Part shown: positions 1-64,000 of the stretch, piece after piece | Layout: every line of letters begins with the position of its first letter | Position numbering within the stretch: the stretch's first letter is position 1 | Virus record (IMG/VR): IMGVR_UViG_3300038412_000036 | Coordinates: 3,123-67,122 of that record | Strand: one strand, 5' to 3' | From: a virus | Lineage: Duplodnaviria > Caudoviricetes | DNA length: 64,000 nt | The notes under the pieces: model-generated | What the model saw: only the letters and a program-made list of their open reading frames with translations | The model's database searches: none | What the model was told of the DNA's origin: nothing | Program-made: the position numbers and the translations under genes

Positions 1-95
1 TCATTGCGGTGATCGTCGCTGGTGCGGCCTACCTGATACTGGTCGGACTGGCGCAGCACTTCAGCGGTGTCGAAGCAATCGGAGGAGCAGGATGA
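1..95 (+). CDS. 3' end of small membrane protein (partial)
   Basis: Hand translation from nt 3: IAVIVAGAAYLILVGLAQHFSGVEAIGGAG*, hydrophobic; its TGA overlaps the next ATG. Confidence 0.5.
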   Translation, partial: IAVIVAGAAYLILVGLAQHFSGVEAIGGAG

Positions 96-268
96 CAGAG
101 GACAAACTCGCACAGAAGTGGGGAGCCTACGGTGGCGACCGCAGACTGAGCCCACACTTCCCGAAACTCGACGAGGCACGCGTCCGGCGGCGCAGCCGCT
201 TGTTCGTCATTGCCATCTGGATGATCGCGCTCGGCTCTGCTATCGCTGTGGTTGCGGCATCCCAGTAG
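92..268 (+). CDS. small membrane protein (58 aa)
   Basis: Hand translation MTEDKLAQKW...RLFVIAIWMIALGSAIAVVAASQ*; GGAGG RBS upstream; C-terminal hydrophobic helix. Confidence 0.6.
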   Translation: MTEDKLAQKWGAYGGDRRLSPHFPKLDEARVRRRSRLFVIAIWMIALGSAIAVVAASQ

Positions 269-278
269 GAGTCCAAAA

Positions 279-548
279 ATGAAGTGGATCGATTTCTCTT
301 TGCGCTTGACTTGGCCCGGGCTGTGGTGGATATCCTCCGCCGTTCTGATCTTGTTTGGCATTTGCATTCTCGTCGAGGTGGGGCATGGACGGAGATCGCA
401 TCACCGCGCGTCCGGCGCGGCCACACGAACGTGCAGTGACGCAGATACTCGATTGGCTTCGGTCGGCCGAGGAAGAGCTAGTGGGCCGGGAGATACTGAC
501 ATTCCGGGGCGCTCGGGGGACTGTAACCGAGCTAAGACTGGACAATGA
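279..548 (+). CDS. hypothetical membrane protein
   Basis: ORF track 252..548, likely ATG at 279 after AGGAG; hydrophobic N-terminal half; 3' half overlaps next ORF. Confidence 0.4.
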   Translation: MKWIDFSLRLTWPGLWWISSAVLILFGICILVEVGHGRRSHHRASGAATRTCSDADTRLASVGRGRASGPGDTDIPGRSGDCNRAKTGQ

Positions 549-633
549 TCACGGTCTGATGTTTACTTTCTGCGAAGGTGAACCGAAGCGCTACTACCCG
601 GTATCGACGATCAGATCATGGTCAGATGTCTAG
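385..633 (+). CDS. hypothetical protein
   Basis: ORF track 355..633; ATG 385 after GAGGTG. Confidence 0.6.
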   Translation: MDGDRITARPARPHERAVTQILDWLRSAEEELVGREILTFRGARGTVTELRLDNDHGLMFTFCEGEPKRYYPVSTIRSWSDV

Positions 634-712
634 GCCGTTTGCGCTGATCGCTCTGGCAGCTTTGCTTCTAGTGCTGGCAAGAGTAGCCGTCTGGATTATG
701 TGTGGCATATGA
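626..712 (+). CDS. 28-aa single-TM peptide
   Basis: Hand translation MSRPFALIALAALLLVLARVAVWIMCGI*; overlaps both neighbours. Confidence 0.45.
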   Translation: MSRPFALIALAALLLVLARVAVWIMCGI

Positions 713-1353
713 GACGAAACGAGGCTCTTGACTTCGTCACGTCCGAGCTGAGCAGCCGGGGCATACGCTTCGACACTGCGACCTCGGGCTCCAATCACAT
801 CGAGATACGCTGGCAGGTCTCTCCCGACAAGGAGGTCCGCAGCTTCTTCGCGCCGAACACGCCGAGCGACCACCGAGGGCGACTAAACGCACGCGCGGCG
901 GTCCGGCGGCTACTGAAGGCCGACGGAGTCAATCTGGAGCCGCCAGCATCGCGCAAACCGGCGGCCCTCCTGCACCGGGCGCTGGAGCTTCCGAAGCACG
1001 TAGACCCCGTCCCCGATCAACTGAAAGCCCTCCGGGGCGAGCTGGCAGACCTAACCGAGCTAATGCTCGACCTGTCGGGCACGGTCACGATGATCCGGGA
1101 GCACATCCTGCATCGCGAGCCGAAGCCCGCGCCGCCACCGAAGCCGCCGAGCGCGCGATCTGTCAAGATCATGGATTACATCGTCGCCAACTGGAGCAGC
1201 CTAGACGCGCTGGCGCGCGACACCGGGCTCACTGAGGCGGCGATCTGGCGCAAGCTACACTACCTGAAAACCAAGAAGGGCGCGCACATCGATCTGGAGC
1301 GACACCGCGTCCGCATTCATCCGACAAAGCCACACCTCGTTAACCGTAAATAG
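709..1353 (+). CDS. HicA-like domain protein with C-terminal HTH
   Basis: N-terminal GSNHIEIRW...PNTPSDHRGRLNARAAVRRLL resembles phage HicA-like proteins; C-terminal SLDALARDTGLTEAAIWRKLHYL is HTH-like. Confidence 0.55.
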   Translation: MRRNEALDFVTSELSSRGIRFDTATSGSNHIEIRWQVSPDKEVRSFFAPNTPSDHRGRLNARAAVRRLLKADGVNLEPPASRKPAALLHRALELPKHVDPVPDQLKALRGELADLTELMLDLSGTVTMIREHILHREPKPAPPPKPPSARSVKIMDYIVANWSSLDALARDTGLTEAAIWRKLHYLKTKKGAHIDLERHRVRIHPTKPHLVNRK

Positions 1354-1420
1354 CAACCGCCGTTGACGACCTTCCCGGCGCATGGCATCACGCCCGGGCA
1401 CACCGAATCGAGGGCACCCC

Positions 1421-1648
1421 ATGGCGCGACGATCAACCGACCATCTCAACTTCGTCACTGAAGAGCTAACCAGCCGAGGCATCCGCTTCGAAACATCATC
1501 CACCGGCAAGAGCCACATAAAAATTCACTGGCAGGTCGCCGACAAACGGCCGCGCTACTTCGTTGTCCCCAACTCACCGAGCGACCACCGAGGTCGGCTC
1601 AACGCACGCTCAGCGGTACGCCGTATGCTCCGCGAAGATTGCGCTTGA
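1421..1648 (+). CDS. HicA-like protein (paralog of 709..1353 N-terminus)
   Basis: GKSHIKIHW...PNSPSDHRGRLNARSAVRRML; obvious alignment with upstream gene. Confidence 0.6.
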   Translation: MARRSTDHLNFVTEELTSRGIRFETSSTGKSHIKIHWQVADKRPRYFVVPNSPSDHRGRLNARSAVRRMLREDCA

Positions 1649-1663
1649 CGAGCGATTCAAAAG

Positions 1664-1756
1664 ATGGAAAACACATTCATCGCCGCGTGCATCTCGATCA
1701 GCGCGTTCGCGATCTACCTCGGATGCATGTACCTGCTCTTCACGGAGAAGCACTAA
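1664..1756 (+). CDS. 30-aa single-TM peptide
   Basis: Hand translation MENTFIAACISISAFAIYLGCMYLLFTEKH*; TAATG coupling to next gene. Confidence 0.5.
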   Translation: MENTFIAACISISAFAIYLGCMYLLFTEKH

Positions 1757-1938
1757 TGCTCGCCCACTACCTGCCCCGGCTCGCCAACCACGCAGGCTCG
1801 CGCCGCGACCATTGGAGGTTCTTCCTGCTCGGTCTGGCGACCCTGTACGAGGGGCTGGTCATCACTCTCAGTCTCGGCTACCTTAGCGTGGAGGCTCGTG
1901 CCTACGAGCTGTTCATGAGGTACGACGACGATGAATGA
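1756..1938 (+). CDS. small membrane protein
   Basis: ORF track 1639..1938, ATG 1756 coupled; hydrophobic WRFFLLGLATLYEGLVITLSLGYL. Confidence 0.55.
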   Translation: MLAHYLPRLANHAGSRRDHWRFFLLGLATLYEGLVITLSLGYLSVEARAYELFMRYDDDE

Positions 1939-2257
1939 TCTGGGACGCACGCCGGGGAATGCTCTCGCGAAGATCGCAATCGCCGAGGTCACCCGCCGGT
2001 TGGATCAGTACGACGCAGTCGTGCGGCTGCTCGACGAATACACGCTGGCGCTGACGCGCGCCGCGCAAGTCATAGACTACGCCACGGACCGAGAGCTGAC
2101 GCCGAAGCAATACGAAGGGCCGATGCTGAAGCTCTACAGAGAGCACCGGGAGTGGATCGAAGCACATCGGGCGCGCGGGCTCTTCCCGGCGGCCCCGGGC
2201 ACCAAGGCTCCGGTCGCTCGACCGAAGCGCAAACAGAAGGGCTGGAGGGATACGTGA
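1931..2257 (+). CDS. hypothetical protein
   Basis: ORF track; overlapping start/stop with neighbours. Confidence 0.7.
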   Translation: MNDLGRTPGNALAKIAIAEVTRRLDQYDAVVRLLDEYTLALTRAAQVIDYATDRELTPKQYEGPMLKLYREHREWIEAHRARGLFPAAPGTKAPVARPKRKQKGWRDT

Positions 2258-2490
2258 TCAGTTGGATTATCGTCGCTGCCGCTGCGGTCTTCATCGCGTG
2301 GGTCTATGTCATCACCGTGCGCGCTCTGCGGCACAAGCGCGACGGTCTGTGGACCTCGTGCGAATACGGCCATCTCGCCGAGCGGAAGCGCCGCCGCCCT
2401 TTTGAGGATGCGTTTGATCGAAGCCCCCGGCGATTCGGCAAACGTACCAGCCCGCCGGTCTATTTCGAAAGGATCGACGATGCTAGATGA
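2254..2490 (+). CDS. small membrane protein
   Basis: GTG 2254 after GGAGG; N-terminal TM helix ISWIIVAAAAVFIAWVYVITV. Confidence 0.55.
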   Translation: MISWIIVAAAAVFIAWVYVITVRALRHKRDGLWTSCEYGHLAERKRRRPFEDAFDRSPRRFGKRTSPPVYFERIDDAR

Positions 2491-2617
2491 TACCAAGGCA
2501 CTTCTCAGGGGCGTCGCGCTCGGCACCGCCATGGCCGTCGCTGTCATTCTGCCGCTACCGTGGCTGATCGTCGGATTCGTTTGGTACTGCGAATATGTCA
2601 GCCGCCTCTTCCACTGA
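2480..2617 (+). CDS. small membrane protein
   Basis: ATG 2480 after AAGGA; hydrophobic ALLRGVALGTAMAVAVILPLPWLIVGFVW. Confidence 0.55.
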   Translation: MLDDTKALLRGVALGTAMAVAVILPLPWLIVGFVWYCEYVSRLFH

Positions 2618-2629
2618 AAGGATCGACCC

Positions 2630-2770
2630 ATGATGGATTTGGATCAGATCAAGAAAGCGAACGCGAATCCGAAGGAGTTCTATCGGAGCCGCTTGAGCGA
2701 CTACGAAGCCGCGCAGATCGACAACGAGAAGCGCAACAACGAAAGGAAGACACGTGCAAGACCCGAATAA
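2630..2770 (+). CDS. hypothetical protein (46 aa)
   Basis: Hand translation MMDLDQIKKANANPKEFYRSRLSDYE...; AAGGA RBS. Confidence 0.5.
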   Translation: MMDLDQIKKANANPKEFYRSRLSDYEAAQIDNEKRNNERKTRARPE

Positions 2771-2969
2771 CATCTCCCCGACCGACAAGAAGCTCGACCT
2801 CGTGCTGCGTGCTCTGCACATCCTGATCCGGACGAGCTATGCCCCGTCCGAGCCGGGCGCGAACCTCCGGCACTTCGACGGCCTCCGCCGCGACATCGGC
2901 CCATGGTTGCAGGACTATTCTGCGGCCTTCAGCGATGGTTCCGAGCCGGGACAGACGAGTCACGGTTAA
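2754..2969 (+). CDS. hypothetical protein
   Basis: ORF track; GTG start after AGGAAG. Confidence 0.5.
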   Translation: MQDPNNISPTDKKLDLVLRALHILIRTSYAPSEPGANLRHFDGLRRDIGPWLQDYSAAFSDGSEPGQTSHG

Positions 2970-3066
2970 GCATAAAACTAATCGAGTCTTGTGCCTTTGT
3001 GGGATGCGTGTTAGCTGCATGGCAGGGTTGAGAATTATCTCGACCCTGACATGTGAGGTCTAACCA

Positions 3067-3363
3067 ATGCGTATCCCCGACGTGCGAAAACAGCTTTCGC
3101 AGGCTGCGGACGACCTCCGGACAGGTGCCCGGAAGCCGGACGAGATCGCGAGAGTGTTGGACTATCTCGTCACAGAGCTGTGGCGGAAGAAGGGACGGCG
3201 TAAGGTTGGCAAAGCCATCCGCACGCCGCTGACACCCGAGCTGAAGAAGGAGATCAGGGTCTATGCTGCAAAGCATAAGGATCAGGACCTCCAAGAGATC
3301 GCCAACCGGTTCAACGTGAACCCGGGCCGCGTCTCTGAAATTCTCTCGGGACCGAGGAAGTAA
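3067..3363 (+). CDS. HTH DNA-binding protein
   Basis: C-terminal DLQEIANRFNVNPGRVSEIL is a typical helix-turn-helix. Confidence 0.7.
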   Translation: MRIPDVRKQLSQAADDLRTGARKPDEIARVLDYLVTELWRKKGRRKVGKAIRTPLTPELKKEIRVYAAKHKDQDLQEIANRFNVNPGRVSEILSGPRK

Positions 3364-3418
3364 TAGGCACCGGCTGGAGCAGAGGGCAGCCGGTGTCTCC
3401 CAACCCTGAGAGGGACAC

Positions 3419-3703
3419 ATGGCGAAGACCAGACGGACGAAGAGAAACGGTAAGGCTCCGATCAAGAGCCGCAACATCACGCTCGCTGTCGTGAAGAACG
3501 GCGAGCGCAAGCAGGCACACAAAAACGCGACCACGACCCACGTCGGCCTCGTGCTGACCGGCGTGAATCGCGGCAAGCTCTATCCCTATCGCAGCGTGAA
3601 GCGCGGCGGCCCGGACGTGAGGCTGACCAAGCGCACCGTCGTCGGCACTGTTGCTGGCGCGGCCAAGAGTGCCGTGCAGCGCTTGGCGGAGATCGGCCGG
3701 TGA
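3419..3703 (+). CDS. basic hypothetical protein
   Basis: ORF track; GAGGG RBS; Lys/Arg-rich. Confidence 0.7.
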   Translation: MAKTRRTKRNGKAPIKSRNITLAVVKNGERKQAHKNATTTHVGLVLTGVNRGKLYPYRSVKRGGPDVRLTKRTVVGTVAGAAKSAVQRLAEIGR

Positions 3704-3861
3704 GCAAGAAAGAAGCTTTGATGAAGCTCGCCTTCGCCGCCTTCATGTTCTTCGTGGCGGTCCCGGCATCCATCGTCTGGTCGGTCCACTACTGCTCGCC
3801 GCAGGCGGTGTGGTTCTGGTGCGATATGCTTGGGCTGTGCAGCTCGGTCGGCTGCCACTAG
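3700..3861 (+). CDS. small Cys-rich membrane peptide
   Basis: Hand translation MSKKEALMKLAFAAFMFFVAVPASIVWSVHYCSPQAVWFWCDMLGLCSSVGCH*; GTGA overlap. Confidence 0.5.
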   Translation: MSKKEALMKLAFAAFMFFVAVPASIVWSVHYCSPQAVWFWCDMLGLCSSVGCH

Positions 3862-3862
3862 G

Positions 3863-3891
3863 CTTGACAGGCGAATCCTGATCGGCTATAA
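3863..3891 (+). promoter_or_regulatory. sigma70-type promoter for tRNA cluster
   Basis: CTTGAC-N17-CTATAA, close to rhizobial consensus CTTGAC-N17-CTATAT; about 60 nt upstream of first tRNA. Confidence 0.75.
3864..3884 (+). repeat. 21-bp direct repeat, copy 1 (copy 2 at 59879..59899)
   Basis: TTGACAGGCGAATCCTGATCG identical at both sites. Confidence 0.9.
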
Positions 3892-3952
3892 GCGCGGCAT
3901 CATGACCAGCCGCTTTCAGACCGCGAAGACCCCGAGCAACCCCCGCCCATTT

Positions 3953-4031
3953 CAGGGCGTGGGGGAGTTTGGCCGTCCCCGCCAGTCTCGGACACTGGAG
4001 ATCGTCGGTTCAAATCCGACCGCCCTGACCA
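3953..4031 (+). tRNA. tRNA-Pro(CGG)
   Basis: Cloverleaf by hand: acceptor CAGGGCG/CGCCCTG, anticodon arm CCAGT-CTCGGAC-ACTGG, T-loop TTCAAAT, encoded CCA. Confidence 0.92.
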
Positions 4032-4056
4032 ATCCCCAAAATCAACGCTGAGCCTT

Positions 4057-4130
4057 ACGGGCTTGGTGTAACGGTAGCACAACGGGCTCTGAACCCGTTT
4101 GTCTGGGTTCGAGTCCTAGAGCCCGTGCCA
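4057..4130 (+). tRNA. tRNA-Gln(CTG)
   Basis: Acceptor ACGGGCT/AGCCCGT, anticodon arm ACGGG-CTCTGAA-CCCGT, T-loop TTCGAGT, encoded CCA. Confidence 0.92.
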
Positions 4131-4132
4131 GT

Positions 4133-4207
4133 TGGAGAGTGGCGAAGTGGTAACGCGCCGCACTGTTAATGCGGTCACCGCAGGTTCGAAACCTGCCTCT
4201 CCAGCCA
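4133..4207 (+). tRNA. tRNA-Asn(GTT)
   Basis: Acceptor TGGAGAG/CTCTCCA, anticodon arm CCGCA-CTGTTAA-TGCGG, T-loop TTCGAAA, encoded CCA. Confidence 0.92.
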
Positions 4208-4212
4208 AATTT

Positions 4213-4500
4213 CTAAGCGACCCTCCGGCCGCCCATGGTCGAGGCGATGATCAGCGCAGCCGCGCGGCGATCCAAGCCGATGTGCTCGTTGAGCCCGTCA
4301 GCCCACTCCCGCGCCTCGTCTTGCGACTTGAACACCCGCTTGCACGGATGATAGCCGGGCTCGTTGGCGACCGCGACGCCGAGCTTCCATGCATCACCTT
4401 CGCAGACCTCGGCGAACGCGTAGCGCTTGCCCGGGAAGGCTCCGGCGACGATCTGGTCGAGCAGCGCCGCCTCAAGATTGGTGCTAGTGAAGTCACTCAT
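4213..4500 (-). CDS. hypothetical protein
   Basis: ORF track; GGAGA RBS; last gene of minus-strand cluster. Confidence 0.7.
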   Translation of the reverse strand: MSDFTSTNLEAALLDQIVAGAFPGKRYAFAEVCEGDAWKLGVAVANEPGYHPCKRVFKSQDEAREWADGLNEHIGLDRRAAALIIASTMGGRRVA

Positions 4501-4726
4501 GTGTCATCTCCAAACATGCCCGGACAATTCCGCGTGCCGGTCCAGCCACTCTCCGAGCGTATAGTCGCTGATCCGATAGGTCGCCACCGAGCTTGCACGC
4601 CACAGCGGCGCGTCGCCCTCGGCGAAGTAGAAGTAGCCGCTAGGGTCGCGCACAAGCACCTCAGACCGCCCGGCGGCCTTGAGGAGCTTGTTGACTTGCG
4701 CGCACCGAGTCGGGCGAATGGAAAGG

Positions 4727-5011
4727 TCAGCCACGGGCGACCTCGTGCGGGTAGATGCCGAGCCAGTAGTTCGGCTTGTGCGAGCGGCCGTAAGCCTCCA
4801 TCGCATACGAGGCTTCATAGGCCGGGTCGTCCGGGCACGTAGCCGGGACGAGCCAGACCGAGCGGGAGAGGTGGTCCCGGGTGGTGACGGCGACGATGCC
4901 GTCAACGAACGCGCTCTCAGGCTCTTGGCCCCGAAAGCTATAGACCATGTAGTTGCCGCTGAAGGTGTAGTCGCGGCTCGACACGCGATTGGTGATTGTC
5001 TCGACGCTCAT
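4727..5011 (-). CDS. hypothetical protein
   Basis: 3' part of ORF 4727..5335, ATG at 5011 coupled to upstream stop. Confidence 0.55.
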   Translation of the reverse strand: MSVETITNRVSSRDYTFSGNYMVYSFRGQEPESAFVDGIVAVTTRDHLSRSVWLVPATCPDDPAYEASYAMEAYGRSHKPNYWLGIYPHEVARG

Positions 5012-5181
5012 ATCTGACTGCTTTCCACGTGATGAAGATTTGCATTGCTGTCGTAGAACAGCCTGCACTCGTAAACTTTGCCATCGACCTCGACGGTCTG
5101 GATGCGGCCGATCCGGACGCCTCCGACAGTCGGCAGATGACGCACTTCGCGGTCCGAAAGAATTTTGCCGGTGGTAGCCAT
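5008..5181 (-). CDS. hypothetical protein (57 aa)
   Basis: MATTGKILSD...; GGAGAG RBS; downstream of CtrA-type element. Confidence 0.6.
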   Translation of the reverse strand: MATTGKILSDREVRHLPTVGGVRIGRIQTVEVDGKVYECRLFYDSNANLHHVESSQI

Positions 5182-5234
5182 GTGGTGTCTCTCCATTTGT
5201 TGCGGAGAGAATACGCCTCCCGCCCGGGAGTGCG

Positions 5235-5271
5235 CAAGCACATCTAGGATTGATGGTTAATAGACCGTTAA
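5235..5271 (-). promoter_or_regulatory. CtrA-box promoter element 1
   Basis: Minus strand TTAA-CGGTCTA-TTAAC then N16-GCTTG; perfect CtrA consensus. Confidence 0.7.
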
Positions 5272-5576
5272 AGCCCACGGCTCCACTTGTCGTCAATCCA
5301 CTCGCACACCCGGGCGGCCAGCGCGTTCCAGCCACGATCCGAATAGTCGTTCGGGATGGCCGCGACGATGTCCGGGTTGCGCGTCGCCTCGGCGATGCGG
5401 CGCATACTCAGCCGCAGAATAGCAAGCTCACTTTCGGTCGTCCTCACGACTATCCTCCTTGCTGACAGGCAAATCACGCCACGCTTCGCCGAGCTGTTGC
5501 GCGGCCAGCTTCGCGCGCACGCGCTCGCGCGCCTCGCGCTCGATCCGAGCGACCTCAATCACGATGTCGTCGAACA

Positions 5577-5909
5577 TCACTTGACATCTCCGCGCTGGTA
5601 GACGAGGAAGCACTCCTTGCTGTCGCGCAAGTATGTGCCCTCCTCGGTGCCCGTGTAGCAGATGGTTTGGTTGTTGCTATAGGCGAAGCCCGCCGTCGTG
5701 CCGTAGGGACGAAACAGCTTGACCTCCTTGTCAGTGACTTGCTTGACGATGGCGGTGCCGAAGGCACCGTCGAACCACTTCACAACGTCACCGACCTGAA
5801 GCTCGCCAACCGGCAGCTCAACGGGAAGCTTTGGCGTGTACCGCTCGCGCATGTTACGCTCCAATCGTTGCATAGTAGCCGGGCGCTTCGACGTGCCACC
5901 GACCGGCAC
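5577..5909 (-). CDS. hypothetical protein (small beta-barrel-like)
   Basis: ORF track; LQVGDVV motif; true start probably near 5852. Confidence 0.6.
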   Translation of the reverse strand: MPVGGTSKRPATMQRLERNMRERYTPKLPVELPVGELQVGDVVKWFDGAFGTAIVKQVTDKEVKLFRPYGTTAGFAYSNNQTICYTGTEEGTYLRDSKECFLVYQRGDVK

Positions 5910-6120
5910 CCAGCGGGCCTTGCTTGGCAGTGATCTTCAGGGGAGAGCCCGTGAAGTAGATCGCCGCCTCGTTGCAATCGGCGAAGTCCGCCTCGTCGAT
6001 CCAGCACGCGATGCGAGCCTTCCAGTTCGGCTGCGGAGCGATCTTGTTGAAGACCGCGACGCGCGCCGCTTGATTAGCGTCGAAGTTCGCGTCGGGGGAA
6101 GGGATGTTCCAGATAGACAT
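5854..6120 (-). CDS. hypothetical protein
   Basis: ATG 6120 after GGAG; first gene after CtrA-type element 2. Confidence 0.65.
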   Translation of the reverse strand: MSIWNIPSPDANFDANQAARVAVFNKIAPQPNWKARIACWIDEADFADCNEAAIYFTGSPLKITAKQGPLGAGRWHVEAPGYYATIGA

Positions 6121-6167
6121 TTGCAGCTCCGTTGTTTCGAGCAACATACGCCGTCCGGCACGGGGCG

Positions 6168-6204
6168 CAAGCACATCTGGGAAAGGTGGTTAAGAAAGGG
6201 TTGA
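6168..6204 (-). promoter_or_regulatory. CtrA-box promoter element 2
   Basis: Minus strand TCAA-CCCTTTC-TTAAC then N16-GCTTG; shares a 14-bp identical block (GCGCAAGCACATCT) with element 1. Confidence 0.65.
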
Positions 6205-6245
6205 CTCGGTAGAAATAGGCTGTTAACCAAGCGCGCACATCACCA

Positions 6246-6274
6246 CTTGCAAACCCACCGAACGGGGCTATAGT
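6246..6274 (+). promoter_or_regulatory. sigma70-type promoter, divergent from early cluster
   Basis: CTTGCA...TATAGT, 30 nt upstream of ATG 6304. Confidence 0.55.
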
Positions 6275-6303
6275 GCCCCGACGGACTCAGTAAAGGTGTA
6301 CCC

Positions 6304-6498
6304 ATGACGAAGAAGTATCGCGTTCAAAAGCTAGTCAAGACCCGGGGCCAGACGGCCGCCGGTCAGACCGACAAGCGTGTGGGTGCGGTCTGGGAAACGA
6401 TTGCGACGAAAGCGAACAAGGCGACCGCCGAGCGTATCGCCAACCACGCGCGCATCGACAACCCCAACGCCCAAATCCGGGTCGAGGAGCGAGCCTAA
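6304..6498 (+). CDS. hypothetical protein
   Basis: ORF track; AAGG RBS; followed by hairpin at about 6504-6533. Confidence 0.65.
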   Translation: MTKKYRVQKLVKTRGQTAAGQTDKRVGAVWETIATKANKATAERIANHARIDNPNAQIRVEERA

Positions 6499-6545
6499 AC
6501 CGAGAGCCGCAGCGCGAATGCTGCGGCCTCTTCAACGATGGAGGA

Positions 6546-6872
6546 TTGCAAGTGGACCTTGAGGAGCTGATTCGCGATGTCGCGTCGAGAGGCGAGCTGA
6601 CGCACCTGTCACTCACCCCGCGCAAGATTGAGAAGGGCGAAAACAAATTCGTCAACGGCTGGGGTGCGACGTTCGCCCCGGCCAGCGTCATGGGCAACAC
6701 GTTCGCCGAGAGCACCGACCCTGTCGAGGCTCTGAAGCAGTGCATCGAGGATGCGCGCATGCGGCGCAAGGCACCGTTCGCCGACGGCGAGGGTGCGAAG
6801 GTGAAACCGAAAAGATCGGGACCGGCGCAGCGTCCGGCCGCCGACGTTGACCTCTCGGACCTCGGCTTATGA
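6546..6872 (+). CDS. hypothetical protein
   Basis: ORF track; GGAGG RBS (start may be GTG 6552). Confidence 0.7.
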   Translation: MQVDLEELIRDVASRGELTHLSLTPRKIEKGENKFVNGWGATFAPASVMGNTFAESTDPVEALKQCIEDARMRRKAPFADGEGAKVKPKRSGPAQRPAADVDLSDLGL

Positions 6873-7090
6873 CGGAGAAGGAAAAACAACGGTACGCTCT
6901 GGACCGCATCATTGTCGGTAACCAGCTCATGATCATGCGCGCTCTTGCAGACGCAGCCGGGTCCGGCTCTAGGGCGCACCGCGAGCTTCACACGCGCGTA
7001 TGCGACATCAAGGATTGGTGGCGCATCTCCTACGGAGAAGAGGTCGGCCACTCGGCCGCGTGGGGAGATCGACGACCAGAAAACGGATAA
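6869..7090 (+). CDS. hypothetical protein
   Basis: ORF track; ATGA overlap. Confidence 0.6.
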   Translation: MTEKEKQRYALDRIIVGNQLMIMRALADAAGSGSRAHRELHTRVCDIKDWWRISYGEEVGHSAAWGDRRPENG

Positions 7091-7215
7091 GGCGCAGCGG
7101 AACGCGACCCGGCCCGGGCGGAGCAATCCGGCCCGGGCATCCGCACCTCAAAACGCCAGTTGTGCGAGTCGTCCGGTTCCTGTACGCTTCAAGCGGTCAA
7201 ATCCGGAGACCCGCC

Positions 7216-7455
7216 ATGGCAAAGCTCACCGCAAAAGCCCGAAAGAACATCAAGCCGTCCAAGTTCGGCGTCCCGCCGAAGAACGGCAAGCCGGGCAAGT
7301 ACCCGATGGAAGACAAGTCGCACGCCGCGAACGCGGAAGCCCGCGCTACCCAACAGGTCAAGAAGGGCAAGCTCTCGCCCGCGCAGGCTGCGAAGATTCG
7401 CCACAAGGCACAGCACGTGCTCGGCGACGCCGATTCGCGCTATCACAACTGCTAA
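7216..7455 (+). CDS. small basic phage protein (DUF6582-like)
   Basis: MAKLTAKARKNIKPSKFGVP...KYPMEDKSHAANAEAR resembles the L..R..LP.S.F..P..RKYP..D..H.RNA.AR phage family; GGAGA RBS. Confidence 0.55.
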   Translation: MAKLTAKARKNIKPSKFGVPPKNGKPGKYPMEDKSHAANAEARATQQVKKGKLSPAQAAKIRHKAQHVLGDADSRYHNC

Positions 7456-7459
7456 GCTC

Positions 7460-7663
7460 ATGAGCGATTATCTGGCAACACTGAGCCGCGTCCACGGGGT
7501 GGGCGGCGGCACGGCGTATCCGGCCCCGGGCAGCAACGGGCCTGCTCAGATGCTTTACAACAACCATGCGACGTACCAGAATGCCAACAACGGACCGGTG
7601 ACCGAGGGAAGCGATAGCTGGCCCGGGTCACAGAACCCGACGACGCAGGAGACACGGCCATGA
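7460..7663 (+). CDS. low-complexity hypothetical protein
   Basis: 3' part of ORF 7160..7663; ATG 4 nt after previous stop; G/N/P/S-rich. Confidence 0.55.
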   Translation: MSDYLATLSRVHGVGGGTAYPAPGSNGPAQMLYNNHATYQNANNGPVTEGSDSWPGSQNPTTQETRP

Positions 7664-8061
7664 AGGACGCACTTGGACACGGCAGCAACGGACGCGGCAG
7701 CGGCTTGAACGATCAAGACCGCATCCACAAGGCAATCCACAAGCCGGGCACGAGCTACCTTGATCCGCACGACCCGCGTGGCGCGCATTCGACCGGCATC
7801 CAAGCGCTGCCGAACATGCAGCGTCGCCACTTCGAAGCGATTGCGGCGGAGTTCAAGAGCCAACCCGATGTCGGCACGCCGGAACACCTCCAACGCGTCA
7901 ACCAAATGGCTGATCGCCTCTCTACCACAAACCCCGGTTTCCGCCGGGACTTCTTCGTGAAGGCAGCGACCGGCGGTGGCTACAACAACAAATCACGCGG
8001 ACGCACCTCCGGCATGTCGAAGGCGGCGGGCGTGATCAAGCAAATGCGCGGCGGTAAGTGA
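7660..8061 (+). CDS. KDAxGHGSN-tag protein 1
   Basis: Starts MKDALGHGSNGRG; cargo MQRRHFEAIA...NPGFRRDFFVKA resembles a small-phage-protein family. Confidence 0.8.
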   Translation: MKDALGHGSNGRGSGLNDQDRIHKAIHKPGTSYLDPHDPRGAHSTGIQALPNMQRRHFEAIAAEFKSQPDVGTPEHLQRVNQMADRLSTTNPGFRRDFFVKAATGGGYNNKSRGRTSGMSKAAGVIKQMRGGK

Positions 8062-8552
8062 TGAAAGACGCACTGGGACACGGCAGCAATGGACGCGGCG
8101 GCCGGGTAGCGAAGCCTATCCCGAACCACCCGTACCACCAGAAGACCGACGCAGAGCTTCGCTACATCGTCAAGGATGCGAAGGAAGCGGCGGATGCTGC
8201 ACAGAGCATGGGCAAGCTCGAAACCAAATACAACGATCAGGTCAACGACGCCGCCACCGTGCTCGGCTACCGGGCGCGCGGCGGTCAGTCCGACGCTCCG
8301 GCCGACAGGCTGGCGAGCGGGCCGAAGTCGGAACCGGTGCCGATCCACGATAGCATGGGCGACGGCCGCCAATACTGGGGCTCGTACAAGTCGGGCAACA
8401 GCTACAAGACCACCGGACCGCACGGCTCACGCGAAGAGGCAGCGAGCGCGGCGATGTCCAAGCTGACCGGCCGCGCCGCCATGCGTGGGGAAGTCTCCAC
8501 GGGATACGGCACGCACGGTCCGAGCTTCGACATTCGCTGGCACCGCAAGTAG
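8058..8552 (+). CDS. KDAxGHGSN-tag protein 2
   Basis: Starts (M)MKDALGHGSNGRG; contains DRLASGPKSEPVPIHDSM. Confidence 0.8.
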   Translation: MMKDALGHGSNGRGGRVAKPIPNHPYHQKTDAELRYIVKDAKEAADAAQSMGKLETKYNDQVNDAATVLGYRARGGQSDAPADRLASGPKSEPVPIHDSMGDGRQYWGSYKSGNSYKTTGPHGSREEAASAAMSKLTGRAAMRGEVSTGYGTHGPSFDIRWHRK

Positions 8553-8561
8553 GAGCGGCAC

Positions 8562-8951
8562 ATGAAGGACGCAAAAGGTCATGGCAGCAACGGACGTGGC
8601 AACTACTTCGGCCCTCCGCCCGGCCCGCAGACCAAAACCTATCAAGCTCGGCAGGCGATGAAGGCCGCCAAGAACCCAGACTCTTGGGAGAACAGGTACG
8701 GCACGCAAGCTGATCGCGACTACGCCATGGCGCACGCGATCAACGACGGTGTCGATGCGGGCTTCAAGAGCGCTCGCGCCCTCGCTGGTATAGACGGTGC
8801 CGCAGCTCGCGCACTGGCCTCCGGACCGAAGTCAGCTCCGGCCCCAGTGCACGACAGCATGCGCTCGTCCGAGGAGGACGAGTACAACCGCGACCTCAGA
8901 CTGCGCATCCGCAACGGACAGGTCGGCAGCGGAATGAAATTCCGAGGGTGA
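8562..8951 (+). CDS. KDAxGHGSN-tag protein 3
   Basis: Starts MKDAKGHGSNGRG; AGGAG RBS; contains ARALASGPKSAPAPVHDSM. Confidence 0.8.
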   Translation: MKDAKGHGSNGRGNYFGPPPGPQTKTYQARQAMKAAKNPDSWENRYGTQADRDYAMAHAINDGVDAGFKSARALAGIDGAAARALASGPKSAPAPVHDSMRSSEEDEYNRDLRLRIRNGQVGSGMKFRG

Positions 8952-8955
8952 GCTG

Positions 8956-9123
8956 ATGGCTTACGATGACGAATTTGATGACGAGGACGTGGCGAACGCT
9001 CTCGGTCAGGGGCACAAAAAGTCCAAGCGGCCGTTCATCCATCCGTCGATGGTGACGGAGATGAACGCGGACGAGATCGACAGCGACCCGGACAACTGGG
9101 ACGACGATTCTGACGGAGACTAG
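8956..9123 (+). CDS. 55-aa highly acidic protein carrying motif B
   Basis: Hand translation MAYDDEFDDEDVANALGQGHKKSKRPFIHPSMVTEMNADEIDSDPDNWDDDSDGD*; fills the gap in the coupled array. Confidence 0.7.
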   Translation: MAYDDEFDDEDVANALGQGHKKSKRPFIHPSMVTEMNADEIDSDPDNWDDDSDGD

Positions 9124-9125
9124 TC

Positions 9126-9473
9126 ATGAAGGACGCACAGGGGCACGGAAGCAATGGGCGTGGAGGATCGAAACCCACGTTTGGCAAGAGGGCTCCGCCG
9201 CTTCGACGTAGCTATCTGTCTAACGGTGGGCGCGGTCCTCTGGGCTCTGCGATTCAGGGCAATAGTTCGAATGCAGATGCAGCGCGTGCGCTCATGGGTG
9301 CGTTGAAGAGCACGCAGGCTCCGGTGCACCCGGCCATGCAATTTCAATCCGACCGGGCTGATCCCGGTCCGCGTCCCGACATCACCGAAGCTCTGCGCCA
9401 GCGCAGCTACGCAGGGACGACGCAATTCGGCGACAGCAACTTCGGGCGCACACTGAAAAGACCGGGACGATGA
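9126..9473 (+). CDS. KDAxGHGSN-tag protein 4
   Basis: Starts MKDAQGHGSNGRG; contains ARALMGALKSTQAPVHPAM. Confidence 0.8.
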   Translation: MKDAQGHGSNGRGGSKPTFGKRAPPLRRSYLSNGGRGPLGSAIQGNSSNADAARALMGALKSTQAPVHPAMQFQSDRADPGPRPDITEALRQRSYAGTTQFGDSNFGRTLKRPGR

Positions 9474-9730
9474 ATCACCTGATGAAGGTACGGCAGCCGA
9501 ATTTCGGTCACGCTATCGGAGTGTCGGTTCTGGTGCCGTACATTCACAGCTTCGTCCCGACGCCCAACATGTTGCCGACAGAGATCGCCTACCACAAGGG
9601 GCGCGAGGTGGCGCAGCGCGGCCGGAAGACGGACGAGTGCCCATACGATGCGGGGGAACATCCGCACTTAAACGAGCACTGGATGCGGGGGTACAACGAC
9701 CATGCCACTAATCAATCTGACAAGACCTGA
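9470..9730 (+). CDS. Rmf/CrpP-fold-like protein
   Basis: C-terminal AYHKGREVAQRGRKTDECPY...HWMRGY matches the RMF pattern G..AG..G.S...CPY......W..GW. Confidence 0.55.
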   Translation: MNHLMKVRQPNFGHAIGVSVLVPYIHSFVPTPNMLPTEIAYHKGREVAQRGRKTDECPYDAGEHPHLNEHWMRGYNDHATNQSDKT

Positions 9731-9899
9731 CGGTTCGAAAGTAGAGCTTAACCCCGACACGATCTCCTCAATCAAGCCCGCGCTCCCGAACGTGTACGTC
9801 AAAGGCGTCAAGTCCGTGGTGCGAGATGACGGCGAAGACTTCGCCGTCACCGAGTCTATCATGGAGATCAATGCGATTCTGAAAGCGATTGGACGATGA
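9702..9899 (+). CDS. FlbD-like small protein
   Basis: LINLTRPDGSKVELNPDTISSI...FAVTESIMEI matches FlbD pattern I.LTRL.G..F.LN.D.IE.I...V.ES..EV. Confidence 0.55.
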   Translation: MPLINLTRPDGSKVELNPDTISSIKPALPNVYVKGVKSVVRDDGEDFAVTESIMEINAILKAIGR

Positions 9900-10354
9900 A
9901 AGACGCGAAGGGACACGGCTCCAATCCCCGGGGCTCTCACATGCAGGGCGTGATGAAGGCGACATCGCCGATTCGCGTCAAGCCCGAAGTCGTGCAGCAC
10001 ATCCAACGCAATCCCGGCGGCTTCTCGGTCACTCCCGATGGCAAGACGCCGACGAACGGCTACATGGTCTCGGCACCCGGCCGCACGAAGATCGTTTCCG
10101 AATCGGACATCTCCGGGCCGAGCGGTCATAAACTGATCGAACAATACGCGAGCGACAACGCAGACGCACTGCGGCAGCCGGGCGCGCACATCGGCGGCTG
10201 GACGGACAAGTCGAGCGGCAAGACCTACCTCGACATCTCGCACAACATCAAAGACCGCAACCGAGCAGTGAGCGCGGGCGTCAAGAGAAATCAGATCGCG
10301 ATCTGGGACGTGAGGAAGCAGCGCGAGATCAGCACCGGAGGGACCGGTGAGTAA
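9896..10354 (+). CDS. KDAxGHGSN-tag protein 5
   Basis: Starts MKDAKGHGSNPRG; globular-looking cargo GGFSV...GYMVS...GGW.D...TYLDIS...NQIAIWD. Confidence 0.8.
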   Translation: MKDAKGHGSNPRGSHMQGVMKATSPIRVKPEVVQHIQRNPGGFSVTPDGKTPTNGYMVSAPGRTKIVSESDISGPSGHKLIEQYASDNADALRQPGAHIGGWTDKSSGKTYLDISHNIKDRNRAVSAGVKRNQIAIWDVRKQREISTGGTGE

Positions 10355-10571
10355 AAATCCCGGACTAGGGCAGTACGTCGATGGCTCGCAAGGTGCACTC
10401 ACGATGGATCAGCGGGCGGCGCGCACTCTGGCGCAGGATCACCCGAAGTCTGCCGTGCCTCCCCCGCATCGCCCGGGGATGGCTTTGGATGGTCCGGGAG
10501 AAAGCGAAGCATCGGATCAGCCGCGCAGCGGCGTCGGCGGCGCGCTCCCGATTGGTGCGTTCCAGAGCTAA
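10347..10571 (+). CDS. small protein carrying motif B
   Basis: GTG start overlapping the upstream stop; ARTLAQDHPKSAVPPPHRPGM. Confidence 0.6.
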   Translation: MSKNPGLGQYVDGSQGALTMDQRAARTLAQDHPKSAVPPPHRPGMALDGPGESEASDQPRSGVGGALPIGAFQS

Positions 10572-10588
10572 ATTTTGATTCGGTAAAC

Positions 10589-10623
10589 GCTAGTTGTCCC
10601 GAGGCACCGCCCCGGGTTATGCT
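10589..10623 (+). promoter_or_regulatory. GCTAG-type late promoter 1
   Basis: GCTAG-TTGTCC-N18-TATGCT in intergenic gap. Confidence 0.55.
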
Positions 10624-10661
10624 TACGCGACAATTTCCAGTTTCTCACAAAGGGCAGCACC

Positions 10662-10997
10662 ATGGCATTCAAGGGCAGCGCCGCACCGGTCAAGCCGGGC
10701 ATGCAGGACCAGACCAGCTCCAACATCGCGCGTGATGGTGCAGCGAAGAAGCCGCAGACCAATTTCCCGGTCAAAGAAGGCATGCGCAGCCGCGTCGGAG
10801 AAGTCTCCGGCGTCTCGGGCAGCGGCCCGAACGGCGCACCGGACGCCTCCTCGCCGAACCCGCTCGACCCGACGAAGCGCGGCAAGACGTTCCCGGATGC
10901 TCCCGCCAAGTGGGGCATGCGGGACGCGAACGGCAGCAGCGTCAATCACGAGCTGGGCAGGCAAATCCTCAACGAGGGTGCGCTCACCGGCCGCTAA
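10662..10997 (+). CDS. disordered hypothetical protein with PxKxGM repeats
   Basis: ORF track; PVKPGM, PVKEGM, PAKWGM. Confidence 0.7.
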   Translation: MAFKGSAAPVKPGMQDQTSSNIARDGAAKKPQTNFPVKEGMRSRVGEVSGVSGSGPNGAPDASSPNPLDPTKRGKTFPDAPAKWGMRDANGSSVNHELGRQILNEGALTGR

Positions 10998-11007
10998 GGA
11001 GTAGCCA

Positions 11008-11361
11008 ATGGCGTTTCCAATCGATTCCCAAAGCGCGGTCAGCAAATCGCTGCTTGAGCAGGGCAACCAGTACATCAAGTCGAATGAGTCGGCTGATCCG
11101 GACGGGGACAAGAATGTCTCCTACGGTCAGAACGGCTACACCGGCCCGTCGAGCGATCTGCCCGGCCAGCGCACCACGTCGGGCTTCCTGCCCGAGCTGG
11201 AGCCGACCAAAGATGTCGTCGCCAACTACGCCAAGGATGCCGACTTCCAGACCCGCAAGGTCTCGGCGGATCAGTATCCGGCCGCGCACGGCATGAAGCC
11301 GCGCGTGCAGGAGAACATCTTCTCTGCTCCGTCCCGCCCCGTAACCTCCCGAGGAAAATGA
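11008..11361 (+). CDS. disordered hypothetical protein
   Basis: AAGGAG RBS; PAAHGM near C-terminus. Confidence 0.7.
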   Translation: MAFPIDSQSAVSKSLLEQGNQYIKSNESADPDGDKNVSYGQNGYTGPSSDLPGQRTTSGFLPELEPTKDVVANYAKDADFQTRKVSADQYPAAHGMKPRVQENIFSAPSRPVTSRGK

Positions 11362-11756
11362 TGCTGAAGAAAATCTCCGTGGCATTGCTCGCGACAGCTC
11401 TGCTCACGTCCCCCGTCTTCGCCTCCAAATCCAAGCCCAAGCCCAAGCCAGCTCCGGCCACGGTCGAGAAGTGCGGCAACGCCAACGAGCTTTTGAAAGC
11501 CGTCACGGCCGACGGAGCCAAGGTCGAGTTCGACCTTTCCGGCGACGATCTGGCGAAAGTCAACGCCTACGTGAAGAGCAAAAACGGCGTGACCTCTCCG
11601 GACGGAACCGACCGAGTCATCGTCATCAGCAAGCCGGACGCGTCGGTGTGGATCGGCATCATCTTCGTCAAGGGCTGCGCGGCTATCGTCTCGCCGATCA
11701 ACCCGGCAAATTTCAAGAAGATCATTGACAGCGCTTTGAACGGCGGGTCGGTCTGA
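11358..11756 (+). CDS. secreted/periplasmic protein
   Basis: Sec signal MMLKKISVALLATALLTSPVFA followed by KP-rich linker; one Cys pair. Confidence 0.7.
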   Translation: MMLKKISVALLATALLTSPVFASKSKPKPKPAPATVEKCGNANELLKAVTADGAKVEFDLSGDDLAKVNAYVKSKNGVTSPDGTDRVIVISKPDASVWIGIIFVKGCAAIVSPINPANFKKIIDSALNGGSV

Positions 11757-11920
11757 TGGCTGCGACTATGAATCTGCGGGAGCTTCAACAGAAGCCCCGC
11801 CACGTGCTTGCTACCATCGTGTTTGAGCAGGCGGCCTATATCGAACAGCTCAAGAAAGAGCTGACGCTGGAGCGCAACACCAACGTACACCTCAAGGCGA
11901 GCATCGCTGAGAGGACATGA
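11756..11920 (+). CDS. hypothetical coiled-coil peptide (54 aa)
   Basis: Hand translation; TGATG and ATGA coupling at both ends. Confidence 0.5.
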   Translation: MAATMNLRELQQKPRHVLATIVFEQAAYIEQLKKELTLERNTNVHLKASIAERT

Positions 11921-12615
11921 TGCGCTACAAACTACATATCCCCTACGGCGGCAGCGTCGAGCCTATGCTGCGCGAAGCCGTCGAGAGTGTCCGGGAGATC
12001 GGCAACATCCACATCTGGTCGGATGGTGTCCCGGCTCCGGACATCGAAGGGGTGACGCACCACGAGCTTCCGCCCAACGGTGCGGCAGCAACGATCAACA
12101 TGGCGCTGCAATCGTCTTGGGACGATGATGTGGCGCTTCTGATGCACGCAGATGCTCTCGCGTACAATGATGGCGCGAGACGCTTTCTGGACTTCACGCG
12201 CGCCACGTTCGAACGAGGCGAGCGGTGGGGAGTGATCTTCACTCTCTACGACGTGCTGATGGCTTTCAACATGAAGGCCGTTCATGAAGTCGGCTACTGG
12301 GACACGAGGCTGTATCAATACGGCGCTGACGACGACTATTACTACCGGCTCAAGCTGGCTGGATGGAATATCGTCGAGAGCGGCGACAACACCGCAGTCG
12401 AGCGTATCCCGGACCCGTATCTGCCCTACGCCGAGCGCAATGATAGCGTCGGCGTGATCCACAGAGGCTCGGCCACCGCCCGGTCTAATCCCCTGTTCAA
12501 GCACATCTCGGACGGGCGCAACCACGGCAACTCGCTCTACTACATTTTCAAATGGGGTGGACTGCCGCACGAAGAGAAGTTCACTCGGGCTTTCGAGGAC
12601 TTCTACACGAAGTAA
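11917..12615 (+). CDS. glycosyltransferase, GT2/GT-A-like
   Basis: LLMHADA (DXD-like), GYWDTRLYQYGADDDYYYRLKLAG; paralog of 42589..43269. Confidence 0.7.
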   Translation: MMRYKLHIPYGGSVEPMLREAVESVREIGNIHIWSDGVPAPDIEGVTHHELPPNGAAATINMALQSSWDDDVALLMHADALAYNDGARRFLDFTRATFERGERWGVIFTLYDVLMAFNMKAVHEVGYWDTRLYQYGADDDYYYRLKLAGWNIVESGDNTAVERIPDPYLPYAERNDSVGVIHRGSATARSNPLFKHISDGRNHGNSLYYIFKWGGLPHEEKFTRAFEDFYTK

Positions 12616-12645
12616 AGCGCGCATGGGCGCGAATGGAGGTACGGC

Positions 12646-13431
12646 ATGGGCCGCGCTGAAGCAGACGATCTTGACTTTCTGGGTCCAGAACCCGCACCTC
12701 CGCAACGCACCTCCCGTGAATGGCAGGCTCTCGCTCGCAAAGAGCCCTTTGGCATGACCCGGATCACGTCCGGACCCGGCCGACCGCCCGGCGGCCAGAA
12801 GCGCACGCCCGAAGTCATGCTGCGCATCGTCCAACAGCTCTCCAAGCTCCCAGTCGCCAAAGACGCCGCTCTCGCGAACGGCGTCACGACGCATGCCATC
12901 AAGCTTTGGCTCACCAAGAGCCGCCTCGGCCAGCCCGGGGATGGTTTCGATCTCGTCATGAACCCCGACGACGATCCGTCCGAACACGTCATCGTTCGAT
13001 TCCACGACGCATACGATCAGGCACTGAAAGACGGCGCGCAGGAGGTCTACCGCGCGGCACTGACACGTGCGCTCGGCTATCGCGAGCCCCTGACGTTCCA
13101 AGGCCGCGTGATCTACAAGCTCGACCCGGAGAAAGTTCGCCTCGGCATGGAGGGCATGGACGCTTACCTGCTCGATGACGAGGGCCGCCCGGTGCCCGAG
13201 AGCGTCGAGAAGCAGGACCCGGACCTCATGCAGTTCCTGCTCAAGGGCCTGATCCCCGAGACCTTCGGCAACCGCACGAAGATCGAAATGGAAGGCAAGA
13301 TTAGCGGCGTGCTCGTGGTCGCGCAGAAGGCGGTCAGCGGCGCTGATCTCAACGCGGAAGAAAAGCTTTACACCAAAGAAAAACTACAGGTCACATTCGA
13401 AGATGACGGCGACGGCGACGATAACACGTGA
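12646..13431 (+). CDS. terS: terminase small subunit
   Basis: Directly upstream of TerL; AALTRALGY..P...DPDLMQFLLKG..PE.FGNR pattern typical of TerS. Confidence 0.7.
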   Translation: MGRAEADDLDFLGPEPAPPQRTSREWQALARKEPFGMTRITSGPGRPPGGQKRTPEVMLRIVQQLSKLPVAKDAALANGVTTHAIKLWLTKSRLGQPGDGFDLVMNPDDDPSEHVIVRFHDAYDQALKDGAQEVYRAALTRALGYREPLTFQGRVIYKLDPEKVRLGMEGMDAYLLDDEGRPVPESVEKQDPDLMQFLLKGLIPETFGNRTKIEMEGKISGVLVVAQKAVSGADLNAEEKLYTKEKLQVTFEDDGDGDDNT

Positions 13432-14998
13432 CTATGTCGGGAAGGGTGTCGTCGCTGCGAAGTTCAAACGTCGCGGTGCTGACTGGATTCCGATGGTCGA
13501 AGAACCGGACGGTAGCTTCCGCGAATGCGCGTGGGCTCCGCAAGCCGGTTCGCAGTATTTCTTTTTGCGCGACCCCACTACCGAGGTCCTGTACGAAGGA
13601 ACGCGCGGCCCCGGCAAAACTGACGCACTGATCATGGACTTCGCCCAAGATGTCGGGCGCGGCTGGGGCGCAGAGTGGCGCGGCGTGCTGTTCCGTCAGA
13701 CGCATCCGCAGCTCCGCGACGTGATCGAAAAGTCGAAGAAGTGGATCAAGCGTATCTGGCCCGATGCCTTCTTCAACGAGATCAAAACATTCTGGGAGTG
13801 GCCGACCGGCGAGCGGCTTTACTTCTCGCACTTCATGACGCCGTCCGACTACGCGAACTACCACGGCCACGCCTATCCGTGGATCGGCTGGGAAGAGTTG
13901 ACCAACTGGGCGACGCCGGACTGCTACAAGGTGATGTTCTCGTGCTCGCGTTCGACCGCGAAAGGCATGCCGAGGAAAATCCGCGCGACAACGAACCCGT
14001 ATGGCGTCGGCCACAACTGGGTCAAGTCGCGCTTCCGGCTGCCGGTGCCGCCGGGACAAATCCTCAGCGACGTGATCACGGACGCAGTAGACGAGAATGG
14101 GAACAAGGAGCCGCCGCGTCGCTCGGTGCACGGCTTCCTCGATGAAAACCAACTGCTCCTGCACGCGGACCCCGGCTACAAAGACCGAATCCGCGCCGCT
14201 GCGCGTAACGCGTCGGAGTTGGCTGCGTGGATGGACGGATCGTGGGACATTGTCGCGGGCGGCATGTTCGACGACATTTGGTACGAATACAAAGACACGA
14301 TTGTCGTGCCTCCGTTCGAAGTCCCGAAGTCGTGGCGCATCTACCGCGCATATGACCACGGTTCGTCGAAGCCGTTCTCTGTCGGTTGGTACGCCGTCAG
14401 CGACGGCACCGACCTGAAATTCCCGGACGGGAAAGTCCGCGCCACCGTGCGCGGCGATCTGTTTCGGATCAACGAGTGGTACGGGTGGCGCGGTCAACCA
14501 AACGAAGGCTCGCGCATGCTGGTGCCCGACATCGCTCGCGGAATCGTCGAGCGGGAGATCAAGTGGGGCTACCGCGACCAGCAAGGCAAGTGGTCGAGGG
14601 TCAGGCGAGGTCCGGCGGACTCGCAAATCTTCGACGACATCAACGACAACAACGCGACGATTGCGGCCGACTTCGAAAAGCCAGTGATGCTCAACGGCGT
14701 CAAGCACCGAGGCGTCTTCTGGGAGAAGGCCGACAAGGGTCCGGGCTCGCGAAAGCAAGGTTGGGAGCAGGTCCGAAAGAGGCTCAAGGCGACCAAACGA
14801 CCCGAAGGCGGCTATCGCGAAGTGCCCGGCCTCTTCATCACGAGCAACTGCGTCCATTGGCTTCGTTGCGTGCCCGTGCTGCCCCGCGACGAGAAAGACA
14901 TCGACGACGTGGACGACGAGAGTGAAGACCATAACGGGGACGAGACGCGGTACATGCTGCGCTTCGAACCCCGATCAATGTCATCAAAACGTGTTTAA
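13403..14998 (+). CDS. terL: terminase large subunit
   Basis: Walker A-like YEGTRGPGKT, Walker B IGWEELT, RATTNP, nuclease YDHG and EDHNGDETRY; start uncertain. Confidence 0.92.
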   Translation: MTATATITRDYVGKGVVAAKFKRRGADWIPMVEEPDGSFRECAWAPQAGSQYFFLRDPTTEVLYEGTRGPGKTDALIMDFAQDVGRGWGAEWRGVLFRQTHPQLRDVIEKSKKWIKRIWPDAFFNEIKTFWEWPTGERLYFSHFMTPSDYANYHGHAYPWIGWEELTNWATPDCYKVMFSCSRSTAKGMPRKIRATTNPYGVGHNWVKSRFRLPVPPGQILSDVITDAVDENGNKEPPRRSVHGFLDENQLLLHADPGYKDRIRAAARNASELAAWMDGSWDIVAGGMFDDIWYEYKDTIVVPPFEVPKSWRIYRAYDHGSSKPFSVGWYAVSDGTDLKFPDGKVRATVRGDLFRINEWYGWRGQPNEGSRMLVPDIARGIVEREIKWGYRDQQGKWSRVRRGPADSQIFDDINDNNATIAADFEKPVMLNGVKHRGVFWEKADKGPGSRKQGWEQVRKRLKATKRPEGGYREVPGLFITSNCVHWLRCVPVLPRDEKDIDDVDDESEDHNGDETRYMLRFEPRSMSSKRV

Positions 14999-15002
14999 GG
15001 GG

Positions 15003-15031
15003 CTTGCGCGATTCGCCAAAATATGGTTAAT
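15003..15031 (+). promoter_or_regulatory. putative promoter upstream of portal
   Basis: CTTGCG-N17-GTTAAT; same form as CTTGAC-N17-GTTAAT at 36408..36436. Confidence 0.45.
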
Positions 15032-15060
15032 AGCGCGCTCCCCCGGAAAGGTATAGGACC

Positions 15061-16749
15061 ATGGCGCTCCCGGACAAGCATCCCGAGTACGTCAATCGAC
15101 TCGGCGAGTGGATTCAGATGCAGGACACCTATGACGGCGAGCGTGCGGTCAAGACGAAGCGTCTTGACTACCTGCCTGCCACCGAGGGCATGATCCAAGA
15201 CGGCATGAACACCCCGTCATCGCCCGGCTGGAAGGACTACGAAGGCTATCTGCTCCGCGCGGTCTTCCGCAACTTCGTCAAGGAAGCCGTGCAAGCAATG
15301 GTCGGCATCCTGCACAACAAGCCCGCGATCATCACGCTGCCGCCCCGACTTGAGGGCATGATGCAGTCGGCGACGATTCAAGGTGAGACGCTGCAACAGC
15401 TCGTCCGCCGCATCTTCGTCGGCCAGCTCGTGAAGGGCCGCCTCGGATTGCTGGTGGATGCACCGACCGGTCAGGACGTGAACAAGGCGCTACCCTATAT
15501 CGCGGTCTATGACGCCGAGCGCATCATCAACTGGGACGCTGGTAGGCTCAACGAGGGCCGCAACGTCCTCCAGCTCGTCGTGCTCGACGAGAGCGGCTAT
15601 CGCCGCGAAGGCTTCACGTGGAAGAACGAACGCAAGTATCGCGTGCTCGCGCGTGGCGTGCCAGAGGATTTGGAGAGCGGCTGGGAGACCCCGGCCCCGG
15701 ATGCCGAGTACGCCCTCTGTGTCAAGGTCAATGATTCGAGCATGCCAACGCAGAAGGACTTCATCGTCCCGCATATCGGCGGCGTCACGCTCAAGGAAAT
15801 TCCGTTCGTGTTCATCAACGCGAACGATTGTGTGCCAGAACCGGAAGTCCCCCCACTTCTCAATCTGAGCAACCTGTCGCTGGCGATCTATCGCGCCGAG
15901 GCAGACTACCGTCAGACACTGTACTTGCAGGGCCAGCAAACGTTGGTCCTGATCGGCACAGAGGGCGACGACGGCGACGAGAACACGCCGCTCCGGATCG
16001 GCAACAAAGGCATGATCCAAATGAAGCAGGGCTCGGACGCCAAATACATTGGCGTCAGCGCGTCCGGCCTCGCCGAAATGCGGCAGTCGCTGACGAACGA
16101 CAAGACGGACGCGGCTGCCGAAGGCGTTGCGTTCCTCGATGTTGGCAACTCGGCACACGAGAGTGGTGAAGCTCTGCGCGTCCGCGTAGCGGCACGAACC
16201 ACGACGATCAGCTCGATTGCGCACGCTGCGGAGTCGGGCATCGAGCGCGCCCTGAAGTGGGCCGCCGAGTGGGTCGGTGAGGACCCGGACACGGTCAAGG
16301 TCGAACTGCCGAAGGATTTCGCCGACCAGACGGTGCAGGGCGCGATGCTCCTCGCCATCATGCAGGCGAAGCAACTGGGTCTGCCGCTGTCGCTCAAGTC
16401 GCTCCATGGCTTGATGCGTGCCAACGACATGACTGAGCTGACCTTCGACGAGGAGAACGACCAGATCGAAGCCGAGAGCGAGACCATGCTCGGCACTATG
16501 GTCGGCCCCTACAACATGCCGACCGACGACAACTTCCTCGACGAGAACAACCCGGCCGATCTCGACCCGGCGGGCGGTGCAGGCGGCGGCCCCGGCGGAC
16601 CATCTCAGGACCCGCAGGGCGGCGGAGGCGCAACTCCTCCCGGCGCTCCGGTCCCGATCACGCCGCACGTGCGCGGCTCGCCGACACCTCTGAAGCTGAA
16701 GAAGGGCGCGAAGGGCGCGTCCGCCGGTAAGGGCAAGGGCAGCAAATGA
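15061..16749 (+). CDS. portal protein (DUF4055-type)
   Basis: Follows TerL; HPEY...G..AVK...YLP; ESGEAL; size 562 aa; G/P/K-rich tail. Confidence 0.88.
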   Translation: MALPDKHPEYVNRLGEWIQMQDTYDGERAVKTKRLDYLPATEGMIQDGMNTPSSPGWKDYEGYLLRAVFRNFVKEAVQAMVGILHNKPAIITLPPRLEGMMQSATIQGETLQQLVRRIFVGQLVKGRLGLLVDAPTGQDVNKALPYIAVYDAERIINWDAGRLNEGRNVLQLVVLDESGYRREGFTWKNERKYRVLARGVPEDLESGWETPAPDAEYALCVKVNDSSMPTQKDFIVPHIGGVTLKEIPFVFINANDCVPEPEVPPLLNLSNLSLAIYRAEADYRQTLYLQGQQTLVLIGTEGDDGDENTPLRIGNKGMIQMKQGSDAKYIGVSASGLAEMRQSLTNDKTDAAAEGVAFLDVGNSAHESGEALRVRVAARTTTISSIAHAAESGIERALKWAAEWVGEDPDTVKVELPKDFADQTVQGAMLLAIMQAKQLGLPLSLKSLHGLMRANDMTELTFDEENDQIEAESETMLGTMVGPYNMPTDDNFLDENNPADLDPAGGAGGGPGGPSQDPQGGGGATPPGAPVPITPHVRGSPTPLKLKKGAKGASAGKGKGSK

Positions 16750-16982
16750 GCGAACACGTCCGCAAGACATTCAAGCAAGCTCTCGACATCCTCGACCAAA
16801 GCGAACCTTTGATCCGTGAGGTGATCGAGAGCGAACTGTTCGATGCTGCGGGCGTGAACAACGTGAAGAGAAACCTGTCGAAGAAGGCGACCGACAGGGT
16901 GATGCACAAGATCGTTGCGATCCGGTCACATCACCTCAAGGCCGCTTTCAAGCATCTGAGAGCAAACCTTCCGCATGTATAA
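16746..16982 (+). CDS. hypothetical protein
   Basis: ORF track; ATGA overlap with portal. Confidence 0.6.
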   Translation: MSEHVRKTFKQALDILDQSEPLIREVIESELFDAAGVNNVKRNLSKKATDRVMHKIVAIRSHHLKAAFKHLRANLPHV

Positions 16983-17865
16983 TCCCGACCAATCACGCGA
17001 CTACCATGGTCGATTCGGCTCCGGCGGTGCGCCTACAACGCCCGAAGAAGCGAACACGCATGCGCAACAGATCGCAGGGAAGTACAAGCCACTCAACGGA
17101 CTGCCGCAGAAGCCCATCCAGCTCGGACAGAACTACTATACTCCGGGGCCGATTGCGTTCCTGAAAGACGCGGCGAACGAGTACATGCAGAAGGCCGGGC
17201 TCGAATATCACGAGCCGACCGACTACGCCAAGCTCAACAAGGATCGCGCGCAGGCGATTGCGCAGGAGTTCGACAAAGAGGTGCACAACCCGAACGACCC
17301 GGCCGTGAAGGCATCCTACGAGGCGCTGGCGAAAGAGACGCTGGCGCAATGGCAGGTCCTGAAAGACAGCGGCGTCAAGGTCGAGTGGATCAAGCCCGGC
17401 ATGCAGGACCCCTACGCGGCCAGCCCGCGCATGGCGGCCATGGATGTTGCCGAGAACAGGCATTGGTGGGGCTACCCGAGCGATCTCGGCTTCGGCTCCG
17501 ACGAAGAGTCGAAGAAGTACAACGCGGACAATCCGCTGCTCAAACCCGTCCCGGGCGAGATGATCGACGGCCGTCCGGTCGTCGTCAACGACGTGTTCCG
17601 GATCGTGCACGACATGTTCGGCCACCTCAAAGAGGGAAATGGCTTCCGTGCTGAGGGCGAGGAGAACGCTTGGCGCTCGCACGCTGCGATGTTTAGCGAT
17701 CTCGCGCGACCGGCGATGACGAACGAAACGCGCGGACAGAATAGCTGGGTCAACTTCGGACCCTACGGCGAGACAAACCGGACCGCGAGCGCAGCCAATA
17801 CGCACTTCGCGCCGCAGAAGATCGGCCTCCTGCCAAAGTGGGCGTCTGAAGAAGGTCGGGCATGA
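16975..17865 (+). CDS. putative head-associated protein with zincin-like HDxFGH...GEE domain
   Basis: N-terminal YNPDQSRDYHGRFGSGG motif; NDVFRIVHDMFGH...GFRAEGEENAW...ETRGQNSW. Confidence 0.6.
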   Translation: MYNPDQSRDYHGRFGSGGAPTTPEEANTHAQQIAGKYKPLNGLPQKPIQLGQNYYTPGPIAFLKDAANEYMQKAGLEYHEPTDYAKLNKDRAQAIAQEFDKEVHNPNDPAVKASYEALAKETLAQWQVLKDSGVKVEWIKPGMQDPYAASPRMAAMDVAENRHWWGYPSDLGFGSDEESKKYNADNPLLKPVPGEMIDGRPVVVNDVFRIVHDMFGHLKEGNGFRAEGEENAWRSHAAMFSDLARPAMTNETRGQNSWVNFGPYGETNRTASAANTHFAPQKIGLLPKWASEEGRA

Positions 17866-18215
17866 AGGCGAAGATCGACATCAACGGCGGCGAGCACGAC
17901 GCGGAGGCTTGGGACAAGCACCGCGCGAAGCATGCGCCAAAGGTACTCAAGATTCACGGTCGATCACTCTCGACATGGGCGAGGGAGATTTTGGGGCAGG
18001 ACTTGAAGCGGATCGAGACCGCGATCCAGCTCGGACTTACATCAGGGGACAGCAACACGGATATAGCCCATCGTGTCATTGGCAGCCGCAAGCATAACGG
18101 CATCAACGGCATGACTGAGGTAACGAGGCAACATATTCTCGCTCTCGGGCGAGGATATCTGCGCAAGCGCAAAACCCACATGAGTGGGGCTCCGGCGAAT
18201 GGTTCGACGGAGTGA
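17862..18215 (+). pseudogene. truncated MuF/head morphogenesis protein fragment
   Basis: GRSLSTW...DLKRIETAIQLGLTSGDSNTDIAHRVIG...G.TEVTR matches the mid-region of MuF-type minor head proteins but stops before the conserved C-terminal part; may still be expressed. Confidence 0.5.
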
Positions 18216-18234
18216 ACACGCGAAAGGTACTACC

Positions 18235-19101
18235 ATGAAACTCAAGGCATCATATGCGACAGCCGAGGAGATTCCGGAAGGCTATGCTGATCTCTACACC
18301 GAGCGCAACGGTCAGTTCGAATTGACCGGCATCGAAGGCGTGAAGTCCCAAGCCGACATCGACCGCATCTCGAATGCACTTCGCAAGGAGCGCGACGACC
18401 ACAAGAAGACCCGCGAGTCTCTTCAGGCGTTCGGCGACCTCAACCCCGAGGAAGTCCACACCAAGCTGGAAGGCTTCGACGCGCTCAACGAGCAGTACGA
18501 AGCTCTGAAAGCCAACGGTGGCGGCACTCCGGAGGCGACCGAGAACCTGATCGCTGCGCGCGTGAAGGCTGCCCTCGGTCCGGTCGAACGCCAGCGTGAC
18601 CAGCTCCAGCGTCGCATCGAAGAGACGCAGAAGCAGGTCGCCGAGCGTGAGAACGTCATCGGCGAGCTGAAGACCAACATGACGCAGGAGCGCATCGAGC
18701 GCACCGTGCGTGATGCGGCTGCGGCGGCGAAGCTCCTCAGCCCGGCGATCAGCGATGCGATCCTGCACTCGCGCGGTCTCTTCGAATACGAAGAGGGCAC
18801 GAACAAGATCGTCACCAAGGATGTGAACGGCGTCACCCCGGGCCTCACTCCGGCGGAATGGCTCAACGACATGAAGGAGAAGGCCCCGCACTGGTGGCCC
18901 GCATCCCTCGGCGGCGGAGCTGGCGGCGGCGGCCCGAACAGTGGCAACCTGTCGAACGCGCAAAACCCGTGGTCGCCGGAAGGCTGGAACATCACCCGTC
19001 AGGGCCAGTACATCAAGCAGCATGGCATCGAAAAGGCCACTGCAATGGCTGAGCGGGTCGGCTCCAAGATCGGCGCAACCAAGCCGACAAAGGCTGCGTA
19101 A
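18235..19101 (+). CDS. capsid scaffold protein
   Basis: Coiled-coil; Y..LY.E..G.F.L..IEG; EWL..MKEKAPHWWP; C-terminal NPWS...WNITRQG; position between portal and capsid. Confidence 0.85.
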   Translation: MKLKASYATAEEIPEGYADLYTERNGQFELTGIEGVKSQADIDRISNALRKERDDHKKTRESLQAFGDLNPEEVHTKLEGFDALNEQYEALKANGGGTPEATENLIAARVKAALGPVERQRDQLQRRIEETQKQVAERENVIGELKTNMTQERIERTVRDAAAAAKLLSPAISDAILHSRGLFEYEEGTNKIVTKDVNGVTPGLTPAEWLNDMKEKAPHWWPASLGGGAGGGGPNSGNLSNAQNPWSPEGWNITRQGQYIKQHGIEKATAMAERVGSKIGATKPTKAA

Positions 19102-19120
19102 AACGCCAGTCGCCAAACCG

Positions 19121-19158
19121 AATCGTCCCGGGTATCATACCCGGGACGATTTTTATTT
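19121..19158 (+). terminator. rho-independent terminator
   Basis: AATCGTCCCGGGTAT-C-ATACCCGGGACGATT followed by T-run. Confidence 0.8.
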
Positions 19159-19173
19159 GTGCAGGAGAGCCCT

Positions 19174-19329
19174 ATGCTGTTAGCCGCTGTAAACGCTGCC
19201 GAAGACGCCATGGGCCTCGATGTCATGGTCGTGATCGGTGTCATGGGAGTTGCGGCCGTCGGCGCTGCTCTCGTCGTTGGCGGGGCCATCTGGGTCCTCG
19301 CACAGATCGCGAAGGGATTCACCCACTAA
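19174..19329 (+). CDS. small membrane protein (51 aa)
   Basis: Hand translation; AGGAGA RBS; hydrophobic; TAATG coupling. Confidence 0.55.
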   Translation: MLLAAVNAAEDAMGLDVMVVIGVMGVAAVGAALVVGGAIWVLAQIAKGFTH

Positions 19330-19616
19330 TGGCCGACGCAGCATTCGCCGACAACCCTTGGTCTGCCGAACACTGGAATCTCACCCGGCAGGGCCAATAC
19401 ATCAAGAAGTACGGGCTTGAGGTCGCCAAGACGAAGGCGAAGCAGGCTGGCGCTCGCATTGGCGGCCCGAAGCCCGCCGCGCAGATCGGCCCGTTCATGC
19501 CGCTCCCCAAGGGCCGCAACTTCACAGTGATCGTCCAACACAAGGGCCTCGCCGCGCCCGTCGGCGGTGGCGGCCTCGTCGGCGCAGGCTCCAGCGGCAC
19601 CGGAGCGCCCACCTAA
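19329..19616 (+). CDS. protein with copy of scaffold C-terminal motif
   Basis: NPWSAEHWNLTRQGQYIKKYG vs scaffold NPWSPEGWNITRQGQYIKQHG. Confidence 0.75.
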   Translation: MADAAFADNPWSAEHWNLTRQGQYIKKYGLEVAKTKAKQAGARIGGPKPAAQIGPFMPLPKGRNFTVIVQHKGLAAPVGGGGLVGAGSSGTGAPT

Positions 19617-20098
19617 TGACTGGCCCGCTCCAGCCCGAAGTCGATGGCGAGTTCTATATCGACAACGTTCCGAACGATTTCTGGCTCCGCGAGTCTGGCG
19701 CGTGGGACAAGAAGGGTCGGCTCGTGCGCGCGACCTATGTCTGCCTCGTCAGCGCGGGGCCATATCCGTTCACCGCATCTCAGCAATTCGAGCTGGCGCT
19801 CGGCGAGACGCCGATCCACTTCTACGACACCTTCAGCCGACCGCGCACCGTCGTGACGTGCGAGTATCCGGCGAAAGCAAACTGCTCCGTCGTCTTCACC
19901 GACAATCTTGCAGGCTTCCTCAGCACGGGCACCAACGTGATCGTTCAAGCAGACTTCACCCCGGCATCGCAGACCGCGAATCTGACAATCAACGACGTGA
20001 TCGTTCCGGCGTTCGCGCCGCTGTGGGTCGTCATGCCCGCTGTCGCTGATCTGACAATGGCTGGATTGCGTGCTCTCTTCGCCGGAGAGCCCGCATGA
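19616..20098 (+). CDS. virion structural protein (fibre-associated)
   Basis: DGEFYID...W motif; C-terminus PAVADLTMAGL resembles PAVADATLANI of 36463..37311. Confidence 0.6.
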   Translation: MTGPLQPEVDGEFYIDNVPNDFWLRESGAWDKKGRLVRATYVCLVSAGPYPFTASQQFELALGETPIHFYDTFSRPRTVVTCEYPAKANCSVVFTDNLAGFLSTGTNVIVQADFTPASQTANLTINDVIVPAFAPLWVVMPAVADLTMAGLRALFAGEPA

Positions 20099-22371
20099 CT
20101 ATAGTCCTCTATACGGGCAACACTGGCTCCAACACAGTCTCCAGCATCACCGAGGCTGGGACGGTCAACAACTCGTTCGCCAGCCTCTCCTCGCAGGTCG
20201 GCAACGGCATGGCCGCCGTGTGCGATAGCTCCGGCAACCTCTTCATCCTGACCTCGACCGGCGTCTCCAAAATCACACCGTCAGGGACTGTCTCGTCGTT
20301 CGCCACGGGTCTGACCAGCCCACAGAAGCTGGTCATCGACAGCTCGGACAATCTTTACGTTGTATGCGCCACAGCTACGGCGACAGTTGCCAAGATCACC
20401 CCGTCCGGGACGGTGACCAACCCGTGGGCGACGACGGTGGCGAACGGCTACTTTGGCATCGCCATCGATAGCTCGGGCAACGTTTACACCGGATCGAGCA
20501 CGGGCGTCATTTCGAAGATCACCCCGGCCGGGTCGGTGACGGCGACATGGGCGACGGTCAGCTCGTTCGCTGAGTCTATGTGCTTCGACAGTTCGGGAAA
20601 CATGTACGTCGTCAACACGGGCGGCAACACGGTTTCGAAGATTACCCCGGCTGCGGTGGTGACGCTGACCTACGCGACTGTCGGCTCCAGCCCGACGAAC
20701 ATCGTTTGCGACAGCTCCAACAACCTCTATGTCGCTTGCGCGACGAGCCCGGCGAGGATCGACAAGATCAGCTCGGCAGGGTCGGTGACCACCTCGTGGG
20801 CGTCCTTCACTGGCACCACCGGCTCGCCCCAGAACATGATCATCGACTTGGCGACAGGCAACATCTACGTTGACCTGTTCTCCGGCCCCGGCAAGATCAT
20901 GAAGGTCACCTCGGCTGGTGTGGTGACTAACCCCTTCGCGACGGTCGGCAATCAGCCGTCCCCGATGGCTATGACGCTCGCGCCGCTCGCGATCCTCTCC
21001 GGAACGTCGTACAGCGGCAGCCCCAGCGGCAGCCCGACAGGTACGTTCACGTTCACCAACTCCGCGCCTTGCGTCGCGATCTTTACTTTCGATAGTGTCG
21101 GCGTCGGCGGCTACTGCCCGATCACGAGCGTAACGGATAGCGCGGGAAACACGTGGCATCGGCGATCTCAAACCGAGTATACGTCCGCGTACAACGGGTG
21201 GTTCGGCGTCAACACATTCGTCCATGAAGTTTGGTGGGCGAACATAACCGCGATCAACAGTTCGGCAGTTACCGTCACACTCAACGTTGCGAATACGGCC
21301 ACCTTCCTCGGCACTGGCTATCAAGTCCATATGTTCGGCGTGACGGGCTCACCGTCACCGACAGCACCATGGGAGCCCAGCGGCTACCATGCGGCTGAAT
21401 ACGGCAATAACTCCGGCGTCGCTACGACGCCGAGTGCAGCGTGGTCGGCAGCATCGGCTAACGCGATGATCCTGTCGTCGCTGACCGAGATCACGACGAG
21501 CAGTTCATCTCCCTCGACGATCCCGCCAACCGGGTTCACGACCATCAGCAGCGACGTAGTAGGCTCTACGAATAAATTTGAAACCGGTGTCTCGTATCTT
21601 AATAGCACCGGCACAGGCACCGCGTCTTATAGCGGGACTTGCGTCTCGTGGGTTGTCGTAAACGATGCTCTGGTCGGTGTTGGCACAGGTTCCAGCGCTG
21701 ACGTTACCCCTACGACTAACGTGACCGGCACGATCACGACCTCGCTGACGAAAGCGGCGATCTCCGCCGCCGGGTGGACGACGGTCAAGGGCACGGTCGC
21801 GACCAACCTGACCAAGGCGTCGCAACTCGCTACGGGTGCGGAGGTGGCCGTTGACGGCACGATCACCACCCGGCTGACGAAGCTTTCACAGTCGCTCTCC
21901 GGACAGGAGAAGTTCGTCGTCAACACGATGGACACCGCGTTGTCGAAGCTATCGCAATCGGCGGGCGGCTGGACAACCATCCGTGGCACGATCACGACCT
22001 CGCTCAGCAAAGTCAACATGCAGGCGACGGACGTGGAGGTGTTCACCGGCACGATCACGACAGCGCTCCCGGCGCATTCCGTCCTGCTAGAAGCGCGCAC
22101 CTTCGAAGTCTTCAGCGGCACGATCACGACGAACCTCAGCCCGTTCAAGATGGCGCAGTCGCTGGTCGCCGAGGAGGATTTTGTCGGCACCATCGTGACG
22201 CGGCTGGGCGGCGAGAACGGTCAGGGCATCGGCAACGTCGTGCAGGCGCTGGAGATCATCGAAGGCCCGATCACGATGCAGCTTCAGCCGTTCCGCCCGC
22301 TGATCCTCGGCGCGCAGCTCGGGACACCGGGTGCAGGCAAGTGGTTTTCGTACCGGTATATGGACAGCTAA
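20095..22371 (+). CDS. fibre/spike protein with NHL-type beta-propeller and C-terminal strand repeats
   Basis: About 40-aa repeats (DSSGNxYV...xSKITPxG); C-terminal GTITTxLxK repeats; very Ser/Thr-rich. Confidence 0.75.
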   Translation: MTIVLYTGNTGSNTVSSITEAGTVNNSFASLSSQVGNGMAAVCDSSGNLFILTSTGVSKITPSGTVSSFATGLTSPQKLVIDSSDNLYVVCATATATVAKITPSGTVTNPWATTVANGYFGIAIDSSGNVYTGSSTGVISKITPAGSVTATWATVSSFAESMCFDSSGNMYVVNTGGNTVSKITPAAVVTLTYATVGSSPTNIVCDSSNNLYVACATSPARIDKISSAGSVTTSWASFTGTTGSPQNMIIDLATGNIYVDLFSGPGKIMKVTSAGVVTNPFATVGNQPSPMAMTLAPLAILSGTSYSGSPSGSPTGTFTFTNSAPCVAIFTFDSVGVGGYCPITSVTDSAGNTWHRRSQTEYTSAYNGWFGVNTFVHEVWWANITAINSSAVTVTLNVANTATFLGTGYQVHMFGVTGSPSPTAPWEPSGYHAAEYGNNSGVATTPSAAWSAASANAMILSSLTEITTSSSSPSTIPPTGFTTISSDVVGSTNKFETGVSYLNSTGTGTASYSGTCVSWVVVNDALVGVGTGSSADVTPTTNVTGTITTSLTKAAISAAGWTTVKGTVATNLTKASQLATGAEVAVDGTITTRLTKLSQSLSGQEKFVVNTMDTALSKLSQSAGGWTTIRGTITTSLSKVNMQATDVEVFTGTITTALPAHSVLLEARTFEVFSGTITTNLSPFKMAQSLVAEEDFVGTIVTRLGGENGQGIGNVVQALEIIEGPITMQLQPFRPLILGAQLGTPGAGKWFSYRYMDS

Positions 22372-22373
22372 AT

Positions 22374-22407
22374 GCTAGGCGACAGGCGATAGCCTATAGC
22401 CTATAAT
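22374..22407 (+). promoter_or_regulatory. GCTAG-type late promoter 2
   Basis: GCTAG-GCGACA-N17-TATAAT. Confidence 0.65.
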
Positions 22408-22435
22408 TCACCTCGAATCGGATAAGGAGTTTCCT

Positions 22436-22879
22436 ATGGCCGCCAATCCTATGGTCTCAATGATCAGCGCTCGCGCAGCGCTCGACGCGCTGCTCGCCAA
22501 GCTCAACGTTGGCGGCACTGCGGGTCACATCAAGATTTTCACGGGCGCGATGCCCGCAACCTGCGAAACGGCAGACAGCGGCGTCCTGCTCTCGACTCTC
22601 ACGCTGAGCGTGACCGCGTTCCCGGCCTCGACGGACCCCGGAAGTACGGGTCTGGCGACGGCGACCGCGAACGCGATCACCTCAGACACCAACGCTGCGG
22701 CCTCCGGCACCGCCGGATACTTCCGCGCCTACGATTCGCTCGGCGTTTGTATCGTGCAAGGCACCGTCGGCACCTCGGCCGCCGACATGATCCTCAACAC
22801 GACCGCGATCTCGGCGGGCGCGACTGTCGCAATCACGTCGTGGGTTGTTACTCTGCCTGACGGCTCGGGCGCTGACTAA
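22436..22879 (+). CDS. small beta-rich virion protein (fibre assembly/adaptor)
   Basis: IKIFTG..P...LLSTLTL...ASGTAGYFR...G.VGTS..D.IL.TT.I..G; paralog of 41062..41439. Confidence 0.7.
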   Translation: MAANPMVSMISARAALDALLAKLNVGGTAGHIKIFTGAMPATCETADSGVLLSTLTLSVTAFPASTDPGSTGLATATANAITSDTNAAASGTAGYFRAYDSLGVCIVQGTVGTSAADMILNTTAISAGATVAITSWVVTLPDGSGAD

Positions 22880-22909
22880 TCTGTCAGAAAAACGCTACAA
22901 ATTTCTTAC

Positions 22910-22938
22910 ATCGCCCGCGCCAAAACGCGGGCGATTTT
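22910..22938 (+). terminator. rho-independent terminator
   Basis: ATCGCCCGCG-CCAAAA-CGCGGGCGAT-TTT. Confidence 0.75.
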
Positions 22939-22951
22939 CGTTTCGAAAAAT

Positions 22952-22985
22952 GCTAGTTGTTCTGAATCTAGTTTTACTTTAGCCT
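22952..22985 (+). promoter_or_regulatory. GCTAG-type late promoter 3 (major capsid)
   Basis: GCTAG-TTGTTC-N17-TAGCCT right after terminator. Confidence 0.6.
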
Positions 22986-23110
22986 AGAGGCACAATTTAG
23001 GAATATCTCTTCGCCGACCGTGGCGTCATTCGCGACGAGATGATTCTGACGAACGCCAGACACCTCCATGGGGCGGTGCTGATAAACTCTCACCCCACCA
23101 TGAGGCTCAC

Positions 23111-24205
23111 ATGACTGTCTCGACCCAAATTTCGGACGTGATCGTCCCCGCAGTTTTCACGCCGTACACCCAGCAGCTCACGATGGAGAAGACCGCCATC
23201 ATCCAGAGCGGCATCGCGGCTCGCGATGACTTTCTGGACAACCTGCTCGCTGGCGGCGGTCTGACCTTCACCGTTCCGTCTTGGCAGGACATCGGCGATC
23301 CCGCCGAAAACGTGTCCTCGGACAACCCCAACTCGACCTCGACCCCGAACATCACGCAGGCGTCGGCCGAAGTCGCGGTGCGCCTCTCGCGTAACGCGAG
23401 CTGGAGCACGATGCGTCTCGCCACCGCTCTGGCCGGTGCCGACCCGATGCAGTCCATCGCTTCCCGCGTTTCGGACTACTGGGTCCGTCGCCTTCAGCGC
23501 GCGTTCGTCGCGGTCTGTCAGGGCATCTTCGCCAACAACGCCCTCGCCGACCCGACGCTGGGTCGCTCCGGGCAGGTCGGCATCAACGCTGGCTACGGCA
23601 AGCAGAACGACCTCACCCACGACATCTCCGGCGCGAGCTTCACTGCCGGTGTCACCAACTTCTCGGCTGCGGCGTTCATCGACGCCTCGACTCTGCTCGG
23701 CGACGCCGCGCAGGACGTGACGGCGGTGTTCATGCACAGCATCGTCTACTCGACGGCGCAGAAGAACAACCTGATCGACATGATCCCGGACGCCGAAGGC
23801 CACGTCAACATCCCGACGTTCCTCGGCCGCCGAGTGATCGTCGATGACGGCATGCCCAACCCGGCGGGCGACGCCTCCAACGGCTCCCAGACCGCCGCTG
23901 GCATCTACCACACGTGGCTTGTCGGCCCGGCTGCCTTCCGCCTCGGCGTCGGCACCCCGATTGTCCCGACCGAAATTTTCCGTTACCCGGATCAGGGCAA
24001 CGGTGCCGGTTCGGACGTGCTCTACAACCGCGTCGAATGGTGTATCCACCCGGTGGGTCACGCCTACGTCGGCTCCCCGTCCACGCAGGGCGGCCCGACC
24101 AACGCGGCGACCGCAGGCAACCTCGCCTATCAGACCTCGTGGGTCCGCGTGTTCCCCGAGCGCAAGCAGATCAAGCTGGCGCGTCTGATCACCCGCGAAT
24201 CGTAA
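23111..24205 (+). CDS. major capsid protein
   Basis: T.ISDVIVP.VF.PY; TFLGRRVIVDDGMP; WC.HP.G; size 364 aa; strong codon bias; followed by terminator. Confidence 0.92.
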   Translation: MTVSTQISDVIVPAVFTPYTQQLTMEKTAIIQSGIAARDDFLDNLLAGGGLTFTVPSWQDIGDPAENVSSDNPNSTSTPNITQASAEVAVRLSRNASWSTMRLATALAGADPMQSIASRVSDYWVRRLQRAFVAVCQGIFANNALADPTLGRSGQVGINAGYGKQNDLTHDISGASFTAGVTNFSAAAFIDASTLLGDAAQDVTAVFMHSIVYSTAQKNNLIDMIPDAEGHVNIPTFLGRRVIVDDGMPNPAGDASNGSQTAAGIYHTWLVGPAAFRLGVGTPIVPTEIFRYPDQGNGAGSDVLYNRVEWCIHPVGHAYVGSPSTQGGPTNAATAGNLAYQTSWVRVFPERKQIKLARLITRES

Positions 24206-24230
24206 GGTTCGCTGATCGGTTAAAGAACCA

Positions 24231-24262
24231 AAGGCCCGCTCGGCAATCGGGCGGGCCTTTTG
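24231..24262 (+). terminator. rho-independent terminator
   Basis: AAGGCCCGCTCG-GCAAT-CGGGCGGGCCTT-TT. Confidence 0.8.
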
Positions 24263-24280
24263 ATTACAGGGAACATCACC

Positions 24281-24571
24281 ATGCCGAACCAACTTTCTGG
24301 ACAGACCGGTCCCTCGCCGCAGTCGCACCGCAAGCACGTGCGGCACGCACTCTTCGCTCGCGACCGGCACTCTCAACAGTTTCTTGCTTTTCTGGCCTAC
24401 CTCGCCGCGAAGTTCACTGCGAACGGCACGGCGACGACCGAGGCGCAGGCGTATGCGCTGGTAGAGCTGGGCGGAGCAATTCAGTGCGAAGCCGTCGCCA
24501 ATGCGGGCGGCCTCCCGGCAACGATTGTCGCCAACTACGACAAGGCGTCCGACCTCAAGCAGTATCCGTAA
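24281..24571 (+). CDS. hypothetical protein (possible head decoration)
   Basis: ORF track 24260..24571, ATG 24281. Confidence 0.6.
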   Translation: MPNQLSGQTGPSPQSHRKHVRHALFARDRHSQQFLAFLAYLAAKFTANGTATTEAQAYALVELGGAIQCEAVANAGGLPATIVANYDKASDLKQYP

Positions 24572-24719
24572 GGCTCTTTCGGTTTGCTCGATGATTCGAG
24601 CAGGTCCAGAGGGGGGACTTCCGGCCTGATCATTGTCGAGCATACCAGCCCGGAGCCGTAGCGTCGCACTGCGGCTCCGGGCGACCATTTTCTCCACCCT
24701 CCAACCCCCAGAGGATATC

Positions 24720-25316
24720 ATGGCGGCGACCAAAGAAGACATCTTGAAGGCTCTCACCCAACTCGACAGCGGCAACGACAACCATTGGACCGACGACGGG
24801 CTCCCCCGGGTGGATGTTGTCCAGAAACTCCTCAACGATCCGGAAGTGCGACGCAAGGACATCAACGACGCTCAGCCGGGCTTCTCTCGCGCTGTGCCCG
24901 GCGCGACCACCGAGCCCGAAGACGTGCAGCCCGGCGATGCGGAGAATGCCGCGCCAATCACCGCAGAACATGCGGAGGATGAAGACGCCGAGCTGGAGTT
25001 CACTCTCGACGACGAAGAGCTGAAGGCGGCGATGCAGAAGCGCGTCACCGAAGCCGAGCAGCGCATGGTTCGCGCTCGCGCCGCGACGCAGGAGGCTCGC
25101 GACTACGAGCGCAAATGCGAGCAGTGGCACACCAAAGCGCTCTCCGACCTCAACCGCCGCTTCCCGCCGCTGCACCCCAACGACGCGATCAAGCAGCATC
25201 TCGAATCACAGCTTCGGCAGCGCTACGAGAATGCCGGTTACGGTCCTTCCCAGATCGACGCCGCACTCGGCACCCGGGGCAAGCGCGGCTGGGGTCAGTC
25301 CGCACGAAGGGTCTAA
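24720..25316 (+). CDS. conserved phage protein following capsid
   Basis: I..AL.QLD..ND.HWT.DGLPRVD motif; GAGG RBS. Confidence 0.7.
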   Translation: MAATKEDILKALTQLDSGNDNHWTDDGLPRVDVVQKLLNDPEVRRKDINDAQPGFSRAVPGATTEPEDVQPGDAENAAPITAEHAEDEDAELEFTLDDEELKAAMQKRVTEAEQRMVRARAATQEARDYERKCEQWHTKALSDLNRRFPPLHPNDAIKQHLESQLRQRYENAGYGPSQIDAALGTRGKRGWGQSARRV

Positions 25317-25319
25317 TCC

Positions 25320-26225
25320 ATGAGCACCGTCTTCTCAGTGCAGGACGAGACCGGGACCGTCTATCAGGTCACGATCCAAGCCTCGCCTTCCTTTGCCGTG
25401 GCAGTCGGCGATACCGGGTCCTATTCCGGTATCCCCGACGACGGCACAGATGGTTTTGCGCCTCCCGCACTGACGACGGCAAACTTCCAAGTCACGCAAG
25501 TGCTCGACGCCGAGCACTTCTCCATTCGCACGCTGACCGAAGCGACGGCCGACTGGCCGCGCTCCGGCACGATCACGTGGGCGACCGGCGCGAACGCCAA
25601 CCTCACGGCGACCGCTCTCGGCATCGACCCGGCGAACGCCTACATCGACACCACCTTCCTCACCAAGTATCACGCGAGCCGGGGCAACGCGCTCCCGGTC
25701 GGCGTCACGGTTGCGCAACAGCAAGCCGCCATCGTCAAGGCGACCGACTATCTCGACCAGCGCTACCGCTACAAGGGCGTCAAGCTTATCCAGAAGATCG
25801 GCACCAGCCCGCAGGACGCGAACGCGGTCTTCCTTGAGCCGTGGCTCACGCCATACGCGCTCAACAACCTCTATGCGCTCACCCCTTCGACGACTCCGCA
25901 AGTCACGCAGTGGCCCCGGCAGGGCGTCACCGATCTCAGCGGCGACACCGTCAACGGCATCCCGCTCGCGGTCCAAGCCGCGTGCGCCGAGCTGGCGCTC
26001 CGGGTGCTCAACGGCACCGTCCTCCAGCCGGACTATGACCCCACCATCGTCACGCCCGGCGGCGTCCTGCAAACGACGACGCAGAAGGTCGGCCCGATTG
26101 AGGTCGTCAAGACCTACGACACGAAACTCGGCCTTGGCTACTTTGCTGACTTCCCGCAGGTTACCCGAATGCTCGTCACGGCCGGACTGATCGTGGCGAA
26201 TCGGGGCCGGACAGTGATGCGGTAA
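25320..26225 (+). CDS. head-tail adaptor (DnaT-like family) with extra N-terminal domain
   Basis: ANAYID...YH..RG...AAIVKATDYLD..Y...QWPR...IP.AV..ACAELA...KVGPIEV. Confidence 0.8.
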   Translation: MSTVFSVQDETGTVYQVTIQASPSFAVAVGDTGSYSGIPDDGTDGFAPPALTTANFQVTQVLDAEHFSIRTLTEATADWPRSGTITWATGANANLTATALGIDPANAYIDTTFLTKYHASRGNALPVGVTVAQQQAAIVKATDYLDQRYRYKGVKLIQKIGTSPQDANAVFLEPWLTPYALNNLYALTPSTTPQVTQWPRQGVTDLSGDTVNGIPLAVQAACAELALRVLNGTVLQPDYDPTIVTPGGVLQTTTQKVGPIEVVKTYDTKLGLGYFADFPQVTRMLVTAGLIVANRGRTVMR

Positions 26226-26227
26226 AT

Positions 26228-26261
26228 GCTAGTTGTTCGGATAGGCAAAGGCACCTAAAAT
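26228..26261 (+). promoter_or_regulatory. GCTAG-type late promoter 4
   Basis: GCTAG-TTGTTC-N17-TAAAAT; the -10 overlaps ATG 26260. Confidence 0.5.
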
Positions 26262-26619
26262 GAGCACGTTCGACTATGTGGGTATGCAATCGACGGCGGA
26301 CCTCCTCCTCAAGGAGTTCGGAATGTCGGCAGTCCTGCGTAGGGCGGGCGTGGATCGACCGTGCATCGTCGCGATCATCGATTACATGCCGCGTGACAAA
26401 GCCAACCAGCTCGCCAACCCAACGGATCGGCGAGTCTTGATCTCGGCAGCGACACCCGAGGTACAGGCTGAGCCGCCGAGCAACGAGCTTGATCAACTGG
26501 TGACGTTCGTTCAACCGGGCGGAACAGTTGTTGACGAGATACTGCCCTTCGCCCAACCGGTGAAGAAGTATGCTCCCGCTGGTGTCGTTGTTTTGTACGA
26601 AGCCACGGTGCGCAGATGA
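26260..26619 (+). CDS. head closure/head-tail joining protein
   Basis: FDY...A..LL.EFG....LRR...V..Y...GV.VLYE..VR; position. Confidence 0.75.
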   Translation: MSTFDYVGMQSTADLLLKEFGMSAVLRRAGVDRPCIVAIIDYMPRDKANQLANPTDRRVLISAATPEVQAEPPSNELDQLVTFVQPGGTVVDEILPFAQPVKKYAPAGVVVLYEATVRR

Positions 26620-27119
26620 CGGCAGTAGATCGGCGAGTTCTGATTTTGCAAGAGCTGGAAAGTCTCTTGTCAGGTCTGAGCATCACGCTTTCGACGGGAG
26701 TGATCCCCGCTGGAAACTTTGTGCGTAACCGCAACGAGCTTCCGGCGGACAAGGTCCCGGGCATTATCTTGCTGGACGGGGACGAGGCAGCCGACCCTCG
26801 CTACCAACGTCCGCAGATCGGGCGAGACCTCACAACGGTCCCGCCGCAGATCGTGAGGATGACGCCGGAGATTTACGTTGTTCTGGACGTGCGCAAGCCG
26901 CAGAACATCAACGTCGGCGAGGATTTGAGTGCCGCGCGTGCGCAGCTTATGAGAGCGATTCTGACAGACAAGACGCTCTACACAATCTGCGGATCGAACG
27001 GCCAAGTGACTTACGACGGTGTCGTGACCGATCTGGCGCGAAACCGGACAATGCAGGGACAAATGGGTTTGCTGTTCACGTTCACGTACCCGTTCATCCC
27101 CGGTGAAATGGTTCTCTAA
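26616..27119 (+). CDS. tail terminator
   Basis: R..IL..L...L; LP.IILLDGDE; position just before tail tube. Confidence 0.7.
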   Translation: MTAVDRRVLILQELESLLSGLSITLSTGVIPAGNFVRNRNELPADKVPGIILLDGDEAADPRYQRPQIGRDLTTVPPQIVRMTPEIYVVLDVRKPQNINVGEDLSAARAQLMRAILTDKTLYTICGSNGQVTYDGVVTDLARNRTMQGQMGLLFTFTYPFIPGEMVL

Positions 27120-27133
27120 CAGGAGCTTGAGAT

Positions 27134-27706
27134 ATGCCGACCGGAAATCAGAACATCGAAGGCTCGCTGCTTTCACCCAACATTGGCAACTATTACATCG
27201 GCAAGGGCATCCTGTCGATCAAGCTGCTCGGCGAGACGGCCTACACCGATTGCGGCAACGTTCCGCAGTTCGAATTTCAGAGCAAGGTCACCTCGCTCGA
27301 CCACTTCAGCTCCCGGCAGGGCGTGCGCGTGAAGGACTTCACCGCCGTCGTCGAGGTCGCCGGTAACCTGACGATGCAACTGGAAGAGTTGACCGCCCGC
27401 AACATGGGATTCGCGCTGCTCGGTCTGCCGACCGGCGGCCCGTCCCCGACGCCTGACACGATTGAAATCTTCAGCTCGCCGATCATCTACGGTGCGGTGA
27501 AGTTCACCGGCACCAACATCATCGGCCCGATCTACACGATCACTTTCCCGCTGGTGAAGCTCTCGCCCTCCAAGGCGCTGAGCCTGATCGGCAACTCGTG
27601 GGGCACCATCGATCTGGAGGGTGACGTGCTGTACGACACCGTCCTGAAGTCGTTCGGCACCGCGTCCGTGACGCTGCCCAACAGCCCGTCCTCGGTCCTC
27701 GGCTAA
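27134..27706 (+). CDS. major tail tube protein
   Basis: YYIGKG.L...D.GNVP.FE...LDHFSSR.GVR.KD; followed by terminator. Confidence 0.85.
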   Translation: MPTGNQNIEGSLLSPNIGNYYIGKGILSIKLLGETAYTDCGNVPQFEFQSKVTSLDHFSSRQGVRVKDFTAVVEVAGNLTMQLEELTARNMGFALLGLPTGGPSPTPDTIEIFSSPIIYGAVKFTGTNIIGPIYTITFPLVKLSPSKALSLIGNSWGTIDLEGDVLYDTVLKSFGTASVTLPNSPSSVLG

Positions 27707-27740
27707 CCCCTGATGGCTTCGGAAACGACGATCTGATACC

Positions 27741-27769
27741 AAGCCCGGGGTTTACCGCCCCGGGCTTTT
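27741..27769 (+). terminator. rho-independent terminator
   Basis: AAGCCCGGGG-TTTACCG-CCCCGGGCTT-TT. Confidence 0.8.
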
Positions 27770-27821
27770 GTCCAGCCGGACTTGACGTTTTCCCTCCCCC
27801 GCAAACCCAAGGAAATCCCCC

Positions 27822-28085
27822 ATGTCCCTCGAAACCCTCAACGGCGACGCAGCCGCAGGCAGCGATTCGTTCGATCCGGCCACCCCTGACGAGACCACCC
27901 CCGAAAAGGAAGGCCCTTCAGCGGCCGTTTCTGGGGCTCCTGAGACCCTTCCGGAGACTGCGACGGCCCAATACGAGCCCCCGGCGGAGGCTCTGGTCGA
28001 TCCGGCCGACACTTCCACCCCTCCCGTGGCCCTCCGGCCGTGCCCGGCTGGCCCGGAACCCCACCGGCTCGACGGCCGGGAGTGA
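27822..28085 (+). CDS. acidic Pro-rich hypothetical protein
   Basis: AAGGAAA RBS; inserted between tail tube terminator and chaperone. Confidence 0.45.
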   Translation: MSLETLNGDAAAGSDSFDPATPDETTPEKEGPSAAVSGAPETLPETATAQYEPPAEALVDPADTSTPPVALRPCPAGPEPHRLDGRE

Positions 28086-28133
28086 TAGGAAAACTTATCA
28101 AAAACCCCCTCTTTGACAAGGAAAGTTATCAAA

Positions 28134-28577
28134 ATGCGACGTGAACACCAAGGTCTGAGCCTTTCGGACATCGCCAAGCGATACGAAGACGTACCGGTCG
28201 GCGAGAAGGAAGAGGACTTCCTCCGAGTCTACGGCATCTCCGCCGAGGTCTGTCTGACCCTTCTCAACCGGTTCCCGGACCTGCTCGGCAAGGCTATGGC
28301 CGGAGGAGGTGTCAAGTTCAACGATCTCGTCGCGGCAGCCCCGGGCGCGATCTCGGTTGTGATCGCGGCGGCTACCGGACACCCCGGCGACGAAGAGGTC
28401 GAGGAAGACGCGGCCAGCCTCCCGATTGAAATCCAGATGGACATTCTGGAGGCAGTAGGGAGGCTCACGTTCCGGAGTGGCTTCGGCCCTTTCGCACAGA
28501 GGATCATGAACCTCGCAAACGCAGCCAGCTCCGTAAGCTCTGGCGCGGTCCCGGGTATGAAATTGCCGCAGGCATAG
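28134..28577 (+). CDS. tail assembly chaperone (gpG-like)
   Basis: Between tube and tape measure; ATG 28134 after AAGGAAAG; slippery heptamer C CCT TTC at 28487..28493. Confidence 0.8.
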   Translation: MRREHQGLSLSDIAKRYEDVPVGEKEEDFLRVYGISAEVCLTLLNRFPDLLGKAMAGGGVKFNDLVAAAPGAISVVIAAATGHPGDEEVEEDAASLPIEIQMDILEAVGRLTFRSGFGPFAQRIMNLANAASSVSSGAVPGMKLPQA

Positions 28578-28777
28578 AGAAGCTGATCGCTAACGGCCAC
28601 GACGCCGAAGCGGTCTGGAAAATGACACCACGCCAGATCGCCGCGTACTGCTTCTTAATTGCTCGCCGCGAAGACCTTGAGGACTATCGCGAGTTATCGC
28701 TCATGATCCTTGCCGAAGGCGGAGATCAGAAACAAATCGAAAAATACATGAAGAGGATCGAAAAGGAAAACACGTGA
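28487..28777 (+). CDS. -1 frameshift extension of tail assembly chaperone (gpGT-like)
   Basis: X XXY YYZ heptamer in frame; -1 frame open 28490..28777 by hand (IEKLIANGHDAEAVWKMTPRQI). Confidence 0.75.
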   Translation, partial: PFRTEDHEPRKRSQLRKLWRGPGYEIAAGIEKLIANGHDAEAVWKMTPRQIAAYCFLIARREDLEDYRELSLMILAEGGDQKQIEKYMKRIEKENT

Positions 28778-29295
28778 AGCTGACCGTCGAAACGAACGTG
28801 AAGCAACTGCGCGCAAACTTCGATGGTGCTGCCAAGACCTTCGACAAGCGGATCACGGCCGCTGCCAACATGGCGATGTCCATGATCGTTGAAGAGAGCA
28901 AAGCAGACATCGAGGCTGCCGGTGCGTTCGGAGCCGCATTCACGGATGATCTGACCGGGTCGGTCGAGAAGACCGGCTCCGGCATCAAGATCAGCATCAC
29001 GCACACCGATCCTCGCGCGGAGCTTTTTGAGGAGGGCGGCATTATCGAAGGCAACCCCCTCCTCTGGATTCCGCTCTCCAACACCGACGCGTTCGGGATT
29101 AGGGCAAGCTCCTACCCGAACGGTCTCTTCAGCGTCACACGCAGGGACGGTCTCCCGCTCCTGTTCTCTGTGGCAGACAAGAAGCCGAGATACTTTGGCA
29201 TCACCAAGGTTCATATCCCCAAGAAATTCCATCTGCACGAGATCGCGACGCGCGTTATGGAAAACTTCAAGCAGATTTTTGCAGCAACGCAGTAA
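28774..29295 (+). CDS. tail completion/neck protein (HK97 gp10-like)
   Basis: EEGGII.G.PLLWIP; size and helical N-terminus; GTG start. Confidence 0.55.
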   Translation: MKLTVETNVKQLRANFDGAAKTFDKRITAAANMAMSMIVEESKADIEAAGAFGAAFTDDLTGSVEKTGSGIKISITHTDPRAELFEEGGIIEGNPLLWIPLSNTDAFGIRASSYPNGLFSVTRRDGLPLLFSVADKKPRYFGITKVHIPKKFHLHEIATRVMENFKQIFAATQ

Positions 29296-29301
29296 ACCGC
29301 C

Positions 29302-31686
29302 ATGGCACAGCTCGACGAGCTTGAACAAAAGATTATGCTGGACGGGGACAAGGAAGTCCTCTCCAGCCTTCAAGAGATCGGCAAGCAAGGTGCCGAGGCT
29401 CTGGAAAAACTTGCCGAAGCGGCCAGCAAGGGTCTGGGTCCGCTTGAGACGCTGGGCGGCGCAATCGGCATCATCGCTGCGGGCATTATCTCTCTGACCG
29501 GCGCAGTCACCGCGTGGGCCGATGTCAATATCGAAGCCGTGCAGAGGACGAAACTGCTCGGCGACGCGTTCGGCCTGACTGCCGGTGAGATGGCTGGATT
29601 GGAGGCGGCGTTCGCGCAGGCGGGCGTCGGCCTGAAACAGTTCGAAGTCCTCGCGCAGCGGCTGACCGTGACGATTGCGCGCGAATGGCCCGCGATCACC
29701 GAGAACGTGCGCACCGCCGGGACCGAGCAGGAGTCGGCGCAGAACCGCATCACCCAGTCGATCCTTCGCATCGCTGACGCGCAGAACAAGCTCCAGACGG
29801 TCAGTGAGGAGACCGATAGCAAGATCACCAACGCAGCCATCCGCGAAGCGGAGGCACAGCAAAAGCTTCAGTTCGCGGCGGAAGAAGCCTACGCGACGAT
29901 GATCCACGGCATCAACTCGGTGCAGGGAGCCAACCTCAGCCTTGAACAAGCCGAGCAGCGTCTCGCTACACTGGAGGGTCGCCCTCCGAGCGAGTCAGAC
30001 AAGAAGTCGCTGGAGTTGAAGCAGGCACAGCTCGCCGTTGATCAGGCGAGGCAGGCGTCCGAAGATGCGCTGCGTAAGCAGCAAGAGGATCAGGCGGCGG
30101 CTGCACTCAAGCAACAGAAGCTGGAGCAGGAGGCGGCCGACGCCTCGCTGCGTCGGCAGACTGCGGAGCAGGAGGCGGTTACCGCCCGGGCCAAAGCCGA
30201 GCTGGCGGTCAAGGAGGCGATCAACGCTCGCGCGGAGGCAGAGGAGCGGGCCAATCAACAGGCGCTCAAGAGCATCCCAGCGATCACCAAGGCGTTAGAG
30301 GCGGTCCGCGACGGCAATAAGGACCTCGCCAAGACCATCGACCTCGGCGAAGTCTCGGTTCGCAACTTGGTCAATAGCGTCATCAAGCTGGCAGCCGCTG
30401 GCAGGGACGTGAAGCCGACCGGCTATCAGGTCTTGCGCGAGTTGTCGCAGCTCCTCAAGAGCGATACGGATCACCTGATCGACGCAGAGCAACGGCTCGC
30501 CATCGTCCAGCAACTCTCACAGCGTGGTTTCAACACCACATCGCAGTCGGCGGCGGAGATGCTGGCCGTTATCGAAAGGGGTCCGGGCGAGTGGGATAAG
30601 TACACTGAAGCGCAGAAGAAAGCCTTTAGCGAGACAGACCTTCACAACGTTGAGCGGTTCCGGGATGCGATCACTCACCTCGGTTTCAGCTTCGACCAGC
30701 TCAATCGACAGGCGGCGACGGCGATCTCCCCGGCCCTTATCTCGTTGCTGGAGAAGATGAACGAGTCGCTGAGCGATCAGGGTGGCGTCCTCCACACCAT
30801 TATCGATCTGTTGACCTCCTTCGCCCGTGGCGTCGGCGTCGTTGCGAACATCTTCGTCCGGCTCGTCGAGGCGGCGAACGACGCATTCAAGGCGATTGAC
30901 AAGATCATGGTCCTGCCCGAGGGCTCGACGCTGAAGGTCGTCATCACCGGCATCCTCGCGACTGTCGCGGCAATCGCCCCTGCGTTCCTCGCGATCCCGA
31001 TTGTCGTCGCTCTCGTCGTCACCGCAGTCGGCGAGTTGAGCAAGGTCGTCGGCGACAACAAGCTGGCGTGGGAGCTGGTCGCTATCGCTATCGGCGCGAT
31101 CATTGGCCTTATCGCACCGATCCCGACCCTGATCGGATTGGTCGCGGCGTCGGTCGTCTATGTCGTCAATCACTGGAAAGAGGTCGTCGAGTGGGTCAGC
31201 AAGGCGGTTGACAAGGTCAAGGAGTTCTTCGGCGTCGGCAAATCGAAGAGCACCGCGTCCAACGACAACGCACCTACCAATAACTATTCGACGACTGTAG
31301 GCGAAGCCGGTGATGTGGGGCAGGGCTTCGCATCCGGCGGTCACGTCCGAGGTCCGGGCAGCGGCACGAGCGATAGCATCCCGGCCCGGCTCTCGAATGG
31401 CGAGTTCGTCATGCGCGCCGCCTCGGTGCAGAAATTTGGCGTTGACTTTTTCCACGCATTGAACAATATGATGATCCCCGGATTCGCGTCCGGCGGTCTC
31501 GTCGGGACTCCGTCTCGCGTTGGTGTACCCAGCTCCATACAGGCGAGCCGACCCCTCAATCTCACAATCGACGGCCACACCTTTAACGGCCTCCGAGGAC
31601 CAAAGAATGTTGTTGATAGTCTTGCTTCATACGCTGTCGCGCGTCAGACGGCGTCTGCGGGCGTCAAACCGACGTGGGTGAAGTAA
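29302..31686 (+). CDS. tape measure protein
   Basis: 794 aa Ala-rich helical protein with hydrophobic segments; C-terminal FASGG.V.GPG.GTSDSIPA.LSNGEFV. Confidence 0.92.
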   Translation: MAQLDELEQKIMLDGDKEVLSSLQEIGKQGAEALEKLAEAASKGLGPLETLGGAIGIIAAGIISLTGAVTAWADVNIEAVQRTKLLGDAFGLTAGEMAGLEAAFAQAGVGLKQFEVLAQRLTVTIAREWPAITENVRTAGTEQESAQNRITQSILRIADAQNKLQTVSEETDSKITNAAIREAEAQQKLQFAAEEAYATMIHGINSVQGANLSLEQAEQRLATLEGRPPSESDKKSLELKQAQLAVDQARQASEDALRKQQEDQAAAALKQQKLEQEAADASLRRQTAEQEAVTARAKAELAVKEAINARAEAEERANQQALKSIPAITKALEAVRDGNKDLAKTIDLGEVSVRNLVNSVIKLAAAGRDVKPTGYQVLRELSQLLKSDTDHLIDAEQRLAIVQQLSQRGFNTTSQSAAEMLAVIERGPGEWDKYTEAQKKAFSETDLHNVERFRDAITHLGFSFDQLNRQAATAISPALISLLEKMNESLSDQGGVLHTIIDLLTSFARGVGVVANIFVRLVEAANDAFKAIDKIMVLPEGSTLKVVITGILATVAAIAPAFLAIPIVVALVVTAVGELSKVVGDNKLAWELVAIAIGAIIGLIAPIPTLIGLVAASVVYVVNHWKEVVEWVSKAVDKVKEFFGVGKSKSTASNDNAPTNNYSTTVGEAGDVGQGFASGGHVRGPGSGTSDSIPARLSNGEFVMRAASVQKFGVDFFHALNNMMIPGFASGGLVGTPSRVGVPSSIQASRPLNLTIDGHTFNGLRGPKNVVDSLASYAVARQTASAGVKPTWVK

Positions 31687-31687
31687 C

Positions 31688-32161
31688 ATGAGCATCAGTC
31701 CCGTCCCCGAGGGCGTATTGCCAGCCGGTGCCGACACGTTGCTGACCATCAGTGGTTTCGGCAACATGACTTATCAGGCGCGCGGCCTCTCCCAGACGCT
31801 GGAGCATATCGGCGCGGCGGTGCAACTGGAGCGCACGATCAACGGCACCCTCACCGACGTGTCGGCGGCGCAGTTCCGGAAGTATCAGTCGAAAGTCAGC
31901 GTACCCGACGAAGTCGAGGCTCCGCCGCTTGACGGCATCTGGCCCGGGCAGACGGTCACCGTCGGCTGCGCGGTCTATCTCGCATACCCCAACGGCCGCG
32001 TCGGCTCTCCGGCGCGTCCGGAGGTCTCAGGCTCCAGCTACACTGAGAACGGCTACACCTTCTACCGCCCCGTGCTCACCATGCTGGTCAAGGACTTCAC
32101 CTACACTCTCGACGAGTGGGGCCGCAAAATCAACTGGACTCTCGATCTTGAGGAAGTCTGA
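31688..32161 (+). CDS. distal tail protein
   Basis: Follows TMP; RTING.L.D.S..QFRKY.S...W.L.LEEV. Confidence 0.7.
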   Translation: MSISPVPEGVLPAGADTLLTISGFGNMTYQARGLSQTLEHIGAAVQLERTINGTLTDVSAAQFRKYQSKVSVPDEVEAPPLDGIWPGQTVTVGCAVYLAYPNGRVGSPARPEVSGSSYTENGYTFYRPVLTMLVKDFTYTLDEWGRKINWTLDLEEV

Positions 32162-34731
32162 TGACTTCTCTTCCCTTCACATTTGCCTACTGCAACCCGG
32201 GCGATCCGTGGAACGCGGTCACGATGGACCGCTTCGACGAGAGCATCTTCTCGTTCAAAATCAATCACGAGGAGGGCCAGCACCCGACGCTCGACCTGAC
32301 CATCCGCAATCCGCGTATCGGTCTGCTCAACCCGTCGCGTCAGCTCTGGGCGTACCTCGGCTATCGCCACTCCACAGATGGTTTGATTCCGATCTTCCAT
32401 GGCGTGCTCGTCGGCATTCCGACGAACATGTTCAAGGAGCTGATCACGCTTCAGTTCCTCGCACGATCCCACACCTTCATCGCCGACAAGCAAACCGTCG
32501 CCGAAACCATGAAGGTCGCGCCTTACTACGACCCGCTCTGGCTCGACGACAGTCAGCGTGACCAGCCCGACTCGATCCTTGAAGGGTGGTCGGCGCTTTG
32601 GCACATCGACCGGCTGACGCTCGCGACCACCGCATCGGACGTGCTGGTCGGCGAAGACGGCACGGTCACCTTCCTTGAGAGCGACGCGTTCTACGACAGC
32701 GTCGGCATGAGCCTCGATCAGCCTCCGCTCGTCAACGTGCGCGTCGAGGCGAACGTGAAGTGGACGCAGCGCGCATCCGGCTACATCACCGGCATCCCGC
32801 CGGTCAACATTGCCTCCTACACTGGCGGCTCATTCCTTAGTGACTGGCCCAAGCCCGGCACCAGTCTCGGCGGCGGCTATCGCGTCGAGACGAGCTGGAC
32901 GGCGGACACCTATCACATCGAGCAGACGCCGACGATGTCGTGGCATTCGAACTACCACGCAGGCGAGAATCCCGGGCAGTGCGGCACCGAGAGCGCGAGC
33001 ACGTCCTCGTCCGGCCCGGCGCTGCTCACGCCGAAGTATCTCTCGGTCGTCTTGACGGAGTATTGGAAGTCGGGCGTCTGCTTCCCGGATAGCGACCCGC
33101 CACAGAACATCCCGGCGGAAGTCAACATCACGGGCGTGATCGTTCCGGTCTGGTACGTCAATGGCACCATGACATTGCGCTACGACGCCGAGCGCGACTA
33201 CGGCGAGTACCTGTCGTTCGACATGATCGCTAACGTGCAGGGCATCCTCGCCTCGCCGACGGTCGATCAGGATACCGAGCTGTTGACTCTCAACTCGGTC
33301 GATCTCGGCATTCCGCTGCCGCAAGTCAAAAACTGGACGGACTTCGCCGGGCAGCCGGTCAACATTGCGCAGGTCATCTGGCCCAACAACCCGACGGAGC
33401 CGGGCGGCCTCGCCTACCAGATTTGCGTGCAGGCAGGCACGGCGGGCGCGACCGAACCGGTCTTCAGCGATCTCCCGGGCGTCACGACCAACGACGGCTC
33501 TGTGGTCTGGGCGAGCTTGGGCAAGGACGGCTTCTCTTCGTCGAACGTCTGGTCTGCGGGCGAAGGCGTCCCGACCGGCATGGTCATTCTCATGACCAAT
33601 CAGGCATTCAATCCGAACATCGGCGAGATGGAGGATGTGATCCCGACACAGACCTCCTACTACATCTGCATCCAAGGCGGCATCACCAACGGCGACTACA
33701 CCCAGTTCACCTACGTGCCTCCGGTCCACACCAATGACGAGCCGACTCCGGAGCCGATTGTCATCGACCTGTTTACGCCGCCTACATTTTCGCAGACACC
33801 GGGCACGATCATCCAAGACGGCAGCGTGAAGTGGATGGTTCTCGGCGCGAACCCCTCGATGCTGGCGATCCCGATTGGCGGCTCTCCGGACAATGTTACG
33901 GCGAACAACTTCTTCCCGTCGGCGCGTGGGCAGCAGTCGATTGAGTACCTTATCTGTCGCGCCCGCGCCCGACTGCGCTATCGCTCGCGTGCGGTCTCGG
34001 TGAGCTGGACCTCGCCGTTTGAGAAGTGCGTCTACCTGTCGTGCCGCAAGAATGCGACGATCAACGATCACCGCATCCCCGGCGCTGCGGCCACCGGCAA
34101 GATCGTCGGGTATAGTCTCGAATGCGACGGCCACAGCGGTGAGTTGCGCGGGAACGTCAAGATCGGGTGCAGCGTTGGTTTCGGCAACTCCGTGGCCGCG
34201 ATCACCGGAACGCCCGAGTATGCGAATGCAGGATACGCGCAGGCAGGCTGGCAGCGCTACGACGGCGCGACGAGCGTGCCCGGCAGCAACGACACGACCT
34301 ACACCAAGCCGTACTATGTGCCGTTCGACGACGGTCTGCAATATCCGTTGACGTGGAATCAGATCAGCGACGGCGGCATCATCAGCGGCACGATGGCACA
34401 GCAAGAGGCTAAGATCAAAGCCTCGTTCAAGACGCTGCGTGTCCTGACCTATCTGCAAAATTGGTCGGGCCAAACCATCTCGACCGGCGGCACCGGAAAC
34501 CAGAGCACGAACACCGGCATCAACTCACAAGAGGCGTGGACTATTGAGCGCGAAGAGCTGGCACTGGCGGCGCAGTCTACGCCCTACGTGATGGAGGCAA
34601 ACCCGGTCTCGTGGACGGTGCTGCTCAAGCCATGTAACGGCAACGGGCCGTTCATCGGCTCCTACGAGATCAGCGTATCCCCTCTGGAGGTCCCGCAGGG
34701 CATCAACCTCGCGGCTCCGTCTAACCCGTAA
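32161..34731 (+). CDS. tail tip/baseplate hub protein
   Basis: 856 aa after Dit; contains DG.V.W repeats. Confidence 0.7.
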   Translation: MTSLPFTFAYCNPGDPWNAVTMDRFDESIFSFKINHEEGQHPTLDLTIRNPRIGLLNPSRQLWAYLGYRHSTDGLIPIFHGVLVGIPTNMFKELITLQFLARSHTFIADKQTVAETMKVAPYYDPLWLDDSQRDQPDSILEGWSALWHIDRLTLATTASDVLVGEDGTVTFLESDAFYDSVGMSLDQPPLVNVRVEANVKWTQRASGYITGIPPVNIASYTGGSFLSDWPKPGTSLGGGYRVETSWTADTYHIEQTPTMSWHSNYHAGENPGQCGTESASTSSSGPALLTPKYLSVVLTEYWKSGVCFPDSDPPQNIPAEVNITGVIVPVWYVNGTMTLRYDAERDYGEYLSFDMIANVQGILASPTVDQDTELLTLNSVDLGIPLPQVKNWTDFAGQPVNIAQVIWPNNPTEPGGLAYQICVQAGTAGATEPVFSDLPGVTTNDGSVVWASLGKDGFSSSNVWSAGEGVPTGMVILMTNQAFNPNIGEMEDVIPTQTSYYICIQGGITNGDYTQFTYVPPVHTNDEPTPEPIVIDLFTPPTFSQTPGTIIQDGSVKWMVLGANPSMLAIPIGGSPDNVTANNFFPSARGQQSIEYLICRARARLRYRSRAVSVSWTSPFEKCVYLSCRKNATINDHRIPGAAATGKIVGYSLECDGHSGELRGNVKIGCSVGFGNSVAAITGTPEYANAGYAQAGWQRYDGATSVPGSNDTTYTKPYYVPFDDGLQYPLTWNQISDGGIISGTMAQQEAKIKASFKTLRVLTYLQNWSGQTISTGGTGNQSTNTGINSQEAWTIEREELALAAQSTPYVMEANPVSWTVLLKPCNGNGPFIGSYEISVSPLEVPQGINLAAPSNP

Positions 34732-34743
34732 CAGGAGAATACC

Positions 34744-34980
34744 ATGGCAGGGATGGAAGGCATTGTACGGCCGTTCGTCGGCCCCGGCGTCGCACCTCGG
34801 CGTATTTTCGAGCCCAACTCGAAAGGCTCGCCCCCGATCCACTTCTCGGTCGGGCTGCGCGGCGGCAACAAGATGTTCTCCTTCAGCGGGCAATCGACGA
34901 TCAGCTCGTACATGGCGGCCGTCCACAAAGAGGCGGCCTCTGACGCGTTCGACATGACGACAGGGCAGTTGGCATCGTGA
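34744..34980 (+). CDS. small tail protein
   Basis: AGGAG RBS; in tail operon. Confidence 0.6.
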   Translation: MAGMEGIVRPFVGPGVAPRRIFEPNSKGSPPIHFSVGLRGGNKMFSFSGQSTISSYMAAVHKEAASDAFDMTTGQLAS

Positions 34981-36404
34981 CCTTTACACGCAGAACACAG
35001 ATCGCTCGCATTCACGATCCGAACACCAAGCCCGATCCGTCGAGCACGACGGCGGATAGCAACTATATCGACATTGAAATTCTGGAGGCGATTGCATTCC
35101 GCACCCACAATAACCGGGAGGTCATCCTCAAGCTCGACCACAAGGGTTCGGCGTACATCAAAGATGACACGGGCGGGGGACACCAGAAGACACCGGGCAA
35201 GGCTTCGTCGAAGTCGCACATGAAGCGCGTGCAGTCTGCCGACGGGAAGAACGCGCTCGATGTGGAAGTGGTTGATTGCTGGGCGGCGCGCGACACGAAC
35301 AACAAAGAGTGGATTCTGGACATGCAGCCGGGCTCCGACGGCGGCAATGCATTCAACATCAGCGACGGCACCGGGGACATCAGATCGACGCGGCGGCAGC
35401 ACAACGAGACCGTCACGCAGCCTCCGGGCAAGACCAAAGCCGACGCCAAGGGCAGCTACATCACCTCGGTGCGGAGCGACAATCTCGCATTTCGCACGAC
35501 CAACAATTTCGAAGTCATCCTAAGCTGCCCATCCTGCGACGACCCGAACGCGCAAGGGGTGGACTTCAGCCGCGCCAGCACATTTTCGTCGCCGAAAGGC
35601 TACGACCCGAATGACGAAAGCGATCAGGCGGTGAAGCCTCCGTCGCTGGACGATCTCGGATACATCGCGCACAACTATGTCAAATACGTCGAAGATGGAG
35701 GCACCACCAAGGGCATATTTACGCAGGACGAGAAAATCGACATGGGGCCGTTCTGGTGGATTCGCAAGATCAATCAGGGCAACGACCTCTGGTTCGGATT
35801 CACCGTCTCGGACAACATTCAGGGACCTCACGCTTGGGTCACCTTCGATGACATCCCCGAGCTGGCAGGCGTTCAACTCGACCTGATGGTTTCGGGTGGA
35901 AGCAACGGCAACCCCACCATGCCGAGCAATCCGGCTTTCATCGATACCGGCGGCAACGTCGAAACACTGACCGACGCGATGCTGAATCAGACGGTCCTCA
36001 CTGGCATCCACGGCGAGAAGGTCTTGGGTTTCGGTTTGTGGGTTTTCACGGACGCAATCAACCCCTTCATTGGAGTTTGGATCAAATCGAAAAACCCGCT
36101 GTTTGCACAGCCCTTCAAGGTCACTCTGCATACCGCCGTGCAGGAGCTGACCTCGGGCGATATGGTAGGCACGGCATACGCGCTCTCCAAGACCACATCT
36201 GCGCACATCAAGGCCGGTCTGCAAATGGTCCCCGACACCTCTCCGGGGCCACCGGCATTTCCGGGAGATGTCCACCACTTCCCTCTCCCGCAAGGTAACG
36301 ACGCTGGTGGCTCTTCGGCGACGACGATTGCAGGCGGTGTCCCGAATTTGACCTTTCAGTTCGACCTCACCGACCCCGCGAACCCGAAGATCACGACCGT
36401 CTAA
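34977..36404 (+). CDS. tail protein with internally repeated N-terminal domain
   Basis: Repeated IAF(R)T.NN.E.IL units; in tail operon. Confidence 0.6.
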   Translation: MTFTRRTQIARIHDPNTKPDPSSTTADSNYIDIEILEAIAFRTHNNREVILKLDHKGSAYIKDDTGGGHQKTPGKASSKSHMKRVQSADGKNALDVEVVDCWAARDTNNKEWILDMQPGSDGGNAFNISDGTGDIRSTRRQHNETVTQPPGKTKADAKGSYITSVRSDNLAFRTTNNFEVILSCPSCDDPNAQGVDFSRASTFSSPKGYDPNDESDQAVKPPSLDDLGYIAHNYVKYVEDGGTTKGIFTQDEKIDMGPFWWIRKINQGNDLWFGFTVSDNIQGPHAWVTFDDIPELAGVQLDLMVSGGSNGNPTMPSNPAFIDTGGNVETLTDAMLNQTVLTGIHGEKVLGFGLWVFTDAINPFIGVWIKSKNPLFAQPFKVTLHTAVQELTSGDMVGTAYALSKTTSAHIKAGLQMVPDTSPGPPAFPGDVHHFPLPQGNDAGGSSATTIAGGVPNLTFQFDLTDPANPKITTV

Positions 36405-36407
36405 TAC

Positions 36408-36436
36408 CTTGACGCCAGCCCTCAAATATGGTTAAT
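36408..36436 (+). promoter_or_regulatory. putative promoter for fibre genes
   Basis: CTTGAC-N17-GTTAAT after a stop codon. Confidence 0.5.
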
Positions 36437-36462
36437 GCCTCAATTCGAATCGGATCACCGCC

Positions 36463-37311
36463 ATGCCCCTTATCAGCAATCTCGTTTATCGCACCGACGA
36501 CGCCACGCGCTGGGGCAACGGACAGGGGTCCGACCTCGCGGCTGTCACCATCGACCTCAACTTCTGGACACTCTGGAGCGCGATTCACAGCATGCAGTTG
36601 TCGCCGATCTCGGCGCGCAGCATCGACTTCATTTCGCTCTCCGCCGGAAACCAGCTCTACGTCCATCTGACAGACCACTCCATCCAAGGTCCGTTCACGG
36701 TCCCGACTGAAATCTGGAATCCGCGCGGCACGTGGCTGCCCTCGGTCAACTACGCTCCGCTCGATGTCGTCGGCGATAACGGGTCGCTGTATCTGGTCAA
36801 CATCCAGCACACCAGCGCGGGCACGTTCAACGCGTTCGCGACTGACGGGCTCGGGCACAACCTCTACACCCTGCTTCTGGAGCAACCGGCTGACGAGCTT
36901 CCGGCCGGTGGCACCGTCGGCCAGCGGCTCGTCAAGTCGAGCGGTAGCCCGTTTGTGACGACGTGGGAGAGCGACAAGCGAGTGCTCGCGCTCTACGTCG
37001 AAGGTCCGCCCAACGCAGGCGAGACGCTTCTGCAATTCGCCGTCGTCGATCACATGACCCTCCCGTCGGGCCTCACCGGCTCAGTGGCCTATGCGGGTAT
37101 CGCCGCAAGCGCGGACACGGTCTTCACGATCAACCAGAACGGCAACCCCATCGGCACGATCACCTTCCACACCTCGCCGCATTCGACCGTATCGTTCACG
37201 GCATCGATCAACCTCGTTCCCGGCGACATTATCACCCTCGTCGCCCCGGCCGTCGCCGACGCGACGCTCGCGAACATCAGCTTCAGCTTCGTCGCGCTGC
37301 TCACGGAGTAA
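36463..37311 (+). CDS. tail fibre-associated protein
   Basis: RGTW.PS..Y...DVV...GSLY carbohydrate-binding-like motif; GG..GQ.L.K.S motif. Confidence 0.7.
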   Translation: MPLISNLVYRTDDATRWGNGQGSDLAAVTIDLNFWTLWSAIHSMQLSPISARSIDFISLSAGNQLYVHLTDHSIQGPFTVPTEIWNPRGTWLPSVNYAPLDVVGDNGSLYLVNIQHTSAGTFNAFATDGLGHNLYTLLLEQPADELPAGGTVGQRLVKSSGSPFVTTWESDKRVLALYVEGPPNAGETLLQFAVVDHMTLPSGLTGSVAYAGIAASADTVFTINQNGNPIGTITFHTSPHSTVSFTASINLVPGDIITLVAPAVADATLANISFSFVALLTE

Positions 37312-37314
37312 CCA

Positions 37315-39300
37315 ATGGCAACTTGGGATAACAGGACGACGCAATACGTCTCGTCCGGCAAGTACAATTCGGTCGCCCAATGGGCGGCCACGACTGCGTA
37401 TACGGCGGGCGTCTCGCTGGTGCGCCAGCTTGCAGCCCCGGCGTTCGCTGCCGAGCGCGTCTTCCTTTGTATCCAAAGCGGCACCTCCGGTGGCACCGAG
37501 CCGACATGGGGCACGACGACGGGCGCGATCACGACAACCGACGGCACCGTACATTGGCTTGAGGTCACCGGCTGCGCGGCGCTCAACGGCGACGTGGCTA
37601 ACACCCCGAAGTGGGCGAACGGCGGTGGCGGCGGCCGTCCTCCGGCGGCCAGCCAGACGGTCACCGACGCGGCGGGCACGCACGCTTTCATCTGTACGGT
37701 CAGCGGAACGACCGGCGGCACCGAGCCGACGTGGAATACGACTGCGGTCGGCAACACGACGACTGACGGCACCGTGACATGGATGTATATCGGCACGGCC
37801 GCGACGCTGACCAAGTGGGCAGCGCCGCATGCGCGCGTCTCTGTCGCGATCTCCAGCAACTGGGTCAGCAACAACGGCTTCGGCCAAGTCACCCTCATTC
37901 ACGTCGGCAACAGCCACAACGAGAACAGCGGTGCAAGCAACTCCCTGACTTGGAGCATGGGTGCGAACGAAGGCGGCACCGGATCGGTGCACATCACGTG
38001 CGTCAACGAAGCGGGCAACGTCCCTCCGCAATCGTCCGACATCACGACCGGAGCAACCGCGACAGCCGGTGGCAACAGCCAGAGCGTCAATATCGCGGGC
38101 TACTTCCGGATGACCGGCATCACGCTCGCCCTCAGCGGCACCGGCAACACCCAGATGAACCTCTCCACCGACCAAAACTCCGACGTGGAATATGTCAACT
38201 GCACCTTCGTCATGGGCTCCACGAACGCGGGCTGCACCCTCCAGATGCCCGGACGCCTGCACGGCAAGTCAGTCTTCCGCAACTGCACCGTGACATTTGG
38301 TGCTGGCGGACAGCAAATGAATATGAGCGGTCCGGTTCGCTGGTACGGCGGCAGCATCGGCAAGACCGGAACCCAGCTTACGAATCAGCTCTTCATTCAG
38401 TCGGATTGCTGCGACATGCTCTTCAAGGGCGTGGATTTCAGCAACGTCCTCGCGAGCACGTCCGCCTATCTGATGTCGATGTCCGGCAACTCCGGCAACG
38501 AGCAGGTCCGGTTCGAAGACTGCATCCTGCCCACGAGCGTTAACGCATCGGTCGCGCACATCTTCTCGCACGCGAACGGCAACGGGTGGCTTGAGCTGAT
38601 CCGCTGCGGATCGGAGTTCGAATACGCGCGCTACAACGGCAACGGGTCCGTGGTCGCATCGAGCCAAGCCGCCCGCACCGGAGGCGCGACGGATAGCGTC
38701 ACACACTACGGATGGATCATCACAACGGATGCCACCTACGTCAATCCGTGGACGAACTACCTCGAATGCCCGCCCGTCGTCTCGTGGAACACGGCGACAG
38801 GCTCTCCGGCTTTCACGTGCGATGTCTATGGCATCTCGTGGGACGCGGCTCTGCCGACCAACAAGGAGGTGTGGCTTGAGATCGATTCCGAGGTGGACGC
38901 TGGCGACACCAAGAGCAAGCGCACCGTCAATCGCGTCACGGACATCTTCACGACGCCGACCTCGTGGAGCGCGGATACCTCGCACTGGGATAGCGGCGCT
39001 TCGGCGCGGCTCAACACGCATGCCTACAGCGTCGGCGATCTGATCGCCGACCCGCAAGGCAACGGCAGGCTCTATCGCTGTACGGTCGCCGGAACATCGA
39101 ACGGCAGTGTCCCGGCCGGATATGCCACGGCAGTGGACGGCACGGCAGTCACTGACGGCACCGCCACCTTCAAGGCGGGATTCCGCTTCATCATGACCCA
39201 AGCCATCTCTGCGGCGCAAGTCGGCAACGTCACTGTGACCGTCTGTTTCGGCAAGGCGGGCTCGCTCGTTTACGCCATCGATCCGCAAGTCGTCGTGTAA
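37315..39300 (+). CDS. tail fibre/receptor-binding protein
   Basis: GTSGGTEPTW...TTDGTV.W repeats; Gly/Thr/Asn-rich beta-helix-like middle. Confidence 0.75.
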   Translation: MATWDNRTTQYVSSGKYNSVAQWAATTAYTAGVSLVRQLAAPAFAAERVFLCIQSGTSGGTEPTWGTTTGAITTTDGTVHWLEVTGCAALNGDVANTPKWANGGGGGRPPAASQTVTDAAGTHAFICTVSGTTGGTEPTWNTTAVGNTTTDGTVTWMYIGTAATLTKWAAPHARVSVAISSNWVSNNGFGQVTLIHVGNSHNENSGASNSLTWSMGANEGGTGSVHITCVNEAGNVPPQSSDITTGATATAGGNSQSVNIAGYFRMTGITLALSGTGNTQMNLSTDQNSDVEYVNCTFVMGSTNAGCTLQMPGRLHGKSVFRNCTVTFGAGGQQMNMSGPVRWYGGSIGKTGTQLTNQLFIQSDCCDMLFKGVDFSNVLASTSAYLMSMSGNSGNEQVRFEDCILPTSVNASVAHIFSHANGNGWLELIRCGSEFEYARYNGNGSVVASSQAARTGGATDSVTHYGWIITTDATYVNPWTNYLECPPVVSWNTATGSPAFTCDVYGISWDAALPTNKEVWLEIDSEVDAGDTKSKRTVNRVTDIFTTPTSWSADTSHWDSGASARLNTHAYSVGDLIADPQGNGRLYRCTVAGTSNGSVPAGYATAVDGTAVTDGTATFKAGFRFIMTQAISAAQVGNVTVTVCFGKAGSLVYAIDPQVVV

Positions 39301-39303
39301 TAA

Positions 39304-41046
39304 ATGACAAACAAAATCTACCCAGTTAGCAGGGCTGGTCTTGGCGGTGCCGTTTTCTTCCTTGAGAACGGCTCGCAAACCGTCGTGCCCGGCGAGGGCG
39401 GCGTCGTCGTCGAAGGCACTGGCGCAAGCGGTGGCCCGTCCGGCACGATGGCGGCGACTGAAGCGACCGACACCATGGCGGCGTTCGGCCAGCCTCCGGT
39501 CGGCACCTTGGCGGCTACGGAAGCGACGGACACGGCGAAGATCAGCGGGTGGGTCTCGCGCAAGCCTGACGATCCGGTCCAGTCGTTCAACTGGGTCTGG
39601 AGTAGCGGCAACCGTCTCGCCACCAGCATCGACGCGGGCGGTAACGGCCTGATCGCAGCCGTCACGACCAATCTGGCGGGCGCAACACAGTCGTTCGACT
39701 TCAGCACGGCATTCAACGGCCGCAGCTTCGGCGGCGGCGCGAACGGCCCCGACTACGGCGGCACGCCGACGGCCAACGCGACATCCGTCACATGGCAGAT
39801 CAGCAACGCCGCTGGGCAGCCCGGCGCACTGATCATCAACGGTCTGCGCTTCGCCAATCAGGATTGGTCGATCAGCGGCGGCATTCAGGACTGGGGTAAC
39901 TGGGCTTTTCTCGGATCGCTGGACGGCGCGACTTGGTGGACGATTGGCACGTTCAACCTCGCCATCACCGGCACCGGGTATCAGGACGACAACGGCAACA
40001 GCATCGGCGCGGGCTTCACGGTCAATTTCGGCAAAGACAACCTCATTGCCAACATCCCGTGGACCTACTTTCAGTTGGTCTGGACCGGCGGCGCGTGGAA
40101 CGGCAACCGGCTGTGTAGCGGCCTCGACTTCATGGCGTTCGCCAACCCGAACGAGGCGGTCCCCGATGCGACGGTTACGCACAGCTCCGGCCTCACGGTC
40201 TCCGGCGGCTCGCCGTCTGGCACGCTGCAAAACTACCAGAACGGCAACCTCGAATGGAGTGTCGTCAGCGATAACGCGAACGTCCCGACCGTCAATGGCC
40301 TGACCAATGGCGAGTATATCACCTTCGACTGGGGTGCAGGCAAGTTCGTCGCCCCGTTCCGATTCCGGGTAAGCCTCAACGGCACGCTCCCCGCCGTCAA
40401 CTACGGCACGTGCCAATGGTCGGCGTCGAATGACGGCACGACGTGGGCGAACATCGGCTCGTCGTTCACGATGAATCTCAACGGCCAGCTCGACGCCGTC
40501 TTTGACATCGATAACCCGACGCGGCTCTTCTACCAGATGTGGAGGCTGACATTCGTCAGTACGACGCAGACACAGCTCAATGGCGTCACCGAATTTATCT
40601 TCGACATGGAGAGCCAGAGCTACGACATCCTTCGCGCGACCGAGGCGGCGGACACCTTCCACGCCGTTGGTTACGTCGGCGCGTTCGGTGTCACCGGCAG
40701 CCTCGCCGCGAGCGAAACGACCGACATGTTCGCGGCCGTCGGCTACACCTCGGACTTGGCGATCATGGCATCTACCGAGGCGAAGGATACGTTCTCCGCC
40801 TATGGCTATTTGCCTGTCAGGGGCGCGCTCGCGGCGACCGAAGCGGCGGACAAATTCGCGGCTACAGGTCTCGGGCGGGGCGAGGATGGCGTGCTTATCG
40901 CCTCCGAATCGGTTGACATTTTCGCGGCAACAGGGTATACGCCAACCTCGGGACCTTTTGCCGCGACCGAGAATCCGGATATTGCCCGGTTCATTGGCGC
41001 AGGCGTCACAACCTCACGAAAGCGTCGCGTCTTCATCGTCACGTAA
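39304..41046 (+). CDS. tail fibre protein with two discoidin-like domains and ATExxDxF repeats
   Basis: Two W....S.DG.TW..IG modules; repeated [LM]AATE..D..[AF] strands at both ends. Confidence 0.7.
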   Translation: MTNKIYPVSRAGLGGAVFFLENGSQTVVPGEGGVVVEGTGASGGPSGTMAATEATDTMAAFGQPPVGTLAATEATDTAKISGWVSRKPDDPVQSFNWVWSSGNRLATSIDAGGNGLIAAVTTNLAGATQSFDFSTAFNGRSFGGGANGPDYGGTPTANATSVTWQISNAAGQPGALIINGLRFANQDWSISGGIQDWGNWAFLGSLDGATWWTIGTFNLAITGTGYQDDNGNSIGAGFTVNFGKDNLIANIPWTYFQLVWTGGAWNGNRLCSGLDFMAFANPNEAVPDATVTHSSGLTVSGGSPSGTLQNYQNGNLEWSVVSDNANVPTVNGLTNGEYITFDWGAGKFVAPFRFRVSLNGTLPAVNYGTCQWSASNDGTTWANIGSSFTMNLNGQLDAVFDIDNPTRLFYQMWRLTFVSTTQTQLNGVTEFIFDMESQSYDILRATEAADTFHAVGYVGAFGVTGSLAASETTDMFAAVGYTSDLAIMASTEAKDTFSAYGYLPVRGALAATEAADKFAATGLGRGEDGVLIASESVDIFAATGYTPTSGPFAATENPDIARFIGAGVTTSRKRRVFIVT

Positions 41047-41061
41047 GCAGGAGCTACAACT

Positions 41062-41439
41062 ATGTCCGTCACCTATAACACCACGCTGAAGAACACGCGC
41101 ATGACCGATGTCGTCACCGCAATCGGTGCGACCGGCTACCTCAACATCTTGACCGCAGGCGGCGCTTCGCTACTCGCGTCGATTCCGCTCGCGAATCCGG
41201 CGGGCACCGTGACCGGCGGCGTGCTGACCTTCAGCGGCACCCCACTCACCGAGGCGAGCGCGAACGCGTCCGGTACGGCCGCCGTCGCGACGATCACGAC
41301 CGCTGCCAACAACACCGGCACGACTGTGGTCTCGGGCCTCACCGTCAGCTCCAGCTCGGGCGACATCGTCCTCTCCTCGACGAACATCGTCGCCGGTCAG
41401 CCGGTCACGATCACGTCCGCGACGATCACCCACGGCTAA
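41062..41439 (+). CDS. small beta-rich virion protein (paralog of 22436..22879)
   Basis: LLASIPL...A.ASGTA...GL.V....GDI.L..T.I..G..V.I.S.TI. Confidence 0.7.
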   Translation: MSVTYNTTLKNTRMTDVVTAIGATGYLNILTAGGASLLASIPLANPAGTVTGGVLTFSGTPLTEASANASGTAAVATITTAANNTGTTVVSGLTVSSSSGDIVLSSTNIVAGQPVTITSATITHG

Positions 41440-41521
41440 CCTCTAGCAGCGGCGGAAGCACTATAAAGAGTCATAAGTCTGCCGCTTAGTGGACGGCAGC
41501 GCCGCACCGGAATCCTGCGAC

Positions 41522-42592
41522 ATGAAGAAGCCTATCTTGATCGAGGGCATGCATGGCATGGGCGATAACGTCCACCAGCGTGCCCTCATTCGTCAGATCA
41601 TGCAGACACGAGAAGTATGGCTTGAGACCTCGTGGCCCGCGATCTATCACGACCTCGTCGGTCCCGACCTCAAGCTTATTCGGCGTGCAGTGAATTTGCG
41701 CACCCAGACAAAGAACGCGCAGCGCGAAGCCGACAAGTTCCTCTCCCTCACCCCTCCGCCCGGCATCGAGCGTATCCGCGTCATGTATCACGGCGCGAAC
41801 GTGAAAGAGACCGACAGCAAGTCGATCTTGGAAGCGATGTGCCGCTGTGTCGGCGTCAGCTACGCCGACGCTGACTACCGGCTGCCGATCCCGGACGACT
41901 GGTCGATCCGGGCTAACAAGGTGCTCGACCGCGTCGGGTATACCGGGCACAAGCCGCTCCTGATCTACCGGCCGCTGGTCGCCCGGCACGAGTGGAAGGG
42001 CAGCGCGGCCCGCAACGCCAACGAGATGGCTTATGCCCATCTCTTCGCCTACCTCCGAAACCATTTCTTCGTCGTCTCGGTCGCCGATCTGGTGCCCGGA
42101 GTCGAGTGGATTGTCGGCCCGCATCTCAAGGCGGACGCCACCCTGCACAACGGCGAGCTGAATTTCGAGGAGCTGGCGGCGCTCTTCTGCGAAGCCGATC
42201 TGGTCTTCACCTCCTCCGGCTTCTCTGCCGTGCTGGCCCCCGCCGTCGAGACCCCCTGCATCAACGTCGTCGGCGGCTACGAGGATGCCAAGGCGCACGA
42301 CTCGGGCAAGAAGTTCGCCCCGTTCCTCTCCATCGAGCCGATCAACCCCTGCCATTGCTGGACCTCGGCTTGCCGTAACGTCTGCGAAAAGGAGATCGAC
42401 ATGATCCCGGCGGTTGACAAGATCGCCGCTTTCGTGCAAGACCACTTCGGAATCGCAATCCTCCCCATGAAGGGTATCGCATCGGACATGTTCGAACGGG
42501 CGCAGCGCGCTCCTGAGAACCGGCCGCTGGCGCAGCCCTTCGGCAGGCACCCGCTGTACCGATACGGCCCCAGCGCAGGACTCAAGGCATGA
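41522..42592 (+). CDS. glycosyltransferase, GT9-like (GT-B)
   Basis: GMHGMGD; L.FEELAAL...ADLV...SG...LA.AV.TP.I.V.GG. Confidence 0.75.
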   Translation: MKKPILIEGMHGMGDNVHQRALIRQIMQTREVWLETSWPAIYHDLVGPDLKLIRRAVNLRTQTKNAQREADKFLSLTPPPGIERIRVMYHGANVKETDSKSILEAMCRCVGVSYADADYRLPIPDDWSIRANKVLDRVGYTGHKPLLIYRPLVARHEWKGSAARNANEMAYAHLFAYLRNHFFVVSVADLVPGVEWIVGPHLKADATLHNGELNFEELAALFCEADLVFTSSGFSAVLAPAVETPCINVVGGYEDAKAHDSGKKFAPFLSIEPINPCHCWTSACRNVCEKEIDMIPAVDKIAAFVQDHFGIAILPMKGIASDMFERAQRAPENRPLAQPFGRHPLYRYGPSAGLKA

Positions 42593-43269
42593 ACTACAAA
42601 CTCCACATGGCGTATGCCAACCGCGAAGACCTCGCGGTTGAAGCAGTCGGCAGCGTCCTCGACATCGGCAATATCATCCTTTGGCCTAACGGCGACAACG
42701 CTGACCAGCTCGGCAACATCGCCGGGGTGCGCTCGGTGCGTCGCATGCCACCGATGGCTCCGGTCTCACTGATCAATCTCATGATCCATGACAGTTGGCA
42801 CGACGACGTGATGTTCTGGATGCACAATGACGCGCTGGCGCTGCCGGGCGTCGCGAATCGGATGCTCCAGCGCGTGCGCGAGCTTCACGCCAGCGACAAG
42901 AAATGGGGCGTGCTCTTCACGCACTATGACGTGCTGTGCGCCTTCAACATGAAGTGCGTGCGCGAGATCGGCTACTGGGACCCGATGTTTTTCCAGTACG
43001 TCGCCGACGTGGAATACTATCACCGCATGCGCAAGGCAGGCTGGACGACCGAGGAGTTCGGCCCCGGCGTCGTGCATCGCGTCGGCCCCTACAAGCCCGG
43101 CGATCCGGAGAACGATGGCTCCGTGACTGTGCGCAGCGATCCGCTCTTCGCGCATCGCACCGCGTTCCGTGGGCAGACCCAGTTCGACAACCAATATTAT
43201 GAGTTAAAGTGGGGCGGGTTCCCCGGGCGAGAAAAGTATGACCGACCCTTTGGCAATACCATTCGGTGA
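42589..43269 (+). CDS. glycosyltransferase, GT2/GT-A-like
   Basis: WMHNDA, IGYWD..F.QY..D.EY..RM..AG; paralog of 11917..12615. Confidence 0.75.
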   Translation: MNYKLHMAYANREDLAVEAVGSVLDIGNIILWPNGDNADQLGNIAGVRSVRRMPPMAPVSLINLMIHDSWHDDVMFWMHNDALALPGVANRMLQRVRELHASDKKWGVLFTHYDVLCAFNMKCVREIGYWDPMFFQYVADVEYYHRMRKAGWTTEEFGPGVVHRVGPYKPGDPENDGSVTVRSDPLFAHRTAFRGQTQFDNQYYELKWGGFPGREKYDRPFGNTIR

Positions 43270-43912
43270 CCCGCGTCGCCTCTTCAACCGGAAACCCGTG
43301 ATGCTCCCCACGCGACAGGATGCGGCGATTGTGATCTGCGGCGGCGGCGATCCGTTCGCCGAGGCTGAGCGCGCCATCGATCTGTGCACCGTCGCAGGGA
43401 AGCCATACGAGACCTTCGTCGGCAACGACATGATCGCCGAGTGGCCGGGCCACGTCCATCATGCGCACAGTCTCCACCCGGACAAGCTCTCGATGTGGCT
43501 CGGCAAACGCCGCTCGAATCATTTCCCTCCGCCGGACCACATCTGGGCTCACCGACCCTACACCGGCATCACCGACTGGACGCGCGACTGGGCTGGATCG
43601 ACCGGCCTCTTCTGCGTCAAGGTTGCCCGCGAGTTGGGCTTCGTCCATATCATGCTCTGCGGCGTCCACATGTCCGAGGACAGCGGACACTTCGTGCGCA
43701 AGCAGCGCTGGGATGCGTGCTCGACCTTCCTGCGTGGTTGGGAGATGCGCAAGGCATCTCTGTCGCCCTACGTGCGGAGCTTCGGCGGCTGGACGCGGGA
43801 GCAGTACGGCTTGCCGAGCCCCCAATGGCTTATGGAAGACATCGAGGACAAGCACCGCGAATCGGCACCGCCGACCTACATCTCGCGCATGAATGGAGGG
43901 TTGACGGCATGA
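43238..43912 (+). CDS. Maf/DUF115-like Rossmann-fold protein (possible sugar transferase)
   Basis: AIVICGGG, VGND, GSTGLF.VKVA.ELGF..I.LCGV.M. Confidence 0.45.
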   Translation: MTDPLAIPFGDPRRLFNRKPVMLPTRQDAAIVICGGGDPFAEAERAIDLCTVAGKPYETFVGNDMIAEWPGHVHHAHSLHPDKLSMWLGKRRSNHFPPPDHIWAHRPYTGITDWTRDWAGSTGLFCVKVARELGFVHIMLCGVHMSEDSGHFVRKQRWDACSTFLRGWEMRKASLSPYVRSFGGWTREQYGLPSPQWLMEDIEDKHRESAPPTYISRMNGGLTA

Positions 43913-44250
43913 GGCTGCGACGCAACTTCCCCGGCGGCAAGGCATGGTATCTGTCGCTCTTCGGCGGCAAGAACACCTACCCGGTGACCATCGAGTTCAA
44001 CCTCCACCACTTCGGCCAGAAAGTTTATCACGGACCGTTCTATAACCGGCCGAAACATTTGAGCATCCTGCAAGTGGACAACGCCGAGCAGCACTGGGGT
44101 CACAAGCTCTTCCCGCTCGTCTGGGGCTCCGGCGGCTGGCTCCACTGTGTCGAGCGCCCGGAGATCAGCGTCTCGCGCATTTGGTTCTATTCGCGCTGGG
44201 GCGTGATCATGCACATCGACATCACGATCAACCGGAAGCCGAGGGCATGA
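43909..44250 (+). CDS. hypothetical protein
   Basis: 3' part of ORF 43384..44250; GGAGG RBS; ATGA overlap. Confidence 0.55.
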   Translation: MRLRRNFPGGKAWYLSLFGGKNTYPVTIEFNLHHFGQKVYHGPFYNRPKHLSILQVDNAEQHWGHKLFPLVWGSGGWLHCVERPEISVSRIWFYSRWGVIMHIDITINRKPRA

Positions 44251-44453
44251 GCGTCGATATCGACAAGATCAGCGTCACCAAGCGCCGCCTCCTGATCGAG
44301 GCGGCGCGAGACTATGGCCGCAAGACCGGCAACTTCATCGTGCATATGCCCTTCAGCGATTGCGGGGCGGACATCGTCACGGTCAATCTCCATCACCGTC
44401 CACCCACCATCTCTAACTATGAGCAGAGCCCATGTCTGAAAGACTTTTACTGA
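44247..44453 (+). CDS. hypothetical protein
   Basis: ATGA overlap; GAGGG RBS. Confidence 0.45.
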   Translation: MSVDIDKISVTKRRLLIEAARDYGRKTGNFIVHMPFSDCGADIVTVNLHHRPPTISNYEQSPCLKDFY

Positions 44454-45454
44454 CCGGCGCTGGCGGCTCCATCGGCTGCCACACGCTGATGCACCTCCTG
44501 CACAACACCGACTGGCAGATCGTCTGCATCGACTCCTTTCGGCACAAGGGCCTGACCGACCGCGTCAAGGTCATGCTCGACGCGCACCCCGAGTTTGCCG
44601 AGCGCGTCACGGTCTTCACCCATGATCTGGCGGCTCCGATCTCGCACATCTTGCGGCAGAAGATCGGCCCGGTGCACTACATCATCAACATGGGCTCGCT
44701 GTCGGACGTTCACGATTCGATTGTCAACCCGGTGCCGTTCGTCAAGAACAACGTCGATCTGATCCTCAACATGCTGGAGTACGCGCGAGGTCAGGAACAC
44801 CTCAAGGCGTTCCTCCAGATCAGCTCGGACGAGGTCTATGGCCCGACCGACGGCAAGGGCTTCCACAAGGAGTGGGACCCCATCGTTCCGTCGAACCCCT
44901 ACTCGGCGTCGAAGGCGGCGCAGGAAGCCATTGCGATCTCCTACTGGCGCACCTACGCGATCCCGCTGGTCATCGTCAACCTGATGAACAACTTCGGCGA
45001 GATGCAGAGCCCGGCCAAGTTCCCGGCTATCGTGCAGCGCAAGCTCCGGGCGGGCGAGACGGTCACCGTGCACGCCAGCGTCGGCCACATCGGCTCGCGA
45101 TTCTACATCCACAGCCGCAACTCGGCTGACGCGTTCCTGCACCTCCTCCGCCACAAGGCTCCGCACACCCACGTCGAGGGCACCGTGGACAAGCCGGACC
45201 GCTACAACATCGTCGGCGACAAGCAGATCACGAACGTCGAGCTGGTCGAGATGATCGCCAAGGCACTTGACAAGCCCGCCAACTACGTGATTGAAGATTC
45301 GAAGGTCACCCGCCCGGGCCACGACGCGCACTATGGCTTGGACGGGGAGAAGCTGGCGGCCACCGGCTGGAAGTCTCCGCTGTCACTGGAGGCGTCCATG
45401 GCGAACGTCGTCCAGTGGTACGAAGAGAATCCGGAATGGCTCGTCGCAAAATAA
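44432..45454 (+). CDS. NDP-sugar 4,6-dehydratase (RmlB-like extended SDR)
   Basis: TGAGGSIG, SSDEVYG, NPYSASKAAQE, RPGHD..Y. Confidence 0.88.
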   Translation: MSERLLLTGAGGSIGCHTLMHLLHNTDWQIVCIDSFRHKGLTDRVKVMLDAHPEFAERVTVFTHDLAAPISHILRQKIGPVHYIINMGSLSDVHDSIVNPVPFVKNNVDLILNMLEYARGQEHLKAFLQISSDEVYGPTDGKGFHKEWDPIVPSNPYSASKAAQEAIAISYWRTYAIPLVIVNLMNNFGEMQSPAKFPAIVQRKLRAGETVTVHASVGHIGSRFYIHSRNSADAFLHLLRHKAPHTHVEGTVDKPDRYNIVGDKQITNVELVEMIAKALDKPANYVIEDSKVTRPGHDAHYGLDGEKLAATGWKSPLSLEASMANVVQWYEENPEWLVAK

Positions 45455-45786
45455 TCAAACGCACAGCACTGATCGGCAAGCCCGGCACCGGCCACGCGTG
45501 GCTGGAGGTGGACTCTTTCGAGGGTCTGCCGCCGGGTACATCGATCTGCATCGGCTACATCGACGAGCACGGCACGACCGGCCACTCCTACGACGTATAC
45601 CGGCCGAAGCGTAAGAAGGGCGAGAGCCCGGTCGCCTACTATCGCCGCACCAAGGTCGTGCCCGACGACTTCGCCAAGCGGCACAACGGCTGGTACTACT
45701 GCAACCCCTATCACTGCAAACATCGCTGGCGCTCCAAGAAGGAGCGCGACGAACACATGGACATGGCGTATGCACTCCTCGGTTAA
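45415..45786 (+). CDS. hypothetical protein
   Basis: ORF track; fills the gap between dehydratase and mutase. Confidence 0.55.
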   Translation: MVRRESGMARRKIIKRTALIGKPGTGHAWLEVDSFEGLPPGTSICIGYIDEHGTTGHSYDVYRPKRKKGESPVAYYRRTKVVPDDFAKRHNGWYYCNPYHCKHRWRSKKERDEHMDMAYALLG

Positions 45787-46921
45787 GATCATCGGCGCTG
45801 GCCTCGCTGGCGCGACCATCGCACAACGGCTCGCCGAGGGCGGCGTCAAGAACATCGAGGTTTTCGATTCCCGCAATCACGTCGGCGGGAACGTCCACAC
45901 CGAGCGCGATCCCTCGACCGGCGTCATGGTGCACAAGTACGGCCCGCACATCTTCCACACCGACAACACCATGGTCTGGCGGTACGTCAACCGCTTCGGC
46001 CGCTTCTGGCCGTACACCCAGCGCACCAAGGCGAGAGCCCGAGGTGAGGTCTTCTCCTTCCCCATCAACCTGCACACGATCAATCAGCTTTACCGGCAAA
46101 ACTTCAGCCCTGATCAGGCGCGGGAGTTTATCGGCAAGCGCGCTGCGCAGGACTCCCGTTATCTTCTCGGTCAACCTCGCAGCTTCGAACAGCTTGCAGT
46201 CTCGCTCCTCGGCGAGGAGCTGTATGCGATGTTTCTGCGCGACTATACCAAGAAGCAATGGGGCCGCGACCCACACGAGCTTCCGGCGTCCATCCTGAAG
46301 CGGCTCCCGATGCGCTGGGACTACAACGACAACGCCTACGATCATCGGTATCAGGGCATCCCGGTTGAGGGCTACACCAAGATGGTAGAGAACATGCTCG
46401 ACCATCCGAGCATCAAGGTGCACCTCGGTACGCACATCGTCCGGACCGACTGGCGCTACTTGGCAGAAGATGCGTTCGTGTTCTACAGCGGCGCAATCGA
46501 CGCGTGGTTTGACTACGTGAGTGGCCCGCTCGCGTATCGCACGCTCGACCTTGAAACCCTTGTGGACCTCTCGACGCGGGACTATCAGGGTTGCAGCGTC
46601 CTCAACTCGTGCGACTTATCCACACCTTGGACACGCTCGACAGAGCATCGGCACTTTACACCGTGGGAAACAAGCCACACTGGCACGGTCGTGACGCGGG
46701 AATTTAGCCGGGAATGTGACCCGCAGAGTGGCGATATCCGCTACTATCCCGTGCATCTGGCGCATGAGAACGAGCGGCTGGCGGTGTATCACGAGCTGGC
46801 GGCTCGGGAGGATAGCGTCGCTTTCGTTGGCAGGCTCGGCACTTACCAGTATCTGGACATGGACAAGACGATCTGGCTCTCGATGAAGCGCGCGGCGGAG
46901 TTCCTGCAATCCGGGCGATAA
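45770..46921 (+). CDS. glf: UDP-galactopyranose mutase
   Basis: IIGAGLAG, GGN, HKYGPHIFHT, YQGIP..GYT, TRSTEH.HF, RYYP, GRLGTY.YLDMD. Confidence 0.92.
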   Translation: MHSSVKIIGAGLAGATIAQRLAEGGVKNIEVFDSRNHVGGNVHTERDPSTGVMVHKYGPHIFHTDNTMVWRYVNRFGRFWPYTQRTKARARGEVFSFPINLHTINQLYRQNFSPDQAREFIGKRAAQDSRYLLGQPRSFEQLAVSLLGEELYAMFLRDYTKKQWGRDPHELPASILKRLPMRWDYNDNAYDHRYQGIPVEGYTKMVENMLDHPSIKVHLGTHIVRTDWRYLAEDAFVFYSGAIDAWFDYVSGPLAYRTLDLETLVDLSTRDYQGCSVLNSCDLSTPWTRSTEHRHFTPWETSHTGTVVTREFSRECDPQSGDIRYYPVHLAHENERLAVYHELAAREDSVAFVGRLGTYQYLDMDKTIWLSMKRAAEFLQSGR

Positions 46922-46927
46922 TGTGAC

Positions 46928-46958
46928 CTTGACTTATAGTTAATTTCCGGGTAAAGCT
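46928..46958 (+). promoter_or_regulatory. lysis-cassette promoter with overlapping near-consensus CtrA box
   Basis: CTTGAC-N17-GTAAAG; TTAA-TTTCCGG-GTAA at 46940..46954 (minus strand TTAC-N7-TTAAC). Confidence 0.55.
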
Positions 46959-46996
46959 TTCGAATCTCCCCCACCCTGATTCGAAAAGGCACACCC

Positions 46997-47287
46997 ATGT
47001 CTGCTTTCACGACCTTCCTCACGGATACCCAGCTTATCCTCGTCACCGCCGCCGTCGCGTTCGTGGCGGGCGTCGTCCTGTCGCAGCGCGTCAAGGACAG
47101 CATCAAGGGCGTCCCGGCCGAAGCCCGCACCGCGCTCAACGGCGCTGAGGTGAATGTGCTCGCTGCGATCAAGCAGGCGCAGGCTGACGCCGTCTCCAAG
47201 CTCCTTCCGGCGGCTGCCAAAGTCGTTCCTCCGGCTGCTCCGGCCCCGGTCACCCCTCCGGCTCCCCCGGCTCCTCCGGCGGCGTAA
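46997..47287 (+). CDS. membrane protein with Ala/Pro-rich tail (lysis cassette)
   Basis: N-terminal TM helix; AAGG RBS. Confidence 0.65.
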   Translation: MSAFTTFLTDTQLILVTAAVAFVAGVVLSQRVKDSIKGVPAEARTALNGAEVNVLAAIKQAQADAVSKLLPAAAKVVPPAAPAPVTPPAPPAPPAA

Positions 47288-47363
47288 CGAAGTAAAGCCC
47301 GGGTCGGCCTCTGCGCAAGCATGCTCCCGGGCTCAGTCCATCTGAAGTCCCCCGGAGATCACC

Positions 47364-48167
47364 ATGGCACAGTCAACTTACAAACCGTTCGTGGACCGCA
47401 TGATTCAGCGGTACGAAGGAGCGTATGGCTGGTCGAAGAGTGATCCGGGCGGCCCCACCAAGTACGGCGTGACGTGCTGGGACCTCGCCGAGCATCGTGG
47501 TCAGAAGATGGACTCGATGCAGCGGTGGGCTCCCATCGTCGCCGCCATGGCGCTGGACGAAGCCGAGGCGATCTACGCCACGAAGTATGCCAGCGCGATC
47601 CGCTACAACGATCTCCCGGCCGGGACCGACGCGGTCATGATGGACTACGCCGTCAACTCCGGCATCTCCCGGGCGGTGCGCGTCGCTCGCGCCATGCTCA
47701 ACGTGCCCGGTAGCAACTCCCGGGTCGATCAGCCGCTGCTCGACGCAATCCGCAAAGTCGATCCCACATGGTTTGTCAAAACCATGTGCGCAGAGCGTTT
47801 GCAGTTCATGCACGCGATCCGTGGCGGACAGGCGTGGGCCGAATACGGTCACGGCTGGGGCGCTCGCGTCGCCGATCTCCAGACCTACAGCCTTCACCTC
47901 ATTTCCAGCCCGGCGTCTACCGCGCCCGAGGCTCCCGACCTCACCAAGCTGGCGCAGCCCAAGGCTACGCACGTCGCGAAGACGGCTGGCAAGGTCACCA
48001 CGGGTGGCGCTATCGCCTCCGGTGCGACTTCGCACGCCTCCGGTGCGCCGCTCTGGCAGACCGCCGCGATTGTCGTCGGCGTCTTCCTCGTCGGTCTCGC
48101 CTACGAAGCCTATCAGGACTACGTCGCCAACAAGGCGAACAACACCGTTCACTTCGCTTTTGCATAA
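47364..48167 (+). CDS. endolysin, glycoside hydrolase family 108
   Basis: EGAY....DPGGPTKYGV, D.AVNSG..RA, GW..RV; C-terminal hydrophobic segment. Confidence 0.88.
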   Translation: MAQSTYKPFVDRMIQRYEGAYGWSKSDPGGPTKYGVTCWDLAEHRGQKMDSMQRWAPIVAAMALDEAEAIYATKYASAIRYNDLPAGTDAVMMDYAVNSGISRAVRVARAMLNVPGSNSRVDQPLLDAIRKVDPTWFVKTMCAERLQFMHAIRGGQAWAEYGHGWGARVADLQTYSLHLISSPASTAPEAPDLTKLAQPKATHVAKTAGKVTTGGAIASGATSHASGAPLWQTAAIVVGVFLVGLAYEAYQDYVANKANNTVHFAFA

Positions 48168-48176
48168 GGGGCGACC

Positions 48177-48470
48177 ATGTACCAGACACTCAAAGCCTAC
48201 GCCATCAGCTTCCATCAGTCGTTCCGTAGCTCGTCGGTCATCCTGATCGCTCGAATCAACGTGCTGATCGGCTCGGCCTTCACGGTGCTGCTCACCATGA
48301 GCCCGGACTCGCTCGGCAATCTGAGCCCGGTCTTCAAGGACCCTCGCGTCGCGACTGCTTGGATCATCGCCAACGGCATCATCACCGAGTATGGCCGTCG
48401 TCGGCCCGGCTCGACGCAGCCGCTCGACCCGGTCACGCCCTACCAGCCGACCGACGGCCCATTGAAGTGA
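48177..48470 (+). CDS. putative holin
   Basis: Two hydrophobic segments, basic C-terminus; next to endolysin. Confidence 0.5.
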   Translation: MYQTLKAYAISFHQSFRSSSVILIARINVLIGSAFTVLLTMSPDSLGNLSPVFKDPRVATAWIIANGIITEYGRRRPGSTQPLDPVTPYQPTDGPLK

Positions 48471-48479
48471 GGATGTGCC

Positions 48480-48929
48480 ATGTGGGAGCTGATCAGCGCC
48501 GTCCCGTCTCTGCTCAAGGGCATCTTCGGAACCGTCAACCACGTGACGGACGCGCTCGCGAATGAGAAGATCGCCGTCGTCAATGCGACGACCGAGCAGG
48601 AGCGCATCGCTGCGCAGGAGCGCGTCAACACGCTGACGCTCCGCCGCGATGTCCTGATCAACGAGGGCCGCTTCACGCGGCTCAACGTCGTGATGCGCTT
48701 TGCTATCGCGTGCTGCGTGCTGGTCATCCTCGCGAAGATTCTCGTCTGGGACAAGTCGGTCGGGCCGTTCTTTGGCTGCGTCGGCAAGCTCACGACTCCC
48801 GAGGCGCTGGAGTGTCGCCAGTTCGTTACTGATGCGCTCGACCCCAACCTCTGGCATCTGATCATGGTTGTTGTCGGGTTTTATTTCTTGTCTGAGGCTG
48901 CGACGATCTTACGGAGGGGCAGCAAATGA
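48480..48929 (+). CDS. putative holin (3TM/GTA-holin-like)
   Basis: Amphipathic N-terminus, TM segments, LW....VVGFYF motif. Confidence 0.55.
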   Translation: MWELISAVPSLLKGIFGTVNHVTDALANEKIAVVNATTEQERIAAQERVNTLTLRRDVLINEGRFTRLNVVMRFAIACCVLVILAKILVWDKSVGPFFGCVGKLTTPEALECRQFVTDALDPNLWHLIMVVVGFYFLSEAATILRRGSK

Positions 48930-49171
48930 CTGAAACGAGTCTTCAGGAACAACTCAAGCACGACCGCGACCTCTACATCGCGACCACGCTCGGCAGCATC
49001 GAGGCGAAGCTTGAGAGCATCGACGTGCGCATGGGCACGGTCGAGAAAGAGATCAAGAGCGTAGTCGGAACGGTCAACCGATGGAAGGGCGCGACGGCGA
49101 TCCTGATCCTCGTCGGCGGCATCATCGGATGGCTAGGGAATCTCTTCGTCAAAGGTGGGAGCCACACGTGA
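48926..49171 (+). CDS. coiled-coil protein with C-terminal TM (lysis-associated)
   Basis: Coiled coil then KGATAILILVGGIIGWL. Confidence 0.6.
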   Translation: MTETSLQEQLKHDRDLYIATTLGSIEAKLESIDVRMGTVEKEIKSVVGTVNRWKGATAILILVGGIIGWLGNLFVKGGSHT

Positions 49172-49329
49172 ACGAAGTCCTGCACCAGATCGAGCAGCAT
49201 GACGCCGAGCTGGAGGAGCGCGCGAAGACAGTCGCGTATTTTTCAGTGATCAACGCCATCGGCGGCGCGGCCGTACTTCTCGGATCGGCAGCGTTTGTCT
49301 TTGCAGCGCTGCGCTATTTCGGTTTGTAA
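49168..49329 (+). CDS. small membrane protein
   Basis: GTG 49168 after GGGAG; C-terminal TM. Confidence 0.5.
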   Translation: MNEVLHQIEQHDAELEERAKTVAYFSVINAIGGAAVLLGSAAFVFAALRYFGL

Positions 49330-49354
49330 ACTAGCACTGTGCATAACTCAGATC

Positions 49355-49388
49355 GCTAGTTGAGCCACCCTCCTGCGTCTGGTAGACT
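49355..49388 (+). promoter_or_regulatory. GCTAG-type late promoter 5
   Basis: GCTAG-TTGAGC-N17-TAGACT. Confidence 0.6.
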
Positions 49389-49513
49389 CTCCTCTCATTC
49401 GTGAAGGGGGAGATTTAGTGCTGCTCAAAATCCAAATCGACTACCTCGTGGGGCACATCACGTCTCGCCTCGCGGGTGTCCTGCAATCCACAATCAAGAA
49501 GGAATTATCGCCC

Positions 49514-49867
49514 ATGGTAGATGTCGTCGCCGATCTCCGCGCCCAAGTCCAAGAGACCTTGGCCGCCGTCAACGCCCTCCTCGCTCAGCACGCGGATGAC
49601 GTTGCAAAGCTCGCCGCGATCCCGGTCACCCCGGACAATACCGCCGATCTGGAGGCTCAGATCGCCGCCCTCAAGGATGGAACCGCCAAGGTGACCGCCG
49701 CTCTGGCCTCGGCTACGGCTGCGGTGGCTGCTCCGGTCGCCAGCGCGGGCGCGGCAGCGGCTCCGGCGGATGCCCCGGCACCAGCGGCCCCGGCGGATTC
49801 CGCCGCACCGACGGCTCCCGCTGAGGCTCCTGCGGCCACCCCGGCAGCTCCCGGAACGACCGCATAA
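49514..49867 (+). CDS. Ala-rich coiled-coil protein with Ala/Pro tail
   Basis: ORF track 49418..49867; ATG 49514 after AAGGA. Confidence 0.65.
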   Translation: MVDVVADLRAQVQETLAAVNALLAQHADDVAKLAAIPVTPDNTADLEAQIAALKDGTAKVTAALASATAAVAAPVASAGAAAAPADAPAPAAPADSAAPTAPAEAPAATPAAPGTTA

Positions 49868-49889
49868 CACTCCCGCATGCCCAAAACGG

Positions 49890-49920
49890 AAAAGCCCGGC
49901 GCGAGCCGGGCTTTTCTTTT
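49890..49920. terminator. bidirectional terminator between late and early arms
   Basis: AAAAGCCCGGC-GCGA-GCCGGGCTTTT with A-run before and T-run after, at the convergence point. Confidence 0.85.
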
Positions 49921-50036
49921 GAGAGACGAAGCGTTCGGCCTGACAAGGCCGGGACGGGCTCCCAAAATGGTTGAGGGCATCCGAGCGTGGCCCTCTCGCG
50001 CTCCCCACCAGCTCCGCTCGTGGGCGCGGTTGTAAC

Positions 50037-50243
50037 TCAGACTGAAAGGCTCCTCTTCACCGCCTCGACAGAGCGATGCACCTCTCCGCACACATCGCCA
50101 CTGGTCGGCTTGTAATACCAGCCAGTGCTGTCGGACGGCGTGCCGCAACCGAAGGCGGGGGCTTTCACGATAGTGCCGGTGCGACGGCGGTCGAGATAGA
50201 CGGCGATGCCGTCCGTGACGGGCTTGTAGGTGATCGTGCTCAT
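50037..50243 (-). CDS. hypothetical protein
   Basis: ATG 50243 after AGGAG. Confidence 0.65.
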   Translation of the reverse strand: MSTITYKPVTDGIAVYLDRRRTGTIVKAPAFGCGTPSDSTGWYYKPTSGDVCGEVHRSVEAVKRSLSV

Positions 50244-50289
50244 GGGCGGCTCCTGTTGCGGTAGAGAATAGGCCACCCAGTGCGAAACA

Positions 50290-50326
50290 CAAGCCCATTT
50301 GAGTCCGATGGTTAATGTGCGGTAAA
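50290..50326 (-). promoter_or_regulatory. CtrA-box promoter element 3
   Basis: Minus strand TTTA-CCGCACA-TTAAC then N16-GCTTG. Confidence 0.65.
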
Positions 50327-50330
50327 AAGT

Positions 50331-50357
50331 AAAGCCCGGCTTAGCGGCCGGGCTCTT
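50331..50357 (-). terminator. terminator of the minus-strand arm
   Basis: AGCCCGGC-TTAGCG-GCCGGGCT with T-run on minus strand. Confidence 0.7.
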
Positions 50358-50374
50358 GAGGGCACGTCAGGCAG

Positions 50375-50390
50375 GTTAAGGTGCCCTTAA
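50375..50390 (-). promoter_or_regulatory. perfect CtrA consensus box
   Basis: Minus strand TTAA-GGGCACC-TTAAC, overlapping stop codon of 50387..50758. Confidence 0.5.
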
Positions 50391-50758
50391 GCGCGCATCC
50401 CGGCGTCTACCAGCGCCTTGATCGCCTCGTCGCGCTCGCGCACCCGGCGTGCCCGGTCGTCGATCACAGCTTGCGCGAGTCCGGCCCGGCCTGCGTCGCT
50501 CAGCTTGCGCCGCCGGTTGGTTTTCGTCTGCCGGGCCTTCTCGCGCCAGCCCTTGGTCGGATGAAGCCATGGGTGAATCTTCGGCATGTGCACCTCGGGC
50601 AATGCCACGTCGAGCGCCTTGACCTTCGCCTCGCCCGGATGGTCGGGAAGGCTCTTGACCGCTTCGATCACGTCCGGCGTGAGCTTGCTCAGTTCGTCGA
50701 GCGCGACGATGTGATCCGGGTTCTCCATTCTCAGATTTCCTTTCGCATGACGGACCAT
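50387..50758 (-). CDS. hypothetical protein
   Basis: ORF track; basic C-terminal half. Confidence 0.65.
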   Translation of the reverse strand: MVRHAKGNLRMENPDHIVALDELSKLTPDVIEAVKSLPDHPGEAKVKALDVALPEVHMPKIHPWLHPTKGWREKARQTKTNRRRKLSDAGRAGLAQAVIDDRARRVRERDEAIKALVDAGMRA

Positions 50759-51291
50759 GTCTGGTCGCCGTAGTGGATGTCGATTGTCTCGAATCCGAAG
50801 TTCTCAAAGAACCCCGGGTGAATCGTCGAGACCATGACGTACTCGACCTTGAGCGCCTTGGCAAGCTCCAATCGTGCACGCGTGAGGAGGGTGCCAAAGC
50901 CTTTGTCCTGATGCTTCGGGTGGACGGTGACGCCCGTAAACTCCGCCATGTTCGGCATCGCCCACGACTTGCGGATGCTAGAGAAGCCGAGCACCTCGCG
51001 CCCGGCCTCGATCACGAATGTCGCGGACTCAGGAGCACCGTTGCGGAACATCGCCTGCGACTGGTGGATCAGCGTCGTCGCCATCGGCTCGTCCCAGACC
51101 GAGCGCGCGATGAGCGGGATGTCGATCTGGAGATCGCCCGGCCGGAGATAGCGCAGATAGTGGATATCGACCATCTCGTCCACGCCCCTAGAGGCGCGCG
51201 GGTCGAACTCGCACACCGACATACGCGGCATCACCGGCTTGCAGTAGTCGGGGTGGAGGATGAAATCTCGCTTGTCGCTGTAGTCGCGCAT
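50731..51291 (-). CDS. GNAT-family acetyltransferase
   Basis: VTVHPKHQDKGFGTLL (acetyl-CoA motif A), FFENFGF. Confidence 0.85.
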   Translation of the reverse strand: MRDYSDKRDFILHPDYCKPVMPRMSVCEFDPRASRGVDEMVDIHYLRYLRPGDLQIDIPLIARSVWDEPMATTLIHQSQAMFRNGAPESATFVIEAGREVLGFSSIRKSWAMPNMAEFTGVTVHPKHQDKGFGTLLTRARLELAKALKVEYVMVSTIHPGFFENFGFETIDIHYGDQTWSVMRKEI

Positions 51292-51551
51292 CAGTTTCTC
51301 CTATAGTGGATCGCCATCCCGAGCCACACCGCATTGGCGATGACGATAGAGCAGCCGCCCGCGAATGACGCCCACTGACCGAGGCTGGGATAGTAGAACA
51401 GATTCCAGATGCCCCACGAGGTGAAGAAGGTGACAGGCAGCACGGACACGCCACGGACGCACTTGTCGCGGTACAGCCGCACGCAGTTCATGACGATCAT
51501 CGCGCCGCCGACGGCTTCGAAAGCTCCGTTGACCAGATCAGGGATTTGCAC
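51291..51551 (-). CDS. PQ-loop/SemiSWEET-like 3-TM membrane protein
   Basis: Three TM helices; LYRDKCVRGVS...W.IW..FY pattern. Confidence 0.55.
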   Translation of the reverse strand: MQIPDLVNGAFEAVGGAMIVMNCVRLYRDKCVRGVSVLPVTFFTSWGIWNLFYYPSLGQWASFAGGCSIVIANAVWLGMAIHYRRN

Positions 51552-51698
51552 GCTTCTTCTCCTCGGGCCTCGTCTCTGCCATGCGCTCGGACAGACACAT
51601 GGCTTCGGCCAGTGTCAGGTCCGTGCGCTTGCTGGTGAAATAGATGAAGCGGCGCGTGAGCGCCGCCTCTTCTTCGCGAATCGCCTCAGCGAGTGTCT

Positions 51699-52823
51699 TC
51701 ACTGATCCCTCTTGCCTTCAAAAGTGAGCCACGGCTGTCTTACCGTAGCTCGCTCTTTCGAGTCAAGATAAATCGGCCACTGAGCCGTAAAGCCGCGCTT
51801 GGGGTGGATGAAGGCGAGGGCCTGCGTCGGGCGCGCAGGCTTGGCGCGCAGGGCCAGCCGGGCGTATTCGTTGTACCCGATCAGCGATCCGTTCGCCATC
51901 ACCGGCACCGCGTCGCCCCGGGGGATGTAGACGTGATAGTGGCCGATCAGGAGGGTGTCGAAGTCCCGGCCACATGTGGCTTCCGAAGAGCCGACCTTGA
52001 GCGCGCCACGTGCAATCGGACCCAGCGCACCAATGATGCCGTCGCCGCCCTTCACGCCCATGTTGTCGCCGTGCGTCAGCATGAACCGGTGACCGTGGAT
52101 CGCGAAGTGCGCGTCGGTTTCGTTGGGGACAAACACCGTGACTCGCGGATCGTTCTTGAAGTGACGTTCGATGTGGCAGTAGACAAGCCATTCGTAGGAG
52201 TTGAAGACGTAGTTCTTCTTGCGCGGCTTGAGGGTGTTGCGGCCATGGTTGCCCGGGACGCAAGGCACGAAGACCTTGCCAAACTTGTCGGCGAAGTCAG
52301 TGATCAGACCGATCAACTGCTCCTCGACCTCAAGGATCGACAGCGTCACCGGCCCGTCGTTGGTCTCCACGAGGTCGTCGTGGATCGCGCCCGTGATCAT
52401 GTCGCCGCCGAGGCAGACGACGATGCCCGGGTAGCTCGGGTTGGTCATGTGGTGGAGGCAGAGATCGAGCGTGGCGTCGCGCAGAATCTTCACGCGCTGC
52501 TTGGCGATCTTGCGGTTGAAGGAGTTCATGCCCGCGACCTGATCCGGATCGACAAACTCGCCCCAGTGCCAGTCACTGAGCAGGAGCAGCGGCACACCGG
52601 TTGTCTTGCCCGAGGGCTTCACATCGAGCCACTTCGGCGGCTCCGGGGAGTAGGCTTCCAGCCCGAGGATTTCTTTGCGGATCGCCTCGGCGCTATCGTT
52701 GATCTGGACCCGCTCGCGAAGCTCGCGCTCCAGTTTCTTGATGCGCTCGTTCTTCTGGCGGATGATGTCGGTGGCGTCGAGCAGACGATCTGCATCAGTT
52801 TTCTTGGTCGGAGCCATACTCAT
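51699..52823 (-). CDS. calcineurin-like metallophosphoesterase with N-terminal coiled coil
   Basis: SDWH, GGD, PGNHGR, THGD, GHYH motifs. Confidence 0.85.
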   Translation of the reverse strand: MSMAPTKKTDADRLLDATDIIRQKNERIKKLERELRERVQINDSAEAIRKEILGLEAYSPEPPKWLDVKPSGKTTGVPLLLLSDWHWGEFVDPDQVAGMNSFNRKIAKQRVKILRDATLDLCLHHMTNPSYPGIVVCLGGDMITGAIHDDLVETNDGPVTLSILEVEEQLIGLITDFADKFGKVFVPCVPGNHGRNTLKPRKKNYVFNSYEWLVYCHIERHFKNDPRVTVFVPNETDAHFAIHGHRFMLTHGDNMGVKGGDGIIGALGPIARGALKVGSSEATCGRDFDTLLIGHYHVYIPRGDAVPVMANGSLIGYNEYARLALRAKPARPTQALAFIHPKRGFTAQWPIYLDSKERATVRQPWLTFEGKRDQ

Positions 52824-53050
52824 TTTCCCTTCTTACGCGTAAGTGCCTGTTTCTCGATCTGTCTGCGGTTGCGCTCGACGCCTTTCGGCGAATCGCGGTA
52901 TCGGTCGTGCACCACCTTGCCCTTCGGCGACGTGTGGTAGATGTGCTTTCGTTCCTTCCCTTTCGGAGATTTGTTATAGCGCCGGTAGCGCTCCTTGCCC
53001 TTCTCGGTGTCGTCGTAGCGACGGTCGATCTCGCGCTTGGTCTGGGTCAT
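52820..53050 (-). CDS. very basic protein with SPKG repeats
   Basis: Three YxxSPKG[KV] units spaced 13 aa apart. Confidence 0.7.
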   Translation of the reverse strand: MTQTKREIDRRYDDTEKGKERYRRYNKSPKGKERKHIYHTSPKGKVVHDRYRDSPKGVERNRRQIEKQALTRKKGK

Positions 53051-53475
53051 GCGCGCTTCTCCGGCAACTTGATCTTCTCTTTTGCCAGAGTGTCGGTGAA
53101 GCTTTTGAGTGTGCGAATCGAGATGGTGGGAGCGCTGCGAAACTTCGCTCGCGTGCGCAGTCTGATCGTTTCGAAGGAGTGACCCACCCCGCTCTCGTTT
53201 ATCTCCAACAAGAGCGCCCGAGCAAATTCTCGCGCCAGTATCTTACGCGATCTGTGGCGGGCAGGCAAGCGTACTTTTCGGTCGATTCCGTAGAGCACAT
53301 AGCGCAATGCACGTTTGGTGGTTCGCGCGTGCGGAAACTCTCGCTTGATCTTCGCGAGGATCGTCTCGTAGTCGAAGCCGATGTTGCGACCATAGCAATC
53401 GACAAAATCAGTCTTGACTAGCAGAAAGACGGCGTATTCCTTGATGGTTTTGAAACGTCGCTTCTTCGTCGTCAC
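53047..53475 (-). CDS. basic hypothetical protein
   Basis: ORF track; GTGA/ATGA overlaps; visibly more AT-rich. Confidence 0.6.
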   Translation of the reverse strand: MTTKKRRFKTIKEYAVFLLVKTDFVDCYGRNIGFDYETILAKIKREFPHARTTKRALRYVLYGIDRKVRLPARHRSRKILAREFARALLLEINESGVGHSFETIRLRTRAKFRSAPTISIRTLKSFTDTLAKEKIKLPEKRA

Positions 53476-53915
53476 AGTGTGAAACCTTCCGTGGCCCGCA
53501 GCAAAATCTCAGGCAGGCTCAACGTCGGCGGTGTCACGCTCATGCGCTCCAGCTCCGCTTCCGTGGTAACAATAGACTCGTACATGTGCCCCGGGACCAA
53601 ATACAACCGGGACTCCGCCGCGTCGCCAACCTGAAGCAGGACCCAGCACGCCCGGAAGCCTGCCCGGACACGCTCGCGCAGCCAGATGTTTTGCGACGTG
53701 CGGACCTTGAACCTGATCTTGGTCGATGGTCGCTTGGGCCGCTCTTCGCTCTTCAACTCTAGCCATATCTGGCTCCCGTCGATTGCACCTTCCACGTCGG
53801 GGTGCCCAGACCCGACGCTATTCTCGATACGCTTGAGATGGACTCCGAACCCACACCGCTTCAGATGCGTCCCTGCATCCTTGACGCGCTTCCACAGTGA
53901 GGACTCTAAAGCCAT
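53472..53915 (-). CDS. PD-(D/E)XK nuclease / Holliday junction resolvase-like
   Basis: ESSLW...RIEN.VG.G.PDV...WLELK...Q..WL. Confidence 0.8.
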   Translation of the reverse strand: MALESSLWKRVKDAGTHLKRCGFGVHLKRIENSVGSGHPDVEGAIDGSQIWLELKSEERPKRPSTKIRFKVRTSQNIWLRERVRAGFRACWVLLQVGDAAESRLYLVPGHMYESIVTTEAELERMSVTPPTLSLPEILLRATEGFTL

Positions 53916-54529
53916 CAGAGACCGTGGCCGGAGCCGTTTCGGTGCGGGCTGGTCGGCTTCCAGTCCTCAGCTTGCCTCACACCGTTGAGCCAGTAGAAGC
54001 CGTCGGAGTCGATCATGACACCGGTCTCTTGCACGTTGGTCACGATCTTCATCGCATCTTTGTTGCGGTTAAGCGGCAGCACCGTCGTCTCGCTCGATGA
54101 CGCCTTCGGCTCTGCCCCGTAGCGGCCCGGCGCTTGCTCGCCGTTCGGACCGACCAGAGAGTTGGTCTCCGGGAAGGCGCGAGGATCGACGACGCGATAC
54201 GGCACCGTCAGCTTGTGCTTGCGCTCCAGCTTCTCTTGGCAGAGCGCGGCGGCACGCCAGAGCAGCGCCACAGCTTCGTCGTCGGGTCCGTCCATCCCTT
54301 CCCAGTTGGCAAGGTGACGCATGATGCAGTTCTCGTGATCCATGCTCTTGGTGCGCGCATGGTGCAGCGGCTGCCCGGGGTTGTGCTTGTTGTTGCCGTT
54401 GTAGGAATGGATCGCGAGCGCCGTCATCGCGTCCGGGAAATATCCGAACAGGACTTCATACAGCGGCACGTTCTTGCGGCCCGCGCTGTCGAACGTCATA
54501 AGGAGGCGCTTCTCAGGGATACTCGTCAT
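53915..54529 (-). CDS. dATP/dGTP diphosphohydrolase (DUF5664-like)
   Basis: RK..PL......YFPDA..A.A..S..GN.KH......R.KS.DH..CI.RH. Confidence 0.75.
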   Translation of the reverse strand: MTSIPEKRLLMTFDSAGRKNVPLYEVLFGYFPDAMTALAIHSYNGNNKHNPGQPLHHARTKSMDHENCIMRHLANWEGMDGPDDEAVALLWRAAALCQEKLERKHKLTVPYRVVDPRAFPETNSLVGPNGEQAPGRYGAEPKASSSETTVLPLNRNKDAMKIVTNVQETGVMIDSDGFYWLNGVRQAEDWKPTSPHRNGSGHGL

Positions 54530-54568
54530 ACTGGTGTCCTCGGTTGGGGAAAAAGAGAAAGCGACTCG

Positions 54569-55003
54569 TTACTGACGAGCCGCTTCTTCCGAGGAGACCT
54601 TCGGCAGACCGGTGGCGGGGTTGTAGGTCTGATCGGGCTGGCGCTTCGCCCGGGTCCAATCCTGACCCTCGGCGAGGCAGCGCTTAATCTCGTTTTCGAT
54701 GAACGCGGCGGCGACGACAAGGTTGGCGATCTTCGTGCCGTAGTCGCGGAAGCCGCTCCAATCCTCCGGATAGAAGTCGTCCTTGGCGATCTTCACCGCC
54801 GTGTGCGACTCCAGCTTGCTAAACTCCTTGATCGCGACGAGGTCGAGGCTCGCCATGGCGGCTCGCATCAACTGACTATCCTTGCAGTCGGCGCGAGCGT
54901 TGTCGTCCTCCCACATCTTGTTTTGGACCGCGACTTCGGCGTCGATCAGCTCGCGAGCGAATCGCGCGGCGGCAGGAATGTTTCCGGCGTAGGGGGTGGA
55001 CAT
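54569..55003 (-). CDS. hypothetical phage protein
   Basis: ATG 55003 after GGAG; NLVVAAAFIENEIKR motif. Confidence 0.7.
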   Translation of the reverse strand: MSTPYAGNIPAAARFARELIDAEVAVQNKMWEDDNARADCKDSQLMRAAMASLDLVAIKEFSKLESHTAVKIAKDDFYPEDWSGFRDYGTKIANLVVAAAFIENEIKRCLAEGQDWTRAKRQPDQTYNPATGLPKVSSEEAARQ

Positions 55004-55198
55004 GCAAAAGGCTCCAGAGGGGGTTAATGACGTTGAGGTCACTAGCCGAATCTGAAGCCAATGTCAAGGATGGTTAACGAATCGAAAGGGTGAACGGGAG
55101 AGCTGGGGGAAACAGCTCTCCCGTCCTAGCCCTCTGGCGAGCGGGGGCACACCTCCAGAGGGCATTCCGGACCCGGCGGCTAGGGCAGCCGCCCGGGC

Positions 55199-55456
55199 CT
55201 AAGCCTCAACCGTGGCCCCGTTTTGGGCCTTGTAGACACCGAGCAACGAGCGCCCGTCGCAGTCGTCGAGCTGGCCCTCCAGATAGTGGCGGCCGTGCTT
55301 GCACGCGAAGAACAGCCTGCCATCCGGATCGGCCTCAACGGTCGCCTCTCCGGCGTCCCGGCAGTCGAACCCGCCATCTAGCAGGATCGCGCTCCCCGGC
55401 TTCAGCTCCTCCAGCGCCGCATAGGGTCGGCCCTGCTTGTCTTTCCTCGTCAACAT
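55199..55456 (-). CDS. hypothetical protein
   Basis: GAGGAGG RBS. Confidence 0.7.
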   Translation of the reverse strand: MLTRKDKQGRPYAALEELKPGSAILLDGGFDCRDAGEATVEADPDGRLFFACKHGRHYLEGQLDDCDGRSLLGVYKAQNGATVEA

Positions 55457-55591
55457 CGTTCCCTCCTCTCGTTAGGTGGCCGGGTCAGCCTTGCAAGGTC
55501 TCACCGTCCGACAGATTTTTAGTCAGCGGACCGTCGTGATGACCCGGCCGCCTAACGAGATGCCCCGGGCCGAAGCCCGGGGCGGTTGGTG

Positions 55592-56629
55592 TTAGGCGGC
55601 GATCAGTTCCGGAACCTTGTCCTGCACGAAGGGCAGGAGGAGCCCGACCGCCTTCTTCTTCAGGTCCGCGCCGCCACCAAACTGGGTGGACAGGAAGCGC
55701 TTCTCGTCGTCCGCGCCCTTCGAAGAGTAGACCGCCGAGTGATCGACGTAGCGGGTGATCGCATTGAGCGCAGCCCACGCGGTCTCCGCCTCGGTGCCCT
55801 CACGAACCGTCTCCTTGTACGCCTGATTAAGCGCACGAAACTGGTTCTGCTTGCGGCCCGAAATGTCGGCCTCCTTGGCGTCGAAGGGGATATCCAGAAC
55901 ACCCTTGAAGAAGTTAGAGATGTCCGCCTTAGACGTGTGGTGCAGCGCGAGCGCGTCACCGAGCTTCTTGTAGGTCGCGAAACCCTGCGCCAGCGTCGCA
56001 AGCTCCTTGCCGACCTTCTCGCCGTTAAACTTGGTGTTGTGGCGAGTACGGATCACGGCGCGCTTGTCGGCAGTCGCAACGTCGAGCGTGTTGTTGCAGA
56101 CAACCCGGGTCATCGTGCCCTGATTGATCGTCGAGCCAGTACCGTCGAAGGTCGTCGTCATCAGGACGCGGGCAACGTGCTTGTCGCCAGCGATGTCGAG
56201 CGGGTCGCGATAGGTCGCGGTCGCCCAGATGATTTCGCCCTTCTTCAGCGCGCCAGCAACGTCGAGCTGGAAGCGGTCGTCAACGTGGATGTACTGGTCG
56301 AACCACTTCAGGACCTCGACCGGCTGCACCGGCTGATACACGTCCGAGACGTAGCCGAGCGGGTGGCCGTTGTCCGAGCGCACGAGGAAGTTGCGGCTGT
56401 CAACCTTGCGGAAGCGATCTTCGGCCGGGATGTGGTCGAACGAGGGGCCGGTCAGGGCGGCGATAGCCGGGACCTTGATGGCTTCCCATTCGAGCTTGGC
56501 GGACTGCGCCCAGTCTTCGATGGACTGGCCGGGCTTCATCTCCTGCCCGTGGCGATGCCAGATGTCGTTGCGGTTGCCAAGGAAAGCGATAGCGGCCGAA
56601 CCGGTCGAGAAGTCGAGATTATGTGCCAT
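55592..56629 (-). CDS. DUF932/DUF945-family phage-plasmid protein
   Basis: MAHN...WH..G; R.D....LG.VS..Y.PVQ; AGAL..G..IWA; DG.GS; RVVC.NTL; W...NAIT.Y.DH. Confidence 0.85.
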   Translation of the reverse strand: MAHNLDFSTGSAAIAFLGNRNDIWHRHGQEMKPGQSIEDWAQSAKLEWEAIKVPAIAALTGPSFDHIPAEDRFRKVDSRNFLVRSDNGHPLGYVSDVYQPVQPVEVLKWFDQYIHVDDRFQLDVAGALKKGEIIWATATYRDPLDIAGDKHVARVLMTTTFDGTGSTINQGTMTRVVCNNTLDVATADKRAVIRTRHNTKFNGEKVGKELATLAQGFATYKKLGDALALHHTSKADISNFFKGVLDIPFDAKEADISGRKQNQFRALNQAYKETVREGTEAETAWAALNAITRYVDHSAVYSSKGADDEKRFLSTQFGGGADLKKKAVGLLLPFVQDKVPELIAA

Positions 56630-56703
56630 GTGTTAGTACCTCTGTTTTGTTGCTATGGCGTCCAGCGCCATGGGGAGGAACATACACGAGCCCCGGCAGC
56701 CTG

Positions 56704-56741
56704 CAAGCGGGAAGTCGGCGGATGGTTAACATCCGGTTAAC
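56704..56741 (-). promoter_or_regulatory. CtrA-box promoter element 4
   Basis: GTTAA-CATCCGG-TTAAC, perfect on both strands; N16-GCTTG on minus strand. Confidence 0.75.
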
Positions 56742-56857
56742 TCGATTCCAGAAAAAGAAAGGGCCGGGTCGTGCAAGACCCGGCCAGTTAGCCGTGGGGC
56801 AATGAACCAAACCCGGCGGCGGGAGGCATCCCGGTTTCACCCGGTAGCCCGGAGCTT

Positions 56858-57199
56858 TTACGACGCGGCGTTGTCCAGCGAGGACACTGCCTCGTCGATG
56901 TTCAGGTCCAAACTCTCCAACTCACTGAGCAGATCGCCCTCCAGTTCGGACAGCGCGCTCTCCAGCTCGTTGACCGCCTCTTGAGCCTTCTCACCCTTCT
57001 CTCCGTTCTGGAAGCTCTCGGGCATGTTGTCGTAGTATTCCTGCTCCGCGTCGCGAATGTTTTCGATCTCGCTCTTCGCTTCTTCGACTCGCGTTTCATA
57101 GTCGGTCTTGAGCTGAGCGACCGCGTCCTGAAACTCGGAGCGCATCGTTTCCAGTTTGCCCTTGACCTCGTTGATCTCTTTCCGTCGTGCCTCGTTCAT
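56858..57199 (-). CDS. acidic coiled-coil hypothetical protein
   Basis: ATG 57199 after AGGAGA; EQEYYDNMPESFQ.GEKG motif. Confidence 0.75.
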   Translation of the reverse strand: MNEARRKEINEVKGKLETMRSEFQDAVAQLKTDYETRVEEAKSEIENIRDAEQEYYDNMPESFQNGEKGEKAQEAVNELESALSELEGDLLSELESLDLNIDEAVSSLDNAAS

Positions 57200-57250
57200 A
57201 CCGATCTCCTTTGTTAAAGGATGGACGTTATCGGCACAGAAAGCCATAGG

Positions 57251-57287
57251 CAAGAGCTGGATTGACCGATGGTTAATCGACGGTTGT
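57251..57287 (-). promoter_or_regulatory. CtrA-box promoter element 5 (degenerate first half-site)
   Basis: Minus strand ACAA-CCGTCGA-TTAAC then N17-CTTG, same register as elements 1-4. Confidence 0.55.
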
Positions 57288-57488
57288 CCAGCTTGACTCC
57301 GGCGGGACCTCTGGCTCCCACTCCGTCATCACGTCGCCGGGCGTGACAGGGATGGCGTCCCATTCGTCGGGTCCGAGCTTGATCACGGCCGCCGTCGCTT
57401 GCTCCGGGTAGTGCACGACGTGGTTGCCTCGGCGGAGATTGGTGACCTCGCGCCACGCACCGTTATACAGGATGCGATAGATACTCAC
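57273..57488 (-). CDS. hypothetical protein
   Basis: ORF track; GTGA overlap. Confidence 0.55.
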   Translation of the reverse strand: MSIYRILYNGAWREVTNLRRGNHVVHYPEQATAAVIKLGPDEWDAIPVTPGDVMTEWEPEVPPESSWTTVD

Positions 57489-57739
57489 TTCAGGATGGCC
57501 CGCCCGCCGACGTACTTGTAGTCGGAAGCTGGTCGGCCTGACTGCTTCGACGCGCGATCAATCGCGCGCTTCGCAGGTCCCATCGCTTCGCGCTTCTTGC
57601 CCGCGACGGTCAGCTCCTCGTTATTCTTTTTCATGTGGCCGCGCTCACGCAGGATGCGAATGGCCTCGTCGCTTGCATCCGGGGTGCCCGAAGCGGCAAG
57701 CTGGCGCGTCAGTCTTGTTTTCAGCGGCAGGTACGCCAT
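57485..57739 (-). CDS. basic hypothetical phage protein
   Basis: AAGGA RBS; L..RL..Q...A..IL..RG....LT..G..R...RA.DRA pattern. Confidence 0.7.
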   Translation of the reverse strand: MAYLPLKTRLTRQLAASGTPDASDEAIRILRERGHMKKNNEELTVAGKKREAMGPAKRAIDRASKQSGRPASDYKYVGGRAILK

Positions 57740-57985
57740 GACGTTTCATCCTTTCCATCTGGTCTGGCGACACCAGTCGGCGCTTGCCGTCGATCATCAC
57801 CATCTTCGATCCCTTGATCCGGCCGCGCCCGCGCGGGCTCGGCATGATCACTCGGTGTTCTCTCGTCCGCCGATCTGGCTTCGGCTTGCCGCGCCGAGAG
57901 ATCGCGTAGGCTTGCAGCTCGGCGAGCATCGTCGGCTCTAACTCGCCGGTCCTGATGAAATTGTCGCAGTACGCGGCCAGCGTCT

Positions 57986-58369
57986 TCAGAATGGAATTTC
58001 TTGCTGGGGCTCCTTCGTCGGACGCGCCGGAGGTCGTGCCGTCCTCCGGTTCTGCGAAGGCGTCGCCCAGTTGACGTTCCAGCGCTGACAATTCAGACTG
58101 TCGCCGTCGCCGTGATCTCCCATATGATGCTTCTCGCTCGGCTGCACCTTGCCCGAGCGCTTCAGAATCTCCTTGTGAAGGTACAGCTTGAACCGTCGGC
58201 CGCCGCTCTCCTTCGTGCGAGTCGTGCGCGTCGCATACATCTTGCGCTTGTGCCGGTCCCAAGTGATCTGCCACTTCCATTGGATCGCCCACGCGTAGTC
58301 CTCCTCCGAGACCGTTGCGAAGACGGTCGCATTCACATCCAGATAAATTCGTCGCCCCGAATCAGACAT
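57986..58369 (-). CDS. HNH endonuclease
   Basis: VSEEDY......W...YA.R...LHKEI...GDHGDGDSLN.QR.N...AT.SQN. Confidence 0.75.
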   Translation of the reverse strand: MSDSGRRIYLDVNATVFATVSEEDYAWAIQWKWQITWDRHKRKMYATRTTRTKESGGRRFKLYLHKEILKRSGKVQPSEKHHMGDHGDGDSLNCQRWNVNWATPSQNRRTARPPARPTKEPQQEIPF

Positions 58370-59858
58370 CGGTCGCTCTTAACAGGTCCCTCAAACCATG
58401 TCCAGAGACCGAATCAGAAATTTTAGCTTTTCCGTCGCAGATGTCCCAGATGCGGTCGTCCACCGTTCCGTAGGTGCGCAGCCGCACCAGTGTGACCGGA
58501 TGGCCGCCCTTGACCGTGCCGCGCTCCTCGCCCTGCTTGTCGTGGATCGCGTTCGGCGTCGAGGAGAACGTAATGATTGTCCACGCACCAGAGAAATCAC
58601 GGCCCTCGCCGCCCGCGCCCGGCTGGCCGACGAGAGCGATATATTTCGGATCGTTGTTGAAGCTGTCGCGGATGCCTTCGCGCTTGCTGTTGGGAATGCC
58701 GCCGTGGAATTGCAGGATACGCTTGCCGAAGTGCTGCTCCAGCTTGGCGACGCAGCGCTTGATGTCCTCGCGATAGCGGCACCAGATCAGCGTCTTGTTC
58801 GGCAGCGTGCCCTCGACCTGCTCGATCAACGCATCGTAGATCGGCGCGTCGGGGTCGATCTCGATCACTTTCTTCATCTCGGTGTCCATGATGTAGCCGT
58901 TGAGGATTTGCTGAAGCTTCATCATGCGTGGGCCGCCGTCGGCCGCCGTGACCATGTCGTCGCCAATCTCGACGAGGTGACGCGCGACCATGTCGAGATA
59001 CTGCCGTCGCTGCGGCTCGCTCATGACGACCGGCCGGTCAACCCGGATCAGTTCCGGCATATCATCGACCTCGTCGCGCAGCACGACCGAGGTGTAGGGC
59101 GAGATCAGCTCGCGCAGCTCGTCGAGGTTCTTGTACTCCTTCAGTTTCTTGTATGCCTTCCTGCGCTGCGATCTTGGTTTCGACAGTGCAGCCTTGTCGG
59201 CTTCGTAGACGGCGAAGTGCCGCACAAACTCTTCGTAGGTTCCGGCGGTGACACCCTTGTCGCCGGGTGGCAGCTTCAAGCCACCCATCAGGATCGCGAA
59301 GATCGAATAGGCGCGCAGCGGCGAGTTGAGCAGCGGCGTGCCGGTCTCGACCGTGACGTACTTGGCCTTGCGCGCCAGATTGCGGGCCTTCTGCGTGCGC
59401 TTGGCTCCGGCCCGCCCCAGATGGTGAGCCTCGGAAACCGCCATCATAAATTCGTGACCGCACGATTCGAGGAAGCGATTGAGCGCCTTGACCGTGTCGT
59501 CGAAGCGCAGCGCCTCCATGTTGACGGCGAAGACCTTCATGCCCTTGTGGGCGAGGAGTGCGTCAAACTGGCTGGCTACCTTCGGGTCGCCGCGCTTGGA
59601 CATCTCCCACGCGAACGCGCGAGCGTTGCACTCCTCCCACGCCCACTTCGGCACCTCGTTGCGCACCCAGTTGATGTGCACGCCGTTCGGCGCGATGACG
59701 ATCAGACCCTTGATGTTTCGCTTGAGATACTGAAAGCACGCCTTGTCGAGCACGGCCTTGGTCTTGCCGGTGCGCATCGTCCAGAACAGAGCGCGCGAGC
59801 GCTTGCTACGGTGCTCGCGATACTCCTTCTCTTGATGCTTCCAATTCGGACCACGCAT
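58362..59858 (-). CDS. SNF2-like superfamily II helicase
   Basis: MRTGKT, SEAHH (DEAH variant), TGTP, GGEG.DF, Q.EER. Confidence 0.9.
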   Translation of the reverse strand: MRGPNWKHQEKEYREHRSKRSRALFWTMRTGKTKAVLDKACFQYLKRNIKGLIVIAPNGVHINWVRNEVPKWAWEECNARAFAWEMSKRGDPKVASQFDALLAHKGMKVFAVNMEALRFDDTVKALNRFLESCGHEFMMAVSEAHHLGRAGAKRTQKARNLARKAKYVTVETGTPLLNSPLRAYSIFAILMGGLKLPPGDKGVTAGTYEEFVRHFAVYEADKAALSKPRSQRRKAYKKLKEYKNLDELRELISPYTSVVLRDEVDDMPELIRVDRPVVMSEPQRRQYLDMVARHLVEIGDDMVTAADGGPRMMKLQQILNGYIMDTEMKKVIEIDPDAPIYDALIEQVEGTLPNKTLIWCRYREDIKRCVAKLEQHFGKRILQFHGGIPNSKREGIRDSFNNDPKYIALVGQPGAGGEGRDFSGAWTIITFSSTPNAIHDKQGEERGTVKGGHPVTLVRLRTYGTVDDRIWDICDGKAKISDSVSGHGLRDLLRATDV

Positions 59859-59859
59859 A

Positions 59860-60177
59860 TTAGCACGTACATGGGCCTTTGACAGGCGAATCCTGATCGC
59901 AGTGACAGGGGTGGAAGACCGACGGAGCCTGCTCGTTCGCCTTCTTCAGAATCAGATCGGCGTGGCACTTCTTCGGAGCGCAGAAGCAGACGAGGTCCTT
60001 GCCTCGGAGTGCGGACACATCGAGCAGCGGCAACACCTCACGGGCGTAGCGCTTGATGACGAAGTCGCGCGAGCCATCCACGCCGATCCGGAATGGGTTG
60101 CCCCACGGCGAGCCGCGCCCGACATAAACCGCTCCCGGCGGCGCATCGCCCTTGTGCTTGTTGTAGACCTTCGGCAT
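59860..60177 (-). CDS. DUF4326 protein
   Basis: VYVGRGSPWGNPF...LRGKDLVCFCAPKKCHAD. Confidence 0.88.
   Translation of the reverse strand: MPKVYNKHKGDAPPGAVYVGRGSPWGNPFRIGVDGSRDFVIKRYAREVLPLLDVSALRGKDLVCFCAPKKCHADLILKKANEQAPSVFHPCHCDQDSPVKGPCTC
59879..59899 (+). repeat. 21-bp direct repeat, copy 2
   Basis: Identical to 3864..3884. Confidence 0.9.
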
Positions 60178-60371
60178 CAGTCCATCTCGTGCTTGCAGCT
60201 CTCGGGCAGCGCGTCGCGACACTCCAGAATGGCGCGCTTCACCACATACTCCAGATCGCGCAGTTCGGTATGGCGCACCCGCGCGATCTCCTCGCCCTTG
60301 AAGTGGATTTCAGTAGTGACGGGCCATCCGCCACTCCACACCTTAAACTCCCATTCGCCAGCCTTCGCCAT
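60177..60371 (-). CDS. hypothetical protein
   Basis: TGATG coupling on both sides. Confidence 0.65.
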   Translation of the reverse strand: MAKAGEWEFKVWSGGWPVTTEIHFKGEEIARVRHTELRDLEYVVKRAILECRDALPESCKHEMD

Positions 60372-60550
60372 CAGTCAAGCTCCGCACAGTCGGGACACAG
60401 ATGTTCGCCGCGTTTGATCTTCCAGCCCTCCGCACTGGCGACGGCCCAGCATTCGGAGAACACGTGCACATTCTCGGTGATCTCGATGTCGTCACCGCAC
60501 GCGTCGCAAACGAACACCAGCACGCCACGGGATGGCCTATCGACGCTCAT
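60371..60550 (-). CDS. zinc-finger protein
   Basis: CDAC...A.A.GW...HLCPDC. Confidence 0.7.
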   Translation of the reverse strand: MSVDRPSRGVLVFVCDACGDDIEITENVHVFSECWAVASAEGWKIKRGEHLCPDCAELD

Positions 60551-60795
60551 ATCAGTTCGATCCCGGACATGGCGACATCCAGCCGAATAAGCGACAGCCC
60601 GTCGAAGTCGTCGGCCTGATACTCGACGCGACGAACGGTCGAGGTCCGCTTGTCCAAAATCCACAAGTGGATGAGCCGGTCATGAATGATCCTGAAACCA
60701 ATCACCTTGTCGTTCTCGTCGATGGTCCGACGAACCGGCTCCGGCTTCTCGGTGGCGAGCTGTTCGATCTTCTCTTTGGTGTTCTTCTCTGCCAT
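60547..60795 (-). CDS. hypothetical protein
   Basis: GAGGGG RBS. Confidence 0.65.
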   Translation of the reverse strand: MAEKNTKEKIEQLATEKPEPVRRTIDENDKVIGFRIIHDRLIHLWILDKRTSTVRRVEYQADDFDGLSLIRLDVAMSGIELI

Positions 60796-60810
60796 GTGCC
60801 CCTCTTGGTT

Positions 60811-61611
60811 TTAGCGCAGTGTGAATTGTCCGTGATGCCACTCGTAGTCCGGTCTCGGATAGCGTCCGGCGTCCGGGTCGCGCATAATGAAGCCGTCCGA
60901 ATCGCGGAGACGGATGCGCGCGACGCCACCGCGCACGTCCACTTCCATCACGTCGGCGATCTCAGGGTGGTCGCTCGACGTGCCGTGATAGACCTTGGCT
61001 CCGATGTTCCAGCCCTCGTTGATATACCAGTGCTTGCGGTCAACCGCATGGCTGTAGGCGGCGTACTGTGTCAGGAACGTGCGCTCCGCCTCCTCTGGCG
61101 TCCATGGTTCGATCTTGATGCCCAGCGGCTCCAGCTTGTGGCCCCAGTCGTTGCCGCTGCGGCTCATGAGCTGGTCCCGTTCGTCAACGATGATGCGGCT
61201 ATCAAGTTCATCCTGAAAGCTCGGGATTGGCAAGTCGCCCCAGCCCATCCACTGGCGAATGACGCCGTTGATGCCATGATCCCAGACGCGGTACTCCGGC
61301 ATGTGCTGCTTCACCGGGCGCGGCACGTCAACCAGATACGCCTCGGGAGCGTCATGCATCAGGATTTGCAGCGCGTCGAGTGCGGACCCTCCGCGATTCA
61401 CGACCCACTGCGCGAGCAGCGACGAGTGCTGCGCGACCGGGTAAAAGAACGCAGTGTGCCCGGAGTAGCGGCCCTGATTCGAGAGCGCATGTGCGATGTC
61501 GATGATCGACAACGCCTCGGGCTTCGGGTCGAGCGGATAGAAGGCGCGACCGGTGTAGGTCTCGATGAATTGCGCGGCCTTGTACTTGGTATCGGTTGCG
61601 AGCTGTGTCAT
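60811..61611 (-). CDS. HD-domain nucleotide phosphohydrolase
   Basis: DIAHALS...RY.GH....Y.VAQHS...LMHDA.EAY..D..RPVK. Confidence 0.85.
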   Translation of the reverse strand: MTQLATDTKYKAAQFIETYTGRAFYPLDPKPEALSIIDIAHALSNQGRYSGHTAFFYPVAQHSSLLAQWVVNRGGSALDALQILMHDAPEAYLVDVPRPVKQHMPEYRVWDHGINGVIRQWMGWGDLPIPSFQDELDSRIIVDERDQLMSRSGNDWGHKLEPLGIKIEPWTPEEAERTFLTQYAAYSHAVDRKHWYINEGWNIGAKVYHGTSSDHPEIADVMEVDVRGGVARIRLRDSDGFIMRDPDAGRYPRPDYEWHHGQFTLR

Positions 61612-61796
61612 GTGATGTTTTCCAGTTGGTCGTAGCCCCGCAAAATCTTCTGTGCAAAAATGTACGCCTCGTCGGACTGCAAAATCTGGTAGCTGATCAC
61701 GCCGTCGATATTGCAGTGCGAGATTCGCATGAGCCCAAGCTCTTTGTCGATCTGCACCTTGTAGTCATCCGCCGATTTCGGATCGATCTTTGTCAT
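61608..61796 (-). CDS. hypothetical protein
   Basis: ORF track; ATGA overlap. Confidence 0.6.
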   Translation of the reverse strand: MTKIDPKSADDYKVQIDKELGLMRISHCNIDGVISYQILQSDEAYIFAQKILRGYDQLENIT

Positions 61797-61805
61797 GCCC
61801 CGCCC

Positions 61806-64000
61806 CTACTTCCTCAATCTTTCGCCGATCCAGCCTTCGGCCGCAATCGGCATCCCCGGTGCCCAAGCCGGAGCTTCTGCCATCAGTGCCTCAAATTCGC
61901 CAAGAGTGCAAGCCCCTTTGTCAGCTTCCGCCACAACTTCGTCATGGATGGACAGGAGCAGATCAAAATCGTCGAGCTGATCGACGCGAAGCATTGACTC
62001 CGCGAGAAGATCACGCGAGGATGCTTGGTCGAAGTTCTCCACGAGCGTACCGCCGTGGGTTCCGCAGCGCTTCCACTGCCGGGTGTAGGTGTCGCGGCCC
62101 ATGAACGAAAGGTGCGGTTGTTCGAATGTCTCCGGACTGTCGGGCAGCAAAATCTTCTTCTGCTTCGCGGCCAGCTTCTCGGCGTGCGCGCGAACGCGGA
62201 ACAGCGGCACGCTCTTGCGCTTGACCGGCACCGTGACGATGGTTGCGCTGCCGCGCTCGTTCCGCGCACGGAACCGGTAGTTGAGCCGAACGTGCACCTC
62301 GGGATAGAGGTAGGCGAGCAGCCGTCCGCTCGGCAGGCGGCAGTGCAGGAAGTCGCGATCCATGAAGTAGCTCACCGAGCCGATGCCAAGCTCGTCGCCG
62401 CCGCAGGAATATTCGCCGCCGTAGAGCACGGCGTTGCATGCCGCAGCCTCGGCGTCCTTCCAGAGCGCCGGGACCTCGGGATACATCTTCTTCCGGTACA
62501 GCATGACGATCTTCTGGCAGAACAGGTCGTCGAGCCAAATGCCCTCGTCCATCCAGACCGTCATCTGGAATTTCTCCCAGCCCATGGCGTAGCCCAGCCC
62601 AAGAATGGCTTTCTTGCCGAGCTGGCGTTCGGTCTTGTCGGCCTTGGTGATCGGGCGGCCGTAGATCGCCGTAGCCATGTCGAGATACGGATCGCCGCCG
62701 GGAGTGTTGAACAGGTTGAGCAGGCGGGTGCAGCCGGACAGCCACGCGAGCTTGCGCGCCTCGATGGCGTTGAAGTCGGCAGCGTAGAGCACGCGGCCCG
62801 GAGTCGCCGTCAGCGCGCCGCGCGCAGCCTTGGCGATAGCGACCATCGGCTCGCCCCACATCATCGTGATCAGGCTGAAGTCGAGATGCTTCAGGTCGTG
62901 CCAGAAGTCCATCATCTCGTCGCGGCCATCGATCAGCTTCTTGTAGCCCGCGCCGTAGCCGCGCACGAAGTTATGCGGCTGCACACCCTTACCTGACCAG
63001 CGGCCGGTGCGGTCGGCACCGTTGTAGAGCATGATGTCGTGAAGGCGCGGCTCGCCCTCCTTCTTTTCGACATAGCTGTCAAGCATGCGGCGATACTTCG
63101 CGACGGAGGACTTGTTACCCTCCATCGCGATCTCCAGCACGCGCTTGATCGGCACGCCCGCCTCCCCGAGCGCAGCCCACTTCTCGTCCATCTTCGGTTT
63201 GTTGGTCTCTTTCGCCGCGTCGCCCGCTTTGGTCGGCACACCATAGAGCGCGAAGGAGAACGTGTCGGCCTTCGTGTCAGGTAGTGGCGCAACGTTGAGC
63301 GCGGTCAGTTTCTTGTTAATCCACTTGAGCAGCGGTTTGCGACGGGTGAAGCCCTCCACCTCGCCTTCCGTCTCTTTCCTCAGCTCCATGTTGAGCCGGA
63401 TCGCCTCGGTCTTCGCAGTCTTCAGACCAAGCTCCGCTGCCTCCTTGTCGAGGTAGATGCCCCGATCATTCATCTTGAAGTCCATGACCCAGTACGCGCG
63501 CTCGCGCTCGGACATCTCGGGGCAATACTTCGACAAAGCGTGTTCCGCGAGCACGTCGTCGCCGCAATATTCCCAGTTCTCCCGGTGCAGCGCCTCGTCC
63601 TCGTTCCAGCGGAGCACCCGCTTGGCTTCAGGGTCATATTCCGGAATGACGATATCAGACTGATACGGTTTCGGCACTGTCAGCGTGCGGTACTCGCCGC
63701 CGATAATGCCGTCCCACTCCAGCCATCCGCGATCTTTGCATCGATTGAGGACGACTTGGATGGACTGGCCCGGCTCCTTCACAAGCTCGGGAGGGTAGAA
63801 GGCGAGGATCGGCTCCAGCTCGCGCTTCGCCTCCGCCGACGTAAAGGTCGTGCCCGGCGGGAAGAGCGCGAATAGTTGCTTCGCGCAAGCCTTCTGGTGC
63901 TTGTCGCCCGGCTTGATGACGACGGGCTTGTTCGAAGACGACATCGGCTTCGACAGCCGTTGGATCAGATACCGGCCGCGCGGGTTCTTGCGCCGATCCA
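61806..64000 (-). CDS. polA: DNA polymerase family A (5' end outside window)
   Basis: YNGADRTGRWSG, motif A ADFNAIEAR, motif B RQLGKKAILGLGY, motif C IHDEVV; exonuclease YC.DDV; frame stays open to window end. Confidence 0.93.
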   Translation of the reverse strand, partial: DRRKNPRGRYLIQRLSKPMSSSNKPVVIKPGDKHQKACAKQLFALFPPGTTFTSAEAKRELEPILAFYPPELVKEPGQSIQVVLNRCKDRGWLEWDGIIGGEYRTLTVPKPYQSDIVIPEYDPEAKRVLRWNEDEALHRENWEYCGDDVLAEHALSKYCPEMSERERAYWVMDFKMNDRGIYLDKEAAELGLKTAKTEAIRLNMELRKETEGEVEGFTRRKPLLKWINKKLTALNVAPLPDTKADTFSFALYGVPTKAGDAAKETNKPKMDEKWAALGEAGVPIKRVLEIAMEGNKSSVAKYRRMLDSYVEKKEGEPRLHDIMLYNGADRTGRWSGKGVQPHNFVRGYGAGYKKLIDGRDEMMDFWHDLKHLDFSLITMMWGEPMVAIAKAARGALTATPGRVLYAADFNAIEARKLAWLSGCTRLLNLFNTPGGDPYLDMATAIYGRPITKADKTERQLGKKAILGLGYAMGWEKFQMTVWMDEGIWLDDLFCQKIVMLYRKKMYPEVPALWKDAEAAACNAVLYGGEYSCGGDELGIGSVSYFMDRDFLHCRLPSGRLLAYLYPEVHVRLNYRFRARNERGSATIVTVPVKRKSVPLFRVRAHAEKLAAKQKKILLPDSPETFEQPHLSFMGRDTYTRQWKRCGTHGGTLVENFDQASSRDLLAESMLRVDQLDDFDLLLSIHDEVVAEADKGACTLGEFEALMAEAPAWAPGMPIAAEGWIGERLRK

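Follow-up and report, generated by a model that had tools for sequence, protein, structure and literature searches.

Internal proteins IPI-III and Alt of bacteriophage T4 carry the capsid targeting sequence (CTS), and the proteins that bear it are delivered along with the DNA. The cargo-loading peptides of encapsulins are short, conserved, disordered and usually C-terminal, and the shell protein has a known pocket for them. N-terminal capsid-targeting signals are known in T4 and in DarB of phage P1 (PMC9024508), and in P1 an N-terminal stretch of fewer than 30 residues is enough to bring a reporter into the capsid. Phage-type polyvalent proteins, with 2-15 effector domains per polypeptide, have also been described (Iyer, Burroughs, Anand, de Souza, Aravind 2017, PMC5512222), and a term search of that article revealed no text about a recurrent joint or leader.

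In a 64 kb stretch of DNA from an uncultured soil phage (the window), an array of five genes encodes proteins that begin with a common peptide, the tag. The likeness to the T4 CTS is of concept only, in that a short N-terminal peptide is common to otherwise unrelated proteins (5 in the window, 9-11 per related contig); ADP-ribosyltransferases are also found among the carriers, the genes lie near head genes and the peptide is portable between cargos. However, the CTS has no sequence likeness to the tag, whose 13 residues lack the I/L-x-E protease motif of a T4-type cleavable leader, and neither a T4-type prohead protease nor a scaffold core was detected in the window phage. The tag moreover stands after the presumed cut site and not before it, and occurs also inside polyproteins. 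The DarA_C domain of one tagged protein recalls P1, whereas Dar proteins have no consensus leader and here one invariant leader serves hundreds of families.

Polyvalent proteins (PMC5512222) resemble the tagged proteins in their domains, since ART-PolyVal, DarA, Zeta toxin and InPase are found in tag carriers or their neighbours, and in their head-gene position and predicted delivery with the DNA. The window array is likewise encoded with virion and packaging genes, and some proteins of this kind contain the leader internally. In contrast, the window proteins are single modules of 115-163 aa encoded by separate genes, not multi-domain polypeptides, and a single domain has been confidently modelled in one of them (9896; genes are named here by their first position). 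Encapsulins are comparable in that terminal peptides attach diverse cargos inside an HK97-fold shell and some cargos have several copies; they differ in the usual position and the sequence of the peptide, and in that its pocket is known.

The five tagged genes and their leader

An N-terminal tag, MKDAxGHGSNxRG, had been proposed in the preliminary description for the five ORFs, all on the plus strand, and the present analysis confirmed it (Table 1). A six-frame scan of the 64 kb window revealed no GHGS beyond these ORFs, and a degenerate DNA pattern of the tag gave 5 forward matches in the whole 67 kb record, with 0 reverse matches and 0 matches for a reversed-pattern control. A GGAG-type ribosome site precedes 3 of the 5 tagged ORFs and a stop/start codon overlap is found at 2 of them, the stop of gene 7660 overlapping the start of 8061. 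The small terminase gene begins 2.3 kb downstream of the array end, and no terminator was found between the array operon and the late genes.

Table 1. Features of the tagged array and of the adjacent packaging and head genes.
Feature	Position	Strand	Remarks
Sigma-70-like site	6247-6274		Operon start
Tagged gene 1	7660-8061	+	133 aa; leader = residues 1-13, MKDALGHGSNGRG
Tagged gene 2	8061-8552	+	163 aa from ATG at 8061; leader MKDALGHGSNGRG, same as 7660
Tagged gene 3	8562-8951	+	129 aa; leader MKDAKGHGSNGRG; has internal motif
Untagged acidic gene in array	8956-9123	+	55 aa; variant of internal motif
Tagged gene 4	9126-9473	+	115 aa; leader MKDAQGHGSNGRG; internal motif degenerate
Untagged RMF-like gene in array	9470-9730	+	Pfam RMF, E 5.7e-9; conserved in L050
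Untagged 65-aa gene in array	9702-9899	+	Conserved in L050
Tagged gene 5	9896-10354	+	152 aa; leader MKDAKGHGSNPRG, then alpha/beta domain
Untagged gene closing array	10347-10571	+	74 aa; variant of internal motif
Two conserved small genes	10662-11361	+	Always between tagged array and terminase genes
Small terminase (TerS)	12646-13431	+	PHROG match
Large terminase (TerL)	13403-14998	+	PHROG match
Portal, DUF4055 family	15061-16749	+	PHROG match; PF13264 on portal homologues
Post-portal protein	16975-17865	+	296 aa; starts with leader B (..SRDYHGRFGSGG)
MuF-like fragment	17862-18215		Separate untagged ORF
Scaffolding protein	18184-19101	+	PHROG 206, Pfam Phage_scaffold
Major capsid protein	23111-24205		PHROG 247

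Synonymous codons had been said to vary within the tag, and in 103 tagged ORFs all synonymous codons are indeed used at K, D, G, H, G and S, with Ser encoded by AGY in 82 and by TCN in 21, which indicates that selection acts on the peptide. The statement that the DNA is not repeated was roughly right, although the tag-coding stretch of about 48 nt is detectable as a direct repeat with 60-83% identity, in which the five copies differ mainly at third codon positions; no conservation was found in the DNA upstream of it. The five proteins had also been considered unrelated and completely divergent after the tag. This is true for 7660 and 9896 only, because 8061 and 8562 are paralogous (39% identity over 72 residues with the tag removed, E 5e-9) and a 21-residue internal motif is common to 8562 and 9126. 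Three of the ORFs (8061, 8562 and 9126) thus have an internal motif in common, which in 8061 reads ALASGPKSxPxP-H-DSM. In most relatives the leader extends beyond 13 residues, and a second element, xHxxG(V/I)xx(V/I)G, lies within about 25-45 residues after the tag, the full consensus being KDAxGHGS(N/D/E)x(R/H)G, usually followed by that element. In 7660 the second element, GAHSTGIQALP, is shifted, to about residues 41-51.

The cargo of 7660 (cargo cluster 2) has orthologues in 9 other contigs, with 79% identity in the closest relative, contig L050, and no Pfam or PHROG match. L050 also contains orthologues of 9126 (75% identity) and of the acidic gene 8956-9123, which resembles small untagged genes of contigs L010 and L008, and it lacks 8562. 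A weak Pfam match to FlbD was seen within the 9470-9899 gene pair. The AF2 model of 9896 (mean pLDDT 82.5) consists of a disordered leader (residues 1-21, below 50) and an alpha/beta cargo domain (residues 25-148, about 90) that has a PHROG match (3170/17808) and is embedded in a 1610-aa internal virion protein of the T7-like Synechococcus phage S-CBP42. No clear PDB fold match was obtained for this cargo model with Foldseek and VIA-align (best Z 4.0), and the ESM Atlas offered weak structural neighbours only, with low-confidence models for two further window cargos.

Spread of the tag, leader B and internal copies

Related viral contigs carry 9-11 tagged genes per array, on a single strand and within about 5 kb, and TerS-TerL-portal genes follow in all five contexts fetched, so that the proposed location of the operon upstream of the terminase and head genes holds in the window and in 5 related contigs. 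Most phages in which the stand-alone tag was found infect soil Alphaproteobacteria. Tagged genes of alphaproteobacterial MAGs lie in prophage-like regions, one of them upstream of a TerL-like gene, and in MAG L040 a tagged gene adjoins a homologue of the small genes at 10662-11361.

The profile search of the tag that had been called for revealed that its cargos vary, with 423 clusters (50% identity) in public data, and 92 tagged ORFs fall into 36 cargo clusters. Alignments of 103 and of 144 proteins show no substitution of the residues K, D, G, H, G and S, and similarity between tagged proteins ends abruptly past the leader. ART-PolyVal domains were found in 1 of 103 and in 4 of 144 tagged relatives, together with GNAT and Arr-like cargos; judging by these domains, the cargo types appear to resemble injected or polyvalent effectors. 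The window's five cargos gave no Pfam match to families of the polyvalent repertoire. Shuffling of tag and cargo among relatives, another prediction, was observed as cassettes gained and lost relative to L050, between phages that have about 80% protein identity in the flanking genes. The idea of a swappable address label agrees with this turnover and with the portability across many cargos, but neither the I/L-x-E cleavage motif nor a prohead protease as in T4 was detected. Some phages with the identical tag have portal, capsid, scaffold and terminase proteins without BLAST similarity to those of the window. In cultured phages and PLSDB plasmids, tblastn gave one chance-level match to the tag, a weak test with 27-residue queries and the low-complexity filter on, and the cargos 7660 and 8061 had no tblastn match in cultured phages. 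No description of the KDAxGHGS peptide was found in the literature covered, which was incomplete.

A second leader, leader B (RDxxGRW type, consensus xNPxxxRDxxGRW/F..GG), heads post-portal proteins, including that of the window, and is present on 102 of 120 homologues of 16975 among the matches listed. Some contigs contain both leaders, in one case within a single ORF, and the two can be aligned as [KR]-D-x-x-G-[RH]-(F)-G-S with a Gly-rich stretch downstream in both; the upstream K-A joint is mostly common to the two. On sequence grounds, KDAxGHGS is a distinct variant relative to the RDxxGRF/W-type leader. The 9896 family comprises 102 clusters, of which 95 start with the tag, three with a leader of B type instead, three with a third leader, and one is truncated N-terminally. 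AF2 predicts both the tag and leader B to be disordered ahead of confidently folded domains, as in 16975 (pLDDT 92, leader disordered). A zincin-like assignment of 16975 was unsupported, since Foldseek and VIA-align found no fold (best Z 2.7). The top Foldseek rows for this model are weak matches (E 0.18 or worse) to aromatic amino-acid hydroxylases, enzymes with an H-[ED]-x-x-G-H iron motif, and no relationship is claimed. No MuF domain was found in the tagged ORFs with Pfam and PHROG, which sets them apart from MuF-fused polymorphic toxins.

The tag peptide also recurs 2-4 times inside large head-module proteins of 200-1700 aa, a feature not noted in the preliminary description. The spacing of these internal copies is mostly about 100 residues (range 69-854). 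Before the 48 internal copies a joint is apparent, with V/I/L at -4 (35 copies), K at -2 (31) and A at -1 (32), and in stand-alone genes the initiator Met stands in place of this hydrophobic-x-K-A joint. Each of the four contexts examined either belongs to a head module or carries polyvalent-type genes: in contig L047 a Peptidase_S78_2 prohead-protease domain is fused in front of the carrier, which comes after Portal_Mu and Mu_F; in L049 it occupies the slot directly after the portal; and in L048 and L046 the carriers lie beside InPase/Zeta-toxin and ART-PolyVal giants. Carriers P0103-P0107 and others have several domains per polypeptide, as polyvalent proteins do. The comparison of array cargos with polyprotein modules gave a single BLAST match, and no gene common to the window and the four polyprotein contigs was found that could be a candidate receptor or protease. 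The internal copies, the interchange of leaders and the identity of the tag despite dissimilar head proteins make a simple model of binding to the phage's own scaffold or portal less obvious, and raise a role as processing joint plus leader.

Proposed role of the leader and alternative explanations

On balance, the pattern of sequences suggests that the tag probably serves as a portable leader for injected cargo that is packaged in the head, and that it corresponds to the N-terminus which polyprotein modules would have after cleavage. The five genes would encode stand-alone cargo modules marked for the interior of the phage head by a disordered N-terminal leader, and the marked proteins would be delivered into the host together with the DNA. 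In the polyproteins, a protease may cut after the hydrophobic-x-K-A joint, each freed module then starting with the leader, and in this clade the modules would be separate genes with the start codon at the position of the would-be cut. Because the start codon sits exactly there, the free N-terminal leader would be the working part; it may load or retain the module in the procapsid, or possibly prime its exit, and the tag may be functionally equivalent to leader B of portal-adjacent proteins. As a counterpoint, one address would be enough for a polyprotein, yet the leader stands on every module. No prohead protease was detected with PHROG and Pfam among the head-module ORFs of the window, so that a cleavage role cannot apply in this phage. 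Self-cleavage at H-G-S of the tag was considered, H-F-S and H-L-T being autoproteolytic sites, and discounted in view of the disorder predicted for the peptide.

When the leader (residues 1-45 of the alignment of the 9896 family) was co-folded with residues 1-500 of the portal (alignment of 60 rows), the score was 0.00 against a mark of 0.32, which counts neither for nor against binding. An identical motif despite dissimilar head proteins is hard to reconcile with lineage-specific head-protein binding, and may hint at a conserved target in the host. The leader may then act in the infected cell, as a docking motif for a conserved host factor (hub protein, chaperone, protease) that recruits, refolds or times accessory proteins, the array being an ordinary early/middle accessory operon. 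We regard this as unlikely, since packaging or head genes are consistently adjacent in this clade as well as in three unrelated lineages, a prohead-protease domain is fused to one carrier, post-portal proteins start with leader B, with which the tag is interchangeable, and the weak plasmid search gave no match. It would nevertheless suit the occurrence of the motif across phages without BLAST-similar head proteins, the sigma-70-like promoter at the operon start, a leader disordered like typical short linear motifs, and the two further short motifs that recur in the same small proteins.

Still less probable is that the peptide does no more than form the downstream half of the site at which a protease cuts polyproteins and is, in stand-alone genes, a remnant or a signal for trimming a few N-terminal residues, with no targeting role. 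The hydrophobic-x-K-A joint before internal copies at module boundaries and the S78-type protease domain of one carrier would agree with such a site, but a remnant would decay, and more than 240 stand-alone proteins have the same six residues without exception while synonymous change is free; in addition, a head protease is undetected in this clade and known head-protease sites are much more degenerate (T4 gp21: I/L-x-E). Finally, a shared N-terminus without peptide function, by descent of a duplicated gene family or by DNA/RNA selection at the translation start, is very improbable in spite of the 8061/8562 paralogy and the partial identity of the tag-coding DNA, and is largely refuted by the diversity of cargos (36 clusters with differing domains and folds, and similarity that stops past the leader), by the internal copies in long ORFs far from start codons, and by the variation of third codon positions and Ser codon class next to unconserved upstream DNA.

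Within the reading of the tag as a portable leader for injected cargo, a broader and doubtful proposal is that KDAxGHGS and RDxxGRW/F could be two dialects of one "joint plus leader" code. Many tailed phages, unrelated to one another, would use it to assemble, cleave and load the effector modules that the head delivers, with a recogniser common to all and not lineage-specific. If so, a module could pass freely from a polyprotein to a stand-alone gene or back, and the sequence by itself could be enough to predict injected effectors. The identical peptide across phages with unrelated head proteins raises the question of what recognises the tag. More than 400 protein clusters bear it, most of them without a known family. 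If the leader marks head-delivered proteins, it would provide a sequence rule for finding the injected effectors of uncultured phages, probably proteins that counter defence or take over the host. Polyvalent proteins would then be one form of a modular system of which arrays of small tagged genes are the other, and a short portable tag would be available for loading foreign proteins into phage particles.

The tagged array and its neighbourhood

The tag peptide MKDAxGHGSNxRG is present at the start of five plus-strand ORFs of the window, as the preliminary description had stated, and of these only; a six-frame scan of the window revealed no further copy of the core GHGS, and a degenerate DNA pattern of the tag gave, over the whole source record (IMG/VR, 67 kb, estimated completeness 63%, the window being its bases 3123-67122), five forward matches, none in reverse and none with the reversed-pattern control. 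The tag-coding DNA of the five genes is 60-83% identical, with most differences at third codon positions, and no conservation was found in the DNA upstream of these genes. When 103 tagged ORFs from the window and related contigs were considered, all synonymous codons occurred at the invariant residues (serine being encoded by AGY in 82 and TCN in 21), and therefore selection acts on the peptide, as had been proposed from the five genes. The tagged genes are closely packed, with GGAG-type ribosome sites on three and stop/start overlap in two, and no convincing terminator was found between the operon start and the late genes.

Complete divergence of the five proteins after the tag, also proposed previously, holds only for 7660 and 9896, which are unrelated to the rest. 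However, 8061 and 8562 without the tag align with 39% identity along 72 residues (E 5e-9), and a 21-residue internal motif is common to 8562 and 9126. The motif ..AAxxLASGPKSxPxP(V/I)HDSM is found in tagged 8061, 8562 and 9126 and in untagged 8956 and 10347; a looser scan of the related loci gave 15 distinct copies, two of the window's included, in 11 tagged and 4 untagged ORFs.

Features of the window and of related loci (window coordinates unless another locus is named)
Feature	Coordinates	Strand	Details
Three tRNA genes	3953-4207		Pro-CGG, Gln-CTG, Asn-GTT, in a row
Sigma-70-like site	6247-6274		operon start
Small gene	7216-7455		just ahead of array; ..KYPxxDxxHAxxAxxRA.. motif, conserved in L050 and L032
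Tagged array	7660-10354	+	ORFs 7660, 8061, 8562, 9126, 9896
..HDSM motif region	8304-10481		tagged and untagged ORFs
Ribosome-modulation-factor-like gene	9470-9730		inside array; Pfam RMF, E 5.7e-9
Small conserved genes	10662-11920		after array
Two small proteins	10662-11361		probably disordered
232-aa gene			between small conserved genes and TerS
TerS, TerL, DUF4055-family portal			after 232-aa gene
Usual MuF head protein slot	16746-18215		split into ORFs of 78, 296 and 117 aa
296-aa post-portal protein	16975-17865		
MuF-like fragment, then scaffold			after 16975 protein; major capsid protein further on
Acb1 (anti-CBASS phosphodiesterase)	L047 7204-7833		Mu-like head module; between Mu_F and P0105
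Small array protein	L034 4253-4501		third leader
P0105 (L047)			Peptidase_S78_2 (XkdF-type prohead protease), residues 56-174; tag copies at 181, 300, 531; downstream of Portal_Mu, Mu_F and Acb1 gene
P0103			directly 3' of portal, ahead of cement and capsid genes
P0107			downstream of protein with InPase and Zeta-toxin domains
P0104			near 1732-aa ART-PolyVal protein

The order array, small genes, TerS, TerL, portal and large post-portal protein was conserved in the five related contigs fetched. The shuffling of tags and cargos expected among relatives is seen in the closest one (L050, an 87.9-kb JGI contig whose flanking genes mostly show 68-88% protein identity to those of the window), where the array keeps its order, lacks 8562 and includes two more tagged genes (109 and 207 aa). 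The RMF-like gene is kept at the same place in L050, and similar ORFs are found in the loci L030 and L032. Two small proteins are invariably encoded between the tagged array and TerS, one of them with a conserved YGQNGY-G-SSDLPG stretch. Both are potential partners for the tagged proteins; a homologue adjoins the sole tagged gene of a prophage region in an alphaproteobacterial MAG (L040).

Spread of the leader and nature of its cargos

A search of IMG/VR with the back-translated tag revealed 22 loci in 17 distinct contigs, with many more ORFs inside these loci in which KDAxGHGS(N/D/E)x(R/H)G comes after an initial M, MA or MP. In five larger records there are 9-11 copies per record, on a single strand and nearly all inside about 5 kb; the control pattern had no match. 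The profile search suggested in the preliminary description, carried out with the first 34 residues against 1.84 billion representative proteins, matched 423 clusters (E <=0.001), and the cargos do vary, 92 unique tagged proteins falling into 36 BLAST clusters after removal of the tag. A second element, xHxxG(V/I)xx(V/I), is present in the first 45 residues of 109 of about 128 small single-tag matches, and therefore the full leader comprises about 25 residues. In reference genomes the tag was found in alphaproteobacterial MAGs from soil, Hyphomicrobiales among them, in prophage-like regions, once upstream of a TerL-like gene and once beside an integrase-like gene. The tag and the cargos 7660 and 8061 had no match among cultured phages of the INPHARED collection, the short, low-complexity-filtered tag query being a weak test; the closest cultured portals (45% identity) belong to Roseobacter phage RDJL3 and PhiJL001, both without the tag.

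None of the five window cargos matched a named family in Pfam or PHROG. Among tagged relatives, Pfam revealed ART-PolyVal (1/103 and 4/144), GNAT acetyltransferases, an Arr-like ADP-ribosyltransferase and one DarA_C, cargos of a kind typical of head-carried, injected phage proteins. The 9896 cargo (residues ~30-152) resembles small stand-alone mycobacteriophage proteins and, with 29% identity (E 7e-8), a segment of an 'internal virion protein' of 1610 aa from Synechococcus phage S-CBP42, which is T7-like. PHROG 3170 has a match to this domain and, over a different part of its profile, to the 16975 protein. In the AlphaFold2 model of ORF 9896 (103-sequence alignment), residues 25-148 have a pLDDT of ~90 and residues 1-21 below 50, and thus the leader is predicted to be a flexible N-terminal arm on a folded domain, for which no clear PDB match was found.

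Internal copies and alternative leaders

The best profile matches were proteins of 200-1700 aa with 2-4 internal tag copies, mostly spaced by ~100 residues (range 69-854), and the genomic contexts examined (4/4) were head modules or carried polyvalent-type genes. A shared joint precedes the 48 internal copies: position -4 is V/I/L in 35 of them, position -2 is K in 31 and position -1 is A in 32; in stand-alone tagged genes the initiator Met, sometimes with Ala, falls exactly at the end position of this joint. The contigs with internal tag copies also contain a second leader (leader B), in one case within a tag-bearing ORF; it is mostly preceded by the K-A joint and once stands immediately ahead of an ART domain. 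The Acb1 of L047 is an anti-defence gene amid head genes.

The post-portal proteins (296 aa in the window, ~800 aa in four of the five contigs related to it) start with leader B, x-(F/Y)-(N/D)-P-x-(E/Q)-x-R-D-x-x-G-R-(W/F)-..-G-G, which is present in 102 of 120 listed homologues of the 16975 protein, with forms such as ..HPRDHGRF.. and ..FNPNHDERGRF.. in some. With one gap leader B aligns to the tag as [KR]-D-x-x-G-[RH]-(F)-G-S, and the two peptides are possibly homologous. The ORF 9896 family comprises 102 clusters, 95 with the KDA tag, three with leader B, three with a third leader (MAWSDAAR..) and one N-terminally truncated; the same second element follows in 6/6 clusters with an alternative leader, and therefore leaders are exchangeable on one cargo.

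The third leader, MAWSDAARQA..EARRA in P0066, P0072 and P0080, also heads a small array protein of L034, and a Pa193_gp24-family protein of L049 starts similarly (MPWTASEAK..). The 16975 family (656 homologues) has an invariant H-D-x-x-G-H motif, and Zeta-toxin/AAA_33 domains are fused to one homologue. The 16975 model (pLDDT 92, pTM 0.90, leader disordered) had no fold match in the PDB (best Z 2.7), and a zincin-like identity is unsupported. In the MuF slot of the window a MuF-like piece is confined to the 117-aa ORF (PHROG 241, profile positions 133-198 of 679). Four of the related contigs fill the slot with a single ~800-aa protein headed by leader B, and the fifth with an untagged 598-aa protein.

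Proposed module design and function of the leader

Most simply, these observations are explained by modules built from joint, leader and cargo. A protease that cleaves polyproteins directly downstream of the joint would release modules with the leader as N-terminus; in the clade of the window each module is its own gene, starting where the cut would fall. Since the leader does not vary in genes that require no cleavage, it must have a role of its own. Neighbourhoods, cargo types, the prohead-protease fusion and the post-portal link point to head-interior proteins, and therefore we lean slightly towards the leader as a signal for head-delivered cargo, acting in loading or retention or possibly in exit.

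N-terminal signals are known in T4 and in P1 DarB (PMC9024508); these, the polyvalent proteins and, by analogy, encapsulin cargo-loading peptides are the closest known systems, although the five window proteins are not themselves polyvalent. The capsid-targeting label of the preliminary description agrees in outline with the predicted head-cargo reading and with the T4 and P1 signals, but its mechanism would be unlike that of T4: the leader has no T4-type protease cut motif and on this count falls outside the T4-type class, no prohead protease was detected among the window head genes, and the leader lies downstream of the presumed cut. No description of the KDAxGHGS peptide was found in the literature searched, whose coverage is incomplete, and searching the 2017 paper on polyvalent proteins (PMC5512222) by terms brought up nothing on a repeated joint or leader.

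By BLAST, the terminase, portal, scaffold and capsid of the window showed no similarity to those of four polyprotein contigs, and no shared gene was found, but the motif is identical in all of them; thus a lineage-specific head protein is an unlikely receptor, and a conserved host factor or a general feature of heads may fill this role. The identity of the motif would suit a host-directed docking motif, which we nevertheless consider improbable overall. Slightly less probable is a pure remnant of a protease site, suggested by the position of the leader after the joint. A leader without function as a peptide is scarcely credible given the codon usage at its invariant residues.

Follow-up and report, generated by a model that had tools for sequence, protein, structure and literature searches.

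T7 DNA polymerase (gp5) carries a thumb insert that binds host thioredoxin and is not a winged helix. T7 gains processivity through this accessory insert in a family-A polymerase; domains of this sort are of use to enzyme engineers. In R.DpnI, residues E228, K229, R231, Q232, and Q235 of the winged helix form the methyl pockets and read the GATC bases (PMC3424567). Recognition requires that two adjacent base pairs each carry a methyl group, and only GATC, with its one-nucleotide stagger, provides such an arrangement (PMC4117772). Nuclease-fused winged helices are widespread m6A sensors in prokaryotes, and the m6A/GATC motif is kept in just ~10% of winged helix-nuclease fusions (PMC11037411).

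Here we describe an extra domain in the proofreading domain of a phage family-A DNA polymerase. An earlier note on this DNA had taken the domain for a DpnI-like winged helix and the enzyme for a polymerase that reads adenine methylation. This m6A-reader idea, which gave the finding its striking look, is not supported, and we prefer to read the insert as a putative docking module that is optional. We found no earlier description of the cassette in the open-access literature searched.

The polymerase gene and its insertion

The window, which is the whole stretch of 64,000 nucleotides analysed, ends where its IMG/VR fragment of 67,122 bp ends (CheckV completeness estimate, 63%). It holds 730 codons plus the stop codon, the 3' part, of an 873-codon gene for a family-A DNA polymerase on the minus strand (61806..64000); the first 143 codons fall past the contig end. 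The full 873-aa polymerase (P0001) is encoded on a 92,478-bp Logan contig, whose locus (L001) agrees with the window at every position of a shared 12,195 nt (0 mismatches). The 712-aa ORF that begins at the ATG at position 63944 exists only because the contig is truncated. Circularising the contig as a completion of the polymerase ORF was rejected, since just 28 codons are gained before a stop, and the contig is therefore a fragment. The assumption that the RYLIQRLSKP segment is coding was correct, as the full gene on the Logan contig extends N-terminally with Exo I (LDFETR) and Exo II (HNAGFE), both of which lie in the N-terminus that the window lacks.

61806..64000, minus strand: family-A DNA polymerase, 3' part (ORF list, PF00476, phrog_17, full-length P0001, L001 identity)
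63945..63974, minus strand: RYLIQRLSKP helix, ending just ahead of the insertion point (P0001 152-161; conserved in homologs)
63615..63941, minus strand: in-frame insert of ~110 aa (P0001 163-271), replacing a basic linker of 8-9 residues (spacing, junction alignments)
63552..63578, minus strand: Exo III motif NWEYCGDDV (Y287 and D291 invariant in alignment A2)
62556..62831, minus strand: top-scoring DNA_pol_A (PF00476) stretch (P0001 533-624; hmmscan)

The protein matches PF00476 (E 4e-13 to 7e-13, hmmscan) and phrog_17 (E 2.5e-69), and the PF00476 match together with Exo I, II, and III identifies it as a family-A polymerase with a DEDDy 3'-5' exonuclease. Exo II contains a Glu where Asp is expected, and this Glu is invariant across the polymerase family. 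Exo III reads YCGDD (Yx3D), and its Y287 and D291 (P0001 numbering) are invariant in the polymerase alignment, A2. The motif 'L[IM]xKLSKP' is found in nearly all homologs, with K160 and P161 invariant. This polymerase family was not found in 185,579 prokaryote genomes. The family is also a hot spot for selfish elements, with forms of 1000-1340 aa, one of which has a LAGLIDADG match.

The insert sequence quoted in the earlier note was located on the minus strand of the window. In P0001, 122 residues separate the LIQRLSKP helix from the Exo III motif NWEYCGDDV. Among 120 homologs, the spacing from 'L[IM]xKLSKP' to 'NWxYCxxDV' is bimodal, with 18-28 aa in ~65, 40-51 aa in 5, and 93-132 aa in ~23, and the same gap is seen upon alignment to the polymerases of cultured phages (RDJL3, RcSimone-Hastad, RDJL Phi 2, PaMx74, and Bosa). 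The bimodal spacing and the polymerase alignments thus bear out the claim of an extra domain where relatives have a short stretch, and the alignment with related PolAs that had been proposed as a check confirms an insertion. At the DNA level the junction is clean, with ~110 residues in place of the 8-9-residue linker 'AKRKGFTG' of insert-less relatives, and the composition of the insert is like that of the rest of the gene (GC 0.605, GC3 0.79). The position first given for the domain, 63680-63900, agrees with the winged-helix core (63675-63905) described below, but the whole insert is ~110 aa (63615-63941) rather than ~75 aa. The extra domain sits inside the proofreading domain, between Exo II and Exo III, where most relatives have a surface linker. 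A search of PDB sequences with the exonuclease domain, meant to show where the insertion would fall on a PolA of solved structure, returned no match.

An intein was considered and rejected: the insert ends in '...AKRVL' followed by 'RWNEDE', with no C-terminal His-Asn, and the predicted fold is a winged helix rather than HINT. Inserts of other types, with lengths of 40, 51, and 93-95 aa, also occupy the same loop in relatives. Pfam and PDB searches with the second insert type and with the 40-aa inserts gave no informative match.

Predicted fold of the insert and its likeness to DpnI

AF2 modelling of the insert from a single sequence gave a pLDDT of 51, which is unusable. When the alignment of 16 inserts (A3) was supplied, the mean pLDDT was 82.1, with a core above 90 and 10-residue blocks at 84-95 over residues 11-90. 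The difference between the two models indicates that co-variation supports the fold. The predicted topology, H1-b1-H2-H3-b2-b3, is that of a canonical wHTH, and on the strength of the model we are confident that the insert folds as a canonical winged helix.

63675..63905, minus strand: predicted winged-helix core, residues 14-90 in the 712-aa numbering (AF2 model and structure matches)
Core elements in the 712-aa numbering, minus strand: H1 16-27, b1 33-35, H2 36-47, H3 58-71, b2 75-78, b3 84-87 (AF2 model)
63732..63773, minus strand: putative recognition helix H3, PGQSIQVVLNRCKD (A3 column statistics, AF2 model)
63684..63722, minus strand: predicted wing beta-hairpin, LEWDGIIGGEYRT, b2 75-78 and b3 84-87 (A3 conservation, AF2 model)

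Across A3, the H3 consensus is [IV]-R-[ND]-x-[LF]-[NHQ]-R. The family-conserved Arg is present in 15 of the 16 inserts, the sole exception being this phage, which has Gln63; its exposed H3 carries Val-Val instead of Arg-Asn. In the wing, Gly83 is kept in 15/16 inserts and Tyr85 in 12/16. The net charge of the winged-helix core ranges from -8 to +4 across the family (mostly acidic to neutral) and is 0 here, with a pI of 6.8.

A VIA structure search aligned model residues 11-89 with many solved winged helices at Z values of 8.6-10.0. The top matches are cullin WHB domains (Z up to 10.0) and the P. abyssi Rpa2 winged helix (Z 9.3, rmsd 1.9 Å). DpnI is matched over 72 residues (183-254) at Z 9.0, rmsd 2.2 Å, and 19% identity (4kyw_A), and at Z 8.8 (4esj_A). 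The winged helices of cullin WHB, Rpa2, ORC, MCM, and Stn1 all score within 1 Z of DpnI, so the DpnI match is not discriminating. Foldseek comparison of the insert model to the PDB and BFVD returned nothing at E<=1e-3, and the insert by itself could be assigned to no family in searches of Pfam, PHROGs, and PDB sequences. A CSF1R Ig-domain match (E 0.009) was dismissed because it is short, reflects composition, and falls on a beta-sandwich. Among PDB sequences, the insert profile matched the H2-H3 region of forkhead ('SIRHSL') best, at an E value of 0.21 that is not significant. One relative scored 0.86 for HARE-HTH (PF05066) in the ESM Atlas, which is sub-threshold, and the insert itself has no Pfam match to HARE-HTH or forkhead (PF00250). 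No link to a DNA-reading winged helix that was drawn from sequence reaches significance.

A profile search against PF17726 (DpnI_C; curated cut-off, 23 bits), the family that the earlier note had suggested for comparison, gave no match for the polymerase even at E<=10, and a six-frame search of the contig gave none. One relative, P0079, reaches PF17726 over H3 and the wing at 13.4 bits (E 0.091), below the cut-off. In the ESM Atlas the nearest named cluster is DpnI_C at 0.89, short of the 0.9 line, and a second family member did not reproduce this result. DpnI was never retrieved from PDB sequences by the insert profile or by phmmer with the P0079 insert. When the DpnI contact pattern was slid along the insert, the best placement matched 2/5 residues in a non-helical Pro-Gly loop, which is the level of shuffled sequences. 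In the family register, 'QSIQVVLN', 0/5 contact residues are identical, this register being derived from the family and not from a DpnI alignment; a few relatives retain 3/5. N6-adenine methyltransferase families were not found in the 67-kb contig, and GANTC is depleted in the phage, with an observed/expected ratio of 0.79.

What stands of the claimed DpnI-like winged helix is the winged helix, with DpnI among its best structural matches, and not a DpnI-specific link, given the missing PF17726 match. The insert lacks the five residues with which DpnI contacts the methyl groups and GATC, and the 2/5 match equals chance. With those contacts and the PF17726 match lacking, the notion that the polymerase reads adenine methylation is likewise unsupported, and comparison of the sequences does not support the insert as a DpnI-type reader of Gm6ATC. 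The GANTC count that had been proposed fits a host with GANTC-directed enzymes. The suggested tie to CcrM methylation of GANTC and to CtrA is argued against on two grounds: the DpnI mode, being unique to the GATC stagger, would not transfer to CcrM's GANTC, and an insert that is optional among near-identical polymerases is hard to reconcile with a core CtrA/CcrM-linked role.

Distribution and exchange of the cassettes

A phmmer search of 1.8 billion representatives with a 118-aa piece of the insert retrieved only two spurious repeat proteins (an SpaA/FG-GAP protein and a tandem-repeat ORF), and searches for the insert profile in longer proteins retrieved polymerases only. By these sequence searches, the cassettes have so far been found at one site only, in one polymerase clade. 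The 17 insert-bearing rows require at least 14 changes on the polymerase tree, which is no better than shuffled labels, and an AU test rejects a single insert-bearing clade (dlnL 1911, p ~2e-81). Polymerases with and without the insert form pairs whose backbones are 93-94% identical. Mean identity is 29% for the insert and 67% for its flanks (r 0.38), and pairs with flanks that are 81-86% identical have inserts that are just 19-32% identical. The dN/dS of the insert is 0.15-0.23, compared to 0.16 in the polymerase, and fold and reading frame are kept across subtypes at 14-25% identity. The winged-helix cassettes are optional, fall into several old subtypes that have been exchanged without regard to the polymerase backbone, and are under purifying selection.

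One loop of a proofreading domain hosts a whole family of winged-helix cassettes. Domain-level mosaicism, which usually acts between genes, acts here within an essential replication enzyme, and the 93-94% identical polymerases form matched pairs, provided by nature, in which the effect on a replicative polymerase of a head that binds DNA or a partner can be examined.

Putative role of the insert and comparison with known systems

We favor, with a probability of about 0.45, a reading in which the insert would serve the proofreading domain as an accessory docking module, with duplex DNA as its most likely target. By analogy, such a module would be bolted to the proofreading domain with a logic akin to that of the thioredoxin-binding insert of T7, and it would engage duplex DNA via the recognition helix and the wing. 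The polar face of the family H3 (Arg, Asn/Asp, Asn/His/Gln, Arg) resembles the helices with which forkhead and DpnI-type winged helices read DNA. The cassette subtypes may have differing specificities, which would explain their swapping among otherwise near-identical polymerases. In this phage, the replacement of the conserved Arg by Gln, with Val as the next residue, suggests that the target or affinity of the insert probably differs from the family norm. Weighing against DNA docking are the acidic-to-neutral charge of the core, an uncommon feature in proteins that bind DNA, the loss of the family-conserved Arg from this phage's copy, and the fact that the top structural matches, cullin WHB and the Rpa2 winged helix, are protein-binding winged helices.

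Those same matches point to docking onto a protein, in which the winged helix would bind a replisome partner or host factor and the subtypes would track partners or hosts. We regard this as possible but somewhat doubtful. RPA32/Rpa2 winged helices dock onto polymerases and primases, and cullin WHB domains onto partners; the structure of the P. abyssi Rpa2 winged helix is known from complexes with PolD and with primase. The net charge, the hydrophobic Val-Val on the exposed helix of this phage, and an optional presence with subtype exchange that would suit adaptation to changing partners are consistent with protein docking as well. However, the neighboring replication genes (an Enc34-type SSB upstream and a helicase downstream) do not differ between phages with and without the insert, the conserved H3 face is, at the family level, more typical of DNA reading, and the Z values are tied with those of DNA-binding winged helices.

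It is unlikely that the insert is a tolerated passenger, that is, the in-frame leftover of a mobile or recombining element, lodged in a surface loop that tolerates it and with no role in the polymerase. The sporadic distribution, the other inserts that the loop accepts, the wealth of selfish elements in this polymerase family, and the evident function of insert-less enzymes all fit a passenger. Nevertheless, purifying selection is as strong on the insert as on the polymerase, frame and fold are kept between divergent subtypes, and the insert has no nuclease or other mobility function, no compositional anomaly, and neither the junctions nor the fold of an intein.

We consider it quite improbable that the cassettes are modification- or sequence-reading heads derived from DpnI- or HARE-type winged helices that tell marked from unmarked DNA. 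If they were, a replicative polymerase would discriminate between templates, such as phage and host DNA or parental and nascent duplex, and subtypes would be swapped as hosts and marks change. A DpnI-like reader of N6-methyladenine in GATC or GANTC, through which the polymerase would sense the methylation state of its template, is very unlikely: among the distinct top families, DpnI is the closest to the insert in sequence identity, the P0079, ESM Atlas, 3/5-residue, and GANTC results lean the same way, and m6A sensing is common among nuclease-fused winged helices, but few of those fusions keep the motif, and the missing PF17726 match, the chance-level contacts, the unreproduced ESM lead, the failure to recover DpnI, the misfit of GANTC, the failure to find an N6-adenine methyltransferase family in the 67-kb contig, and the dispensability of the insert all argue otherwise.

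The docking module that we favor can be set beside several known systems. The insert-less members of the clade (Roseobacter RDJL3 and RDJL Phi 2, Rhodobacter RcSimone-Hastad, Pseudomonas PaMx74, Xanthomonas Bosa, and metagenomic P0004 and P0005) share Exo I, II, and III, the 'KLSKP' helix, the polymerase domain, and the gene neighborhood, but have 18-55 residues at the site compared to 122 here; P0004 is 83% identical to this polymerase outside the insert. Forkhead/HNF-3 (PDB 1VTN) aligns over H2-H3, including 'SIR(H/N)xL', at the same non-significant E of 0.21, but it is a eukaryotic transcription factor, and its Arg position is Gln in this phage.

The Rpa2/RPA32 and Stn1 winged helices (PDB 9F27, 9F2A, 9F26, 4JQF, 8SOJ) are fold matches of equal rank (Z 9.3 with rmsd 1.9 Å, and 8.6) and resemble the insert in their replication context and acidic-to-neutral surface. 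They differ in that the winged helix resides on an SSB-like partner and binds the polymerase, whereas here it is on the polymerase itself, and identity is 6-11%. The R.DpnI winged helix (PF17726; PDB 4ESJ, 4KYW) shares the predicted fold over its whole 72-residue domain, and in both proteins a winged helix is joined to a nuclease-type domain. DpnI R231 and Q235 correspond, in the inferred register, to the family H3 Arg and the Gln/Asn/His position. However, there is no significant sequence or profile match, and E228, K229, R231, Q232, and Q235 are not conserved here. The DpnI domain is a C-terminal fusion to a PD-(D/E)XK endonuclease, whereas the phage domain lies inside the DEDDy exonuclease domain of a polymerase. 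T7 gp5 and this polymerase are both phage family-A enzymes with a lineage-specific in-frame insert of ~70-110 residues, which in T7 adds docking and leaves catalysis unchanged. The T7 insert is located in the thumb of the polymerase domain, whereas the insert described here is located in the exonuclease domain, is a predicted winged helix, and is optional among close relatives.

Completion of the polymerase gene

The residues on which the earlier note was based are present on the minus strand at the extreme end of the window, which coincides with the end of the 67,122-bp IMG/VR contig (completeness ~63% by CheckV). Circular closure of this contig to complete the polymerase ORF was rejected: with the ends joined, a stop is reached after only 28 further codons, so the gene is truncated, not closed. 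Using only the first 125 residues as the query, we recovered an 873-aa family-A DNA polymerase, P0001, from a Logan contig of 92,478 bp. Over 12,195 nt its locus, L001, and the window agree without a single mismatch, which makes P0001 the polymerase of the window itself. Numbered along P0001, the ATG previously taken as the ORF start (63944) is codon 162 and not a start. The IMG/VR contig, G000, is a fragment broken inside the polymerase gene at window 64000, and L001:10001-10427 continues it. The N-terminus absent from the window holds Exo I (LDFETR) and Exo II (HNAGFE) of P0001; Exo III (YCGDD) comes after the insert segment. In the polymerase domain the matches are PF00476 and phrog_17. Exo II (residues 89-94, outside the window; L001:10265-10282) carries Glu at a position where Asp is usual in DEDDy exonucleases. 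Since this Glu is invariant across the polymerase family, the variant motif is probably functional.

The DNA derives from a mine-drainage metagenome. GapR upstream, together with relatives that infect Roseobacter and Rhodobacter, suggests an alphaproteobacterial host. Beyond the break, the 92.5-kb Logan contig holds the replication module, made up of an Enc34-type SSB, a PDDEXK/DUF2800 nuclease, a HIRAN protein, a GapR-like protein and a Prim-Pol/DUF5906 primase. Two ORFs with no Pfam family on record have positions conserved in related phages (290-330-aa homologous slots, L096-L100):

Window 61608-61796, minus strand: 62-aa ORF directly downstream of the polymerase
Window 60811-61611, minus strand: 266-aa ORF downstream of the polymerase

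GANTC, the CcrM site raised in the earlier note, is strongly under-represented across G000 plus L001 (175 observed, O/E 0.79 by maximal-order Markov; O/E ~0.47, z ~-10 against a first-order model), and GATC and control palindromes show no depletion. The depletion is consistent with a host that has CcrM or a HinfI-like system; it bears on host enzymes and says nothing about the insert.

A winged-helix insertion in the proofreading domain

Alignment with related PolAs, motif spacing and the DNA junction all confirm that the extra segment is an insertion. The N-terminal 330 residues align to only 262-268 codons in cultured phages (tblastn), and in a multiple alignment that took in RDJL3, RcSimone-Hastad, RDJL Phi 2, PaMx74 and Bosa, the extra residues fall between the '(K/R)L(S/A)KP' helix, which is conserved, and 'W(H/N)E...YC..DV'. 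Spacing between these motifs is bimodal among 120 metagenomic homologs (18-28 residues in ~65, 93-132 in ~23, an intermediate 40-51 in 5) and is 122 residues in P0001. At the DNA junction, ~110 residues stand in place of an 8-9-residue linker, 'AKRKGFTG', with GC and GC3 unchanged across the insert.

Exactly the same loop holds a second, unrelated 93-95-aa insert at L064:1358-1636 (also P0056 and P0108); the P0108 backbone is 90% identical to that of P0024, which bears the winged helix. Variants of the same linker ('RRRTIRVVDPELIALGFTKKDATTITTVME') of 40 and 51 aa occur at L015:3448-3567, L018, L022 and L077 and in P0073, which points to this loop as a general hot spot for insertions. Many family members have intein-sized additions; in the 1000-1340-aa polymerases (P0046, P0049, P0050, P0062, P0065, P0066, P0079, P0087, P0093, P0097 and P0099), inteins within the polymerase domain are the probable explanation. 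Residues 664-723 of P0079 give a weak LAGLIDADG match.

In single-sequence searches, the insert alone matches nothing in Pfam, PHROGs or PDB sequences, and exhaustive phmmer against 1.8 billion representatives returned two spurious repeat proteins only. We excised the inserts of 16 loci by DNA reference to build an alignment, A3, whose members are only 14-25% identical to the P0001 insert. With A3, the AlphaFold2 pLDDT of the insert rises from 51 (single-sequence) to 82, with the core >90, and the model has the canonical winged-helix order H1-b1-H2-H3-b2-b3, in support of the fold proposed earlier. VIA-align matches the model to cullin WHB (Z 9.2-10.0), the P. abyssi Rpa2 winged helix (Z 9.3, rmsd 1.9 Å), the DpnI winged helix (Z 8.8-9.0, rmsd 2.2-2.6 Å, 70-72 residues, 19-20% identity, spanning the whole domain at DpnI residues 183-254) and the ORC, MCM and Stn1 winged helices (Z 8.6-8.9). 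On this predicted structure, these matches, DpnI's included, are tied; Foldseek with the same model returned none at E<=1e-3.

Scattered distribution of the insert

On a tree of 77 polymerases with insert columns excluded (17 rows insert-bearing), insert presence requires 14 or more gains or losses, of which well-supported branches force 10 or more, a number no better than with shuffled labels. A single insert clade is rejected (AU test, 40 rows, dlnL 1911, p 2e-81). Polymerases with and without the insert can share 94% (P0024/P0045), 93% (P0052/P0083) or 83% (P0001/P0004) backbone identity. The identity of two inserts is uncoupled from that of their flanks (means 29% vs 67%, r 0.38): inserts are only 19-32% identical in pairs with 81-86% identical flanks, and a few pairs have inserts of one subtype that are 76-77% identical. 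Inside subtypes, purifying selection acts on the insert as it does on the polymerase (dN/dS 0.15-0.23 vs 0.16, dS saturated); that the insert is a functionless passenger seems improbable. The insert family is found only in polymerases of this family, and 185,579 prokaryote genomes contain no member of that polymerase family. Read most simply, several old subtypes of the winged-helix cassette circulate among these phages alongside an allele with no insert, and recombination through the highly conserved flanks would exchange them. The literature searched yielded no description of an in-frame winged-helix cassette in an exonuclease domain.

Proposed DNA docking and comparison with DpnI

The putative recognition helix, H3, has the consensus [IV]-R-[ND]-x-[LF]-[NHQ]-R (Arg in 15/16 A3 members), and the wing is conserved as G-x-Y-x-W at the family level. 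Such a pattern is typical of major groove-reading helices, and we therefore favour DNA docking by the insert. Counting against this are the acidic to neutral winged-helix cores, the Gln-Val in this phage's copy at the family Arg-Asn positions, and top structural matches that are protein-binding winged helices; that the insert docks a partner is the main rival.

The earlier note had proposed a DpnI-like m6A reader. DpnI has the highest sequence identity among the distinct top structural families, the nearest named ESM Atlas cluster to P0001 is DpnI_C (0.89, under the 0.9 line), and the relative P0079 matches PF17726 over H3 and the wing at E 0.09; these are weak hints toward DpnI_C. Against them, this protein itself does not match PF17726 at E<=10. 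The best PDB-sequence match of the insert profile is forkhead (E 0.21), not DpnI, which phmmer with the P0079 insert does not retrieve either, and a second family member leads in the ESM Atlas to DUF7225, DUF7669, DUF3860 and HARE-HTH, with DpnI_C not among them. Neither a PF01555 nor a PF02086 methyltransferase occurs in the 67-kb contig.

In the DpnI winged helix, E228, K229, R231, Q232 and Q235 form two methyl pockets and read GATC (PMC3424567), a motif kept in only ~10% of winged helix-nuclease fusions (PMC11037411). Slid along the insert helix region, this pattern reaches 2/5 at best, in a Pro-Gly loop and the same as in shuffled sequence; it scores 0/5 in the family register 'QSIQVVLN', and relatives have 3/5 in some cases and 5/5 in none. 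Only the one-nucleotide stagger of GATC gives the methyl-pair geometry used by DpnI (PMC4117772), and a DpnI-type mode could therefore not simply read CcrM's GANTC. We consider m6A reading by the insert very unlikely.
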